Shown: in pieces, positions 1 through 64,000 of the stretch
How positions within the stretch are numbered: the first letter of the stretch is position 1
Layout of the letters: every line of letters starts with the position of its first letter
Virus record (IMG/VR): IMGVR_UViG_3300025073_000989
Reading direction: 5' to 3' (one strand)
DNA from: a virus
Lineage: Duplodnaviria; Caudoviricetes
Length of the DNA: 64,000 nt
Notes under the pieces: generated by a model
Databases searched by the model: none
Seen by the model: the letters and a program-made list of their open reading frames with translations, nothing else
What the model was told of the DNA's origin: nothing
Translations under genes and position numbers: made by a program

Positions 1-94
1 GCGTACTACTTCAGCGTACAATCGTCAAGATTTTTACCGGCAATTACCGAATAAGAATAAAATACGAGTAAACTTTAATATAGTAAAACCGTTC

Positions 95-454
95 TTGTAT
101 ACAAGAGAGGACTTGACCGCATGCTTGTGCCACTACGGAGCTATGGGGTTTAACTCTATAAAGTTATCAGAAATACAACATGGGAAAGATATATACGTAT
201 CGTTTGCCGATGTATTTGATTTCTTCATGCTTTCGGCTTATTCACACGGTTGCCAGAGTTATATTGATACAAGCAAAATTTTACCTGGTTTTGATACACC
301 TTTATTACTGAAAAGATCATGTTTTTTGTGTGAAGAAAGTCTATCTGCATCGTTAGCGGACGGAATAAAGCTAGTGGCTAAAATATTTAGGCCAAGCAAA
401 AATAAATATGGTGTTGTCTATGAAAATGGATCACTACAAGGAGGATGGGTATGA
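95..454 (+). CDS. hypothetical protein
   Basis: ORF track only; TTG start uncertain; no recognisable motif. Confidence 0.4.
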   Translation: MYTREDLTACLCHYGAMGFNSIKLSEIQHGKDIYVSFADVFDFFMLSAYSHGCQSYIDTSKILPGFDTPLLLKRSCFLCEESLSASLADGIKLVAKIFRPSKNKYGVVYENGSLQGGWV

Positions 455-529
455 AAACAAAATTGATTGCGGTTTATACGCAATTATTAAGAGATATGGA
501 TAAGTTTATTAAAGTTATGGCTGGACATT

Positions 530-760
530 GTGGTACCAGAGGTCATTGTTCTTAATGATAAATTTATGGTAATATGCGACAAAGAACAGTACTGTATGGA
601 TTTTCACTGTTTACACAAATATGCTCATAGGAAAATGTTTTTTGGTAAGTGCAATGATCGTCATTGCGATATATTAGATTGCAACGTCACTTGTAAAACA
701 ACCAAAAATATTAGTAACATTCTACCACATGAGTATAACATTAAAAGTATATTGGTGTAA
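530..760 (+). CDS. small Cys/His-rich hypothetical protein
   Basis: ORF track; several Cys/His; stop lies just before the next gene start. Confidence 0.4.
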   Translation: MVPEVIVLNDKFMVICDKEQYCMDFHCLHKYAHRKMFFGKCNDRHCDILDCNVTCKTTKNISNILPHEYNIKSILV

Positions 761-763
761 TAC

Positions 764-1366
764 ATGCTGGAAAAAGAAAAACAAAATGCTGTTATAACTA
801 TGGGAGGAAAAAGAGGCCCGAACTGGTTTAAATCAACAACTCCTTATGGTTATAATATAGCCCTATGTATTAGTGCAGTAATAAAAGAAATAAGAAGAGG
901 AAATGAAGAGCATGCTGTTTATTGGTCATACCAAATAGCCATCTCTGGCCCAGAAGCAGAGAAATTTTTATGGGAACTTCTCAGAGTACATTCCATAGAA
1001 GATATAAGCCTTTCAAATCCAGAAGCTATAAATATTGTATGTAATGTAATGAATTTGTACTTTGATTTACCAAATACAGATAATCGTAAATATGCGGTAT
1101 TGACCTATATTGTTGTGTACATGGCAAGACAAACAAAAACAAGGTACACAAACGATCTATTTCTTAACATCATTAGCAGATTACACAGCGGTGATATGAA
1201 ATTAGAAATACCAGATTATGCTATTGATCTCCATAGTCCGGAAGGGAGAAAAATGGGTAGAGGGTTAGGACATTATCTTTTAGAGGCCTCTTTTCTAGAA
1301 AACGAAGATAATAGATTTTCAAAAAAATACAAAGCTGAACTACTAAAACAAAATAAACAACCGTAG
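764..1366 (+). CDS. stand-alone MgsA/RarA C-terminal-domain-like protein
   Basis: ISAVIKEIRRG...AVYW, EDISLSNPEA and IPDYAIDLHSPEGRKMGRG resemble the RarA/MgsA C-terminal helical domain (SALQKSIRG...; EDIGLADP; PDYALD.HT..G..MGRG); no Walker A motif. Confidence 0.7.
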   Translation: MLEKEKQNAVITMGGKRGPNWFKSTTPYGYNIALCISAVIKEIRRGNEEHAVYWSYQIAISGPEAEKFLWELLRVHSIEDISLSNPEAINIVCNVMNLYFDLPNTDNRKYAVLTYIVVYMARQTKTRYTNDLFLNIISRLHSGDMKLEIPDYAIDLHSPEGRKMGRGLGHYLLEASFLENEDNRFSKKYKAELLKQNKQP

Positions 1367-1399
1367 AAAAAATAAGAAAAATTTTTAAAGGGTAGTAAC

Positions 1400-1627
1400 A
1401 TGAAACAAAACTTTGATATTGATACTACAGTAAAAGAAATTAGACCTGAAAAGATTCATAGAAAAAAGCAAGACAAGGCTCGAAGAGGAGATAGGGGTTT
1501 AAGAATACCAAAAAATACTCCATACAAAAGAAATAGAGGTAGTGATATTTATGTTGAAATTGGAGAGGAAGACGCAGAAGACACAAACCAAGCCTTAGAT
1601 TATACAGAACCAAATACAGATGAGTAA
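1400..1627 (+). CDS. hypothetical protein
   Basis: ORF track; RBS-like AAGGG; overlaps next gene. Confidence 0.5.
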   Translation: MKQNFDIDTTVKEIRPEKIHRKKQDKARRGDRGLRIPKNTPYKRNRGSDIYVEIGEEDAEDTNQALDYTEPNTDE

Positions 1628-1865
1628 AAATTGTGATATTCCTATAGAAGAAGCCATAAAGACTGGTTGTTTTAGGGGTTTTGGAATAGATAGATTTTTA
1701 AATATAGGTAATGACCCTATTCTTTTGAGCCTAGCAGAAAGAGAAAGTAAAAAATTATTTACCAAGAGCGAAGCACTAATAGAACCTAAATGCTGTTTTT
1801 TTAGAAGAAAAACTAAAAAACCAACAAAAGAATTTTTGGAGCAACTTCAAAAAATGTTAACTTAA
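1620..1865 (+). CDS. hypothetical protein
   Basis: ORF track; translationally coupled to upstream ORF. Confidence 0.5.
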   Translation: MSKNCDIPIEEAIKTGCFRGFGIDRFLNIGNDPILLSLAERESKKLFTKSEALIEPKCCFFRRKTKKPTKEFLEQLQKMLT

Positions 1866-1879
1866 ATATAGGTATAGTT

Positions 1880-2044
1880 ATGTCCACTGAATTAAAAAAA
1901 TTAACAGCTGTGTGTTTAGACTGTAAAAGATTGAATAAAAAAGCGTATAAAACCTTTTATTGTTTTAAAAGGCCAGACTGTCCCGCTACAAAGTGGACTT
2001 TTGAAATTAAAACTAGAGTGATGTCACAAAAAGAAAAAATTTAA
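1880..2044 (+). CDS. small Cys-rich protein (54 aa, CxxC...C...C)
   Basis: Read manually: MSTELKKLTAVCLDCKR...YCFKRPDCPA...; below the ORF-track length cut-off. Confidence 0.45.
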   Translation: MSTELKKLTAVCLDCKRLNKKAYKTFYCFKRPDCPATKWTFEIKTRVMSQKEKI

Positions 2045-2058
2045 GGAGGTTTTTACTC

Positions 2059-2832
2059 ATGGAATTAAAGTTCTTAGGCTCTGGTGCCGCTTTTACTATG
2101 TCAAATAGACACAGCAACATGCTCTTAACACATAATGAAAAAAATTTATTAATTGACTGCGGATCGGATATTAGACACTCTATAGCACAGGCAGGATTAT
2201 CTCACAGAGATATAGATGCTGTTTATATCTCCCACCTACATGGAGACCATGTAGGAGGTATGGAGTGGTTAGCTTTATACTCATATTTTGATCCAGCCGC
2301 CAATAAAGTTAAGTTGTTTATTAATGCCTCTTTAAAAGAAGATATATGGAACCGGGTACTCAGCGCAGGATTAAGTACTATAGAAGGAGTTGACGCAAAT
2401 CTAACGACATATTTTATTTTAATGGATCATACTGTAACTGGAGCATTTGAGTGGGAAGGTATTCAATTTCAGATGATTCAAACAGTACATACCGTGAATG
2501 GACATCTTCTAATGCCTTCTTTTGGATTAATGTTTAAATTAAATGATAAACTGGTTTTTCTTACAACCGATACACAATTCTGCCCTAACCAAATAAAAGT
2601 ATTTTATCATAAAGCAGATCTTATTTTCCATGATTGTGAAACTACTGGATTTAAATCTGGTGTACATGCACATTATGACGACCTAAAAACACTTCCGGTC
2701 GACATTAAAAGAAAAATGTGGTTGTACCATTATCAAGATGAGTGGTTATACCATTATCAAGACACTAGTGATCAAAATAACGTAAAGGATGGTTTTTTGG
2801 GTTTTATACAAAAAGGACAAGTATTTAAATAA
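2059..2832 (+). CDS. apyc1: MBL-fold metallo-hydrolase, Apyc1-like cyclic-nucleotide phosphodiesterase (putative anti-Pycsar)
   Basis: GSGAAF, LLIDCG, SHLHGDHVGGME, TDTQF, FHDC, GVHA and HYQD match the motif order of phage Apyc1 as recalled; strong RBS AAGGAGG. Confidence 0.75.
   Translation: MELKFLGSGAAFTMSNRHSNMLLTHNEKNLLIDCGSDIRHSIAQAGLSHRDIDAVYISHLHGDHVGGMEWLALYSYFDPAANKVKLFINASLKEDIWNRVLSAGLSTIEGVDANLTTYFILMDHTVTGAFEWEGIQFQMIQTVHTVNGHLLMPSFGLMFKLNDKLVFLTTDTQFCPNQIKVFYHKADLIFHDCETTGFKSGVHAHYDDLKTLPVDIKRKMWLYHYQDEWLYHYQDTSDQNNVKDGFLGFIQKGQVFK
2718..2762 (+). repeat. 24-bp in-frame tandem duplication (WLYHYQDE-WLYHYQD)
   Basis: gtggttgtaccattatcaagatga followed by gtggttataccattatcaaga. 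Confidence 0.9.
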
Positions 2833-2854
2833 AACTAAATAAGTTGAAAAATAT

Positions 2855-3400
2855 ATGAATACACTATCAAAAGTAAAATACTATTATGAATATACGCTAG
2901 ACGACCTTGCCGATTCCACTTATAATATTACTATAAACACGATTAAGGCACGCAATGTATACGAAAACGAATGGGCACTAGAGGATACAAATAAGAGTGA
3001 ACCGAAACCTCAAAACGAAGAAGCAAAAAATAATTTAGTAACAACCAAACTACACAAAAGTAAAACTAAAAAAGGTGTACTATGTTTAAATACAGCTTCA
3101 TTACGACAATTAAGTAGATTACGTGATGATTTTAAGGTATCCGTATATGATTATCAACAAAAATCCTTTAGGTTCTTAAATGTAATAATTCCCGGACACT
3201 TGGTTGTAGATACAGGTATAATAGTATTTTCTAGTCATAATATATTTTTATGTAACAAGTTCACTAAACTGAGTACTTTTGTATTTTTTCCTGAAGAATT
3301 GCAAAAAATATTTAGAGCACAAGAGTACTTCTTTTCTTTTGGTTTACCAAGAGTACCAAGCAACCAGGCAAGCAACACAGTAAACGGAAATACTTTATGA
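2855..3400 (+). CDS. hypothetical protein
   Basis: ORF track; overlaps next start (ATGA). Confidence 0.55.
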   Translation: MNTLSKVKYYYEYTLDDLADSTYNITINTIKARNVYENEWALEDTNKSEPKPQNEEAKNNLVTTKLHKSKTKKGVLCLNTASLRQLSRLRDDFKVSVYDYQQKSFRFLNVIIPGHLVVDTGIIVFSSHNIFLCNKFTKLSTFVFFPEELQKIFRAQEYFFSFGLPRVPSNQASNTVNGNTL

Positions 3401-3747
3401 TACAAGAACTAATAGCCCATACAAACAACAGTAATTTTGTATTTAAGCTAAATCAGCAATTAAGTAATGGATTTAGAGTTATACCTGGAACCACGTATGC
3501 TGTAGCGCTAGAAGACGAAAAGGATCATTTCTTTTCTATGGTGCTGTGGAAGAACAACCGTGAAATAATGCTTACTTCTATTACTTTTGGTGCGTTTGTA
3601 AGCCAAGTTAATACTTATCTAAATGACGGCTATTTAGTAGTAGTAGGTACGCTGTATGCGTGTAGTTTAAATATAAGTATAACTATTTTTGATGAAGAAC
3701 CTAAACTTTTTACACAATATTTTTTTAATATTATAGGAAAAGACTAA
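3397..3747 (+). CDS. hypothetical protein with an internal two-repeat structure
   Basis: LSNGFRVIPGTTYA and LNDGYLVVVGTLYA look like two copies of one unit. Confidence 0.55.
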   Translation: MIQELIAHTNNSNFVFKLNQQLSNGFRVIPGTTYAVALEDEKDHFFSMVLWKNNREIMLTSITFGAFVSQVNTYLNDGYLVVVGTLYACSLNISITIFDEEPKLFTQYFFNIIGKD

Positions 3748-4169
3748 TGCTAGAAGTAAGAAGGTATAAAAAAATACACGATATGCCTGAAACATATACT
3801 AGATGGAAAAAACTCGAAATAGAAACAAGATGGATAGCTTTAAGCACACTAAAAGATATGATAAACATAAAAACAAATCCAGATCTTGTTTTAGTGTATA
3901 CAGATAACAAAACAGCACTAGTTTTAGCAGCTTTATTTATGCGCGAAGTTTTTGATGAAATAGACAATACTCTATTTGATCCTGTTACCGGTATTCTATA
4001 TTTATATTTTGGTAATGTGGCGAAAGACGTAGAAAATGCTTTGGGCAGAAAAGAGAAAATAGAGCAGGCAAGGAAAAAAACTATAGAATTAATGGACAAA
4101 TATTTAAACTCCAATAATCTAAGTAATACAAAACTTGATTCAAATTATCAACTATTATTTGATGAATAA
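3747..4169 (+). CDS. hypothetical protein
   Basis: ORF track; TAATG coupling. Confidence 0.55.
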   Translation: MLEVRRYKKIHDMPETYTRWKKLEIETRWIALSTLKDMINIKTNPDLVLVYTDNKTALVLAALFMREVFDEIDNTLFDPVTGILYLYFGNVAKDVENALGRKEKIEQARKKTIELMDKYLNSNNLSNTKLDSNYQLLFDE

Positions 4170-4171
4170 GC

Positions 4172-4423
4172 ATGCTATCTCTAACAATAACAACAGATAA
4201 GTTTAAAAACGAACATGGTATTGCTGACAATATACGTACTGTACTATTAATATGCCCACACTGCAATAAAAATACCTCGCTTACGCTGAGTGGAATTTGT
4301 AAAAGGAATTATGGTTCTCTAAATTACTGCAGAAGGTGCCAGGAATATTTACCAGACATACACAGAATACTAGATAATTTGGAAATTAGATTAAAATTTC
4401 ACTTAGAAAACCGAAATGTATGA
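4172..4423 (+). CDS. Zn-ribbon protein (paralog 1)
   Basis: CPHC...CRRC followed by LPDI...RLKFH. Confidence 0.7.
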   Translation: MLSLTITTDKFKNEHGIADNIRTVLLICPHCNKNTSLTLSGICKRNYGSLNYCRRCQEYLPDIHRILDNLEIRLKFHLENRNV

Positions 4424-4676
4424 AATAACAATTTCAGAAAAAGGCACTGCAGCAGTAAAATGTCAACGCTTTGTTTATAATTGTATAAATTGTGGTAGAG
4501 AACATTACTTTCTTTTAAAAAATGGAGTATTTATTAATAATTCATACTTAACATATGTATGTAGTCAGTGTTATACAGATATTCCAAATATAACTAGACT
4601 ACTTCAAAGTATATATACAAGATTAAGGTTTCATGCCGAGAATAAAAATGATAGAATTAACACAAATTTGCACTAA
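4416..4676 (+). CDS. Zn-ribbon protein (paralog 2)
   Basis: CINC...CSQC followed by IPNI...RLRFH. Confidence 0.7.
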   Translation: MYEITISEKGTAAVKCQRFVYNCINCGREHYFLLKNGVFINNSYLTYVCSQCYTDIPNITRLLQSIYTRLRFHAENKNDRINTNLH

Positions 4677-4887
4677 AACAACTAGTGTTATAAAACTAGG
4701 TCGTATCGTATTTAGATGCCCTGAATGTGGTACTAATCACTCTACTGTTTGTAAAATAAATATGGATGTATGTGACCAGTGCCTTGAAGCATTGCCACAA
4801 GTAATTGAATTAATAGAAAATATAAAAATTAGATTACTGTGGCACTCAATAGGAAATTTAGGTAACTTAAACATAACAACAGATTAG
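4633..4887 (+). CDS. Zn-ribbon protein (paralog 3; start may be 4648)
   Basis: CPEC...CDQC followed by LPQV...RLLWH. Confidence 0.7.
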   Translation: MPRIKMIELTQICTKTTSVIKLGRIVFRCPECGTNHSTVCKINMDVCDQCLEALPQVIELIENIKIRLLWHSIGNLGNLNITTD

Positions 4888-4903
4888 GAACTAAAACTAA
4901 AAA

Positions 4904-5824
4904 ATGGATAATAAAGATTTAGAAATACCAGAAGTACAATTCAATAAAGAAAAACTTTCACTTGGTTACCAACACGGACACAATAGAGTTACTTATTTTT
5001 TATACACCGATGATGGGCCACCAGACTATGTACCAAAAGATCCAGTAAAAGAATTTTCTGCCAAAAAACGTGTTAGTATATGCTTTTCGTTAGCTCTTGA
5101 TGAAATTTTAGATGCGAAAAATGATAAACCTATAAACAGAATGGCTTATTTTATGGAGGAACAGGGATATGAGCTAGGCTATGAGCCAGGAAAGTCTTGC
5201 ATAAAAAAAGCAGTAGTTCAACTTTCTACGGAAGAAAAAGAAGCTTGGGTTAGTATTTGTAAAGAAAACGATACTTTACCTAAATATACCTTTCCAGACA
5301 ACAAGTTAGGACTAGAAAAAGGTGGACACATGGTTGTTGCTTTAGATGATAAAAATATGACCATTGAGTTGTTGTATATTTATTTATCTATGTTAAGATA
5401 CATTCGAGAAGAACCTGGGTTTGTTAGATCGGTAGTATATTTAGTGAATGAAAAAGAGATGAATTTCTTTTTGGCCTTAGTTTTTGCCACTATTATTGCA
5501 GTAAGCCGCACTGGGCATCATATCTTTGATATAAGTAGAAAGTATGGTAGTAAAATCCCAGTTGAAGAATTAGATGTCAACATATCAAGAGCAATAGGAT
5601 TATACAGATTAATTAGAAATCCATTAAAGTACGGTACACCAATTTTCACAGACGGAAAACCAAGTTGGGTATGTTATGAAACAATAACTGGTATAATAAA
5701 CGTAAATGTTAATCTTAAGCCAAAATACTTATTTCATCACAAAGTTGTACAACAAGTTAAAACAGTAACAAAAAGCAAAGAAAATATTGAGAAAATTTTA
5801 CATAAAGTGGTAGGTAGTAAATGA
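4904..5824 (+). CDS. hypothetical protein (306 aa)
   Basis: Long ORF with genome-typical codon usage; no motif recognised. Confidence 0.65.
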   Translation: MDNKDLEIPEVQFNKEKLSLGYQHGHNRVTYFLYTDDGPPDYVPKDPVKEFSAKKRVSICFSLALDEILDAKNDKPINRMAYFMEEQGYELGYEPGKSCIKKAVVQLSTEEKEAWVSICKENDTLPKYTFPDNKLGLEKGGHMVVALDDKNMTIELLYIYLSMLRYIREEPGFVRSVVYLVNEKEMNFFLALVFATIIAVSRTGHHIFDISRKYGSKIPVEELDVNISRAIGLYRLIRNPLKYGTPIFTDGKPSWVCYETITGIINVNVNLKPKYLFHHKVVQQVKTVTKSKENIEKILHKVVGSK

Positions 5825-6048
5825 TAGAATTGATATCTGAACCAGATTTACAGTCTGCTTTCAAAAACGAATTTAAATACAGAATTGTTTGTGAGAAATG
5901 TTCTACTCCAAATAATTTTAAATTAATATTTCCGCAATTTTGTACAATATGTTTAAGTAGGTTTAATTTTACTGGAAACGTTAGATACGATACAATAGAT
6001 AGGTTATTCTTTTGTAAAGACAGACCAAGAATAATAATAATTAAATAG
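5821..6048 (+). CDS. Zn-ribbon protein (paralog 4, divergent)
   Basis: CEKC...CTIC...DRLFF. Confidence 0.6.
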   Translation: MIELISEPDLQSAFKNEFKYRIVCEKCSTPNNFKLIFPQFCTICLSRFNFTGNVRYDTIDRLFFCKDRPRIIIIK

Positions 6049-6079
6049 AAAAATGTTAACTACTTTAAATAGGTAATAA

Positions 6080-6367
6080 TTGATGAAAAATCCATACAGT
6101 TTACCGGAAACAAAAGAAGAACTAGATGCTTTCTACAAGGATCCAGTAACTTGGTTTAAATCAGCATTAAAAATTCAATGGGATAAAGAAATATTAGTAA
6201 AAAAAGTATCGGTTTTATTTAAGGATGGAGCCTCACTAGAAGATAAAAACAGCCTAGTTGCTTTATTATATACTGCTTTACATGTTATGTATAAAGAAAG
6301 AGCGGAATTAGCAGAATTACTAACAAACTTAAATACCCCTTGTGTTGAAGACTTTCCAGATTGGTAA
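6080..6367 (+). CDS. hypothetical protein
   Basis: ORF track. Confidence 0.5.
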   Translation: MMKNPYSLPETKEELDAFYKDPVTWFKSALKIQWDKEILVKKVSVLFKDGASLEDKNSLVALLYTALHVMYKERAELAELLTNLNTPCVEDFPDW

Positions 6368-6371
6368 CAAT

Positions 6372-6572
6372 ATGATAGAAATAGTAATAGCTGGAAATTA
6401 TTTTATAAAAGACGATCGAAAGAGATTTAAATGTCCACATTGTAATTATGTTAATTATGTGTATGAAGTTTTAAGTCCAAGATGTATATCGTGTAACTTG
6501 TTTCTACCAAGATTTGATTTGATATTGAAACACCTATATGATAGACTACGATGGGCAGTAAAAGATAATTAA
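6372..6572 (+). CDS. Zn-ribbon protein (paralog 5)
   Basis: CPHC...CISC followed by LPRF...DRLRW; ATG at 6372 preferred to the TTG at 6342. Confidence 0.65.
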   Translation: MIEIVIAGNYFIKDDRKRFKCPHCNYVNYVYEVLSPRCISCNLFLPRFDLILKHLYDRLRWAVKDN

Positions 6573-6799
6573 AAAAGAACTAAAACTAGGAATTTTTTCC
6601 CGTTAACTGGGAAACTTGGATAAGGACATCAAACTTACTAGCAAAAGCCAATATGGAGCTTGGGGCTGAGAAGTGGCTATTTCTGCTAGTATTAAACCTT
6701 AGACCAAAAAGGAGGAACTGTTTATAATATAAATAAAGTGTATTCTTTATAATTCTATTAAAAAGCAGAAAAAAATTAAACAAACAACGAGGAAGCTCT

Positions 6800-7084
6800 A
6801 TGCTAAGCAGTGATTTTTGGAAGAACAACAAGAAAAAGTTAGTAAGCCTGGTAATGCTTACTATAGTCTATCTAGTAACGTTAAACATTTATTGGTTATT
6901 TAAGGGGTCTTTTGAAGCCCAGCTAGCAACAGGACAACTTGAAGACAGTATCGTCACCTATAGTTTAATCAATAAAGCAATGTATGGAAGTGGTATTGAG
7001 TGGTTAATTACCTTCTGTTTTGGAATAGTAATTTTACCAACGTTAGCAGTAGTTATTTATAATAGCAGAGAAAAAAGTCTATAA
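6800..7084 (+). CDS. two-TM membrane protein
   Basis: Two hydrophobic segments; RBS GAGGA. Confidence 0.6.
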   Translation: MLSSDFWKNNKKKLVSLVMLTIVYLVTLNIYWLFKGSFEAQLATGQLEDSIVTYSLINKAMYGSGIEWLITFCFGIVILPTLAVVIYNSREKSL

Positions 7085-7125
7085 TCTTTTTAAAACACCA
7101 AAAACACTAAATTACGAGGAGAGTT

Positions 7126-7536
7126 ATGAAAAAAGAAAATTTGTTGTTTAATTTGTTGTTTGTAGTAATGTTTTTGTTTATTGGTTTCTGTATCACCACG
7201 TGTGGTCCTGCTAAAATTGAACAATTTGTTACAATAGAATCAAACCAGACAGCCTTTTTAGTACCGCTAGAAGGTGAAACTGAAGGCGGACAACAAAAAC
7301 TTATTTCTATTGACTATTTAAATAAAAATAAAATTGCCGCAAAGAGAATTTCACTACCATTAAGATCTAGAAAAACAGGACATGGTTGGTGGAGGTATGA
7401 GTGGCTTCCAACAATGGGTGTACTTACTGTAAATCGTACACCAGTTACTAGAGAATGGACTAGCGATGTTAAAACCGGCACTACTAATATAGCTGATAAC
7501 TTGTCTCTACCCTACCTTTTTTTTATGGGCCGATAG
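7126..7536 (+). pseudogene. probably truncated N-terminal fragment of a phage SPFH/band-7-like membrane protein
   Basis: TM segment, TAFLVPLEG, KIAAKRI and RTPVTREWT resemble the N-terminus of longer phage SPFH-like proteins as recalled; frame runs into unrelated sequence and ends inside tRNA-Arg. Confidence 0.45.
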
Positions 7537-7602
7537 CTCAGCGGATAGAGCAACAGCCTTCTAAGCTGTAGGCCGAAAGTTCAAATCTTTCTCGGCTCAC
7601 CA
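7527..7602 (+). tRNA. tRNA-Arg (UCU)
   Basis: Acceptor GGGCCGA/TCGGCTC; anticodon arm ACAGC-CTTCTAA-GCTGT; TTCAAAT T-loop; encoded CCA. Confidence 0.95.
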
Positions 7603-7607
7603 TAAAT

Positions 7608-7682
7608 GCTCCTGTACCTCAATGGTTAGAGGGCGTGGCTTATAACCGCGTCATCCTAGTTCGACTCTAGGCAGGAGCACCA
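7608..7682 (+). tRNA. tRNA-Ile (UAU)
   Basis: Acceptor GCTCCTG/CAGGAGC; anticodon arm CGTGG-CTTATAA-CCGCG; TTCGACT T-loop; encoded CCA. Confidence 0.93.
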
Positions 7683-8131
7683 ACACTCAACTTAAACAAA
7701 AAAGGGAGCACACAATGGAAATTAATTTTCAGGAGCTATTAAATAATATTGGCATAACTTCTGAGAGAAGGGGACTAGATGGACGCTTTCTTTAGTTTAG
7801 AAACCCATGAAGAACCAGAAACAAAAACTAAATGGAAAAAAAATAAGAGATAATAAATTTTACTTTTAGTTTTTTTTGTTAATAAGGAACAAATATTATG
7901 ATTAAATGTATTTGTGGCGGGCCGAAATAAATCCGTCAGGGCATGCTGTACTATGTCCGGTCCATGCTGAATGATTAAAAACATGTCAATATATCATGAA
8001 CAAATTGAACAAGAAGTCATCTGTTTTAAATGTAAAAAGAAATTCAAATCAAAAGTTGGCTTAAATGAGGATAAAAATAAAATACCTTGTGAATCCTGTT
8101 GGATAAAAATCTTGCTGGAGAGCAATAAAAA

Positions 8132-8746
8132 ATGAAACGTACTGCTTTATTTACAATGTGCTTGTTAATTTTTTCTTTAAGTTTTACCCCAAACACAGTA
8201 ATGGCAGAAACCAACGTAACAGTGAATTTAGAAGACTTAAGTAAAGATGCAGCAGCCGAGGTTATTAAGAAAAATAAAGAAAAGCAAGAAGTGCCTACAA
8301 CTTTAGAAAAGACTGTGGGTAAAGTCAATGGTTTAGATCCTGAAAATATAAATAAATATGTTGATGTTCTTGGAAACGCATTACAGCGTTTTTGTCAAAT
8401 TCTAAATATCGAAGTTAATTCACTTCTGACCTCAACCGCTGGTATTGGGCTTGCTGCACTCATTGTATGGAATTATGGTGGGGTACAAGTACTAAATATA
8501 GTTGTAGGAATTTTAGCGTCAGCGTTCCTTTATCTAACATTTATACCTGTATGGATTTGGTCATATAGAAAATGCCATTTTAAATACAAAATAGCGCCTT
8601 TTTTCTTCGTATGGTCAAAAAGCAAAGAAGAAATAGCAGAGCCTTTGTTTACAGATGAAGCACGAATGGTTTCTATATTTTTACACGTGATAGTTTTTAT
8701 TATTATGACTGTAATATGTATAGCCTTAGCTTTTGGTGGTTGGTAA
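8132..8746 (+). CDS. membrane protein with N-terminal signal peptide
   Basis: Signal-like N-terminus and several hydrophobic segments; RBS GGAG. Confidence 0.65.
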   Translation: MKRTALFTMCLLIFSLSFTPNTVMAETNVTVNLEDLSKDAAAEVIKKNKEKQEVPTTLEKTVGKVNGLDPENINKYVDVLGNALQRFCQILNIEVNSLLTSTAGIGLAALIVWNYGGVQVLNIVVGILASAFLYLTFIPVWIWSYRKCHFKYKIAPFFFVWSKSKEEIAEPLFTDEARMVSIFLHVIVFIIMTVICIALAFGGW

Positions 8747-8752
8747 CACAAA

Positions 8753-8828
8753 GAGTCTGTAGCTCAATTGGTAGAGCAATACGCTTTTAACGTATAGGTT
8801 CCGAGTTCGAGCCTCGGCAGACTCACCA
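8753..8828 (+). tRNA. tRNA-Lys (UUU)
   Basis: Acceptor GAGTCTG/CAGACTC; anticodon arm ATACG-CTTTTAA-CGTAT; encoded CCA. Confidence 0.95.
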
Positions 8829-8892
8829 GTCGTTTAAATGCCGGTCTAAAAGAAAACCGGTAATTATTAACAAATAACCAAGGAGAAGTATT

Positions 8893-9459
8893 ATGAGTAC
8901 CGGTACTCAGAGACAGAAACAAAAGCCGACAGAGGAGCAAATTGCAAGACGCATTGAAGAGCACAGAGCTAAGAACGCACGTTACATATTTCCAGACCCA
9001 GTAAATGTTGAAGTTACCGCCGAGGATCGCAAATTAGCGGTTGAAATCAGTAGTGAGCCAAAAGACTTGATTATACGTTACCTCAGGAGTTCACCTAGAC
9101 TATCAGTAACAGCAGAAAAAGGCAAAAAACTTACATATTCAGTGGTTCCAGGAGAAATTCGAGGGGCACTAGTAGCTTTTGTTAAAAATGATAGGTTATA
9201 TATCGGTTGGTCAAAAAGAAATGAAAGCTACGAAGCTATAGGAAAGCCGGTCGAAACTTTAGTAAGCTCCAAACAGAGAGCACTTTATACTGCTTGTCTT
9301 AGAGCACTAAAGGATACAATTACAATGGGGGTAAAGCAATATGCCCAAACCAGCGCGGGTAACATTATTCCGGCAAGTGTAGTAAAAAATACGCCTAATT
9401 TTGCAGCACGAGCAATTAGATATTTTAAAAAAGATTTGTATAATGTAAAACTTACCTAA
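8893..9459 (+). CDS. hypothetical basic protein
   Basis: ORF track; RBS AAGGAG. Confidence 0.65.
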   Translation: MSTGTQRQKQKPTEEQIARRIEEHRAKNARYIFPDPVNVEVTAEDRKLAVEISSEPKDLIIRYLRSSPRLSVTAEKGKKLTYSVVPGEIRGALVAFVKNDRLYIGWSKRNESYEAIGKPVETLVSSKQRALYTACLRALKDTITMGVKQYAQTSAGNIIPASVVKNTPNFAARAIRYFKKDLYNVKLT

Positions 9460-9486
9460 ACTAAATATACAATTATAATTAATAAA

Positions 9487-9524
9487 AATAATAACGGGAG
9501 CCAATATTGGTTCCCGTTATTATT
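9487..9524. terminator. near-perfect palindrome, probable intrinsic (bidirectional) terminator
   Basis: aataataacgggagccaat / attggttcccgttattatt, 20-30 bp after the 9459 stop. Confidence 0.7.
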
Positions 9525-9598
9525 TAAATATTTGAAGGAGCTTTAATGTCAATTATAAATATTCATAGGCCTAAAATTGATCTATCGGCTCTGGTGTC

Positions 9599-10042
9599 TT
9601 GGAATATATATATCCAAGCCTAAAATTAGGGTTTGATTTACATGGTGTAATAGATGCTGATCCTGAGAGATTTAAACTTATCCTGGTTGAACTTATAAAA
9701 CAAAGACATTCTATATTTGTAATATCCGGTCCACCTAGTGTAGATATCATTTTAAAATTAAATAGACTTGGTATAAAAACCGAACCTTTTTTTTCTAACG
9801 ATGGTAGTGTTTTAGTTGAATTTAAAGTATTATCTATAGTAGATTTTCTTAAAAGCAAAAACATTAAAATGAATCAAGATGAAAAAGGCAATTGGTGGAC
9901 TGACCAAATGAATTGGTGGTCATCAAAAGCCCATATATGTGAAGAAAACGATATTGATTATCATTTTGATGATACCTTTACCTATGCTCAATTTTTTCAT
10001 GGGATAAAAACAAAGTTTGTTCACGTAAACAATAAACAGTGA
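9599..10042 (+). CDS. HAD-superfamily-like protein
   Basis: GFDLHGVID (DxxGV motif I variant), ISG (motif II), K and HFDD (motif IV). Confidence 0.6.
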   Translation: MEYIYPSLKLGFDLHGVIDADPERFKLILVELIKQRHSIFVISGPPSVDIILKLNRLGIKTEPFFSNDGSVLVEFKVLSIVDFLKSKNIKMNQDEKGNWWTDQMNWWSSKAHICEENDIDYHFDDTFTYAQFFHGIKTKFVHVNNKQ

Positions 10043-10082
10043 CTTTTTAAACTAACCTCCTAATTTTAAAGGGGGAAATTCC

Positions 10083-10463
10083 ATGAAAAAAATAGATGCT
10101 GTAACTAAGTTAGCACTTCTTGCGTCTCTATCGGAAACTTATTGTGAGTTAAATCACGGTCCCGATACAGATGACCAGAGGCCTAAAGCTGTAAATTATA
10201 TTGTACAAACTTTAGCACAGGCTGAAACAGACGGTGATCATAAAAACACAAAACACCTTGTAATACCAGTATGTCAAGGCTGTTTAGACGGTATAGAAAG
10301 TGAAGAGTGGTTACTTATTTATTGTTTACAATGTAATAAAAATCACTGGATAAATAAAAGCCTTGCTAAAAATGAATACGGTGGTTATAATATAATATGG
10401 CTTTGTGGTTGTCACGAATGCTTAGCTGTAAATGAAAAAACCAAAGCCGTTTACTTTTCATAA
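10083..10463 (+). CDS. Cys-rich hypothetical protein
   Basis: Three CxxC pairs; RBS GGGGG. Confidence 0.6.
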   Translation: MKKIDAVTKLALLASLSETYCELNHGPDTDDQRPKAVNYIVQTLAQAETDGDHKNTKHLVIPVCQGCLDGIESEEWLLIYCLQCNKNHWINKSLAKNEYGGYNIIWLCGCHECLAVNEKTKAVYFS

Positions 10464-10475
10464 GATAAAGAAAAA

Positions 10476-10556
10476 GCTAAATTTCTAATGGTGAAAGATA
10501 GGGTTACTTCCTTCTAACGAAACCTACCTTATCTGCTGATTCCTTAGAGATTTAGC
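10476..10556 (+). ncRNA. Y RNA-like ncRNA 1 (short, no tRNA module)
   Basis: 13-bp terminal stem gctaaatttctaa/ttagagatttagc; internal loop TGGTG.../...TGATTCC; inner stem; TACTTC motif shared with the two neighbouring copies. Confidence 0.7.
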
Positions 10557-10570
10557 ACTCAAAAAATACT

Positions 10571-10718
10571 TAAAGTTTGCCAATGGTGTAGAAAAGAGAT
10601 ACTTCATTCCAAGAGCCGGTCAGTAGTTCGAATCTACTTAGGTCAGCAGTGGCCTATAACTCAGCTGGTAGAGTTGCTCTCCAAAAGCCTTTTTTCGCTT
10701 ATTCCTTGACAAACTTTA
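10571..10718 (+). ncRNA. yrlA: YrlA-type Y RNA with tRNA-mimic module
   Basis: Terminal stem aaagtttgccaa/ttgacaaacttt; TGGTG, TACTTC and TTATTCC motifs; T-arm agtag-TTCGAAT-ctact, looped acceptor-like stem taggtca/tggccta and D-arm actc-agctggta-gagt in permuted T-then-D order; just upstream of Ro60. Confidence 0.85.
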
Positions 10719-10730
10719 TATTAATTTAGT

Positions 10731-10806
10731 TATACATAATGGTGTATAATTTGGTTACTTCACTTGGACTGAAAAAAATACCAAATTAGATTGTTCCTTA
10801 TGTATA
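10731..10806 (+). ncRNA. Y RNA-like ncRNA 3 (short)
   Basis: Terminal stem tatacataa/ttatgtata; TGGTG; inner stem taatttggt/accaaatta; TACTTC; TTGTTCC. Confidence 0.7.
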
Positions 10807-10874
10807 TCTATACCTAAGAACCGGGTACTAATAACAAGTAAGCTTTTAACAAGTAAATTTTGGAGACAAAAACG

Positions 10875-12206
10875 ATGGCAAAAACAAATGTACCTCGTCA
10901 GGCAATATACACACATCAAGGAGCAAAATCAAAACATATTAGTCCGGAACAGCTGTTACGGCGATCAGTCATGAGCTGCTTATTGTGGGAAAACGAGTTT
11001 TATGAAGATGGTGAAACAATAGCTACAAGAATAGCAAATACCATTGCTCTAGTTGCTCCTGAAAAGGTAGCTTTAATAGCTATCGAAGCCAGAGAAAAAA
11101 TGAAATTAAGGCATATACCTTTATTTATAGTACGTGAAATGGCAAAACTTAATACACATAAATATTTAGTTTCACATACTTTAAATAGAATAATTCAACG
11201 AGCAGACGAACTTACAGAATTTCTAGCATTGTATTGGAAGGACGGTAAACGGCCGATTTCTGCGCAAGTTAAGAAAGGATTAGCTTCTGCTTTTTCTAAG
11301 TTTAATGAATATTCATTAGCAAAGTATAATAGTGATGGAGAAATAAAACTAAGGGATGTTCTTTTTCTTTCTCATGCTAAACCAAAAGATGAAGAACAGG
11401 CTACTTTATGGAAACGCTTAATAAACAACGAACTTGTTGTTCCAGACACTTGGGAAGTATCTCTATCTGCTGGAAAAGATAGAAAAGAAACTTGGGAGCG
11501 TTTAATAAACGAAGATAAACTTGGCGGTTTGGCTTTTTTGCGCAATTTAAGAAACATGAAAGCTGCTGGTGTTTCAGAAGATATTGTTTTTTATGGTCTA
11601 AATAAACTAAATGTAGAAAGAATTTTACCTTTTCGTTTTATTACTGCGGCTAGATATGCTCCCCAGTGGGAAGATGAAATCGAAACAGTGATGTTGAAAT
11701 GTCTAGAAAGCAAAAATAAACTAAAAGGAACTACAGCACTACTTATTGATAGATCAGGTAGTATGTGTAGAAAACTATCCGAAAAATCAGAACTTTCAAG
11801 ATATGATGCTGCTTGTGGACTGGCCGTACTAGTAAGAGAAGTAGCAGAGCATGTAAAGATATATACGTTTTGTGGAGGATCTGGTCGTACAGATATTCCA
11901 TTTGAGCTGTTACATATTCCACCAAGAAGAGGTTTCGGTTTAACGGCCGCCCTAGGGTCCTACAAAAACGCAGGAACTATGCTTGGAAGAGCAACTACTG
12001 AACTATATCAAAAAGATAATTTTGATAGACTAATTGTATTAACCGATGAACAGAGCCAAGATAAAGTACCAGATCCTAAAGGATTGGCTTATATGATAAA
12101 TGTAGCCTCTGCCAGAAACGGTGTAGGTTATGGTCCGTGGATTCACATCGATGGCTGGTCAGAAGCAGTAGTTGATTTTATTGAAACACTAGAAACAGTT
12201 AATTAG
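10875..12206 (+). CDS. rsr: Ro60/Rsr TROVE + vWA RNA-binding protein
   Basis: QLLRRSVMSCLLWENEFYEDG, LAKY, LRDVLFLSHAKP, TWE, LRNLRNM, LPFRF, vWA DRSGSM and IVLTDEQ; ATG at 10875 follows RBS GGAG. Confidence 0.95.
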   Translation: MAKTNVPRQAIYTHQGAKSKHISPEQLLRRSVMSCLLWENEFYEDGETIATRIANTIALVAPEKVALIAIEAREKMKLRHIPLFIVREMAKLNTHKYLVSHTLNRIIQRADELTEFLALYWKDGKRPISAQVKKGLASAFSKFNEYSLAKYNSDGEIKLRDVLFLSHAKPKDEEQATLWKRLINNELVVPDTWEVSLSAGKDRKETWERLINEDKLGGLAFLRNLRNMKAAGVSEDIVFYGLNKLNVERILPFRFITAARYAPQWEDEIETVMLKCLESKNKLKGTTALLIDRSGSMCRKLSEKSELSRYDAACGLAVLVREVAEHVKIYTFCGGSGRTDIPFELLHIPPRRGFGLTAALGSYKNAGTMLGRATTELYQKDNFDRLIVLTDEQSQDKVPDPKGLAYMINVASARNGVGYGPWIHIDGWSEAVVDFIETLETVN

Positions 12207-12222
12207 ATAAAGGAGAAGGATA

Positions 12223-12711
12223 ATGAAAATTATAGAAGGTCTTAGGAAGATCAAACAGCTTGATAGAAAAATTAAAAAAAATATCTTAAGGATTACGGAT
12301 TGGTCGTCTTATTTAGATAACATCGACCAAGCAGAAAAACCATTGTACGGTAAAGAAGAGTTACGGGTAATGATTCAGCAAATAGGAGATTGGTCTAAGG
12401 AAAAGGCGCGTATACGGCACAATATACATATAACCAACGCTTTAAAGAAGGTTATTTTCAAGGGTACGGAAATTACAGTAGATGAACTTTTACTTTTACA
12501 AAGTACTACTATTCCAGATATGCTAGCTGCACACAAAGCGCTAAATCGCAAAGATAAAGGGCGATTTGGTGTTCAAGACGTAAAGACAGTAGTAAGGTTA
12601 CAGTACGACCCAAAAGAAAAAGAAGTTGTAGTTGATAGTCTATTAAATGATTTAGAAATTATCGGTGATATCTTAGATAGAGTAACTTTAGAAACTGATA
12701 TTATTGAATAA
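12223..12711 (+). CDS. coiled-coil protein (MKIIEGL... N-terminus; possibly DIP1984/DUF6847-like)
   Basis: Heptad-rich helical hairpin; MK(I/L)xE(G/A)L start; strong RBS AAGGAG. Confidence 0.55.
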   Translation: MKIIEGLRKIKQLDRKIKKNILRITDWSSYLDNIDQAEKPLYGKEELRVMIQQIGDWSKEKARIRHNIHITNALKKVIFKGTEITVDELLLLQSTTIPDMLAAHKALNRKDKGRFGVQDVKTVVRLQYDPKEKEVVVDSLLNDLEIIGDILDRVTLETDIIE

Positions 12712-12728
12712 GCAACAAAAGTAAAAAG

Positions 12729-12947
12729 ATTTATACCTCTGATGGTAAAATTGATAAAAAGAAACTTTTACATTGGCGAGTGGGACCACCCACAATTGTG
12801 AGAATTGTGATTCAGGATTTGATTGTTAAGATTTAAAAATGCCACCGTGCTATGTTGATTTCCAAATAAAAATCCTAAATCTGGAAAAAAAAGTTTTTAG
12901 AAAGTTTCTCTCTCTTCAATACCAGTTAGGCAGTCAGAGGTATAAAT
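12729..12947 (+). ncRNA. candidate structured ncRNA (~219 nt)
   Basis: Perfect 14-bp terminal stem atttatacctctga/tcagaggtataaat; nested pairings tggta/tacca, gaaacttt/aaagtttc, gtggg/cccac and aggattt/aaatcct; no ORF. Confidence 0.6.
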
Positions 12948-13445
12948 TTTCAATTTATAGGAATTTGAAATTGAAAAACTTCGAGCTTTAAGTAATAGCC
13001 TTGATACTACCACACAACACTATTCTACATGTACAGAAATTATTGATGAATTAGTAAAGCTGCGTCAACGGTGTTACCCATCAAGAGTAGTAATAGTAGA
13101 TGGTATCGGCCATTATGTTAGTACGGCAATTGCTGAAGAAATTGAGCGATTACGCAGCAAACTTGATGACCTTGATAAAAAAGAAAATCTTAACAAAGAA
13201 AACTGTTCTTTACCGATAAGAGGGTTAACTCCCTACTCCATAAGAAAGACAAGATTTTGGTTTTTTTATTATAAATTTGAAATTCTTTTTGATGAAGACC
13301 CTATCTATAGTGTTATAAGTGGTTCTTCTTGCTATAGTGAAATAAAACAAATTTGTGCTGCGTTGAATGGTGCTTTTAATTTAGAATATTCAGAAAGGGT
13401 ACTAGATCAACTTAAGTGATTTGTTATCATGTACTGGAGACACTT

Positions 13446-13793
13446 ATGTTGCCCAAAAAAATTGAAGACATAGTAAAACCGGTTGTTGAAAAGTTTGTTG
13501 CTGAAAGAAATGGCTTTTATCGAAAACATTGCAGCGATATTCTGCTTACCTCTTTAATAGTTTTTCAGCTTGGGCTTCCCTCGCGCCGCGACGAAAACAA
13601 AACAGTCGCGGAAGTTATTATCAAAGGCGATCAAAATGAAGCCTACGGCGCTGTTTGCTGGCTTTTTGAAAGCATTCTAGAAGGCAACTGTTGTGCTGGT
13701 GGTAACGGGCATCACGTTGCCCAAAAATTTGCTGCAGCAATGGATGTGCTGCGGTGTAATATTGACGTTGGAAGAGAAAATGATTCAGACTAA
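13446..13793 (+). CDS. hypothetical protein (GC-richer patch)
   Basis: ORF track 13416..13793; ATG at 13446 follows GGAGA. Confidence 0.45.
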   Translation: MLPKKIEDIVKPVVEKFVAERNGFYRKHCSDILLTSLIVFQLGLPSRRDENKTVAEVIIKGDQNEAYGAVCWLFESILEGNCCAGGNGHHVAQKFAAAMDVLRCNIDVGRENDSD

Positions 13794-13812
13794 AGAGCTA
13801 GTAAAATAACAA

Positions 13813-13885
13813 GGAGATGTATTTCAAAGGGGAGAATGTTGGCCAGTTGGGCGTGAAGGTGTAAGTTCGAATCTTGCCATCTTTT
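13813..13885 (+). pseudogene. degenerate tRNA (pseudo-tRNA, anticodon undetermined)
   Basis: Acceptor GGAGATG/CATCTTT and T-arm gtaag-TTCGAAT-cttgc; D- and anticodon arms poorly paired; no CCA. Confidence 0.6.
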
Positions 13886-13904
13886 TGTTTAAAAATAATA
13901 TAAT

Positions 13905-13991
13905 GCATCTATGGCGGAACTGGTAGACGCCTGGGACTTAAAATCCCATGGGTATACGCCCGTCCCGGTTCGACTCCGGGTAGGTGCACCA
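13905..13991 (+). tRNA. tRNA-Leu (UAA)
   Basis: Anticodon arm TGGGA-CTTAAAA-TCCCA; long variable arm; encoded CCA. Confidence 0.95.
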
Positions 13992-13994
13992 TTA

Positions 13995-14072
13995 CTGCGT
14001 GTAGCTCAGTCTGGCCAGAGTACGTGCCTTGGACGCACGAAGTCGTTCGTTCGAATCGAACCACGCAGACCA
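13995..14072 (+). tRNA. tRNA-Pro (UGG)
   Basis: Acceptor CTGCGTG/CACGCAG; anticodon arm CGTGC-CTTGGAC-GCACG; encoded CCA. Confidence 0.95.
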
Positions 14073-14100
14073 AAACAAAACTAAAAAATAGGACAATACT

Positions 14101-14400
14101 ATGGAAATAGAAGATTTTCCTTGTTGCTGTACCGCCAAAGTATTAAAGAACTTTGGGGAAACGCATGTTACTGAAGGCCAATTCGTAAAAGAAGAAGAAA
14201 AGGCTTTAGAAGAAAGGATAGTAAAATATACTAATAGATATAGTTCTTTAGCAGTACTTACTACTATTACAAACAGCGAGCAAAAGACGGCAAATAAGGT
14301 ATTAAAAAAATTAGGGTTTAAATCCACCAAGTGGTTAAAAAAGGTTCAACATAAAGAAACTAAAATTAAGCTTTGGTGGAAACCGCTATATAAGGAGTAA
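14101..14400 (+). CDS. hypothetical protein
   Basis: ORF track; FPCCC motif; RBS AGGA. Confidence 0.6.
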   Translation: MEIEDFPCCCTAKVLKNFGETHVTEGQFVKEEEKALEERIVKYTNRYSSLAVLTTITNSEQKTANKVLKKLGFKSTKWLKKVQHKETKIKLWWKPLYKE

Positions 14401-14413
14401 ACTAGTTTAGTGA

Positions 14414-14488
14414 TGGGGTATCGCCAAGCGGTAAGGCACAAGACTTTGACTCTTGTTATCGAGGGTTCAAATCCTTCTACCCTATCCA
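14414..14488 (+). tRNA. tRNA-Gln (UUG)
   Basis: Acceptor TGGGGTA/TACCCTA; anticodon arm CAAGA-CTTTGAC-TCTTG; encoded CCA. Confidence 0.95.
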
Positions 14489-14504
14489 GAATAAAAGGTT
14501 AATT

Positions 14505-14810
14505 ATGAAACTTGATAGAGGTACAATAGTTAAATGGCAAATTCATAAATTAAATTTAACTAAAAAACAATTAAAAGACTACTATCCTGAAGTAAAGATA
14601 GCACCTGCAGTTTTTACTGGAACAGTGGAAGAAGATCCAACAGGTAGATACTCCTCCGGATACCACATGAGGTCATCTTTAATAGTTTCAATAAAACGAA
14701 AAGGGGATATACAAATAGTAGAAACTTTAAACTCTATATATAAACTTAAAGGTCTTCCTGGCGACATTTTTCCTGATTTAGGAAATGATGCTTTGAATAT
14801 TTTTTATTAA
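14505..14810 (+). CDS. hypothetical protein
   Basis: ORF track; HMRSSLIV...VETLNSIYKL resembles a small phage family as recalled. Confidence 0.6.
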   Translation: MKLDRGTIVKWQIHKLNLTKKQLKDYYPEVKIAPAVFTGTVEEDPTGRYSSGYHMRSSLIVSIKRKGDIQIVETLNSIYKLKGLPGDIFPDLGNDALNIFY

Positions 14811-14832
14811 TGGAAGTAAATTTGATTTTGAA

Positions 14833-14998
14833 TGGGAATGTGGCGAAAGTTAAACGCAGATTTAGATAGTTATACTACTAGATGAATAACTATTCTAAAA
14901 ATCCGTCTCGTGTTTACATTAGAAGTACAGGGTAATTCCGTATTATCTATATATAGACCAATATAGACTTGTAGGTATCGAATCCTGCCATCCCACCG
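14833..14998 (+). ncRNA. tRNA-like RNA with ~100-nt structured insert replacing the anticodon arm
   Basis: Leu/Ser-type D-arm TGGCGAAAGTTAAACGC; T-arm gtagg-TATCGAAT-cctgc; imperfect acceptor TGGGAATG/CATCCCA ending ACCG; internal hairpins tagttat/ataacta and tctatat/atataga. Confidence 0.6.
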
Positions 14999-15010
14999 AT
15001 AAAATTTAAG

Positions 15011-15049
15011 AAAACGGGAGCAATAGCCAACTATTTCTCCCGTTTTTTT
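15011..15049 (+). terminator. intrinsic terminator
   Basis: aaaacgggag-caatagccaactattt-ctcccgtttt followed by a T run. Confidence 0.8.
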
Positions 15050-15339
15050 ATTGAGAAGTTAAATTAACAGGAGACACCAATGCTACTACAACTAATCTAT
15101 TTTTATTTTGTTATTATTTTATTGACTTTTTTATATCGCTGTAGAGTCGAAAGAAATAAAAACAATAACCCGATAGAAAAATGGAAAAAAAACACACTGG
15201 GTTGAGAGCTGTCTAATTAGTTTGTTTTGGCCATTTGTAGTTATTTTTATTGTTATGCTGCTTATTGTAGTTTTTATAATTGAGCTACCTTATAAATTAA
15301 CTAAGGAGAGAATCCGCCGCGGTTAACAATAATTTAAAG

Positions 15340-15414
15340 TGCGGGGTCGAGGAGTGGCACCTCAGAAGGTTCATATCCTTCGTCACGGCAGTTCGATTCT
15401 GCCCCCCGCTTCCA
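15340..15414 (+). tRNA. tRNA-Met (CAU), initiator-like
   Basis: Anticodon arm GAAGG-TTCATAT-CCTTC; acceptor TGCGGGG/CCCCGCT with 1:72 mismatch as in tRNA-fMet; encoded CCA. Confidence 0.88.
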
Positions 15415-15441
15415 TAAAAAACTAGAAGAAGAATTGAAACT

Positions 15442-15732
15442 ATGCTACGATCTATAAAATTATTAGTTTTTCTATTTTTATTTTTATTTTTTCTACTTTC
15501 CTTTGCTAAAGCTGGAGATTACGATAAATATTATATCAATATACCAAAACTTATTGATTGTCAAACTATTAAAATAGATGAAACTTTTTTGAATGAAAAA
15601 AAGGCTATACTGTCTCCAGTGTATACCGCTTCAACTATATTAATCTGTTTTTGGGAAGTAGAGATTAAAGGTAAAAAATTGATACTTTTGAAACGTCCTG
15701 GAAGAAATGAATTCGGAGTAGTAAATGAATAA
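15442..15732 (+). CDS. secreted/exported hypothetical protein
   Basis: Signal peptide ending AKA. Confidence 0.55.
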   Translation: MLRSIKLLVFLFLFLFFLLSFAKAGDYDKYYINIPKLIDCQTIKIDETFLNEKKAILSPVYTASTILICFWEVEIKGKKLILLKRPGRNEFGVVNE

Positions 15733-15791
15733 ATAAATAGTCCAATTAGCATATTTTATTTTATAGAGGGTAGTTAAATTAAGGTCATAAA

Positions 15792-16535
15792 ATGCCAAAA
15801 GAGAATATAATTATTGTTGGAGACATACATGGTAAATGGGGAGAGATAAATTTTCTAATTAATAAGAAAAGTCCTAGAATTGTACTTCAGTGTGGTGACT
15901 TTGGGTTTTTTCCAAAGTTCCATAATACAAGAGGAATAGACTCAGAAGAATTTGAAATGTATGAACATACCAAAATCAGAAAACCATGGAATCAATACGG
16001 TATTAAAAACCCTAATACCGTGGTATATTTTGCTCCCGGTAATCATGAGGACTGGAATTCTTTAGATGAGTTAGAAGTAAATAAAAATTTTGAATTAATG
16101 CCAAACGTATTTTATCAACCATTTGGTAGTACAATTACTCTTCCAGACGGGAGAACGGTACTATTTTGTGGCGGAGCTAGATCTATTGACAGAGACTGGC
16201 GCACCTCAGGGGTAGATTGGTTTGAACAAGAAGAAATAAGTTATAGAGATATGGATAGACTTCCAAACATAGCTGTAGATATAGTTATATCCCATACTTG
16301 CCCTGAAGAAATAATGCTTCAGATGAGTACTAAAGGAATTTACTATGACCAAACAAACCCTTTACACAAAGACTCATCGCGGCAAGCTCTTTCATACATA
16401 ATGGAAAAATATAAACCAGATTTATGGTATTTTGGGCACTTTCATAGAGAAATTAAAGGTATGTGGAAGAATACTAGATGGTATGCTTTGTCTATGCCTG
16501 AAGGACATGGTAGGTGGTGGAGATACCTAAAATAA
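15792..16535 (+). CDS. calcineurin-like metallophosphoesterase
   Basis: GDIHG, GDFG, GNHE, SHTCP and GHFH motifs. Confidence 0.9.
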   Translation: MPKENIIIVGDIHGKWGEINFLINKKSPRIVLQCGDFGFFPKFHNTRGIDSEEFEMYEHTKIRKPWNQYGIKNPNTVVYFAPGNHEDWNSLDELEVNKNFELMPNVFYQPFGSTITLPDGRTVLFCGGARSIDRDWRTSGVDWFEQEEISYRDMDRLPNIAVDIVISHTCPEEIMLQMSTKGIYYDQTNPLHKDSSRQALSYIMEKYKPDLWYFGHFHREIKGMWKNTRWYALSMPEGHGRWWRYLK

Positions 16536-16547
16536 AGGAAAATATAA

Positions 16548-16973
16548 GTGTATATACCAGTAGAAGAAGAAAAACTTAAAAAATATGAAACATGGACAGA
16601 AGAAATTTTTGAACAAAAAGATTCATTATCTAACGGAGCAGTACCTCTGTTGTTTTTGTTTGGTGCAAATAAAATAAAAATGTGTAGATGTTATATAAGA
16701 TTCTCACCTAGCATTGTAATTATTGAAAATCTATGTATGCATGAAGTATCTGGAGTATTTTCAACCAGAATTAAGGAAATGTTTTTAACTTTAGCCATAA
16801 GAAGACTAATAACACTAACAAAGAGTGGTGGAAAAAAAGAATTAGTAATTTTTACTAGTAATAAGCTTTTACCTGAAATTTTTATCAATAACGGTTTCAA
16901 ATTTAGAAAAACACTTCCACATGAATTTGGAGAATACAGAGGATCCTTCCTTTTAGGAGATAAATTCAATTGA
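16548..16973 (+). CDS. hypothetical protein (possibly degenerate GNAT-like fold)
   Basis: ORF track; alpha/beta pattern ending FINNGF; no intact acetyl-CoA motif. Confidence 0.5.
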   Translation: MYIPVEEEKLKKYETWTEEIFEQKDSLSNGAVPLLFLFGANKIKMCRCYIRFSPSIVIIENLCMHEVSGVFSTRIKEMFLTLAIRRLITLTKSGGKKELVIFTSNKLLPEIFINNGFKFRKTLPHEFGEYRGSFLLGDKFN

Positions 16974-17779
16974 ATACTATTTATTTAGAACCACCATCAA
17001 CTGTAGATCTATTTTATCCAAACGACAATATGGAGTTTGCTTTTTGTTCTAGGATTAAACGAGAAAGAGTCTCACAAATAACTGTATTTGCAAAATGTCG
17101 TGAGGTGTTAACCGGTTTTATTAGAACGCAACTGTGTGGTTTTGATCCAAACGCTATACCGTGGTTTTATGTAAGAAAGCGTATAGATTTATTAAAAGTT
17201 AGAATGTTAGTTTTAAAAAGATATACACCCGGAACAGAAATAAATAAAGCGCTGATTTTTAACAACGAAGTGGAGTTTGGAATTAGAATTTTAAATTTAT
17301 TTGAAAAAAAACTAAAATGGACAGAAACTAAAGTTTATAAGGTAGAGTTAATTAAGGAATTATATACTAATGCAATTCCTGATCTCTATATGATAGAGGC
17401 CTCGAAACAATGGTTATTTTCTCCGGCCTGTTTCTCTTTGTTTTTATTATTATTTAGAGCCGGAAAATATTATAGAGATTTATCTGTAAAAGATATTTCG
17501 TCTTTTTTAGCCAGTATAGCTGATAAAAAAATGGAAGAACACTTACATTATAAAAAAGATCAGTGGTTAATATTTCTTAAAAATACCAATAGAATATATA
17601 AAAAAAATATAATAGAACGATACAGACCAGAAAATATAATAAAACGATACAGACCAGAAAGAGTATATAGTAACTCAAAAGAGGGTATATTTTCCATGCT
17701 AAGTGGAACAACAGTGGATAAAGTGTCTTATAAAGCATGGAAAAATATTTTAGATGAACAAGGTAAACAAGATGCTTAG
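16970..17779 (+). CDS. hypothetical protein, paralog of 18942..19730
   Basis: Shared FAF...KCRExL...IDLxxxRMLV pattern. Confidence 0.65.
   Translation: MNTIYLEPPSTVDLFYPNDNMEFAFCSRIKRERVSQITVFAKCREVLTGFIRTQLCGFDPNAIPWFYVRKRIDLLKVRMLVLKRYTPGTEINKALIFNNEVEFGIRILNLFEKKLKWTETKVYKVELIKELYTNAIPDLYMIEASKQWLFSPACFSLFLLLFRAGKYYRDLSVKDISSFLASIADKKMEEHLHYKKDQWLIFLKNTNRIYKKNIIERYRPENIIKRYRPERVYSNSKEGIFSMLSGTTVDKVSYKAWKNILDEQGKQDA
17604..17657 (+). repeat. 27-bp in-frame tandem duplication
   Basis: aaaatataatagaacgatacagaccag / aaaatataataaaacgatacagaccag. Confidence 0.9.
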
Positions 17780-18923
17780 TATCGTAGAGTTTATAAAAAA
17801 ATGTAAAGACATCGATTTAGTAAATCAACTACTATGTTTAAAATTAAAGTTAAATATTAAAAAACAGCCAATAGCTTTAAAGGCTGGAAACACCGAATAC
17901 TTATACCTATACAATCGTACTGAAAAGTCCCCTAATTGTATTATTTCTAACGAAGCTAATGGTTTAATCTTAGATAAAGAAGGAAAAGTAGTAAGTAGAA
18001 GCCTTAATCATTTATATAATGGTGAAAGCTTTAAAGAAAAAATTGATTGGGATAAAGCAACAGCAGAAGAATTTATAGATGGAGTACAAGTTACACTATT
18101 TTTTTACAAAGACTATTGGTTTATACAAACTAGAGATGATATTAACGGTAGAAATTTAATTCATCAGAATGATATTTGGAGTATTAACTACGAAGTGTCA
18201 CATTTGCTTCAAAAACAAAGATATTACACAAATATCTTTAATCAGCTAGATAAAGATAAAACATATACATTTGTATACGTTCGTGCACAAGAAGTACAAA
18301 ATTTAGATAGTAATAAAAACAAACTGTATTTAATAGCAATTTATAATAAAGAGACTGAAGGGTACTTAACTGAAGAAGAGCTAGATGAATATAAATTAAT
18401 TTCTGGTTTTAGTAGACCAAGAAGATTCGCAACAGTATCATTTTCTTATTTTAATAAAAGAATTACTGATTTTTCTACTTTAGTAGTTGTTAACCAAGAC
18501 ATTTCTAAAAAACCCAAAGTAGAACAAAGATTTAAGTTCGAAAGAAAGGCGGAAACACAAAACGAGACCTCAGTTGTTATAAAATACTTAGCAGAAAAAG
18601 TAATTCAAGGAAGGCATCAAGAGGTATCATTAAAAAATTTTCCAGAGTATAGAAGACTAATAGCTTTATTTATAAGAGTAAAATTAGATATAATTTCTTT
18701 TGTACAAAAAACAATAAAAGAAAATAAAGAAACATCCTTAACTACTTTTAGTGAGCAAATAAAAAGACATCACCTAAGCGATATACTGATTGCATCTAAA
18801 AAAACTCCCGAAAGTATTAGGATAAACGTAAGCAGAATAGACAGTAGTAGATTTATTAAACTAGCACAGATAAGATATTGGACACAATATGACGATGCTA
18901 TAAATGCAAGTAAAACTATATAG
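17772..18923 (+). CDS. T4 Rnl1-like RNA ligase homolog, probably catalytically inactive
   Basis: EANGLILD...VVSRSLNHLYNGE...EEFIDG...W..QTR follows the Rnl1 layout, but motif I KxDG reads FIDG. Confidence 0.7.
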   Translation: MLSIVEFIKKCKDIDLVNQLLCLKLKLNIKKQPIALKAGNTEYLYLYNRTEKSPNCIISNEANGLILDKEGKVVSRSLNHLYNGESFKEKIDWDKATAEEFIDGVQVTLFFYKDYWFIQTRDDINGRNLIHQNDIWSINYEVSHLLQKQRYYTNIFNQLDKDKTYTFVYVRAQEVQNLDSNKNKLYLIAIYNKETEGYLTEEELDEYKLISGFSRPRRFATVSFSYFNKRITDFSTLVVVNQDISKKPKVEQRFKFERKAETQNETSVVIKYLAEKVIQGRHQEVSLKNFPEYRRLIALFIRVKLDIISFVQKTIKENKETSLTTFSEQIKRHHLSDILIASKKTPESIRINVSRIDSSRFIKLAQIRYWTQYDDAINASKTI

Positions 18924-18941
18924 TGAGGATGTGAGTACAAA

Positions 18942-19730
18942 ATGCCAGAAAATATAAAATGGTTTACAGAAACAGGAAATCTTTGCGAAATCTACCAAGC
19001 TGTAGGTATGTATTTTTCTTTTTTATCTAGTCCTAAAGATGAAAATAAACAGTGCCATTGTTGGGTAAAATGTAGGGACTTTTTACATGATGCCTTAAGG
19101 GCCCAAATAAACAATAGTAGTTGTTCTATATATGCTTTTGATTTTAATGTTAATATAAACCCTCCAATTGATCTGAAAAGAACCAGAATGTTAGTTAAAT
19201 TTAAAAACTACAGGGACTTTGAGAAACAAAAAAAAATAATTCAATCAGCCAAAAAACTTTTAAACTTCTATGAAGAGCTCGCTGGAAGTACTTTTACTAA
19301 AGTAAGTATAACCACAGATAAAGACGATGTGCCTGTATGGATTTTTAATGGGCCCGCATTTTGGCAAAAAGCCCCTTTCTTAATTTCTATGTTTACTTTA
19401 TTAATAAGGCTTGGGGATAAAGAACTAGTTTTTCAGAACTTAGCAGAACTAATTTCGGTACTAAAAGAAAAAAGTGAAAGTACAGATGCAACTAAAGATA
19501 ATGATATTAAATATCTATCTGTTCTATATAATAAATTAAATATTATAGTAGAAAATTGGAGACTACTAGCTGACAAAAAACTAAATTTATTTAGTGATGG
19601 TGTTGGTATAGGTCTATTTCATAATAATTACGGTGTACTGAGCTTGGCCAAACTAGTTACTCCAAATAAAGAATTAAACAATGCAATGAAAACATTACTT
19701 AGTAATACTAATAGGGAAGTAAAGTGCTAG
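18942..19730 (+). CDS. hypothetical protein, paralog of 16970..17779
   Basis: FSF...KCRDFLHD...IDLKRTRMLV. Confidence 0.7.
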   Translation: MPENIKWFTETGNLCEIYQAVGMYFSFLSSPKDENKQCHCWVKCRDFLHDALRAQINNSSCSIYAFDFNVNINPPIDLKRTRMLVKFKNYRDFEKQKKIIQSAKKLLNFYEELAGSTFTKVSITTDKDDVPVWIFNGPAFWQKAPFLISMFTLLIRLGDKELVFQNLAELISVLKEKSESTDATKDNDIKYLSVLYNKLNIIVENWRLLADKKLNLFSDGVGIGLFHNNYGVLSLAKLVTPNKELNNAMKTLLSNTNREVKC

Positions 19731-19995
19731 AAAATAAAGTAACAGAAAAAAGAAAATTATCAAGAATTAAAGGTATTAGTAGTGAGAAATCCTACGTTGA
19801 AAAAGCTACCAATAAAAGACCTCAATTCGCTTTTCTAAGTTCTCAAGCTGATATAAGTTTTTAGCTTGTAGAGATTTTTTACATGAAATAGTAACAGCTG
19901 CTATAAATCATACAAGAGATCCATACGGCTATTGGACTAGCGAAAATAGTTCACCAATAGATTTAGAAAAATTAAGATTATTAATTCAAAAGTAA
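19724..19995 (+). pseudogene. frameshifted, truncated third paralog of the CRDFLH family
   Basis: Frame A gives ...QFAFLSSQA; a frameshift near 19850 leads to YKFLACRDFLHEIV...PIDLEKLRLLIQK*. Confidence 0.7.
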
Positions 19996-20024
19996 ATAAG
20001 AAAAACAACGGAGGACTTTAAACT

Positions 20025-20939
20025 ATGAAAAGATTTACAATTGGTACTGACCCGGAATTTTTTCTAAAAGAAAAAGAAACCGGAAAATTAGTATCAGCCA
20101 TACCATATATTAACGGAACAAAGCATGAACCTGAAGCCCTACCATCTGGTGGTACTATTCAAAGGGATAATGTAGCAGTAGAATTTGCAACTGCACCAGC
20201 AGTCTCAATGGATGACTTTATAAAAAAGATCAGAGAAACATTCAAAGATGTACTTAAAGTAATTCCAGATAATTTCGATTTAGTAGCAACACCATCTGCT
20301 GTATTTGATGATGATCAATTAGAACACCCTGACGCTTTGACTTTCGGATGTGATCCAGATTATAACGCTTGGACCATTTCCGAAAACTCTGAAAATAATA
20401 AACCTAGTCATCCGAACAAAAACTTTAGAAGCTGTGGGGGCCATATACACGTTGGACATGTAAGCGGTGATGGTAACGATTTTCTGCTAGATCCTTTTGG
20501 TAAAATTAATATGGTTAGGGGTATGGATCTAGTTCACGGAATAGTATCAGTTATACTAGATAGTTCTATCGAGTCGATAGAAAGAAGAAAGCTGTACGGA
20601 AGCGCCGGCTGTCACCGCCCAACAGACTATGGAGTTGAGTATAGAGTTCTAAGTAATTATTGGCTAAAGAGCCCTTTTCTAGTAATGCTTATGGATTCTT
20701 TAACACAAGATGTTTTAAAGTTAATTAAAGAAAACAAACTTAATCAACTTATTAATTTTGTTGGTGAACAAGAAATTCAAAGTATTATAAACAATGGAGA
20801 TGTCGCAAATGCCAATAGTATTTTTAATAAAGCTATAAAGAGCTGTCTAAGTGCAGATTCTATTTTTTACTTTGAAGAGAGTCTAAAGAGAGTTGAAAAT
20901 ATTAACCTGAAAAAAGAATGGGGACTTGAGGAGGTCTAA
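20025..20939 (+). CDS. phiEco32-like COOH-NH2 ligase type 2
   Basis: IGTDPEFF, QRDNVAVEF, FGCDPDYNAW, RSCGGHIHVG, YGVEYRVLSNYW. Confidence 0.92.
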   Translation: MKRFTIGTDPEFFLKEKETGKLVSAIPYINGTKHEPEALPSGGTIQRDNVAVEFATAPAVSMDDFIKKIRETFKDVLKVIPDNFDLVATPSAVFDDDQLEHPDALTFGCDPDYNAWTISENSENNKPSHPNKNFRSCGGHIHVGHVSGDGNDFLLDPFGKINMVRGMDLVHGIVSVILDSSIESIERRKLYGSAGCHRPTDYGVEYRVLSNYWLKSPFLVMLMDSLTQDVLKLIKENKLNQLINFVGEQEIQSIINNGDVANANSIFNKAIKSCLSADSIFYFEESLKRVENINLKKEWGLEEV

Positions 20940-21734
20940 ATGTCAAAACGTATTGCAATTCCGGCCAGTAAAAGTAAAAATCAATTTTTTATTAATCAAG
21001 CGTATATTGAATATTTAACACAGGCTGGGTATGAGGTAGTAATAGTTACACCATCAAGTAGTATACATGACACTGTAGCATCATGTTTTGGTTTAGTACT
21101 ACCTGGTGGAATTGATATAGACCCGATTTATTATGGAGAAGATAATATATGTTGCCAAGGAAGTGACCCGGAAAAAGATGATTTCGAAAGGAAGTTGTTT
21201 TATTCTTTCTTGAATCAAAACAAACCAATATTTGGTATATGCCGTGGTTTCCAATTGATAATGCGAGAGCTTATAGTCAACAAAATTCCTGGATATAAGT
21301 CTTTTTGTTTCTATCAGAATTTAAATAGGCACAAAAATGTAGACGAGCTAGGAATAGCAAGGACAATACCAAGCCATAGTGTTACAGCAGCAGTTGGTAC
21401 TTTGTATGGAGTGGAAGAACTATATAGCAGCATATTTGTAAATTCTATGCACCATCAAGCAGTAATTATTAAAGTAGAAAGAAAAACAAACCCTTTAGTC
21501 CAAGTAGGACAGATATTTCCTCTAGCTGTAACAAAAATAGGTCTAACGAGTAATATTTCCAACGAAGAGATTAAGAAGAAAACCAAAGAGGCTTTTGTAG
21601 TAGAAGCTTTAGGGGCAAGTATAAATAACACAAAAATAAGAGCAGTACAATGGCACCCGGAAGAGCTTCGAGATATAGCTCTATTACAAAACTTCTTTGG
21701 TGAAAAAGAAGAAAAGTTAATTGTAGGTAAATAA
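20940..21734 (+). CDS. class I glutamine amidotransferase / peptidase C26 family
   Basis: LPGGIDIDP, GICRGFQ, VNSMHHQAV and QWHPE catalytic triad. Confidence 0.92.
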   Translation: MSKRIAIPASKSKNQFFINQAYIEYLTQAGYEVVIVTPSSSIHDTVASCFGLVLPGGIDIDPIYYGEDNICCQGSDPEKDDFERKLFYSFLNQNKPIFGICRGFQLIMRELIVNKIPGYKSFCFYQNLNRHKNVDELGIARTIPSHSVTAAVGTLYGVEELYSSIFVNSMHHQAVIIKVERKTNPLVQVGQIFPLAVTKIGLTSNISNEEIKKKTKEAFVVEALGASINNTKIRAVQWHPEELRDIALLQNFFGEKEEKLIVGK

Positions 21735-21736
21735 AT

Positions 21737-22006
21737 ATGGTAGACACTATAGACGATAATAAACTTAATGCCACAAGATGGAAACTAACTGTTTCTAGAG
21801 AGAACGGTACTACAGAACTTGAGCGCCTCGGCTTATCGCAACTCAAGCCTGTTTTAAAAAGAATAAAAGAACAGAACCCAAATAGTGATGGAGTTAAATT
21901 AATAAATACTACATTACTTGTGTTTGCTTACATTGAACACTTCCTACAAGAGAGTCCACTTTCTTCACCAGTAGACAGAATACAAATACAACCGCTTGAT
22001 ACATAA
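21737..22006 (+). CDS. hypothetical protein
   Basis: ORF track. Confidence 0.5.
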   Translation: MVDTIDDNKLNATRWKLTVSRENGTTELERLGLSQLKPVLKRIKEQNPNSDGVKLINTTLLVFAYIEHFLQESPLSSPVDRIQIQPLDT

Positions 22007-23462
22007 GAATATGAAAGATAAATACCTTAGAGAAATAAATCCAAATTTTTCAGTTGTAGAACTTATAGCAGAAAAGTTTGACGATTATGATAAGCACCTT
22101 ACTCCAAATGCCATAGTATTTGGAGGGGCAGTTAGAGATATCCTAGCTGGGCTGCCACTAGAAGGAGATCTAGACGTTGCTATTTGCAAAGCCGAATTTC
22201 CAACTATAATTAAAAGTTTATTAGAATCACCAAGATGGCAAAAGACTTTGAACAAAGGTGAAATAAAAAAGTATAAAGCCTCGTTTTCAGTAGATTCAAT
22301 AGTAACTTTTGAAAATCTAAATGGAAGTAAAGTACAAATAATAACACCAACACCTTCTCATTTACCTGAAGCCGATCCATTTGTCGAAGCCATTAGTATA
22401 GTAAGGCAAGTTGATATTTTATGTTGTGCTTTATTTCTAGATAGTGATGGAAATATTTTTGAAGTTATACCTGGCGCTGAAGAAGATTGTAAAAAAAGAG
22501 TATTACGGTTGGCCAAAAAAGATAACCCAGATCTAAATAAAATTAAAGAACGAATTAATAAGTTAGTTTCTAGGGGCTGGGTTTCTGAAATAGATCTTAG
22601 TAAACTTTTTTCTAAAAGTAAAAAATCAAGAATAACTAAAAAACAAAAAATCGAAGATGAAACTAATTATTCACCATATAGTTACAAAGCACCATATAAT
22701 TACAAAGTATTAATAACTGTATCAAACAACCCTTTTATTTCCTCAAAGTTGACTTTGAATCTAATTAAGTTAAGCCGAGAAGTAGATATAGCTTCAGGTG
22801 TTTTACGTAACAAGATTTTTAATTTTTGTTCTATAAATAAAGGCTACACTATTGAACTAAAGCAAGTAAAACAAGAAGAAATGTACATTCGTTCTGACCT
22901 AAATAAATTACTTGAACTGTGTACTTTTTTGAAGTTAGAACCTGTAATACTAAATACATTAGAAAGAGAAAGTTCATATCATAACAGCGAAAAAAAATCT
23001 TTGGATACAGAACCTATACGAGGTATAATCGACTTTTATAAATTAGACCAAGATCAAAAACAGTTTTCTGAGTCAATAAAGGACAAAATAACTGAAAGCC
23101 CATACGCGCTGGACAAAATAACTGAAAGCCCATACGCGCCGGAAAGTACCTTGGCTAAAGCTAAAAATAGTATAGAAAATATCTCGGTAGAATATAATAT
23201 TACTTATTCTCCACCAGAAATACCAAAACAACATACTAGTACTAAAAACGGATTTGATCCTAGTACTGTAATCGTTGATAAGGAGTTTTTTCTTATACCA
23301 GCAGTAAAGGGACAACAGACGGAGCACAGTAACATAAACAGTGGGCGTAATTCTGCTAATAAGGATGGCCTATATTATCGCCTTGAGCCTGCTACTACGA
23401 CTTTTGTGAATAAAGTAGAATATAGGCGCAGAAAGGAGCAACTAGATATAGATGAAGGATAA
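21996..23462 (+). CDS. CCA-adding/poly(A) polymerase-type nucleotidyltransferase head domain with long C-terminal extension
   Basis: VFGGAVRDIL...DLDVA; RI.KLVSRGW; rest unrecognised. Confidence 0.75.
   Translation: MIHKNMKDKYLREINPNFSVVELIAEKFDDYDKHLTPNAIVFGGAVRDILAGLPLEGDLDVAICKAEFPTIIKSLLESPRWQKTLNKGEIKKYKASFSVDSIVTFENLNGSKVQIITPTPSHLPEADPFVEAISIVRQVDILCCALFLDSDGNIFEVIPGAEEDCKKRVLRLAKKDNPDLNKIKERINKLVSRGWVSEIDLSKLFSKSKKSRITKKQKIEDETNYSPYSYKAPYNYKVLITVSNNPFISSKLTLNLIKLSREVDIASGVLRNKIFNFCSINKGYTIELKQVKQEEMYIRSDLNKLLELCTFLKLEPVILNTLERESSYHNSEKKSLDTEPIRGIIDFYKLDQDQKQFSESIKDKITESPYALDKITESPYAPESTLAKAKNSIENISVEYNITYSPPEIPKQHTSTKNGFDPSTVIVDKEFFLIPAVKGQQTEHSNINSGRNSANKDGLYYRLEPATTTFVNKVEYRRRKEQLDIDEG
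23081..23140 (+). repeat. 30-bp in-frame tandem duplication (DKITESPYA x2)
   Basis: ggacaaaataactgaaagcccatacgcgc(t/c) twice. Confidence 0.95.
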
Positions 23463-23856
23463 ATTAGAGGACGTCGGTTATATTTTTGTTTATGGTACTT
23501 TAAAAGTAGGAGGTACGTTTTCAAAACAGTTTGACAATTTTAGATTGAAAACCACCCCAGCCTCAATAAAAGGAACGATGTTTTTAGCACCCGGTAACTG
23601 GTTTCCAATAGGAATTTTGGGCGGAAACAACATCATAAGGGGTGAATTACACAAATACGATTCTTTTACAGAAGTAATTAGAAGTTTAGATAGAATAGAG
23701 GGTTACTACGGAGAAAACGAACACAACTTATATAATCGCAAACAAACAGCCGTTATAACAGATACAGGTAAGACATATGTTGCTACAGTTTATGAGTTTA
23801 ACAGGGATGTTAGCAAACTAAAAGTAATTAGATCTGGAGAATGGGAAATTAAATAA
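23452..23856 (+). CDS. gamma-glutamylcyclotransferase (AIG2-like)
   Basis: FVYGTLK...GELH...LDRIEGY...YNR...VY. Confidence 0.92.
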   Translation: MKDKLEDVGYIFVYGTLKVGGTFSKQFDNFRLKTTPASIKGTMFLAPGNWFPIGILGGNNIIRGELHKYDSFTEVIRSLDRIEGYYGENEHNLYNRKQTAVITDTGKTYVATVYEFNRDVSKLKVIRSGEWEIK

Positions 23857-23878
23857 TTCCCGATAAGGAGTAATAGAA

Positions 23879-24148
23879 ATGAAAATTAGAAAAATTAGTA
23901 CTAAAACGGACTACTCATACTCTGTTGGTAACATATCAGATGTAGATGGTTCAGAGTTAGTGGTAGAAAAAATTACACAAGTACGAAAAGGCCGGTATGA
24001 TATCTACCATGAATATTGGTATTCCGTACATTTTGCTGATAGTACAGCACACTGTTTAATTCCGGCCTCAGAGATTACTAGTCTTATTTATGACGTAAGT
24101 AAAGAAGAAAAGAAAAAGAATGAAGTACCGGAATTACCGGAAGAATAA
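23879..24148 (+). CDS. hypothetical protein
   Basis: ORF track; RBS AAGGAG. Confidence 0.6.
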   Translation: MKIRKISTKTDYSYSVGNISDVDGSELVVEKITQVRKGRYDIYHEYWYSVHFADSTAHCLIPASEITSLIYDVSKEEKKKNEVPELPEE

Positions 24149-24185
24149 ACCAATTATTAAAATTATAGTAAAACGGAGTTACTGA

Positions 24186-24887
24186 ATGTCAGGAAACAAA
24201 ATACTTGTTGTAAACGGCTATAGCTATGCTGCGGCTATTGCTGGATTAGGCGCAGTTACTTTTGATGTAAATGAATTTTATAGTAAACCAGAAGACTTCA
24301 AGTTGGTAATGTTTACTGGAGGGGAAGATGTTTCTCCAGAATTATACGGAGATACTAGTCCACGTAGAGTGTGCCAGAATAGCTGGAAAAGAGATATGGA
24401 AGAACTAGATATCTTTAATTCTGCCATTAAACATGGTATAAAAATGACAGGTATATGTAGAGGATCTCAATTTCTAAATGTAATGTCTGGCGGAAAAATG
24501 ATACACCACCTAAATAATCATGGAGGAGTTACGCATGGTTTTGTAAGCCCAAAAAACAGAGAAGTACTACTTGTAAACTCTTTACATCATCAAATGATGA
24601 TTCCCTCTGAAGAAGGTATTGTAATAGGTTGGGCAGAAAGAAAATTAGCCACTATATACTTAGGCAACACTGATGAGGTTACTGCGTGGGATGATGTAGA
24701 AGTAGAGGCTATTTTCTACCCAAAGACCCTATGTTGTGGAGTACAATATCACCCTGAAATAATGAAAAAAGAGTCAGACGGTTATAGATTTTTCCACGAA
24801 ATGATAGCAGACTTTTTAATGATGACTGCAAAACAATTTTCTAGAATATATACTGCAAATGAAAAAACACATCAAGCATATAGGTAG
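24186..24887 (+). CDS. class I glutamine amidotransferase / peptidase C26 family (second copy)
   Basis: FTGGEDVSPELYG, GICRGSQFLNV, VNSLHHQMM, QYHPE. Confidence 0.92.
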   Translation: MSGNKILVVNGYSYAAAIAGLGAVTFDVNEFYSKPEDFKLVMFTGGEDVSPELYGDTSPRRVCQNSWKRDMEELDIFNSAIKHGIKMTGICRGSQFLNVMSGGKMIHHLNNHGGVTHGFVSPKNREVLLVNSLHHQMMIPSEEGIVIGWAERKLATIYLGNTDEVTAWDDVEVEAIFYPKTLCCGVQYHPEIMKKESDGYRFFHEMIADFLMMTAKQFSRIYTANEKTHQAYR

Positions 24888-25338
24888 TCATGGTAAGAAT
24901 GAACATGTACAATTAATTGTGGCAGCGCCGGACGGAAGAATTCTACTTTTTAGAAGTAAAAGCCCAAATTCTACTTTTTATAAAAGTACGCATGTAGATA
25001 CTTGGACCATTACAAATTCTAGGTTTCTGTCTGAAAATAAAACTGATTTAGAGATGATTGAAGTTTTGTTGTTTACCATGTTCGGTGTTAGGCTAGGACA
25101 AGCTGCAGAAAACTATATTTTAGAGCATTTAGTAGATATTAAAGTAAATGGGTACAAAGAGATTTTTGTATACCAACTAAAAATAAATAATTGTATAGAA
25201 TTATTACCTAGTTCACTGGCTGAACTAAAACTACTAAATTTTAATGATATTAAAAAAGAAATTAGAGATCGTCGTCATGCATTTGCGGTAGACTCTACTT
25301 CTGTAATAGAAGAACTAACAATCAAAAAACTAATCTAA
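24859..25338 (+). CDS. hypothetical protein, possibly degenerate Nudix fold
   Basis: VQLIVAAPDGRILLFRS resembles the Nudix N-terminal strands; no Nudix box. Confidence 0.4.
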   Translation: MKKHIKHIGSHGKNEHVQLIVAAPDGRILLFRSKSPNSTFYKSTHVDTWTITNSRFLSENKTDLEMIEVLLFTMFGVRLGQAAENYILEHLVDIKVNGYKEIFVYQLKINNCIELLPSSLAELKLLNFNDIKKEIRDRRHAFAVDSTSVIEELTIKKLI

Positions 25339-25348
25339 AGGACAAAAG

Positions 25349-25837
25349 ATGTTAGATTTTGAAAAAGTAGTAGGAGAAGAAGTATTTATAGCTACGGAAA
25401 TCGAAGAAGGTGTCGTAGCTGATATATTTTTATTTAGAAATATTTCAGATCTACATAAACACCTTCTAAGTATAAACCTAGATAGTGCTACTATATTACA
25501 TGGTTATTTAAATCAAGCAAAGTTTTTGCCTAGTAAGTTAAACAATAGAAGCATTTTTATAATAATCAAAGACGATATAATTGACAATAAAGGTATTATA
25601 TATGAATTTGAAGAGAATAAAATAGAACTATTAGAACAAGAAATAGGTGAAATTCTTGATGGAAAAACATGTTTGATGCTAGGATGTACATATGAGCCAG
25701 AAATAGAGCAAGTATATATACTTTACGGTTATGAAGTGCCACTAAAGCTTACAGTCAGTGAGGCTGATTTAGATGAAGAGGCCATAGAAACCTGTAAAAA
25801 ACTTTCATCAGAAGTAGATAATTTAAAAATAGGCTAG
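25349..25837 (+). CDS. acidic hypothetical protein
   Basis: ORF track. Confidence 0.6.
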   Translation: MLDFEKVVGEEVFIATEIEEGVVADIFLFRNISDLHKHLLSINLDSATILHGYLNQAKFLPSKLNNRSIFIIIKDDIIDNKGIIYEFEENKIELLEQEIGEILDGKTCLMLGCTYEPEIEQVYILYGYEVPLKLTVSEADLDEEAIETCKKLSSEVDNLKIG

Positions 25838-25840
25838 CTT

Positions 25841-26236
25841 ATGGGAAAAAAAGTAAGTATTTTATTATCCCAATCCGAAACAAAGTATACTGGTAGACTC
25901 CTGGGATTTGTTACTGAAGAAGAGTTTAGATGTATAATAAGTAGTAACGGCTTGGTCAAAAAAATAAGTACTTCGGAATCTCTGAGTCTAAGAGATCTAA
26001 TAAAGGCTGATGCTAGAATTAAGGGAAACAGATTAGTTTTTTCCATAAATCTAGAAGAAAACAAAGCACAAGAAAAAATCAGTAACACTGTACACTACAA
26101 TACACTGCTCATTACAGATACAATAGAGGATTTAACTTATTCAACTATGAGAACGGATTCTACTGAAGCTGGTTTCTCTTTTAGCTCAAACATAGAACAG
26201 TGGTTGATAATAGAAGAACCAACTAAACAGGACTAG
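25841..26236 (+). CDS. hypothetical protein
   Basis: ORF track. Confidence 0.55.
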   Translation: MGKKVSILLSQSETKYTGRLLGFVTEEEFRCIISSNGLVKKISTSESLSLRDLIKADARIKGNRLVFSINLEENKAQEKISNTVHYNTLLITDTIEDLTYSTMRTDSTEAGFSFSSNIEQWLIIEEPTKQD

Positions 26237-26246
26237 TTTAAACGAT

Positions 26247-26945
26247 ATGGATATAAATACTAAGTATATAAAAAAGAATTTTTTACTACCTTGTACAAAA
26301 TTTTCTATAGAGAAGATAACGTCAGGAGTTATTATACCGGGTTCTATAGGGTTTGTTTGTTTTAATAGTAACAAAGATTTTAATCTATATAGCCTCGATG
26401 CAATTATAATAAGACGAGGCAAAAAAGGAAGAAATAGAGTAGATTGTGTACGAATTAAAAGTCCTGCCTTCTTTTCTGAAGAGACTGATGTTGCTATTGT
26501 AAATAATAGTTGTAATATACTACGTATTATTCCAGAATCCTTTGAAAATAATCACATATTAGCTATGTCAAATATTGAGTATATTGGATGGGCCATTTCT
26601 ATGGCTAACTTTTTAGCTTTTATATATTCCACATATAGCAGTAAAACAGCTTGGCCGGACGGTCCTATAAATAATTTACATAACATTTCCTCTAAAGAAT
26701 TAAAGTTGTTGGAGCATGAACCTGATTTGTTTTTCGAAAAATATTCTACAAGTAAAAGCAGACGTACTTTTATTCAAGCTGCAAGACGAATGTATTGTAG
26801 TTTAATGCTTGGTATAAAACGGTATGAAAAGTGGACAAAAGACATACTACATAATAGCAATCTAGGCTATCTAGCAGCAAATATTGACAAAAAGAATAAA
26901 GCACTGCATGCAGAACTTAAACTTCTTGCTGAGGGGGAAAATTAG
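26247..26945 (+). CDS. hypothetical protein, N-terminus paralogous to the next gene
   Basis: PGSIGFV...IIRRG...NRVD. Confidence 0.6.
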   Translation: MDINTKYIKKNFLLPCTKFSIEKITSGVIIPGSIGFVCFNSNKDFNLYSLDAIIIRRGKKGRNRVDCVRIKSPAFFSEETDVAIVNNSCNILRIIPESFENNHILAMSNIEYIGWAISMANFLAFIYSTYSSKTAWPDGPINNLHNISSKELKLLEHEPDLFFEKYSTSKSRRTFIQAARRMYCSLMLGIKRYEKWTKDILHNSNLGYLAANIDKKNKALHAELKLLAEGEN

Positions 26946-26949
26946 AACC

Positions 26950-27804
26950 ATGTATAAAACTGGTAGTAAAATTCAGCTTGTGGCTAGTAATGTCAAAAAC
27001 ATAGGACCAAAAACAGGGAGCATAGGATATGTAATTGATAGCCATGATATTGTTAGACTATCAACACTTAAAGAAGTAGGCTATGTAGTAAGAATTTATG
27101 TTGAATTTATTAGATACGGATTTGAAACAGGTCAAAGGGTAGAAAAAAGAAATATCTTTCATATAATACCGCTAAATACTGGGATAGATTTTTATACTAG
27201 TTTAGTACATAGTCCTGATTTTATAAGCGCGCTAGAAAGAGTGCTTGATACAAAAGATATTATTTGTTGTGTAGCGGTACCGATAAATAAAAAAACGTAT
27301 TTTACAAAAGATAAAAATGAAGGTATAAATTGGTTGAACTCGTTTTTTAGTAGTTACTGTTTTCAGGGACTATTAGAAAATCTTAGCCGACGCGGAAACA
27401 AGGATTTTATAAAAAATACAGATATAGAGGAGCTTTTAAGTTTAGTAGAAAATAAAAACAAAAAAAGTATTATTTTTTCAGAGATAAGGAAAGGTAATTA
27501 TAGTTTATTGGATTTAATAAGGTCGGTACAAAAAGTCTCAGCTGTATATGAAAAGAATAAACTAAATCAATCTATACAAAGAGTAGTACAAAGTCCAATG
27601 CAATTTCTTAAACCAGGTAGTATATTAACTACTATGATACTAAGTAACCTATACTTGCCAGGCTGGCCTGAGATAAAAGAAAAGATTCTAGAAAAAACAA
27701 AAGAAACAGAAAGGAGGTTAGAGATATCGGAAATCATTAAGCTCCATGAAACAGTTAGAGACAGCTTGGACTCTTTTTCCCGATCCTTAGAAACAAAAGG
27801 ATAA
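26950..27804 (+). CDS. hypothetical protein, N-terminus paralogous to the previous gene
   Basis: TGSIGYV...FIRYG...QRVE; ATG at 26950 preferred. Confidence 0.6.
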   Translation: MYKTGSKIQLVASNVKNIGPKTGSIGYVIDSHDIVRLSTLKEVGYVVRIYVEFIRYGFETGQRVEKRNIFHIIPLNTGIDFYTSLVHSPDFISALERVLDTKDIICCVAVPINKKTYFTKDKNEGINWLNSFFSSYCFQGLLENLSRRGNKDFIKNTDIEELLSLVENKNKKSIIFSEIRKGNYSLLDLIRSVQKVSAVYEKNKLNQSIQRVVQSPMQFLKPGSILTTMILSNLYLPGWPEIKEKILEKTKETERRLEISEIIKLHETVRDSLDSFSRSLETKG

Positions 27805-27861
27805 GGACAGGACATTTAACGTTAAAATGTATACTTTTAACAAAAAAATCCGGAGGTACCG

Positions 27862-37014: not shown

Positions 37015-38157
37015 ATGAAATTTAAGATACAAATATCAGACAAAATGACACATGAGGACCAAAATGCTAAAATATTAAGAATACCGCGAGATTTAAGATC
37101 AGAACTTGGAATAAGTATTGGTGAAACTATAGATCTTGGTACAAAAGATGGTAGTTTAATCAAATTAAACATAGGTCAAGCCTTTATAGAAGATAAAGAT
37201 ACAAACAGTAGAGTAGCTTTTGTTTCGAAACTTATTTTTGATGTATTGGAATTTATAGACAACGAAGAAAAAAACCCAATACCTCTAGTTAATGATATCA
37301 CTTTAGGGGCTGATCCTGAATATTTTTTACTAAAAAAACAAAATCATAACATAGTAACAGCAAATAGCTTTTTTGGTAAATATGGTGCGATTGGCTATGA
37401 TGGTATACTAGCAGAAATAAGACCAGAACCACATACATGTGAGGAAGGATTAACAAACAATATAAAAGGGTTACTTCAGAAAGCAAAAAACATAATAAGT
37501 ACACATAAGACTCTAGGACAAGATACTACATTAGTGGCTAAATCTCATCATAGGGGAGTAGTTGCTGGATTTCATCTACATTATGGTATTATTTCTCCAG
37601 CATTACTAGCTCCAAATTACAACTATAATGTATTAAATGTAATAATAGAACAAATAGTTAGAGTGTTAGATTACTATTTGGGAATTCCAAGTATAATACC
37701 TGAAGGGATTGAAGACTCGTCAAGAAGATGTGCCCCATTTACTTCTTATGGTAAAGCCGGAGACTATAGAGTAGATCATAGAACTTTAGAGTATAGAGTT
37801 CCAGGAGGACATCTTTTAAGGCATCCAAATCTAACTAAAGGTTTAATAGGTTTAGGGGCAGCTGTAATAGAAGATATTATAAGTAGAATAAAAGTATGTT
37901 CAGACAATTTTGATTTATCAAAAATATCCAATATCAACGAAAAAGATCTATATCCAAACATTCTTAGTAAGCAAGAATTAATTCAGACAATAGGTACTCC
38001 TGATACAAAAAAAGCAAAAGACAAATTAGACAGTATCTACAAGGATGTATCAAGTATGGTAAGTTACGGAAAAAGGAAAGAAACTATAGACTTGTTTTTC
38101 TCAGTCTTAGAAGAAAAATATAGTTGTTATATTGAAGACAACTGGCAACTAAAATAG
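37015..38157 (+). CDS. COOH-NH2 ligase type 2 with extra N-terminal domain
   Basis: LGADPEY, AEIRPEP, GFHLHYG, YGKAGDYR, LEYRVPGG. Confidence 0.88.
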   Translation: MKFKIQISDKMTHEDQNAKILRIPRDLRSELGISIGETIDLGTKDGSLIKLNIGQAFIEDKDTNSRVAFVSKLIFDVLEFIDNEEKNPIPLVNDITLGADPEYFLLKKQNHNIVTANSFFGKYGAIGYDGILAEIRPEPHTCEEGLTNNIKGLLQKAKNIISTHKTLGQDTTLVAKSHHRGVVAGFHLHYGIISPALLAPNYNYNVLNVIIEQIVRVLDYYLGIPSIIPEGIEDSSRRCAPFTSYGKAGDYRVDHRTLEYRVPGGHLLRHPNLTKGLIGLGAAVIEDIISRIKVCSDNFDLSKISNINEKDLYPNILSKQELIQTIGTPDTKKAKDKLDSIYKDVSSMVSYGKRKETIDLFFSVLEEKYSCYIEDNWQLK

Positions 38158-38183
38158 TAACTATTAATAGCAGGAGTAATTTA

Positions 38184-39860
38184 ATGCGGAATAGTAAAGA
38201 AAGGTGGTTATTCTTTAAACATCCATCTAAACCGGCAATTTCTCACGAAGAAACCTTTTACTGGAAAAACAACCTAAAGAAAATACTAAAAGTAGGAATG
38301 GAATTCGAGTTTAATCTACCCAATAAAAATGGTAGTTGTAAAGGAGACAATGAGGCATGTCCATGCAATTATTTGAATATTTCTAATTGCTGGACGCAGT
38401 GTGCAAAACAAGAAACATGCAGTATATCGAAAAATTTTAATTTTTGTCACAATGTAACTCTGGACTGTAGTAAAACAGACTGTAAAAAATGCAACAAATT
38501 TAAGTTAAGTTGTCCGAATATTAGCTGCTCTCTTTTCGAAAGCGCTTGTTCTTCGTGCCCTCTTTTTAAACAGGATTGTTATACATGTGAGCATAAATAT
38601 GATCCAGAGAAAAACCCAGATCTTATTAGAACCTCTATAGAGAATGAACTAAAGCCCAGTAACAGTTATGGTGTAATAAGTGAATCTGGAGTACATAGTG
38701 TTGTCAAAGATGGAAGTTTATTGGGCGGAAAAGGGATGGAGATAATTACCATAGGCCGTAGAATAGATTATTGGGAATTTTTCAAAATGGCTAAAACCAT
38801 TATCGACAAAGCAGTAGCCAAAGGTGCTTATGTAAATGAAAGATGTAGTATACATATGCATGTTCTTGCAAGCTACTATTCTAGGCTTTTTGAAAACCAA
38901 GAGCAGCACGGAATTCCAAAGAAAATTAACGAACTAGAAAAACCCATGCCAGAAATAATTTTAGCCAACTTTCATCAGTTATGCAGAAGATATCAAAATG
39001 CTATGACTTGGATGATGATGGGACTAGATGACCCCAAAAAAATGACAAGATGGGAGAAGTTCAGGGTATCTATACTAGAAATTTCCCCCGTACTTAGTTC
39101 CATGGAACACGTTAAAGAGGCAGTTCGAGTACATTCCGGCGGAAATAAGTACGGTTGGGTCAATTATAACTATACAGAATTATTACCTAGTGGAAATGTC
39201 AATAGATTTCATGTCGAAATGCGAGCACTCGATGGTATTCTTTGTCCTAGTGTTATTGCTGCAATAGCCTGCCTTTACTATGCATTGGCAATAAAAGCTG
39301 TAGAAATATCAAAGTATGGATTAGTAGAGGTTGGGAGTAAAGACTGGATGGCTACAGCATTAGAAGCAAAACAAGCCATTCTTAATAATATGAAGGGCTA
39401 CCAAGACGGTGATAGGTGGGCAGATACTAGAAAAACCCTTAATTACAGAGAGTTATTTGTAGAAGAATCTTTAGATTTAATAAGGCAACTAAAACATATA
39501 CTGGTAGAAATAGGCCCAGCCTATCAAGTACTGGAACAATTAGCAGAAAGACCTATTGCTATAAGGAGATGTGCAGGAGAAAGCTGGGCATCGATTGAGG
39601 AGACTTTGGCTGTTTCAACTAGACAAGAAAACAATTTAGAGAGTCTTCTTTATGAGTATATAGACCTAAGATATATAGCAGAATGTAATGATATTGAAGA
39701 GTGGATATCGTCGGCTCTAGAAATCATCGTTGAAGAAAACAAAATTGAACACCGTTCAATAGAGGAGTTAAGAGAAGAAATAAAACAACAGATAAAAGGA
39801 AAACAAGATGACGGTGAAATTATATGGTCAAAGAAGTTAGGAACTATAGTAGTGGTGTGA
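38184..39860 (+). CDS. putative amidoligase (glutamine-synthetase-like fold) with Cys-rich insertion
   Basis: VGMEFEF, DGSL...GMEI, CSIHMHV, KYGWVN, HVEMR; 16 Cys in an ~85-aa insert. Confidence 0.85.
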   Translation: MRNSKERWLFFKHPSKPAISHEETFYWKNNLKKILKVGMEFEFNLPNKNGSCKGDNEACPCNYLNISNCWTQCAKQETCSISKNFNFCHNVTLDCSKTDCKKCNKFKLSCPNISCSLFESACSSCPLFKQDCYTCEHKYDPEKNPDLIRTSIENELKPSNSYGVISESGVHSVVKDGSLLGGKGMEIITIGRRIDYWEFFKMAKTIIDKAVAKGAYVNERCSIHMHVLASYYSRLFENQEQHGIPKKINELEKPMPEIILANFHQLCRRYQNAMTWMMMGLDDPKKMTRWEKFRVSILEISPVLSSMEHVKEAVRVHSGGNKYGWVNYNYTELLPSGNVNRFHVEMRALDGILCPSVIAAIACLYYALAIKAVEISKYGLVEVGSKDWMATALEAKQAILNNMKGYQDGDRWADTRKTLNYRELFVEESLDLIRQLKHILVEIGPAYQVLEQLAERPIAIRRCAGESWASIEETLAVSTRQENNLESLLYEYIDLRYIAECNDIEEWISSALEIIVEENKIEHRSIEELREEIKQQIKGKQDDGEIIWSKKLGTIVVV

Positions 39861-39870
39861 GGTTTAATTA

Positions 39871-40683
39871 ATGTGCGCAATTTTTGGAATAGGTCTAACC
39901 AGTACTCATAGATTTAGAAATAAATTGTTTTTTAAAAAATTACTAAACAATTTAATGCTAGAATCGGAATTTAGGGGTATGGACGCCACTGGTCTAGCTT
40001 TTACAACAGAGAGTAAAATAGTAGTAATAAAACATAACTACCGCGCCAATCGATTTCAAGAACTACCAAGAGTACAAAAAGCGATCGATAGTTATGGTGA
40101 CATATCAAAAATAGGTGGTCCAGATAATTTATATTCTATTATAGGTCATTGTAGATTTAAAACAAAAGGGATTCCAGAAAATAATAAAAATAATCACCCC
40201 ATCATAGCCAATGAAGTAGTCGGAGTACATAACGGTGTAATATCAAATGACGATATATTATTTAGTAACTATTCTAATTTACCATATATTGAAAGGGCTG
40301 GGCAAGTAGATAGTGAGATTATTTTTAGACTAATAGATTTTTTTATAAATAAAGGTTTAACGACAGAACAAGCAATTAAAGAGACTACTGCCAGAATTGC
40401 TGGGTCTTTTGCTTGTGCTTTAGTAACAAGCTGGGCACATGAAAATCTATATTTGTTTAAGAATGACAACCCAATAGCATTATCCTACTTTCCAAAAGTA
40501 AAGATTTTTGTTTTTGCCTCGGCTAATGCCATTATTAAAAAAGCAACAAATGAACTCTTCTTAGGAGAAGAACGAGAGGTAGAAATACCACCGCAACACC
40601 AGATAGTTATAAACTTAACTGATGGGATAACAAAACTATCGCTACTAGGTTTAAATGTATTAAATACTAATACTAATAGGTAA
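39871..40683 (+). CDS. class II (Ntn) glutamine amidotransferase
   Basis: MCAIFG (catalytic Cys at position 2), RGMDATG, GHCR, NNHP, HNGVI, DSE. Confidence 0.93.
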   Translation: MCAIFGIGLTSTHRFRNKLFFKKLLNNLMLESEFRGMDATGLAFTTESKIVVIKHNYRANRFQELPRVQKAIDSYGDISKIGGPDNLYSIIGHCRFKTKGIPENNKNNHPIIANEVVGVHNGVISNDDILFSNYSNLPYIERAGQVDSEIIFRLIDFFINKGLTTEQAIKETTARIAGSFACALVTSWAHENLYLFKNDNPIALSYFPKVKIFVFASANAIIKKATNELFLGEEREVEIPPQHQIVINLTDGITKLSLLGLNVLNTNTNR

Positions 40684-40692
40684 ATTAGAATT

Positions 40693-41496
40693 ATGAATAG
40701 AAATCTATTATATAGAATTAAAAAAATATTATATGGTGGTAATCCGTATGATAAGCTTATGGTAGCAAACTTAAAGACGTCTTATAGCAGTGACCATGAT
40801 TTTGTAATTCCAATAGGTACTCCTTGCTTATTAAGCAAGCATATATTTCATAGCGACAGTAAAATAGTAGAAGTAATGATAAAATATCCATTCCTTAAGT
40901 ATTTAAGTTTTGATACTACTGTACTAATTCGAAAAGAAAATCTTATTCCAACAAAAAATAATTTTCCAAATGAACATACAATTATTTCAGAGAAAGATTT
41001 TTGTAGCGCAAAAAGATTTGATGATTTAAGATTACTAGTAGATACCTACGGTGCTGTAACTATAGTTTTTGATACTATACCAAAAGGGGACCCATTGGCT
41101 GTTGTAGAAAGTCTAGTAAACAAATTTTACTATAAAACTTGTGTAGGACATAGTATAGATTCTTCCGCAGAAGGAAGTACAAATATTTTTATAGATATTG
41201 TTAAGATAGAAAATGTAATTCCCATAATAAAACCTAATAGAAATAATGGATTGTTTATATCAGTATACACTTGTGATGTACAAGAAAATATGTATAATGA
41301 TTATGTAGTCTATAAAAATTATATAAATTTAATAGTAAGCGATTATTTAGATAATGTATTTGTTTTAGATGGTTCCTTTATAAGAAGTATAAATTTAGGA
41401 ATAGAAGATAAACTAATTTTTACTCTTAGGCAAGTATTCAAAAACATTTTAATAAAAAACAAGCAAAAAATTAAACAAACAAATAAGGAGAACTAA
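40693..41496 (+). CDS. hypothetical protein
   Basis: ORF track. Confidence 0.6.
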   Translation: MNRNLLYRIKKILYGGNPYDKLMVANLKTSYSSDHDFVIPIGTPCLLSKHIFHSDSKIVEVMIKYPFLKYLSFDTTVLIRKENLIPTKNNFPNEHTIISEKDFCSAKRFDDLRLLVDTYGAVTIVFDTIPKGDPLAVVESLVNKFYYKTCVGHSIDSSAEGSTNIFIDIVKIENVIPIIKPNRNNGLFISVYTCDVQENMYNDYVVYKNYINLIVSDYLDNVFVLDGSFIRSINLGIEDKLIFTLRQVFKNILIKNKQKIKQTNKEN

Positions 41497-41499
41497 CGT

Positions 41500-43227
41500 A
41501 TGTGTGGTGTTGTTGGATTAATAGCTTTCACAGAAACACCGAAACAGGAAGAGGCTATTAGACAAGAAGCTATGATATTTTTACTAACAGAAATTCTTCA
41601 GCAAACAATAACTAGAGGTTCAGACGCTACCGGAGTAGCATCCTTATTTAGAGACGGCCAGTACTTTGGTCAAAAAATGGGAATATCTGCTATAGAGTTT
41701 ATAGCTAGATTTGGAGGAAAGAACGAAGATTATGAGGGATTCTTAAGGTCCTGGAGAAAACACGGAGCTCCAGCTACATGTTCAATTGGTCATTGTAGAA
41801 AGAGCTCTGTTGGAAATTCTACAAATAACGCCAATAACCATCCAATAAAAGTAGGAGAAGTTTTGGGAATACACAATGGCACTCTTACAAATCATAACAC
41901 TATATTTAAGAATTTTGGTTGTAAGAGGGACGGTACTGTTGACAGTGAGGCCATATTTAGGCTGCTTCACTTCTTTTCACAAAACGGCACAAACCCATTT
42001 ACTTTAGATATGGTACAAGAAGTAACTGCTAGATTAGAGGGATCTTATTCTGTACTAGCATTTAGTGGTAATAACCCATTTCAAGTAGTGGCGTTTAGGG
42101 ATTCAAGGCCCATGGAGTTTGCCCTAATAAAGCCACTTAAACTTGTAGTAGTAGCCTCAGAAAAAGATTTTATAAAAAAATCCCTTTTTAAAATGAATAA
42201 GGAAACGCTACTATACGGTAATAAAAGTAACTTTCCAAGACTTAATGCTAAGAGTATTGATTTTTTTAGTCTTCCTGACGATTCAATTGCAATTTTTAAT
42301 TTAACAAAAAAAGTAGGGGAAGACACTCAGATAGAAGAGTTGTATGATTTTGAGCGGATTAAAAAGACAAATAAAATTTGGAGAGCTGGATATAATTCGT
42401 ACCCGGCTAAGACAGTAAACGAAGTTAATCCTACCGCCCATCAAACTACGCCTCAAACAAATAATTTACCGACACCTGTCCAAGCTAAAGCAGTATTCAT
42501 ATTAGAAAATACTCAGCCTGCGGGTATTGGTAGAATTTATAACAAAGTCTTGAAGAAATACGTTGCAGCTTCGCCAGCTGTAGATATAACCACACCTATC
42601 AGAAATGTAAAAGTTAGTGCTTCTGAAGATAAAAGTAAACCTGAAATTATAGAAATTGAAGCTATCGATGTAGATGAAAGTGTAGATATAAACACTACAG
42701 CTAACGAAGAGGCTTTAAATACTGTAGAAGTTGTAATGGATGTAGACCCAGAAGCAATCGAAGCAGCAAACTTAGCTGTAAAAAGCTTAAAAAAGTATGA
42801 AAATGAAGAAGAATTATTAAATGATCTAGAAATGACTAAAGATCAAGTAATAGTTCTAAAAGACCTACCAATACACTCTTTAGCAAATAAAGTAAGAAAA
42901 GCAGCATTCAAAGTTGGAGTTCATGAGGGCTACGTATTAGGAAAGAATAAGTCGGACCCTGACTCAACAAATAAAAAATTAGAAAATGAAAAGTACATAA
43001 GGATATTAAAAACTATTTCTGGAATAATGGCTATGCTTATCGAATCCACCAATGTATCTGCTATTGATTCCTCAACGATGGAACGTGTAGTTACAAAAGC
43101 ATTCTCCGATGGCGAGGAAATAAGTAGTGATGCTATAGGTAGTTTATTTTCAATTGGTGATATGCGCAAACATGTTGTATTTAGACAAATAAGAGATATG
43201 GTTCAGTGCAAAGAACACAGGAGATAA
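41500..43227 (+). CDS. class II (Ntn) glutamine amidotransferase with long C-terminal extension
   Basis: MCGVVG, RGSDATG, GHCR, NNHP, HNGTL, DSE. Confidence 0.93.
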   Translation: MCGVVGLIAFTETPKQEEAIRQEAMIFLLTEILQQTITRGSDATGVASLFRDGQYFGQKMGISAIEFIARFGGKNEDYEGFLRSWRKHGAPATCSIGHCRKSSVGNSTNNANNHPIKVGEVLGIHNGTLTNHNTIFKNFGCKRDGTVDSEAIFRLLHFFSQNGTNPFTLDMVQEVTARLEGSYSVLAFSGNNPFQVVAFRDSRPMEFALIKPLKLVVVASEKDFIKKSLFKMNKETLLYGNKSNFPRLNAKSIDFFSLPDDSIAIFNLTKKVGEDTQIEELYDFERIKKTNKIWRAGYNSYPAKTVNEVNPTAHQTTPQTNNLPTPVQAKAVFILENTQPAGIGRIYNKVLKKYVAASPAVDITTPIRNVKVSASEDKSKPEIIEIEAIDVDESVDINTTANEEALNTVEVVMDVDPEAIEAANLAVKSLKKYENEEELLNDLEMTKDQVIVLKDLPIHSLANKVRKAAFKVGVHEGYVLGKNKSDPDSTNKKLENEKYIRILKTISGIMAMLIESTNVSAIDSSTMERVVTKAFSDGEEISSDAIGSLFSIGDMRKHVVFRQIRDMVQCKEHRR

Positions 43228-43233
43228 TTTTAT

Positions 43234-44541
43234 ATGCGTAAAAAACTTATTTTGGTAGTTTCTAAAAAAATGAATTCTGTTGGAAAAGAGAGAAACGAAA
43301 GCAACCTAATACGCATGACAGCAAATACTCGCCAGCATATGGGGTACAGTAACGATAAAGTAGAGGTTTGGCTATCTAGTAGTACCCAAGAAAGAATAGC
43401 TAGTACCTTATTATTAGATATAAACAGAGCCTACAAAGATGACATCAAAAAACTCAATGAATTAGTGGCTGATGGAAAACTTTTACCTGAGGATATAGTT
43501 AGGGTAGGCTTTGTCACTGAAGATATATACCAAACCATAGTAGGTAAAAACAAAGCAGTAGATAGTAATATTTGGATATCAGATCGCATAGAAGATACTG
43601 TTATAGGTGCTGATCCTGAATTTATGCTGTTTGATAAAAACGGAAAGGTTGTTAGAGCCGACAAAATAGTAGGTTTTACAAAAATAGGTAATCTTGGACA
43701 TGATGGGGCTATAGCTGAATTAAGACCTAATCCAGCTATGACTCCAATGGAACTAGCAAGCAATATACATAAAATACTTTCAGATAAAAATTTAACTAGT
43801 TCAATAGAACAATATGATTGGAGAGGAATGTGTTACTTCAAAGACCAAGACAGAGATTATACCGTCGGTGGTCACATTCACATAGGAAGTCCAATACAGA
43901 TCGCAAAATTACCACCAGACAAACGAGAAGCATTCTTTAAGGTTCTAAATAAAATACTAGATGAACTTTTGGCTATTCCTATGACACGGTTAGACGGGCA
44001 AAACGGTAAAATAAGAAGAACTACTGGTATTTTTGGTAAATATGGATATTTTGGCGAAATGCGTCAATGTAATGGACGACTAGAACATAGAACACTTAGT
44101 GGTATGTGGCTATGTCATCCAGAAATAACTAAAATGGTAATTGGAACAGCAAAATTAATTATCGATGAAGTATTTAGATTAATCTCAGAAAAGAAATTTA
44201 ATATCAATTATATGTCTGTTCCAGACAAATACAAATCAATAAATGTATTTACAAGTGATTTTGACGGGTGGAAGGATATAGAATTAGCCAGAGATATGGG
44301 ATGCATTAGGCAATCTTCAGTGATGCGGTCTTTATTAAATGAAGCAGAACCACAAAAAGTAAATAAGGATTTTCTTACCAAATGGTATGCAACACTAAAG
44401 ACATTCTCTAGTTATAGAGAAAATAGTATATTTTTAGATGGTTTGTTTGAATTACTTAAGATCCCACTAAAAAACTTAAAAGGAGTAGAAACAAATTTAA
44501 AAAAGACTTGGTTAGAAGGAAAACCAATATTTATAAAGTAG
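43234..44541 (+). CDS. COOH-NH2 ligase type 2 with extra N-terminal domain (third copy)
   Basis: IGADPEF, AELRPNP, GGHIHIG, YGYFGEMR, LEHRTLSG. Confidence 0.88.
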   Translation: MRKKLILVVSKKMNSVGKERNESNLIRMTANTRQHMGYSNDKVEVWLSSSTQERIASTLLLDINRAYKDDIKKLNELVADGKLLPEDIVRVGFVTEDIYQTIVGKNKAVDSNIWISDRIEDTVIGADPEFMLFDKNGKVVRADKIVGFTKIGNLGHDGAIAELRPNPAMTPMELASNIHKILSDKNLTSSIEQYDWRGMCYFKDQDRDYTVGGHIHIGSPIQIAKLPPDKREAFFKVLNKILDELLAIPMTRLDGQNGKIRRTTGIFGKYGYFGEMRQCNGRLEHRTLSGMWLCHPEITKMVIGTAKLIIDEVFRLISEKKFNINYMSVPDKYKSINVFTSDFDGWKDIELARDMGCIRQSSVMRSLLNEAEPQKVNKDFLTKWYATLKTFSSYRENSIFLDGLFELLKIPLKNLKGVETNLKKTWLEGKPIFIK

Positions 44542-44579
44542 TATTTAATAATAACTTAAACAATTAAGGAGAAAAGAAC

Positions 44580-45653
44580 ATGAACAAACAAACAGCAATT
44601 TTCTATAGTGGTGCCACTGACGTTACTGGTAAGGCTTTAGTGGAGGCATTAGAAGTTAATGGTTGTAGTAGTAAGCCTACAGGTGTAAAACTGGTCATTG
44701 GTTGGGGCGCAAAGGCAGAGGGACAAGTTGCTTTTGGTGGCGACGTAAAAGTATTAAACCATCCAGAAAGAATTCGTGATAATAGGAATAAAGTTAAAAC
44801 ACTGCATACTCTTAAAAAAAGTAACGTCCCTGTAGCAAGTTTTACTGAAGCTGCTACCATTAACAATGCTTTAGCAAATGGAACGTTAACTTTACCGGTA
44901 ATCGGTAGAACTAACTTTCATCAAGGCGGAAAGGGTTTTTGGCTCTGCTTAACAAAAAATCACATAACCAATGCCATTAATGAAGGTGCTCAGTATTTCC
45001 AAAACTATTTAGATATGACAGATGAGTATAGAATACATGTCTTTGGTGGAGAAGTTATTTATGCCCAAAAGAAAATCAAACGAGATAATATGTCCGATGC
45101 CTTTGAAGAGCAACATGCGGAAAAAATTATAAATTCCGCCGAAAAGTCCGGAAAAAAAGTTGATAAAGATACGTTGACCTATACGTTAGAACAGGTAGGA
45201 AAACGTTTACAACCACAAGCAGACATGATTATTAGATCCAATACTCGTGGTTGGAAATTTGTATCAGTTACTACAAATAAACTGAGTAAAGCCCTAGCAG
45301 AAGTAGCCATTGCAGCAGTTAAGGCTGTAGGTCTAGACTTCGGTGCCGTAGACTGCTGTATTACAGAACAAGGGCCTTATATTATCGAAATAAACTCGGG
45401 ACCAGGATTAGAAAAAACTGCTTTTGAAAAATATGTAGCATGCTTTAAGAAAGTAATTTCAGATACTTTTACTGAAAAGCCAAAAAACACCAAATCACCG
45501 GAACCAGAAACACTACAATTTAAAAGTGCAAAGAAAGCTGAAGTAAGCAATCTGGTAACTAAGACTAAGTTAATGCTGGAAATGGCAGAAAGTGCGGATG
45601 AAGTAGAAGCGGCAGCATTAGAAAAGGTGTTTGCCAAAATGTTTAATAAATAA
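44580..45653 (+). CDS. RimK-like ATP-grasp ligase
   Basis: VIGWG, NKVKT, GGKG, EYRIHV, GLDFGAVD, EINSGPG. Confidence 0.92.
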   Translation: MNKQTAIFYSGATDVTGKALVEALEVNGCSSKPTGVKLVIGWGAKAEGQVAFGGDVKVLNHPERIRDNRNKVKTLHTLKKSNVPVASFTEAATINNALANGTLTLPVIGRTNFHQGGKGFWLCLTKNHITNAINEGAQYFQNYLDMTDEYRIHVFGGEVIYAQKKIKRDNMSDAFEEQHAEKIINSAEKSGKKVDKDTLTYTLEQVGKRLQPQADMIIRSNTRGWKFVSVTTNKLSKALAEVAIAAVKAVGLDFGAVDCCITEQGPYIIEINSGPGLEKTAFEKYVACFKKVISDTFTEKPKNTKSPEPETLQFKSAKKAEVSNLVTKTKLMLEMAESADEVEAAALEKVFAKMFNK

Positions 45654-45666
45654 AGAAAAAAATATT

Positions 45667-46089
45667 ATGGCCGAGTTCTACATATCTTTAGCTAAGTCAG
45701 AAATAGCTGAACAAATAGCTAACATGCTTAACAATTTTAATAAGTTAACTGTTTTACATGATGAATATACAATAAATAATAGTAATACTTGTTATTTTAT
45801 TAAAACAGCTATTAGCTCAGTCAAAGCAGATATAGTAATAGGATGTGTAGGGCTCTACCAAGACTCTCATAATACAAGTAAAATAAAACACCTGTGTGTA
45901 ATTCCGCAGTATAGACGATTTGGTATAGCAAAAAATCTAATACAAGTAGCAATTTTAAACTGTAAAACAGACTATGTTTACATGACTATTAGAGAAGATA
46001 ATATACCCAGCTTGATGTTAGCTAAAAGTTTAGGGTTTGTCTTTGTTAAAAAAAGTTGTAATATATTAACAGTGGCGAGGAGGAAGTAG
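45667..46089 (+). CDS. GNAT-family acetyltransferase
   Basis: IKHLCVIPQYRRFGIAKNL (motif A), NIPSLMLAKSLGF; ATG at 45667. Confidence 0.88.
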   Translation: MAEFYISLAKSEIAEQIANMLNNFNKLTVLHDEYTINNSNTCYFIKTAISSVKADIVIGCVGLYQDSHNTSKIKHLCVIPQYRRFGIAKNLIQVAILNCKTDYVYMTIREDNIPSLMLAKSLGFVFVKKSCNILTVARRK

Positions 46090-46857
46090 ATGCCGAATTG
46101 GACGTATGAGGGTGTTGATTATATTGTAGTAGAATTGGTAAATAAAGCAAAGATGATCAACGGTGTGTCCTCTATAGTAGCCGAACAAGATGTTGTACGT
46201 GGATTATTTGCTGGACTAAAACTAATTCCAGGAAACAGTAAAGAAAAAAGTAAATATTTTTGTTTAGTAAAGAAAGGAAACAACTATGAAATGTTGAATA
46301 TGAATTTATGGTTGATCCTATCGATAGAAAAGCTGGCTAAATCAGTCAAAAGGCTTCTTTTATTTAGAATGCATGAAGAAGATCAAAAAGTAGCTACTGA
46401 AGTATTATTTGAGGCAGTTACTTCTTTTGTAGAACAGCAACTAATAATTCCAAATACTCTAATAATAGATACAACTAAATATAAAAACCCATCTGCTGCC
46501 GGCGAAGGTAATTATAAATATAAAAACCCATCTGCTGCCGGCGAAGGTAATTATAAATTTGCAAATACTAAACCAGCAAGTATTAATATAGATTATATAA
46601 ATATAAACACGGCTAATAGTACAAGTACAACTTATAACGGTGTTAGTTCACCAGCTATTACAGTAATCAAAAGAAAAAGTAAAAAACCAAGTACAAAAGA
46701 TTTGACAAACATGATGGAACTGGTTACTTTATTAGCAAAGGGAGAATATAAAGCACCAGCAATTCCTATAATTAAAGAAAAAGAAAACAACGAAACCGTT
46801 GTTGATTATAATCCGTATATAAGAGACGCGGCTTTTGAAAACGAGTACTGTTGTTAG
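46090..46857 (+). CDS. hypothetical protein
   Basis: ORF track. Confidence 0.6.
   Translation: MPNWTYEGVDYIVVELVNKAKMINGVSSIVAEQDVVRGLFAGLKLIPGNSKEKSKYFCLVKKGNNYEMLNMNLWLILSIEKLAKSVKRLLLFRMHEEDQKVATEVLFEAVTSFVEQQLIIPNTLIIDTTKYKNPSAAGEGNYKYKNPSAAGEGNYKFANTKPASINIDYININTANSTSTTYNGVSSPAITVIKRKSKKPSTKDLTNMMELVTLLAKGEYKAPAIPIIKEKENNETVVDYNPYIRDAAFENEYCC
46476..46553 (+). repeat. 39-bp in-frame perfect tandem duplication (YKNPSAAGEGNYK x2)
   Basis: taaatataaaaacccatctgctgccggcgaaggtaatta twice. Confidence 0.95.
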
Positions 46858-46866
46858 GTAATAAAA

Positions 46867-47853
46867 ATGGATTTGATAGGGCATGAAAACACTAAATTAC
46901 AAATAAATATAGCTTTTCTTTCTGCAAAAAAGAGAAATATGGCTATACCACATATGCTTTTTTCAGGTACAGCTGGTTGTGGTAAGACAAGCATGGCAAA
47001 AGAAATTGCAAAATTAGATAATTCAGATTTTTTGTCCATTTCGCCAGAAGCAATAAAAGATTTAAAGAGCACAAAAAAATTAATGGAAAATCTAAATCAT
47101 AGTGGCTATGATGCAAGCGGTAATAGAGTAGGAGCAATAAAACCTAGTATATTACTTCTAGATGAAATACATAAACTACCTCTAGCTGGTCAGGAAGCGC
47201 TTGGTATAGCTATGGAAAACTATATGCTAGAAACTGGTAGAGCTAACAAATTTTACTGGCTACCATATTTTACTTTAATTGGCGCAACAACAATGGCAGG
47301 AGAGCTAAGTAAACCGTTTTTAGACAGATTTAAAATGAGTTTTACTTTTGAGCCCTATTCAATTTCAGATTCGTTTAAAATAGTAAAAGCACATTGTTCT
47401 AGGCTCAGTATAGCCATAACATCTGAATCTGTTGCTACAATAGCAAAAAGAGGAAGAGGTATTCCTAGAATAATGGTTAAGTATCTAGAAATGATCCGAG
47501 ATTTTACTTTTGCTAAGAATAGCAAAGTCATAACACTAGAAACAACATTAGAAACGTTTAGGTCTTTAGGTATTGATGTTGAAGGTTTTAGTCTTGTAGA
47601 AATTAAAATTCTAAAAACATTATATGAAGAAGATAAACCGGTGGGTTTAGAAAACTTGGCAATAATAGTAGGAGAATCTGCAAAGACACTAAAAGAAACT
47701 ATTGAACCTTATTTGATCCAAAGGGGTTTTATACTAAGAAGTGGATCAGGCCGTCTTATAACACGGCTTGGAAAAGAATATATAGATAAACAAAATTATG
47801 TAAATACTAAAACCAATAAAATAAATATACCAGCAAACTATGTAAGACAATAG
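46867..47853 (+). CDS. ruvB: RuvB-like Holliday junction AAA+ ATPase
   Basis: GTAGCGKT, LLDEIH, FTLIGATT, DRF, RGIPR, EPYLIQRGFI.R..SGR. Confidence 0.92.
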   Translation: MDLIGHENTKLQINIAFLSAKKRNMAIPHMLFSGTAGCGKTSMAKEIAKLDNSDFLSISPEAIKDLKSTKKLMENLNHSGYDASGNRVGAIKPSILLLDEIHKLPLAGQEALGIAMENYMLETGRANKFYWLPYFTLIGATTMAGELSKPFLDRFKMSFTFEPYSISDSFKIVKAHCSRLSIAITSESVATIAKRGRGIPRIMVKYLEMIRDFTFAKNSKVITLETTLETFRSLGIDVEGFSLVEIKILKTLYEEDKPVGLENLAIIVGESAKTLKETIEPYLIQRGFILRSGSGRLITRLGKEYIDKQNYVNTKTNKINIPANYVRQ

Positions 47854-47854
47854 T

Positions 47855-48625
47855 ATGATAAATAACGAGTACCAAAGTGATAATAAAAAAGATTTTCCTA
47901 GACACTTACTAGGTAACTCAATTGAAGAAGCAGAAGAAAACTTTAATAAATTTTCTGAACTACTAAATAATATTGCTTACAGTTATTATTCTATAACTGG
48001 AATAGACAAAGGAGACTTATTTGCAGAAGCGGTGTTTGGATTGGCGCGAGCACTGCGGGATTTTGATGATAATAGAAGCAAGGATTTTGTTGTTTATGCT
48101 ATTTTTATAATAAAAGACGCTTTAAACGAGTACGTCAGGAATTATTATCAAATTTCAACACCATCATACCTTAGAAAAGCCGCAAATTTAGTAGAAAAAT
48201 TAAAAGCAATTTTTACGTCTAATAACATAGAAATAGATTGGAATAATTTAGATTATAGTTATATTGAAAACAGTTTACCAGACAGTCAGAGTATTCTCTG
48301 TAAGGAGCTATTAGCTAAATTAAATAATTATGCGGATAGAGCAAAAATAAAAGTTTCTGAGTTAATAACAAGAATACAGTTAATACCTAGGAGCTTTGAT
48401 TATGAACACAAGCACAACGAGATTGATCTTAATGAAAAAACAAATAACTCAATACTAGTAAAACAACTACTTGAGCAAATGTCTGTAGACGAGAAAAAAG
48501 TTGCAATTGGCATAATGCAGGATAAAACTTACCAAGAAATAGGAAAAACTTTAGGAAAATCTAATGCATGGGTATCAGATAAAATAAAAACTATGCAGAA
48601 AAAGTTCAAAAGAGACTGCTTGTAA
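47855..48625 (+). CDS. sigma70-family RNA polymerase sigma factor
   Basis: Region 2 DLFAEAVFGLARALRDFD...FVVYA; region 4 HTH TYQEIGKTLGKSNAWVS. Confidence 0.85.
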   Translation: MINNEYQSDNKKDFPRHLLGNSIEEAEENFNKFSELLNNIAYSYYSITGIDKGDLFAEAVFGLARALRDFDDNRSKDFVVYAIFIIKDALNEYVRNYYQISTPSYLRKAANLVEKLKAIFTSNNIEIDWNNLDYSYIENSLPDSQSILCKELLAKLNNYADRAKIKVSELITRIQLIPRSFDYEHKHNEIDLNEKTNNSILVKQLLEQMSVDEKKVAIGIMQDKTYQEIGKTLGKSNAWVSDKIKTMQKKFKRDCL

Positions 48626-49663
48626 ATATCGTGGTCGAGATAAAAAAATGTCCGTAAAAATAAAAATCGTTATTGTAGTACAAAGCATTTTTGCTAATTC
48701 TTAAATAAATTTCATTGAGACAGGCTACAGGTCAAACAAAAACCGTAAGCACAAGTAAATACAATAAGAGTTTAATATTTTTCTAAAACTTATATGTATA
48801 AAAGTTTATTTAAGGTTAACATACACCAAACAGTTTATAGTGTTAGAAAAATCCAGTAGTTTTTTCAAACTCGAACACATTTTTCTGAATATAAACCGTA
48901 TTATTTTAAATTGCTATAAAGCCTTTTTGGCATGCATAGAATTTTAAACAAATAATACAGGGATTACTAGTTCAATAAACAACGAAAAGAATTCAATGAT
49001 GTAGCATAGAATAGGCATAATGCAATTATTTAATACTGACACAACCAGGTTTAGCTGAATTTTCCATCAAACAAAACAATTCAGTAAAGCTATCGGAAGA
49101 TAGTTATAGCAATCAGTCGGCTGTAAGTTACAAAAAAAGACTGAGTCAGGGCATATTAAGTTTAAAATCTTTCTTAATATAAAAAAATCTTGACAGCAAG
49201 TAAAAAAAATTAACTACTAAAGTCAAATTAAATAATTAAAGAAAGTTCGAATCTTTCTCTTCAGATACGCAATTAACTTAAACGTGTTTATTGAGAACTG
49301 TTTGGAGTATAGTACAAACACCCTCACTTGGGTGGTTTACTATACTTTAAATCCAATTTTTGTTGGTTATATTACTTAAGAGTTCTGTAGACGAGACAGG
49401 TAGATATTAGCGGAATTCCTATAGTGTATATCTACATATAACTAACAAAGTTATAATAATACCATTCTGCATAGTTAGTCCTTCCTTCAAAATTATTAAC
49501 TATAGAGTGGATTTAAACTGGATAGTTTATCCAGTACATAAACCCAGAGAGCTTGTAGTTTTCACACACAACGGTAACTTTCTCATTCATGAGAACGGAT
49601 TTAAGCTACATCCGATAAAGAGCTCTCTATTTCTTTAATATTAAATTTAAGGGTAATAAAATA

Positions 49664-50050
49664 ATGGGATTAGAATTTTCTATTGACGAAGACGATGAGC
49701 TTGATAACAACGAAAACGAATATCTAGTTGATGAATCGGAGTCAGAAGTTGACTACGATAATGATGATGTAGATAATATAAATACAGATATGTACTCTAA
49801 TCTAAACACAGAAAAATCACTAACAGATATATTTGATAACGATGGTTCACTTTTTACATCAGTACAATTAGGATTAGCTTTAGGCTTGGCAGAAGAACTA
49901 GCACAAGACCAAGAAGATAGATATAGGCACATAGATACATTGAGTAAACGCAGTATTAAAGCAAGACAGTTGGATTTGGTTTCTATTAAAAAAGAAGACA
50001 GACCCACAAGAAAATTTGAAGCATACGTAAATAACCTGTTAAATCACTAA
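49664..50050 (+). CDS. acidic hypothetical protein
   Basis: D/E-rich N-terminus. Confidence 0.6.
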   Translation: MGLEFSIDEDDELDNNENEYLVDESESEVDYDNDDVDNINTDMYSNLNTEKSLTDIFDNDGSLFTSVQLGLALGLAEELAQDQEDRYRHIDTLSKRSIKARQLDLVSIKKEDRPTRKFEAYVNNLLNH

Positions 50051-50064
50051 TATGGATTCTAAAA

Positions 50065-50799
50065 ATGATATTCATAACTGGTAAAAAAGGGACCAAAGCC
50101 AAACTGACTATTTCTAGAAAAGCAGAAATACCGTTATATAAAAAAAGAAAACTTGATGCCATCTTAATAAACTACGGTTCTCCTAATTTAGACAGGTGTA
50201 TAAACGGAAACAATAAATTAGTAATTCTAAATAGACATGTTTCAAAAACCAAATATGCTGTTATAAAAGAAGCTGAAGCTGCTGGTATTCTAGTTCCGGA
50301 AAGCAGAATACAATTACTTAGAAATGCAAATCTAGATGATTGGATCGAAAAAAAACATCACTCTATAGGTGGAGTAGGTATCATTAAGGCTAGAAAACAT
50401 ACAAAAATAAACGGAAAATATTATCAACGGTTTATAAAAGATAGATTATATGAATTAAGGGTACATGCTTTTGCTTGGACTAAGAATTGGTATGTACAAA
50501 AAAGACTAGGAAGTAAAAAGGAAATAGCCTGGAATTATAGTAACGGTGGTAAATTTCAAAATGTACAAAATAAAATTGGGGTCTTTAAGGAAGCCATAGA
50601 AATAGCCAAAAAAGTATTGAAACTAAGAAATATGGCTTTCGGTGCCTTAGATTTTATTGTCGATAAGAACTTAAATATCTACTTTATAGAAGTAAATTCA
50701 GCTCCAGGCTTTACAGAATTTAGTGAACATATATACATAGAGGCATTTAAAGCGTTAAAGCAATTAAATAAAAAAGAATTATTAAAATTAGCTTCCTAA
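50065..50799 (+). CDS. ATP-grasp ligase (second copy)
   Basis: GGVG, ELRVH, AWN, FGALDF, EVNSAPG. Confidence 0.88.
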   Translation: MIFITGKKGTKAKLTISRKAEIPLYKKRKLDAILINYGSPNLDRCINGNNKLVILNRHVSKTKYAVIKEAEAAGILVPESRIQLLRNANLDDWIEKKHHSIGGVGIIKARKHTKINGKYYQRFIKDRLYELRVHAFAWTKNWYVQKRLGSKKEIAWNYSNGGKFQNVQNKIGVFKEAIEIAKKVLKLRNMAFGALDFIVDKNLNIYFIEVNSAPGFTEFSEHIYIEAFKALKQLNKKELLKLAS

Positions 50800-51159
50800 G
50801 AGCTAACAATGTAGTACCCCAAAGGCGAAGGTATTTATATTTGTATATAAATACTGTTGATTCTTTTGGACTGTATTGGTTCAGTAGCAGTGTTACATAC
50901 TATTGTTCCAAGGACGAGTGGGTAGGGGCGGGCATAGGAAGAATATAATAATTTTAGAAAAAGCAATAAGTAAATTGTGCGTAAAAAACAAGCTTCTTAC
51001 AAAGCTTTAAGTATACTATATCAATTTCAAATAGCGACAAAACTAACTTTATTATATGCTTCGGCTAATAGTACGGTAGAAATTCTACACATTGATGGAA
51101 AATTTCTACCGTACTTTAGCAATTTCAGTTGTAAACTAACGTAAAGGGATTTTAAAAAA

Positions 51160-51342
51160 ATGCCAATTTATGAGTACAAATGTGAAAGTTGTAATAACGT
51201 TTTTGAATGTAAATTTAGTATAAAAAGTGATTCAGCTACAACAATCTGCACAAAATGCAAAGGAATTGGAAAAAAAATACCGTCATTAGCTGCATTTCAT
51301 TTAAAGGGAAAAGGTTGGTATAAAGAACCACCAGCTAAATAG
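51160..51342 (+). CDS. FmdB-family zinc-ribbon protein
   Basis: MPIYEYKCESC...CTKC...F.LKGKGWY. Confidence 0.9.
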   Translation: MPIYEYKCESCNNVFECKFSIKSDSATTICTKCKGIGKKIPSLAAFHLKGKGWYKEPPAK

Positions 51343-51347
51343 TTATT

Positions 51348-51632
51348 TTAGCTAAAACTAACCACTTCTTCTTTTTTATTTAGAAAACCATAAAATACTG
51401 GGAAAAACCCCAAAAAAGAGAGAGCTATTAGGTATTCAACTCCTTTAATATGAGTATAAAAATCTGAAAAAGTATTAAAATCTCTAATAAGACCAATAGA
51501 CACTAGATATTGTCTTATAAACTCAGACATACTCCAGTCAACCACGGCCAATCCAGACAGGATTGATGTAGCTGCCCATATACCTGCGATACTTCCAACA
51601 AAAATAGAACTATTAGTAAGTAATTTCTTCAT
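51348..51632 (-). CDS. small membrane protein (C-terminal part HmcD-like)
   Basis: GSIAGIWAATS TM segment; DFYTHIKGVEYLI...F resembles HmcD-like peptides of sulfate reducers as recalled. Confidence 0.6.
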   Translation of the reverse strand: MKKLLTNSSIFVGSIAGIWAATSILSGLAVVDWSMSEFIRQYLVSIGLIRDFNTFSDFYTHIKGVEYLIALSFLGFFPVFYGFLNKKEEVVSFS

Positions 51633-51644
51633 TTCATTACCCCC

Positions 51645-51857
51645 TTACATTCCAGTAAAAGCTGTTATTAAATTTTTAGATATATTTTCTGACATTACTA
51701 AACCATTAATTAAACAAACAACTCCCCAAGCCCCAACAAGAGTAGACAGGGCCATAATAATTCTAATTCCAAATGTCGAGTTACCGACATCAAAAGTTAT
51801 ATTTTCTCGTTCTAAGGTAGAACTACAATTAATAACAGCTTTAGTAATTTCATACAT
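51645..51857 (-). CDS. small membrane protein (GxW family)
   Basis: STLVGAWGVVCLINGL...FTGM; ATG at 51857 after GGAGG. Confidence 0.65.
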   Translation of the reverse strand: MYEITKAVINCSSTLERENITFDVGNSTFGIRIIMALSTLVGAWGVVCLINGLVMSENISKNLITAFTGM

Positions 51858-51861
51858 GTTA

Positions 51862-52014
51862 TTAGCCTCCAATGAAATAAGAGATAAGCATTGATACGGC
51901 TGCCCAAATTCCAGCTAAAGCCGAGATTGCCATTATGGCACCAAAACAAACTTCCGTAACACCAGTTTCTTTTTTTTCTTCTAAAATAATATTTTCAGCA
52001 GTTGCAGTCTTCAT
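51862..52014 (-). CDS. small membrane protein (50 aa, GxW family)
   Basis: Read manually: MKTATAENIILEEKKETGVTEVCFGAIMAISALAGIWAAVSMLISYFIGG; RBS GGAGG. Confidence 0.7.
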   Translation of the reverse strand: MKTATAENIILEEKKETGVTEVCFGAIMAISALAGIWAAVSMLISYFIGG

Positions 52015-52054
52015 AAAGAGATCCTCCAATATTGATTAATCTTACTTAAATATA

Positions 52055-52070
52055 AGCAAAGAACGTGCCA
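52055..52070 (-). promoter_or_regulatory. sigma54 (-24/-12) promoter
   Basis: Minus strand TGGCACG-TTCT-TTGCT, an exact consensus match ~40 bp upstream of the 52014 ATG. Confidence 0.85.
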
Positions 52071-52154
52071 ACGTGAAATAAAAATATAATTACTAATATT
52101 TATTGATATATATATATCTATATACTAATTATAATATAAAATGTAAAAAATTAA

Positions 52155-52203
52155 ACTACATAAATGTAACTACATAAATGTAGTTTTACCACACAAATGT
52201 AGT
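52155..52203. promoter_or_regulatory. three palindromic repeats ACTACATAAATGTAGT, probable enhancer (UAS) sites
   Basis: Copies at 52155, 52169 and 52188, ~85-135 bp upstream of the -24 box, separated from it by an AT-rich tract. Confidence 0.65.
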
Positions 52204-52231
52204 AAAAAATCGGTACTAAGAAGAGGGTTTT

Positions 52232-52411
52232 ATGGAAAAGATTAAATATGTATGTTCAAAATGTAAATCAGAAAATATAGGCTGGGATGCTTGGGCTAAG
52301 TGGAACATAGAAAAACAAAAAGAAGAAATTAGAAATGTCTTTGACCAAGCATATCGTTTTAGTTGCGACGGGGAAACTAAACTAGAAAAGAAGGAAATAA
52401 ATCATGAATAA
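52232..52411 (+). CDS. small Zn-ribbon-like protein (59 aa)
   Basis: Read manually: MEKIKYVCSKCKSENIGWDAWAKWN... Confidence 0.55.
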   Translation: MEKIKYVCSKCKSENIGWDAWAKWNIEKQKEEIRNVFDQAYRFSCDGETKLEKKEINHE

Positions 52412-52979
52412 ACAAATTCTCATTGTAAATATTCATTCAATATTAGATATAATAACCAACTCAAGCAGTGAGTTGTTTGTTTGCGACACAAAAAAGAGCC
52501 TAAAATTCATTAAACAGTTTTTAATGGATGCATTGGCTTTATATTGTAGAGGCATAGAACAACCTAGAGAATTTGAAGATTGTTTTGGTGATATATATAA
52601 AATTACAGAAAAAAACGTAGACGAAGTTATTAATATAGCTGTAGTAGACTATTTATACTATCATTGGCGTTGGCATGCTCTAGGTATAGCACTACTAAAG
52701 GGTGCTTATGATTTTGAACAAGAGTATAAAACAAAATACAATTTAGTTGAAAGATATCCATACGCAGAAAGTGAACAGCACAACGATAGGATTAGAAAAA
52801 AAGTAAAAACAGCATACAAAGTCTATTTAAGAGATTGGAAAATAAATAATCTAGACAAACTTAGAAAACAACTTATAGGATCAATATTAATCCCTAGCCG
52901 TAAGACTAACAGTATTCCATATCCGCTTTTTAATTTAATAGAGACGGTTTTTAATGCAGGTAGAGTACACTTAGGTTAA
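52404..52979 (+). CDS. phage protein with N-terminal DIITNSSSE motif
   Basis: SILDIITNSSSELFV. Confidence 0.65.
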   Translation: MNKQILIVNIHSILDIITNSSSELFVCDTKKSLKFIKQFLMDALALYCRGIEQPREFEDCFGDIYKITEKNVDEVINIAVVDYLYYHWRWHALGIALLKGAYDFEQEYKTKYNLVERYPYAESEQHNDRIRKKVKTAYKVYLRDWKINNLDKLRKQLIGSILIPSRKTNSIPYPLFNLIETVFNAGRVHLG

Positions 52980-52982
52980 AAA

Positions 52983-53867
52983 ATGATAAACTATAGAATA
53001 AGAGAGTTCAAAGAACACAACTATAAAGCTATTTTTAATAGTAAAACTGGACAAACTATGAGGATAGCGATTGACCCAACTAAACCTATTACTAGACTTA
53101 AATGGCCAGAAATAGTAGATATAAGTTTAGGAACAAAGTGCTTTGGTAATTGCCCGTATTGCTACACCAGTGCAACTAGTAATGGTATTTTGTACGATGA
53201 TGTTATTTTTAAAATAGATGGTTGGTTTGGGCATATGGATACAAATGAACGTCCGTTTCAAGTTGCACTTGGCGGAGGAGGAGAGCCAACACTACATCCT
53301 GATTTTTGTAAAGTGCTGAGGATCTTCAAAGAATTACTGATAGTACCAAACTATACCACTAATACCATGCATTTAACCGAAGAAATTATCAATACAACCA
53401 AAGAAGTTTGTGGGGGCGTAGCGATATCATGCCACCCACACTTAGAGAATGTGTGGAGAAGAGGAATAAAGCTTCTTACTGAATCAGGAATAAGAACTAA
53501 TCTACACATAATGGTAGGAGAACCGTACAGTACTGAAAGGTTTTGGAGATTATTTAGTGAATATAGTAGTTTAATCGACTATTTTGTACTTTTACCATAT
53601 CAAAGTATGGGCCGAGCAAAACAAGTTAACACAGAAGCAGAGCTAACCAAGCTATTTGACTCTTTTTTAAGTAATCTTCCAGAAAACGTGGCTTTTGGTG
53701 CTTTGTTGTACCCGTTTTTATTATCAACAGAAAATAAATATAAAAAACTTAATATATCATTATATGAACCAGAGATCGTTAGCAGCTATCTTATGTTAGA
53801 TAACGACATTTGCTTTAGGAAATCTTCATTTGATTTAGAAAGGTTATGGAAGGAAGGAGAACAGTAA
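52983..53867 (+). CDS. radical SAM protein
   Basis: CFGNCPYC (CX3CX2C), GGGEPTLHP, NYTTN. Confidence 0.92.
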   Translation: MINYRIREFKEHNYKAIFNSKTGQTMRIAIDPTKPITRLKWPEIVDISLGTKCFGNCPYCYTSATSNGILYDDVIFKIDGWFGHMDTNERPFQVALGGGGEPTLHPDFCKVLRIFKELLIVPNYTTNTMHLTEEIINTTKEVCGGVAISCHPHLENVWRRGIKLLTESGIRTNLHIMVGEPYSTERFWRLFSEYSSLIDYFVLLPYQSMGRAKQVNTEAELTKLFDSFLSNLPENVAFGALLYPFLLSTENKYKKLNISLYEPEIVSSYLMLDNDICFRKSSFDLERLWKEGEQ

Positions 53868-53868
53868 C

Positions 53869-54210
53869 ATGGAAAACTTTGAAACAATATATATATCCCC
53901 GGACGAATTAGAAAGTATTAGTTTTAATAATAAACAAAAAAAAGAAATAGCAAAACCAAAGAATTTAAAATGTGATGGAATAGACTTATGGCAGACTCCA
54001 ACATATATAACCTATATGTGTTATTCTAACGGCGATGGAGGTAGTAAAGGAATACTATATAGATACATGGAATGGGTAAAATCATTTCTAAATAGGGCAT
54101 GGAGTACGGAAGAAGGAAAAAATAGAGATCAGTTGCCGGCAAAAAAACATTTAGCTGAACTTAATAAATGGTTATCCCGCACTGAAGAATTACATTTTTA
54201 TATAATGTAG
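53869..54210 (+). CDS. hypothetical protein
   Basis: ORF track; LWQTPT motif. Confidence 0.55.
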   Translation: MENFETIYISPDELESISFNNKQKKEIAKPKNLKCDGIDLWQTPTYITYMCYSNGDGGSKGILYRYMEWVKSFLNRAWSTEEGKNRDQLPAKKHLAELNKWLSRTEELHFYIM

Positions 54211-54225
54211 AGCGAGGACTAAGCA

Positions 54226-55512
54226 ATGTATAAAGCTATAGTTTGTAGTATAAAGACAATGCAGCACCCAAATGCCATCAACATCCAGCTAGGTTTAGCC
54301 GGTAACTACCAAGTAGTAATTGGAAAAAATGTAGTCGATGGTGAGTTAGGTGTTTATTTTGGATCCGATGGGCAATTAAGTGAAGCTTTTGCGTTAGCAA
54401 ATGATTTAGTAGAGCGTGTTGATGAGAATGGTAAAAGGGCTGGCGGCTACTTTGGAAAAACAAGGAGAGTAAAAGCTCAGCACTTTAGAGGAGAAAAATC
54501 AGAAGGATTTTGGTGTCCTATTTCATATTTTGCTTTTACTGGTTATGATCTTACTACTTTAAAAGAAGGCGACCAGTTTGATTCCCTTAATGATGTTCCT
54601 ATCTGTAATAAATATTTTACGTCGGCGACAATTCGTGCTATGGGCAATAAGGCTGGTAAACTGAGAAAGAAAAATCCATATTTTCTAGAACACACCGAAA
54701 CTAAACAACTTAAGCATGAAATTAGACACATTCCAGTCGGAGTGCAGCTGTCAATAAGTGAAAAAGTACATGGAACCAGTCAACGTAGTGCAAATGTTCC
54801 GGACGAAAAAGAAATAAAGTTAAATACTTTTCAACGAATTTGTAGATTTCTGGCAGGAGAAGGTTTTTCTGACACACGGATTGAATCCAAGTTTGGTACT
54901 TTTCTAGGTACTAGAAAATGTGTTTTAAAAAGCTTGGATCATCCGTCATATTATGAAAACGAAACTTTTCGTGTAAACGCTGCTCGGCCATTTGAAGGCA
55001 AACTTCGCAAATGGGAGGAGATTTTTTATGAGGTAGTTGGTTTTACAACCACTGGTAAAGAAATAATGACTCCACAAGCCACAGAGAAGCTCAAGGATAA
55101 ACGATTGAGTAAACAGTATGGCTCCCATATGGTTTATAAGTATGGCTGCTTACAGGGCACGTGTGACGTTTATGTATATCGTATAGCAATAATTAATGGT
55201 GATGGTATTGCGTTTGATTTACCTCTTGAGCAAGTAAAAGAAAGATGCAAAGAACTTGGGGTTAAATATGTCCCTGAATTATATGAACAGTTTATCTACG
55301 ACGGCGATTCAGAAAAGCTACTCAACTTTGTAACCCCACTTATGGAAGGCTCAAGTACGATAGACCAATCCCACATAAGAGAAGGCTGTGTGGTAAGGGT
55401 AGAACACTCAGGCGGAGTAGATTTTTATAAAGCCAAATCACATACTTTCGGTTTATTAGAGGGTTATGCTAAGGAAGACGAAAGCTTCGTAGACACTGAG
55501 GAGATAGCATAA
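54226..55512 (+). CDS. RNA ligase, DRB0094-like family (N-terminal OB domain + nucleotidyltransferase)
   Basis: HPNA..I.LG, FRGEKSEGF, SEKVHGTS (motif I), EVVG, REGCVV, YKAKS. Confidence 0.85.
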   Translation: MYKAIVCSIKTMQHPNAINIQLGLAGNYQVVIGKNVVDGELGVYFGSDGQLSEAFALANDLVERVDENGKRAGGYFGKTRRVKAQHFRGEKSEGFWCPISYFAFTGYDLTTLKEGDQFDSLNDVPICNKYFTSATIRAMGNKAGKLRKKNPYFLEHTETKQLKHEIRHIPVGVQLSISEKVHGTSQRSANVPDEKEIKLNTFQRICRFLAGEGFSDTRIESKFGTFLGTRKCVLKSLDHPSYYENETFRVNAARPFEGKLRKWEEIFYEVVGFTTTGKEIMTPQATEKLKDKRLSKQYGSHMVYKYGCLQGTCDVYVYRIAIINGDGIAFDLPLEQVKERCKELGVKYVPELYEQFIYDGDSEKLLNFVTPLMEGSSTIDQSHIREGCVVRVEHSGGVDFYKAKSHTFGLLEGYAKEDESFVDTEEIA

Positions 55513-55841
55513 TGACAATATTAGATAAAGTACTTCCATTTCTTACTGGAGTTAAACCAAACTATACTGAAATTATAAAGATTGGAAAAAAAGACTATAC
55601 TAAAATTAACTGTGCAACAATATACATACAATTATCTTATGGTGAGCCTTATATCCTGTTTAATAAAAACATAACCACAAAAGAAGAATTACTCAAAGCA
55701 TGGGTAGAATTTTATAAATGGTGGTTTGAAGAAAATTCTCCTCAGTATATGTTTAAGTACAAAGACGGAGAAACTATGGTTTTAAGAAGTGCTATTATTT
55801 CTTTTACAATAAAATTAGAAGATCACTTAGTAGAGGTTTAG
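55512..55841 (+). CDS. hypothetical protein
   Basis: ORF track. Confidence 0.55.
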   Translation: MTILDKVLPFLTGVKPNYTEIIKIGKKDYTKINCATIYIQLSYGEPYILFNKNITTKEELLKAWVEFYKWWFEENSPQYMFKYKDGETMVLRSAIISFTIKLEDHLVEV

Positions 55842-55843
55842 AT

Positions 55844-56566
55844 ATGTATAATAAACCTTGGCCGTTCAAGGATCGCTGTAATGAATTAGGTGATTTACTT
55901 TATTGTCTGTATATTGCTGAAGAACAGCGAAAGGAAAAGGGCGAAGACTTTACTGGCATGGGAGATTTAATGCTTGAGTGGGCCAAAAGTAGATTTTATA
56001 GTCTTTTAGTTAGAGACCATATTCCTATTTTTCTTGAAGTTTGGAAAGTATTATCAGAAAAAGGACACACTTCAGAAGAAAACTGCTATACTTTTAATGA
56101 CTTAGATATGCATATTTGGATAGAGAAAGTTAAAAACCCAAAAGATAAAAAAGTACTAGTTGGTAGAAATAGTAGCATATGTAGAGATGATAATACATAC
56201 TTGTATATTCTTTCTAGCGTCTACTATGCTGATTTAATGGAATTTAAATGTCGAACTGTTTGGCCCAAACAAAATAAAAATGGCGGTTACAGAGTAACAA
56301 TAACCGAAAAAAATCCTACAGGGTGGTTTTCTTGGGGCGATGATAGAGACATAAAAACCCCATCACTTAAAACATACCAAGAACGAGATTTTGAATTTAG
56401 TTATGGAGATTGTAGAGATAAAGGCCATATTTTTTCTTATGAAAATTGTTTCGGTAAACATAACCTTGATAAACCGACTTGGCATGAAAATGAAATTATA
56501 CATGCATTAAAAGAATTAGTTTATTACCATAACACACTCAAAGATTATGAGGGAAATAAAGAATGA
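55844..56566 (+). CDS. hypothetical protein
   Basis: ORF track. Confidence 0.6.
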   Translation: MYNKPWPFKDRCNELGDLLYCLYIAEEQRKEKGEDFTGMGDLMLEWAKSRFYSLLVRDHIPIFLEVWKVLSEKGHTSEENCYTFNDLDMHIWIEKVKNPKDKKVLVGRNSSICRDDNTYLYILSSVYYADLMEFKCRTVWPKQNKNGGYRVTITEKNPTGWFSWGDDRDIKTPSLKTYQERDFEFSYGDCRDKGHIFSYENCFGKHNLDKPTWHENEIIHALKELVYYHNTLKDYEGNKE

Positions 56567-56849
56567 AATTGAAAAGGAAATTTTGTAAAAAACAAAAGTA
56601 CAGTTTAAAGCCTGGGAAAGGGACAATAACACGGGAACAAGCAAAAGAAGCTTGTAAGATTGTGAAGTAGAAATATGATCACTTACCTAAAAAGATGATT
56701 AGAGGTAAAAATATACTAGAAAAAACTAAGTGGGGATCATATATAGACCCTAATGAAGAAAGTAGCTACGCACAACAAAAGAATGCTTTAAGATATGAAC
56801 AAGCTATAAAATATGGGTACAAACCTGTAAAAAATGGATAATAATATAA

Positions 56850-57485
56850 ATGTACTATAAATATCCAAGAACTTTCCACTTACCATGGAGTCCTGGTGCC
56901 ACCAGTGATGATAAAATATTAAAAGACACAAAACATTTTGAAGATCAGTATGTGGTAGTATCGGAAAAGCGTGATGGTGAATGCACTACTATTTATCCAG
57001 ATAAAGTTCATGCTCGCTCTATAGATTCAAAAGATCATCCATCTAGACATAGATTAAAACAACTACAAGCTGAAATAGGGCATTTAATCCCTCAAGGTTT
57101 TAGAATTTGTGGAGAAAATCTTTTTGCTAAACATTCTATTTATTACACAGATTTAACAAGTTACTTCGAAGTATTTTCTATTTGGGAAGATGATGAGGAC
57201 GGTAACGTCTGTTTATCTTACGACGAAACTATAGAATGGTGTAATCTATTAGGACTTACTCATGTCCCAGTTATTATGCAAGGGCCTTGGGAAGAAATAA
57301 TGCCTAAACTATTAAATTTACCTCTTAACTTTTCCAAACAAGAAGGTTATGTTGTAAGAAACTCTTTTCGTTTTATGTATGAATCTTTTCATAAAAACGT
57401 GGCCAAGTATGTCCGGTCCTCACATGTTCAAACAAGCGACCATTGGATGAATCAACAATTAGTACCTAATAGGCTAAAGAAATGA
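56850..57485 (+). CDS. RNA ligase family protein (Rnl2-like nucleotidyltransferase domain)
   Basis: KYPRTFHLPWSPG, SEKRDGE (motif I), CGENL, EGYVVR, AKYVR. Confidence 0.88.
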   Translation: MYYKYPRTFHLPWSPGATSDDKILKDTKHFEDQYVVVSEKRDGECTTIYPDKVHARSIDSKDHPSRHRLKQLQAEIGHLIPQGFRICGENLFAKHSIYYTDLTSYFEVFSIWEDDEDGNVCLSYDETIEWCNLLGLTHVPVIMQGPWEEIMPKLLNLPLNFSKQEGYVVRNSFRFMYESFHKNVAKYVRSSHVQTSDHWMNQQLVPNRLKK

Positions 57486-57670
57486 AAGAAAAGAAAAAAT
57501 CAGGAACATATGAAACATGTTCTTTTTGTAAAGGTACCGGTAAAGTAAGAAAGATAAAAACAATAAGAAAAAAATGTGCGGATTGTCAAGACCATAATCA
57601 CGGATGTTTTGGTTCAGGCCGAAAAGATGGTTTAGGAAACCCAGAGTGTTGTATATGTGAGGAATGCTAA
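57482..57670 (+). CDS. small Cys-rich protein (DnaJ-type CxxCxGxG)
   Basis: CSFCKGTG plus further CxxC pairs. Confidence 0.55.
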   Translation: MKEKKKSGTYETCSFCKGTGKVRKIKTIRKKCADCQDHNHGCFGSGRKDGLGNPECCICEEC

Positions 57671-57942
57671 AAATGTTAACAATAAATTTTATGGATAAAA
57701 GTGGAAAAGTTCTTCCTGATAGTGAAGTAGAGGATTTTGTAAATCAAACCATTAAGATGTATTTCAAAATTAAAAAATCCATCCCGGACTACGAAGTGCA
57801 TATCTCAAACTTCCTTATTGCTCAATCTTTTCAAGTAGCCGTCAAAGAGGGTAAAATTCCAGCAGAAGAAGTATGCTTTAAAAATGGTAATTTTATAGCT
57901 TACGTTACGCCTGGTGGTTACCTTGATAATTATTCAAGGTAA
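57664..57942 (+). CDS. hypothetical protein
   Basis: ORF track. Confidence 0.5.
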   Translation: MLKMLTINFMDKSGKVLPDSEVEDFVNQTIKMYFKIKKSIPDYEVHISNFLIAQSFQVAVKEGKIPAEEVCFKNGNFIAYVTPGGYLDNYSR

Positions 57943-58033
57943 AATAATGAAGATGGCGGAAAGGTATATGATAATTTTTTAGATAGGCTTTTAAACTGAT
58001 GAAGTAATAATTAACTAACCTCTGTAAGAGATA

Positions 58034-58054
58034 GATAAAAGATAGACTTTTATC
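58034..58054 (+). promoter_or_regulatory. hairpin with G-ATAGA-C loop upstream of nadM-nudix
   Basis: gataaaag-ATAGA-cttttatc. Confidence 0.6.
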
Positions 58055-58080
58055 GCAACCATAACATAGGAGGATTTCTT

Positions 58081-59133
58081 ATGTCAAGAAAATTTAGTCA
58101 TGTAGTATTCATTGGTAGATTTCAGCCAGTCCATGTTGGTCACACTCGTATTATTAGGCAAGCTTTAGAGATTGCGGATAGTATAATTATTATTTGCGGT
58201 TCTGCTTATCAGCCACGAACAATCAAAAACCCATTCACTGTCCAAGAAAGATGGAACATGGTTCTTGATGATTTAGTTGATATAGATCGTGCAAGAATTA
58301 TCTTAACGTTTTCATATGATTATATGTATAACGATCAGCGATGGGCAGAAGAAATACAACAAAGAGTTAAAGCTTTTGTATATGACCCTAAAGCTAAAAT
58401 TGGAATCATAGGATTTAAAAAAGACCAAAGCTCATACTATTTGGACATGTTTCCTCAATGGGAACTAATACACAGTATTAAAACAGAAATTACAGTAGAA
58501 ACACAAAATAAAAAACTAATAAATGCTACAGACATCAGAGCGTGTCTGTTTGAAAGTAAGAATCTTACTTCTGTAGCTAATATGTTAACTAACACTACAC
58601 TAAATTGTTTAGTAAGATTTAAAGAAACAGAAGAATTTAAATTACTTCAAAGAGAATATGATTATGTTCAAAAATATAAACAAGCTTGGACAAAAGCTCC
58701 TTATGCTCCTACTTTTGTAACAGTTGACGCAGTAGTAGTTCAGTCGGGTCACGTATTAATGGTTAGGAGAAAAGCTATGCCAGGTAAAGGCAACTTGGCG
58801 CTACCTGGTGGGTTTATAAACCAAAAAGAAACTACCATAGAGGCTATGTTAAGGGAATTAAGAGAAGAAACAAAACTTAAGGTTCCGGTACCTGTTTTAC
58901 GGGGCTCGATAAAAGCAAATAAATTATTTGATCATCCTGATAGAAGTTTAAGGGGTAGAACACTAACAGATGCTTATTTAATAGAATTAGCAAATGGGGA
59001 ACTGCATCCAGTAAAAGGAGGAGATGACGCAGCTAAAGCATTATGGATACCTATAGCAGATTTGAAAGGGCTACGTAATCAGATTTTTGAAGATCATGCT
59101 GACATCATTTTTTATTTCTTGGGTAGAGTGTAG
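58081..59133 (+). CDS. nadM: bifunctional NMN adenylyltransferase / Nudix ADP-ribose pyrophosphatase (NatV/NadM-Nudix)
   Basis: GRFQPVHVGH (HxGH), KNPF, SYYL, NATDIR; Nudix box LPGGF...E...EAMLRELREET; GGDDA. Confidence 0.96.
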   Translation: MSRKFSHVVFIGRFQPVHVGHTRIIRQALEIADSIIIICGSAYQPRTIKNPFTVQERWNMVLDDLVDIDRARIILTFSYDYMYNDQRWAEEIQQRVKAFVYDPKAKIGIIGFKKDQSSYYLDMFPQWELIHSIKTEITVETQNKKLINATDIRACLFESKNLTSVANMLTNTTLNCLVRFKETEEFKLLQREYDYVQKYKQAWTKAPYAPTFVTVDAVVVQSGHVLMVRRKAMPGKGNLALPGGFINQKETTIEAMLRELREETKLKVPVPVLRGSIKANKLFDHPDRSLRGRTLTDAYLIELANGELHPVKGGDDAAKALWIPIADLKGLRNQIFEDHADIIFYFLGRV

Positions 59134-59139
59134 ACTAAC

Positions 59140-59160
59140 GCTTACCGATAGACGGTGAGT
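59140..59160 (+). promoter_or_regulatory. hairpin with G-ATAGA-C loop upstream of nadV
   Basis: gcttaccg-ATAGA-cggtgagt. Confidence 0.6.
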
Positions 59161-59192
59161 AATTATTAACATCATTATGGAGGATTTCCACT

Positions 59193-60572
59193 ATGAGCAA
59201 AAACATTATTTTAAACACGGACAGTTATAAAGCCTCTCACTGGTTACAGGATCCAGACGGAACAGAAAATAAGTTTTCTTATATCGAAAGTAGGGGCGGT
59301 AGATATAAAAAAACTCTCTTTTTTGGCCTTCAGTACTTCATAAAAGAGTATTTGGTTAAACCGGTCACCAGGCAGATGATTGATGAAGCAGAAGTATTTT
59401 GGAAAATTCATGGTGAGCCTTTTAATAGAGAAGGTTGGCAGTATATACTCGAAAAACATAAGGGGTTTTTGCCAATCAAGATTAAGGCAGTAAAAGAAGG
59501 CTCTCTAGTACCAACTAGTAATATTTTGGTGTCAGTAGAAGCAACTGATAAAAAATGCGCATGGTTGGTTTCTTATGTAGAAACGTCACTGCTTCGAGCA
59601 ATATGGTATCCTACTACAGTAGCCACAAATTCCTATGAGTGTAAACAAGTAATCAAAGGGTATCTTGATGAGACGGCTGATGACACTGCTGGGCAAATTA
59701 TGTTTAAGCTCCACGATTTTGGATCCCGCGGTGTCAGTTCTTTTGAAAGTGCTGGTATAGGAGGTATGGCTCATCTAGTAAACTTTATGGGCTCCGATAC
59801 TGTTACTGGTGTTTTATTTGCCAACAAATACTATAATGTTCAAATGGCAGGTTTCAGTATCCCAGCAGCAGAACATAGCACTATAACTGTCTATGGTAAA
59901 GAGGGAGAAGTAGAGGCATACAGAAAAATGCTTAAGCTTTTTGCTAAACCAGGAACTTTAGTAGCTGTTGTTTCTGATAGCTATAATATCTACAACGCAG
60001 CCGAAAAGCTCTGGGGTGAGCAACTAAAACAAGAGGTAATCGCTTCTGGGGCTACTGTCATTATTCGGCCCGACAGTGGTAACCCTATTAATGTAGTAAG
60101 AGACGTAGTAAAAATACTTTCTGAAAAGTTTGGATATACTATTAACAATAAAGGGTATAAAATACTTAAAAATGTGAGGGTGATTCAAGGTGACGGTATA
60201 AACAAAAAGACTATTTGGGGTATTCTCGAAACATTAAAAGTACATGGCTTTTCTGCTGAAAATGTAGCTTTTGGTATGGGTGGCGCGTTGTTACAGCAAA
60301 TAGATAGAGACACCCAAAAATTTGCCATGAAATGTAGTGCTATTTTAGTAAACGGTGCTTGGATCGATGTGTTTAAACAACCGATAACTGACCCTGGCAA
60401 AAACAGCAAGAAAGGTAGACTAATGCTTTACCACGAGGATGATGGAGGTTTTACTACCGATTTAGAGAGCAATGCACATGGTAGAAAGGAAGCACTTGTT
60501 ACCGTTTTTGAAAATGGTATTCTTACGAAAGAATATACCTTTGAAGAAGTAAGACGAGTAGCAAGTAAGTAA
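59193..60572 (+). CDS. nadV: nicotinamide phosphoribosyltransferase (NAMPT)
   Basis: TDSYKASH, FFGLQYF, WYPTTVAT, LHDFGSRG, IPAAEHS, VSDSY, IRPDSG, QGDG, FGMGG. Confidence 0.97.
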   Translation: MSKNIILNTDSYKASHWLQDPDGTENKFSYIESRGGRYKKTLFFGLQYFIKEYLVKPVTRQMIDEAEVFWKIHGEPFNREGWQYILEKHKGFLPIKIKAVKEGSLVPTSNILVSVEATDKKCAWLVSYVETSLLRAIWYPTTVATNSYECKQVIKGYLDETADDTAGQIMFKLHDFGSRGVSSFESAGIGGMAHLVNFMGSDTVTGVLFANKYYNVQMAGFSIPAAEHSTITVYGKEGEVEAYRKMLKLFAKPGTLVAVVSDSYNIYNAAEKLWGEQLKQEVIASGATVIIRPDSGNPINVVRDVVKILSEKFGYTINNKGYKILKNVRVIQGDGINKKTIWGILETLKVHGFSAENVAFGMGGALLQQIDRDTQKFAMKCSAILVNGAWIDVFKQPITDPGKNSKKGRLMLYHEDDGGFTTDLESNAHGRKEALVTVFENGILTKEYTFEEVRRVASK

Positions 60573-60577
60573 AAACT

Positions 60578-60605
60578 AAATGAGGAGTAGGCAGACTCCT
60601 CATTT
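60578..60605 (+). terminator. probable intrinsic terminator after nadV
   Basis: aaatgaggagt-aggcag-actcctcattt. Confidence 0.7.
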
Positions 60606-60872
60606 TGGAGAAAAAATGATATGTCAAAAATAACGGTAGCTTATCCGATAGAAGTTCCTCAAGGCCCATATTGTTGGAGTTATAAACCACCTTTTGTTAT
60701 GAGGTAAAATTATGAAAAAATTAACTAAAATAACATTAGTACTAGAAGAAGGTATTATACAAAATATTACATGCATTCCTGGATAGATTTATGTGGTCGA
60801 GGTGACTTTTGTTGTTGTGTCTGTAATTTTAAATGTGGCGCAGATTAAAATTTTAGAGATAAAAAAAACAGT

Positions 60873-61583
60873 ATGAAGATAATAAGTAAGTTTAAAGATT
60901 ATTATGATTCTATAGCTTTTTCCCAAACACCAGTATGGGAAAGAAAAACAACAGAAATACTGTTGGATGAAACAAAAAAACTTACTATTAACAAAGAACA
61001 AACTATATGGCTTCAAAAAACTCTGCAAGAACTACCAAAACCTAGAATAAGTAGTACTAATAATTTATATAAACCTAATTTTTTTATGTATAAAATAGTA
61101 GGGTTTTGTGGTGTATTAATTCCCATTTTCCTTATCTTCAAAGAAAACTGTATTAGACCCACAGCTTATATAGATATTGATGAATTTAAAAAAATGCACA
61201 GCCATTTAGACAATAGAGTATCTTGTTTGTTTGGTAAAAAATTTGAAAAAGAAACAGTAGACGCCTGGAAAATCGAATTTAATGCTACAGCAAAATTAAA
61301 CGATATCTTCCTAAAACTACAAACACCCATCTTTATACTTGAACATACTAATATTCGGCACATTATACTTACAACTAACCCAAAACTAGCTAATATTAAT
61401 TTTCAAAGAATTATTAATCCTTATCAAACATATCAACAAATAGAAATGTATCTTTTAAATGAACTTGCCACGGGCTATCAAAAAACACCAGAGTTCTCAG
61501 ATGAAATAAAAAGAGATATGCATGGTTTTAATGAATGGTCATTTAAAAAAAGAGGAATAATCAGTACAGGAGGAATAAAGTGA
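60873..61583 (+). CDS. hypothetical phage protein
   Basis: MKIISKFKDYYD...NP.L....F.....PYQTYQQIEMYL...DMHGF pattern. Confidence 0.65.
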   Translation: MKIISKFKDYYDSIAFSQTPVWERKTTEILLDETKKLTINKEQTIWLQKTLQELPKPRISSTNNLYKPNFFMYKIVGFCGVLIPIFLIFKENCIRPTAYIDIDEFKKMHSHLDNRVSCLFGKKFEKETVDAWKIEFNATAKLNDIFLKLQTPIFILEHTNIRHIILTTNPKLANINFQRIINPYQTYQQIEMYLLNELATGYQKTPEFSDEIKRDMHGFNEWSFKKRGIISTGGIK

Positions 61584-62119
61584 AAGAAAAAGTAGATGAC
61601 TGTTTAACGTGGGCATCCTGTAAAGAACATGACCTGGTTTACCTAAAATCTAAACTTCTTCCAGTCAATATAAGACTATTAACAAAATCTTCAGACTACT
61701 CAGCTTTAATACGTAGTGCTTGTGAACTAATTATAAAAAGACTAAAAACAGATTACTGTGATTACAAAAAACCACACGGAATGTCAGGAGCTAACTGTGC
61801 AGTGCCTTTTAATATAATTGCCTTTTTCTTAAACAGGTCGAAAGACAATAAAAAAATTATATTAATGATAAATCCGAAAATATTACAATATCTAAAAGAA
61901 ACTGAAATAACTGACTCTAACTGCGGTTCTATAAGACTTAAAAATACTATAAAAGTACGACGCTATAAAGAAGTTAAAGTTTGTTGGTATGATTTAAATG
62001 GTAAAAAATATATCCAAATATTTAACAGAAGTAATGGAAGCTTCACAATACAACACGAGGTAGATCATAATAATGGCGTACTTATTACTGATAGAAACTT
62101 AGAACTAACATCTCGCTAA
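61580..62119 (+). CDS. def: peptide deformylase
   Basis: GMSGANCA (divergent GxGLAA), MINP, NCGSI (divergent EGCLS), QHEVDH. Confidence 0.85.
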   Translation: MKEKVDDCLTWASCKEHDLVYLKSKLLPVNIRLLTKSSDYSALIRSACELIIKRLKTDYCDYKKPHGMSGANCAVPFNIIAFFLNRSKDNKKIILMINPKILQYLKETEITDSNCGSIRLKNTIKVRRYKEVKVCWYDLNGKKYIQIFNRSNGSFTIQHEVDHNNGVLITDRNLELTSR

Positions 62120-62146
62120 CTTTTATATTAATGAAAGGAGTAGTAT

Positions 62147-62554
62147 ATGCCTGGAGTACTGATAATAATTGTTTTATCTTTTTTAGCGCTCTTTATTTAT
62201 TCAAAAAAGTTTAGAAAAATGGATTTTTTAGAAATGCTACTACTTGTAACTATTAGTCAACTAGTTCTACTTGGACTATCTGGTATCATAGGTGGTCATT
62301 GTGAAAAAATTGACTCACTTTCACAAGAAATACCAATTGTATCGTTAAGGGACGAAAAAGGACTTTATGGAAACTTTTTTCTTGGTAGTGGAGAAATAGC
62401 CGACCAGCAGTATCTAATTACTTATGCCAAATACGATAAAGGCCTAGTTCCTGTAAAATTCAATTTACACACAGAAAAAGTATTTATAAAAGAAGGAGTA
62501 TCAAATCCGAATTTTCAAACTTTTTTTGTCAAAAGTTTGAAAATTCGGATTTAA
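62147..62554 (+). CDS. membrane protein, possibly C-terminally truncated
   Basis: Two TM segments; GNFFLGSG; ends within the inverted repeat. Confidence 0.6.
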   Translation: MPGVLIIIVLSFLALFIYSKKFRKMDFLEMLLLVTISQLVLLGLSGIIGGHCEKIDSLSQEIPIVSLRDEKGLYGNFFLGSGEIADQQYLITYAKYDKGLVPVKFNLHTEKVFIKEGVSNPNFQTFFVKSLKIRI

Positions 62555-62761
62555 AAAATTCTTGTACGGTAACGGATATACAGTATATAGCGAAGGTAGA
62601 TACCATATACTAAACGTTCCACATGAAACCTTATTGAAACAGTTTAGAATAGAGTAGTGAAAAAAAATTCTATTAATTACTAGTCTCTTTCTTTTCTTTA
62701 AAGTGGTCACATTTTTCTTTTCCTTGATTAAAGTATACTGCGCTTTGTTCAAAGATATCAC
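62501..62761 (-). CDS. hypothetical protein (uncertain)
   Basis: ORF track; ends within the inverted repeat. Confidence 0.3.
   Translation of the reverse strand: MISLNKAQYTLIKEKKNVTTLKKRKRLVINRIFFHYSILNCFNKVSCGTFSIWYLPSLYTVYPLPYKNFLNPNFQTFDKKSLKIRI
62503..62552. repeat. perfect 22-bp inverted repeat with 6-nt spacer at the strand-switch point
   Basis: aaatccgaattttcaaactttt-tttgtc-aaaagtttgaaaattcggattt. Confidence 0.95.
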
Positions 62762-62823
62762 AATGTGGATGGCCTATCCATCTATAATGTGCACAGTTTC
62801 TACATACTGTATATAGAAAAGTA

Positions 62824-63159
62824 CTAGACACCTTGATGCACTATAATTTCAATTTTTAAAAACTTTATACGGTCATTGGGTACTACCCGCCACAGTTTTT
62901 TTCGTTTACTACATTCCCCTTCCTTGTAAAGCACATCGTTAACGTAGGAAAATGTAGTTTCAAGTAATCCTACTTTATTGATTACTGCTTCTTTATCATC
63001 TATTACTACCAAATCCCCTTCCTCAAATTTAGAATTGATCCGGAACCATATACTACTAACTAAACTTTGGATGGTTTCCTTAAAAACTAAGATTCCTAGT
63101 GTACTGATTCCTGCAAAAATTATGGCAATTCCTTCTTTAGTAAACCATTGTTCTAGCAT
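62824..63159 (-). CDS. MscS beta-domain-like small membrane protein
   Basis: N-terminal TM; FEEGDLVVIDDKEAVINKVGLLETT...VPN. Confidence 0.65.
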   Translation of the reverse strand: MLEQWFTKEGIAIIFAGISTLGILVFKETIQSLVSSIWFRINSKFEEGDLVVIDDKEAVINKVGLLETTFSYVNDVLYKEGECSKRKKLWRVVPNDRIKFLKIEIIVHQGV

Positions 63160-63279
63160 TGAGTTTTAGTCCTTTCTTTAATTTTTAGTTCTTTAGTCTT
63201 AGTCCTTTAGTTTTTTTTAAAAGAGTCGTTTTCTTTTCTAATGAACCGAAGTTAAAAGGGTGTCTAGGAAATTTACAAT

Positions 63280-63480
63280 CTATCCGTGACAAAAAAATAA
63301 ACTGCCTGGAACTACAACTGGTCCAGATCCTCCTGTTCCATATGGAACAAAAGGTTCTCCAATAAACGAGTAGCTTAATAAGCCTGGATTTAATGAAGAC
63401 TTTGCAGTAACTTGCACAGAAGGCTCACCAATAAAGCTGAACTTCATAGTATAAATATCACTATTGGTTGGTAATGGCAT
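63280..63480 (-). CDS. small protein with internal (F/Y)SFIGEP repeat, probably virion-associated
   Basis: FSFIGEP and YSFIGEP; located in the minus-strand block. Confidence 0.5.
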   Translation of the reverse strand: MPLPTNSDIYTMKFSFIGEPSVQVTAKSSLNPGLLSYSFIGEPFVPYGTGGSGPVVVPGSLFFCHG

Positions 63481-63685
63481 CTTCTAATTCCTGATTTTTT
63501 GAAACCAAGTCTCCTTGAAGTACTTCTATTTGTCTAACAAGAATATAAGCTTCTACTGCTAAAGTCATTATCTCAGTAGAGGGGTCATTACTAAAAGAGA
63601 AGGATTGGTTTGAATAACTGTCTATCTGTGTCTGAACAATCCATTTACCTGACACATCTTGCTCCTTTGATATTATTGTAAACAT
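63461..63685 (-). CDS. small hypothetical protein (coiled-coil C-terminus)
   Basis: ORF track; RBS GGAG. Confidence 0.55.
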   Translation of the reverse strand: MFTIISKEQDVSGKWIVQTQIDSYSNQSFSFSNDPSTEIMTLAVEAYILVRQIEVLQGDLVSKNQELEDAITNQ

Positions 63686-63696
63686 GCCTTACTCTC

Positions 63697-64000
63697 CTAT
63701 TCTTGCGAGATGGAAATATCATCTATCCATGTATTATTAGTAGTAGCTCCCCCATAAACTTCAACAAATATTTCAACAACCCCTTCTTCAGTAGGGGTAA
63801 ATTGCAGGGTTATCTGTTGCCACGTATCTGCGTCAACGCTGATCGTACTGCGAACATCTGATGATACGCCAGCAATTTGTCCTTTTTGACATAAAAGTGA
63901 TGAGGTGACGTTTATGCTATCTCTTCGTAAATAAGCCGAAACAGTCACCTGAGCATTGGCAGCACATGCAATTTTTGCTATAGAAAATAGAAATGGACAA
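63697..64000 (-). CDS. C-terminal end of a probable virion protein with a carbohydrate-binding-like beta-sandwich (partial; continues past the window)
   Basis: Frame open to the window edge; TVSAYLRRD...TWQQITLQFTPTEEGVVEI...WIDDISI. Confidence 0.6.
   Translation of the reverse strand, partial: CPFLFSIAKIACAANAQVTVSAYLRRDSINVTSSLLCQKGQIAGVSSDVRSTISVDADTWQQITLQFTPTEEGVVEIFVEVYGGATTNNTWIDDISISQE

What the first reader, a model, noticed from the sequence alone, without database searches (positions are those of the whole stretch)
51348..52203. Complete sigma54 regulatory unit driving three small GxW membrane proteins on the opposite strand
Seen: an exact TGGCACG-N4-TTGC promoter, an AT-rich spacer and three ACTACATAAATGTAGT palindromes ~85-135 bp upstream. 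These drive three genes (50, 70 and 94 aa; the first is missed by the ORF track) sharing a (G/S)xxxG(I/A)W TM motif. Known: this geometry is the classic bEBP/IHF/sigma54 arrangement, which is rare in lytic phages. Recalled (unverified): similar peptides, including the HmcD-like DFYTHIKGVEY segment, occur in sulfate-reducing Desulfobulbales. Inference: a host-derived operon kept under host enhancer control, possibly tuning respiratory membrane complexes, and the best host clue in the window.
Basis: partly seen in the sequence, partly recalled or inferred. Interest (0 to 1): 0.7.

Follow-up and report, generated by a model that had tools for sequence, protein, structure and literature searches.

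The report
Phage HmcD-like cassette under host sigma-54 control
An uncultured 269-kb phage carries three small membrane-protein genes copied from sulfate-reducer-type bacteria (Desulfobulbales/Desulfobacterales), together with the bacterial sigma-54 promoter and enhancer that switch them on, so the phage probably lets its host's own signalling circuit decide when these respiratory-complex subunits are made.

Summary
An exact TGGCACG-N4-TTGC promoter lies at window 52056-52070 (minus strand). Three 16-nt palindromic repeats lie 85-133 bp upstream, and three small genes with strong ribosome-binding sites (50, 70 and 94 aa) lie downstream. It is the only exact match in the whole 268,764-bp phage genome (about 0.01 expected per window).

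All three genes have same-order homologues (39-65% identity) in over 100 bacterial loci. Every named genome is a Desulfobacterota MAG or SAG, apart from one probably mis-binned contig. Nearly all of these bacterial operons have a sigma-54 promoter. Their enhancers are paired TGCAACA-N4-TGTTGCA palindromes 14 bp apart, and the phage repeats align with them in register.

An NtrC-type enhancer-binding protein sits directly upstream in 8 of 8 loci of the two-gene form with enough flank. The phage encodes neither this activator nor RpoN. In bacteria the pair heads an operon of an HmcA-like cytochrome, HmcB and HmcC. The C-terminal half of the 94-aa protein is a true HmcD-domain homologue.

Best reading: a host-derived cassette that needs host sigma-54 and a host activator. 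A role in a respiratory complex is inferred, not shown. No transcription start-site data could be obtained. No IHF site was found.

The scan did not find this cassette on other DNA.

The parts
52188..52203 (-). Enhancer repeat 3, farthest from the promoter (ACCACA-N4-TGTAGT type)
   Evidence: A weight matrix built only from bacterial enhancer sites ranks the 18-mer covering this repeat 2nd of 268,747 positions in the phage genome. It is 15/18 identical to an element in the enhancer of loci L016 and L083.
52169..52184 (-). Enhancer repeat 2, a near-perfect 16-nt palindrome (7-nt arms, 2-nt centre; ACTACA-N4-TGTAGT)
   Evidence: It aligns in register with the bacterial double palindrome TGCAACA-N4-TGTTGCA (alignment A5).
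52155..52170 (-). Enhancer repeat 1, nearest the promoter, 14 bp from repeat 2
   Evidence: Pairs of bacterial sites show the same 14-bp register.
52071..52154 (.). AT-rich spacer between enhancer and promoter, possibly a bending region
   Evidence: Intergenic stretch is 21.7% GC. No exact IHF consensus. Any bending role is inferred only.
52056..52070 (-). Sigma-54 -24/-12 promoter, an exact TGGCACG-N4-TTGC
   Evidence: Equivalent promoters stand before the first gene in about 80 of 83 homologous bacterial operons with enough flank. The start site is predicted near 52045 and was not measured.
51862..52014 (-). Gene 1: 50-aa single-pass membrane protein (P0003)
   Evidence: GGAGG 8 nt before the ATG. 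Homologues of 51-59 aa occupy the same operon position in bacteria at 39-65% identity, with 10 invariant columns kept. No Pfam, NCBIfam or PHROG family.
51645..51857 (-). Gene 2: 70-aa single-pass membrane protein (P0002), a paralogue of gene 1
   Evidence: GGAGG 8 nt before the ATG. Bacterial homologues of 71-76 aa always lie just upstream of the HmcD-like gene. hhalign A2 against A3 gives 96% probability, E 3e-9.
51348..51632 (-). Gene 3: 94-aa two-helix membrane protein (P0001) with an N-terminal transmembrane helix and a C-terminal HmcD domain
   Evidence: NCBIfam NF045712 HmcD covers residues 52-89 end to end, E 1.2e-4, 22 bits against a cut-off of 34. The precomputed Pfam hit PF28260 is weak. 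The family profile retrieves true HmcD proteins. 32 family-invariant columns are kept. The model has helices 2-29, 33-45 and 55-84 at pLDDT 66.

Best explanation
This is a host-derived three-gene cassette (a moron, or auxiliary gene set) in a 269-kb uncultured phage. It descends from a conserved trio of small membrane-protein genes of 59, 75 and 102 aa found in Desulfobulbales and Desulfobacterales. In those bacteria a copy of the 75/102-aa pair, without the 59-aa gene, stands at the head of a sigma-54-dependent operon. That operon encodes an Hmc-like periplasmic cytochrome c / HmcB / HmcC quinone-interacting complex. The last protein of the trio carries the HmcD domain. The phage kept the genes and also the cis-regulatory unit: an exact -24/-12 sigma-54 promoter and a compacted enhancer of three inverted repeats. 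The enhancer has the same architecture as the bacterial one, with an ACA-N4-TGT core and a 14-bp register. The phage encodes neither RpoN nor an enhancer-binding protein. Transcription should therefore need host sigma-54 RNA polymerase and a host NtrC-type response-regulator bEBP, the one encoded directly upstream of the bacterial operon. The cassette would then fire only when the host's two-component circuit for this respiratory module is active. The proteins would insert into the cytoplasmic membrane and join or replace the host's small subunits of the HmcBC-type module. That would sustain or redirect electron flow during infection. Shown: the sequence elements, the homology, the shared gene order, the conserved promoter and enhancer, and the lack of a phage activator. 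Inferred: actual sigma-54/bEBP dependence, which bEBP acts, any association with the Hmc-like complex, and any benefit to the phage.
For: Promoter: the exact match is unique in the window and in the genome. It is intergenic and about 42 nt before the first ATG. The other high-scoring sigma-54-like sites with an ORF nearby fall inside ORFs. Homology and gene order: P0003, P0002 and P0001 hit adjacent genes in the same order in 23 genome loci and 80 metagenome loci. The profile search found only 60 representative clusters among 1.84 billion proteins, including true HmcD. Conserved regulation: a sigma-54 pattern lies within 260 nt of the first gene in about 80 of 83 operons with enough flank. At least eight loci (11 counting those cut at a contig edge) have the same tight three-gene, one-promoter layout as the phage. 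Enhancer: the commonest inverted repeat upstream of 97 bacterial promoters is TGCAACA-N4-TGTTGCA, often as pairs 14 bp apart. A matrix built from these sites ranks a phage repeat 2nd in the genome. The phage repeats align in register with 16 invariant columns. Natural bacterial variants carry the phage-type CTACA half-site. Activator: an RR-PAS-Sigma54_activat-HTH_8 protein (602 aa) lies directly upstream in 8 of 8 such loci at 80-89% identity. In the phage the only PF00158 hit is a RuvB, there is no Sigma54_DBD, and tblastn with the bEBP gives E > 0.8. Function context: downstream bacterial genes score as HmcA-like cytochrome c, HmcB (414 bits, cut-off 420) and HmcC (363 bits). Long residence and selection: cassette GC is 32.8% against 34.3% for the genome. 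The P0001 branch is 1.95 against a median of 0.16, yet all family-invariant residues are kept. The same protein occurs on 24 contigs, up to 275 kb long.
Against: The phage half-site (ACTACA) matches the bacterial consensus (TGCAACA) at only 4 of 7 positions, so recognition by the same bEBP is not assured. The phage enhancer lies at -85 to -133, while the bacterial sites found lie about 200-350 bp upstream, the limit of the stretch scanned. There is no IHF consensus. The phage has its own sigma-70-type factor and, per an earlier scan note I did not check, its own RNA polymerase. It may shut host transcription down. The trio most like the phage's, the three-gene form, is not directly followed by hmcABC-like genes in bacteria but by an EB_dh-domain protein, a PhnD-like protein and a histidine kinase. 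HmcD itself has no known function and is described only as a 'hydrophobic peptide' (PMC10924467). Predictions of host regulator sites in phages have proved unreliable in the cyanophage case (PMC10976474).
Confidence: 0.72

Rival explanations
1. The proteins were put to a phage-specific membrane use, such as holin or antiholin-like timing, superinfection exclusion or collapse of the proton-motive force, rather than supporting the host respiratory complex. The sigma-54 unit would still drive them.
For: P0001 sits on a branch about 12 times longer than its bacterial orthologues, which fits a change of function. The phage carries only the small subunits and no redox partner. Small single-pass membrane proteins are typical of lysis and exclusion genes (general knowledge). 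One weak structural neighbour cluster carries a holin family on 14% of its members.
Against: All invariant residues of the three bacterial families are retained, including the whole DFYTHIKGxEY block, which argues for the same binding partners. No lysis genes are adjacent. There is no PHROG hit.
Confidence: 0.15
2. The small proteins modulate signalling by the neighbouring histidine kinases, as small membrane connector proteins do. The phage would then use them to manipulate the host two-component circuit rather than the respiratory complex itself.
For: In bacteria the trio most like the phage's lies between a GAF-PAS histidine kinase and an EB_dh / PhnD-like / HAMP-PAS histidine kinase block. 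The phage also carries a sensor-less hybrid histidine kinase elsewhere.
Against: The second bacterial pair is co-operonic with hmcA-like, hmcB and hmcC genes. True HmcD lies inside hmc operons (PMC10924467). No link between the phage kinase and the island kinases was found beyond the generic 23-33% identity.
Confidence: 0.08
3. The promoter and repeats are relics or serve another purpose. The cassette would be silent, or read from a phage promoter, and the palindromes would be operators for a phage regulator of the divergent plus-strand genes that start at 52232.
For: The repeats end 29 nt before the plus-strand ORF at 52232. Weak sigma-70-like hexamers overlap the region. The phage encodes its own sigma factor.
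Against: An exact 11-base consensus would decay quickly in a 33% GC genome if unselected, and only 0.01 is expected by chance. The palindrome core is not reused elsewhere in the 269 kb. Sigma-70-like hits are fewer than in shuffled sequence (5 against 9.1). The promoter and enhancer architecture matches the bacterial orthologous loci.
Confidence: 0.04
4. Assembly artefact: a bacterial fragment was stitched into a phage contig.
For: The genes and regulatory elements are bacterial in type.
Against: Cassette GC matches the phage (32.8% against 34.3%), while bacterial copies are 38-42%. The protein is only 51-64% identical to any bacterial copy. An independent Logan assembly (L005) shows the same phage neighbours. 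The protein occurs on 24 contigs, up to 275 kb long.
Confidence: 0.01

Closest known systems
HmcD (DVU_0533; NCBIfam NF045712, Pfam PF28260), the small hydrophobic subunit of the Desulfovibrio Hmc complex
   Same: Residues 53-89 of the 94-aa phage protein are 59% identical to a true HmcD. The shared features are the DF..HIKG.EY block, a transmembrane helix and an LNKK tail. Bacterial orthologues are co-operonic with HmcB- and HmcC-like genes.
   Different: The protein is twice as long, with an extra N-terminal transmembrane helix. It scores 22 bits, below the 34-bit equivalog cut-off. It is always paired with one or two further small membrane proteins that have no described family. The bacterial operon order is small genes, then cytochrome, HmcB and HmcC. 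No HmcE or HmcF genes were seen in the loci examined. In the phage no redox subunit is present.
Cyanophage auxiliary genes (pstS and others) controlled by the host PhoBR two-component system (PMC10976474 and works cited there)
   Same: A host-derived gene in a lytic-type phage keeps the binding site of a host response regulator, so the host's signalling state gates phage gene expression. The regulator is not phage-encoded.
   Different: Here the circuit is sigma-54 plus an AAA+ enhancer-binding response regulator acting from a distant enhancer, not a sigma-70 promoter with a Pho box. The host phylum and the cargo also differ. Nothing here has been tested experimentally.
Classical NtrC-type bEBP / sigma-54 units, for example glnAp2, or the Desulfovibrio vulgaris sigma-54 regulome that includes an electron-transport regulator (PMC4641369)
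   Same: A -24 GG and -12 GC promoter with consensus spacing, multiple palindromic activator sites about 100 bp upstream and an AT-rich spacer. In the bacterial relatives the regulator gene is adjacent and the target is a periplasmic cytochrome membrane complex.
   Different: The unit is located in a phage genome that lacks the activator and the sigma factor. No IHF consensus is present.
Phage morons: self-contained promoter-gene-terminator insertions on the opposite strand
   Same: A short block on the opposite strand in an otherwise one-directional genome, with its own promoter and cargo of host origin.
   Different: The promoter class is sigma-54 and enhancer-dependent, and the enhancer is conserved with that of the donor lineage.

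Membership tests
Sigma-54-dependent promoter | -24 GG and -12 GC elements at consensus spacing (TGGCAC-N5-TTGC) | tested here: met
   Exact TGGCACG-N4-TTGC at 52056-52070 on the minus strand. It is unique in the 269-kb genome.
Sigma-54-dependent promoter | Intergenic position, co-oriented with and close to a downstream gene | tested here: met
   About 42 nt before the ATG at 52014. The other top-scoring sites with an ORF nearby lie inside ORFs.
Sigma-54-dependent promoter | Upstream activator (bEBP) binding sites | tested here: inconclusive
   Three inverted repeats lie at -85 to -133 and share their architecture with bacterial enhancers. Binding was not tested. Half-site identity to the consensus is only 4 of 7.
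Sigma-54-dependent promoter | Transcription starts 11-13 nt after the -12 GC and requires RpoN plus ATP hydrolysis by a bEBP | not testable with these tools
   No WATCARNNNNTTR in 52071-52154. Only AT-richness is present.
HmcD (NF045712 / PF28260) | Scores above the curated cut-off of the family model | tested here: not met
   22 bits against a cut-off of 34, although all 38 profile positions are matched. The precomputed Pfam hit is marked weak.
HmcD (NF045712 / PF28260) | Homology to true members | tested here: met
   A profile of the phage-type family retrieves proteins that pass the HmcD cut-off at 47, 41 and 37 bits. BLASTP gives 59% identity, E 7e-15. Atlas neighbour clusters carry PF28260 on 46-59% of members.
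HmcD (NF045712 / PF28260) | Encoded with hmcA, hmcB and hmcC (and E, F) | tested here: inconclusive
   Bacterial orthologues of one paralogue set precede an HmcA-like cytochrome, HmcB and HmcC. No HmcE or HmcF was seen. The phage copy has no such neighbours.
Auxiliary gene under host two-component control (cyanophage PhoBR type) | Gene of host origin | tested here: met
   Close homologues were found only in Desulfobacterota genomes, and none in phage collections.
Auxiliary gene under host two-component control (cyanophage PhoBR type) | Regulator absent from the phage, with its site present upstream | tested here: met
   No bEBP or RpoN in the 269 kb. Enhancer-like repeats are present.
Auxiliary gene under host two-component control (cyanophage PhoBR type) | Expression responds to the host signal during infection | not testable with these tools
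   The phage and its host are both uncultured, and no RNA data were available.

The most novel reading that the evidence does not exclude
The phage uses a complete host sensory chain (histidine kinase, then response-regulator bEBP, then sigma-54) to read the host's respiratory state. It may also force that chain on with its own sensor-less hybrid histidine kinase (G000:107365-108573). The result would be a burst of three small subunits that are the limiting, fast-turnover or assembly-controlling parts of Hmc-type quinone-interacting complexes. This would be a respiratory counterpart of cyanophage psbA. It would also give HmcD and the two unnamed small families their first function.
Probability: 0.12. 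Interest if true: 0.8.

Novelty: new variant of a known kind. Interest (0 to 1): 0.62.

Why it matters
Four points make this worth following up.

1. It is a clean, testable case of a phage keeping a bacterial enhancer-dependent sigma-54 unit, with promoter and activator sites, but without the activator. I found no description of this in the paper searches. It extends the idea that host regulators gate phage auxiliary genes beyond cyanophage Pho and NtcA boxes.

2. It gives a specific host prediction for an uncultured 269-kb phage. The host should be a Desulfobulbales- or Desulfobacterales-type bacterium that carries the Hmc-like island and its NtrC-type regulator.

3. It draws attention to an undescribed and highly conserved trio of small membrane proteins, two of them with no family model. 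They head Hmc-like operons in sediment Desulfobacterota. Selection in a phage suggests that they matter for the function or assembly of the complex.

4. It offers short DNA and protein reagents for reporter, gel-shift and pull-down assays.

Tried and rejected
- Pfam and PHROGs searches of the three proteins found nothing useful.
- blastn and tblastn against cultured-phage records found no match for the region, for a large neighbouring gene or for P0001.
- IMG/VR scans with the family alignment and with two flanking genes (radical SAM, ATP-grasp) found no relatives. I could therefore not find a related phage lacking the cassette to define insertion boundaries.
- The PF00158 hit in the phage turned out to be RuvB, not a bEBP.
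- GTDB taxonomy of the host genomes through the genome search handles is not disclosed for loci from other tools. Taxon names come from record titles only.
- A weight matrix of the bacterial family's promoters ranks the phage promoter only 7th in the genome, because that family prefers ATGC at -12. The higher hits with an ORF nearby lie inside ORFs, so this test was uninformative.
- The IHF consensus search found no site in the spacer.
- The search of solved structures found no relative. The AlphaFold model has low confidence (pLDDT 66) and shows only three helices, so I ran no fold search.
- The phage hybrid kinase has only generic similarity to the island and host kinases.
- A literature search for HmcD function turned up only its description as a hydrophobic peptide of the Hmc complex.

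Full report
**Setting.** The window is the reverse strand of G000:C1:11381-75380. G000 is a 268,764-bp IMG/VR virus record that CheckV rates complete. Almost every gene in the window lies on the plus strand, with seven tRNAs and about 33% GC. The finding concerns a short block on the opposite strand. It sits between a zinc-ribbon gene (51160-51342) and a run of plus-strand genes that includes a radical-SAM enzyme and an RNA ligase.

**Observation.** Read on the minus strand, the region has four parts.
- Three 16-nt repeats lie at 52203-52155. The middle one is a near-perfect palindrome (7-nt arms around a 2-nt centre), and start-to-start spacings are 14 and 19 nt.
- An 84-bp spacer follows. 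It is very AT-rich, with the intergenic stretch at 21.7% GC.
- An exact TGGCACG-N4-TTGC lies at 52070-52056.
- Three ORFs of 50, 70 and 94 aa follow, each behind a GGAGG or GGGGG.

The promoter match is the only exact one in the window, with 0.01 expected. It is also the only one in the whole phage genome. The repeat core C-N-ACA-N4-TGT-N-G occurs three times in 269 kb, twice here. One detail is not: the spacer holds no IHF consensus.

**What the genes are.** None of the three proteins passes a Pfam, NCBIfam or PHROG threshold. Residues 52-89 of the 94-aa protein do match the whole 38-position NCBIfam HmcD model, at 22 bits against a cut-off of 34. The collection's precomputed Pfam hit is PF28260, DVU_0533 / sulf_resp_HmcD, marked weak.

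A profile of the protein and two 63-64% identical relatives was run against 1.84 billion representative proteins. It found only 60 clusters. These include short proteins that pass the HmcD cut-off at 47, 41 and 37 bits. One of them is 59% identical to the phage protein over 37 residues. The C-terminal half is therefore a genuine HmcD-domain homologue. The protein is not an HmcD equivalog, because it is twice as long and has an extra N-terminal transmembrane helix. The model shows helices 2-29, 33-45 and 55-84 at pLDDT 66.

**Relatives and gene order.**
- A scan of one genome per prokaryotic species returned 23 loci. All are Desulfobacterota MAGs or SAGs titled Desulfobulbaceae, Desulfobulbales, Desulfobacterales, Thermodesulfobacteriota or 'Deltaproteobacteria'. 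The one exception is a 'Promethearchaeota' contig that is near-identical to a Desulfobacterales contig and is probably mis-binned.
- A metagenome scan found 198 more relatives, none above 64% identity.
- All three phage proteins hit adjacent genes in the same order (59 aa, 75 aa, 102 aa) in these loci.
- The phage copies are 39-65% identical to the bacterial ones. The bacterial copies are far more alike among themselves.
- On a tree the phage protein has a branch of 1.95, against a median of 0.16. Even so, it keeps every invariant column of each family: 10, 11 and 32 columns.
- The 50- and 70-aa families are paralogous (hhalign 96%). A link to the N-terminal helix of the 94-aa family is only suggestive (36%).

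**The bacterial island.** Gene order across these genomes is highly conserved.
- On one strand lie an NrfD-like protein, a cytochrome c7 and an FeS protein.
- Diverging from them is a 602-aa response-regulator bEBP (REC-PAS-Sigma54_activat-HTH_8).
- An enhancer and a sigma-54 promoter follow.
- The first operon holds the 75-aa gene, the 102-aa HmcD-like gene, a small multihaem cytochrome whose best hit is the HmcA C-terminus, HmcB (414 bits, cut-off 420) and HmcC (363 bits).
- A GAF-PAS histidine kinase comes next.
- A second set follows: the 59-aa gene, then the 75- and 102-aa genes, then an EB_dh-domain protein, a PhnD-like protein and a HAMP-PAS kinase.

The bEBP is present directly upstream in 8 of 8 loci of the first type with enough flank, at 80-89% identity. 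The phage cassette resembles the second set. At least eight loci have exactly the phage's tight three-gene layout behind one promoter.

**Conserved regulation.** A sigma-54 pattern (TGG[CT]A[CT]-N5-N[TG]GC) lies within 260 nt of the first gene in about 80 of 83 operons that have enough flank. In total there were 146 pattern hits in 1.03 Mb of loci.

Upstream of 97 distinct promoters the dominant inverted repeat is TGCAACA-N4-TGTTGCA. It is commonly found as two sites 14 bp apart, about 200-350 bp upstream, the limit of the stretch I scanned. The phage repeats are ACTACA-N4-TGTAGT. They share the ACA-N4-TGT core and the 14-bp register.
- A weight matrix built only from the bacterial sites ranks a phage repeat 2nd of 268,747 genome positions.
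- MAFFT aligns the phage double palindrome in register with bacterial ones, with 16 invariant columns.
- Bacterial variants with the phage-type CTACA half-site exist. One element in L016 and L083 is 15/18 identical to the phage's outer repeat.

I chose this weight-matrix test after I had seen the resemblance. Identity to the consensus half-site is only 4 of 7. I therefore rate the enhancer as homologous in architecture, but I do not regard recognition by the same activator as shown.

**What the phage lacks.** There is no Sigma54_DBD hit. The only PF00158 hit is a RuvB helicase. A tblastn search with the island bEBP finds nothing below E 0.8. If the promoter works as it reads, it depends on host RpoN and a host bEBP.

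**Mechanism.**
- Shown: the elements, the homology, the shared gene order, the conserved cis-regulation and the absence of a phage activator.
- Inferred: the host kinase-bEBP circuit fires the phage promoter, and the three proteins enter the membrane and join or replace the small subunits of the host's HmcBC-type quinone-interacting module, sustaining or rerouting electron flow during infection.

HmcD is known only as a hydrophobic peptide of the Hmc complex (PMC10924467). The HmcBC-type FeS/NrfD module is a widespread quinone-interacting unit (PMC6303296).

The rivals are:
- re-use as a phage membrane effector;
- modulation of the adjacent kinases;
- a silent relic, or an operator for the divergent plus-strand genes;
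- an assembly artefact.

The artefact is effectively excluded. Cassette GC equals phage GC, and an independent assembly shows the same neighbours.

**Comparison and novelty.** The closest concept is the control of cyanophage auxiliary genes by host PhoBR. The same paper warns that predicted regulator sites in phages can mislead (PMC10976474). The closest protein family is HmcD.

What is new here is the combination:
- a sigma-54 promoter with its enhancer inside a phage that has no activator;
- an enhancer demonstrably related to that of the donor lineage;
- a cargo of small Hmc-type subunits.

The paper searches gave no precedent. No cultured or IMG/VR phage carries a relative. I class it as a new variant of a known kind.

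The scan's sequence look-up found this cassette only in this genome. I did not check that note.

**Limits.** Expression, the start site and protein-protein contacts therefore remain untested. Host identity rests on gene origin and regulatory logic, not on a direct link.

Noticed in passing
G000:C1:107365-108573 (outside the window; locus L109:2366-3571): The phage encodes a 402-aa hybrid histidine kinase (HATPase_c plus a receiver domain) with almost no sensor region. It is only 23-33% identical to kinases of the candidate host genomes. It could feed a host phosphorelay, possibly the one that ends at the bEBP, but nothing links them so far.
   Followed up: partly
L018:3140-9207 and L013:1-10285 (Desulfobulbaceae MAG CAMYKS010000004), and the equivalent loci L006-L027: A conserved 'Hmc-like island' in Desulfobulbales and Desulfobacterales holds two paralogous sets of small membrane-protein genes under sigma-54 promoters, an adjacent NtrC-type bEBP, two histidine kinases and an operon of HmcA-like cytochrome, HmcB and HmcC. 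The 59-aa and 75-aa families have no Pfam or NCBIfam model.
   Followed up: partly
L011 (JAIWHJ010000068, titled Promethearchaeota MAG): This contig is near-identical to the Desulfobacterales contig L007 across the island, so it is probably a mis-binned bacterial contig in an archaeal MAG.
   Followed up: no
window 46867-48625: A complete RuvB (N, lid and C domains) sits next to a 256-aa protein with only a Sigma70_r2 hit. The weak PF00158 hit on RuvB is generic AAA+ similarity, not a bEBP.
   Followed up: partly
window 13813-13885: A weak tRNA-like match by Rfam (33.5 bits) lies within the tRNA cluster. ARAGORN does not call it, so it may be a degenerate or unusual eighth tRNA.
   Followed up: no
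window 51343-51360: The stop codons of the convergent zinc-ribbon gene and the 94-aa gene are 5 nt apart and lie in a 12-nt AT-only palindrome (TTTTAGCTAAAA). This may be a weak bidirectional terminator. The scan found no canonical terminator after the cassette, and its only hit (51413-51398) lies inside the coding sequence.
   Followed up: no
window 32001-34000: A GC-rich island (47% against about 33%) holds overlapping ORFs on both strands. Earlier notes of the scan describe it as an integron-type cassette array with rtcB.
   Followed up: no
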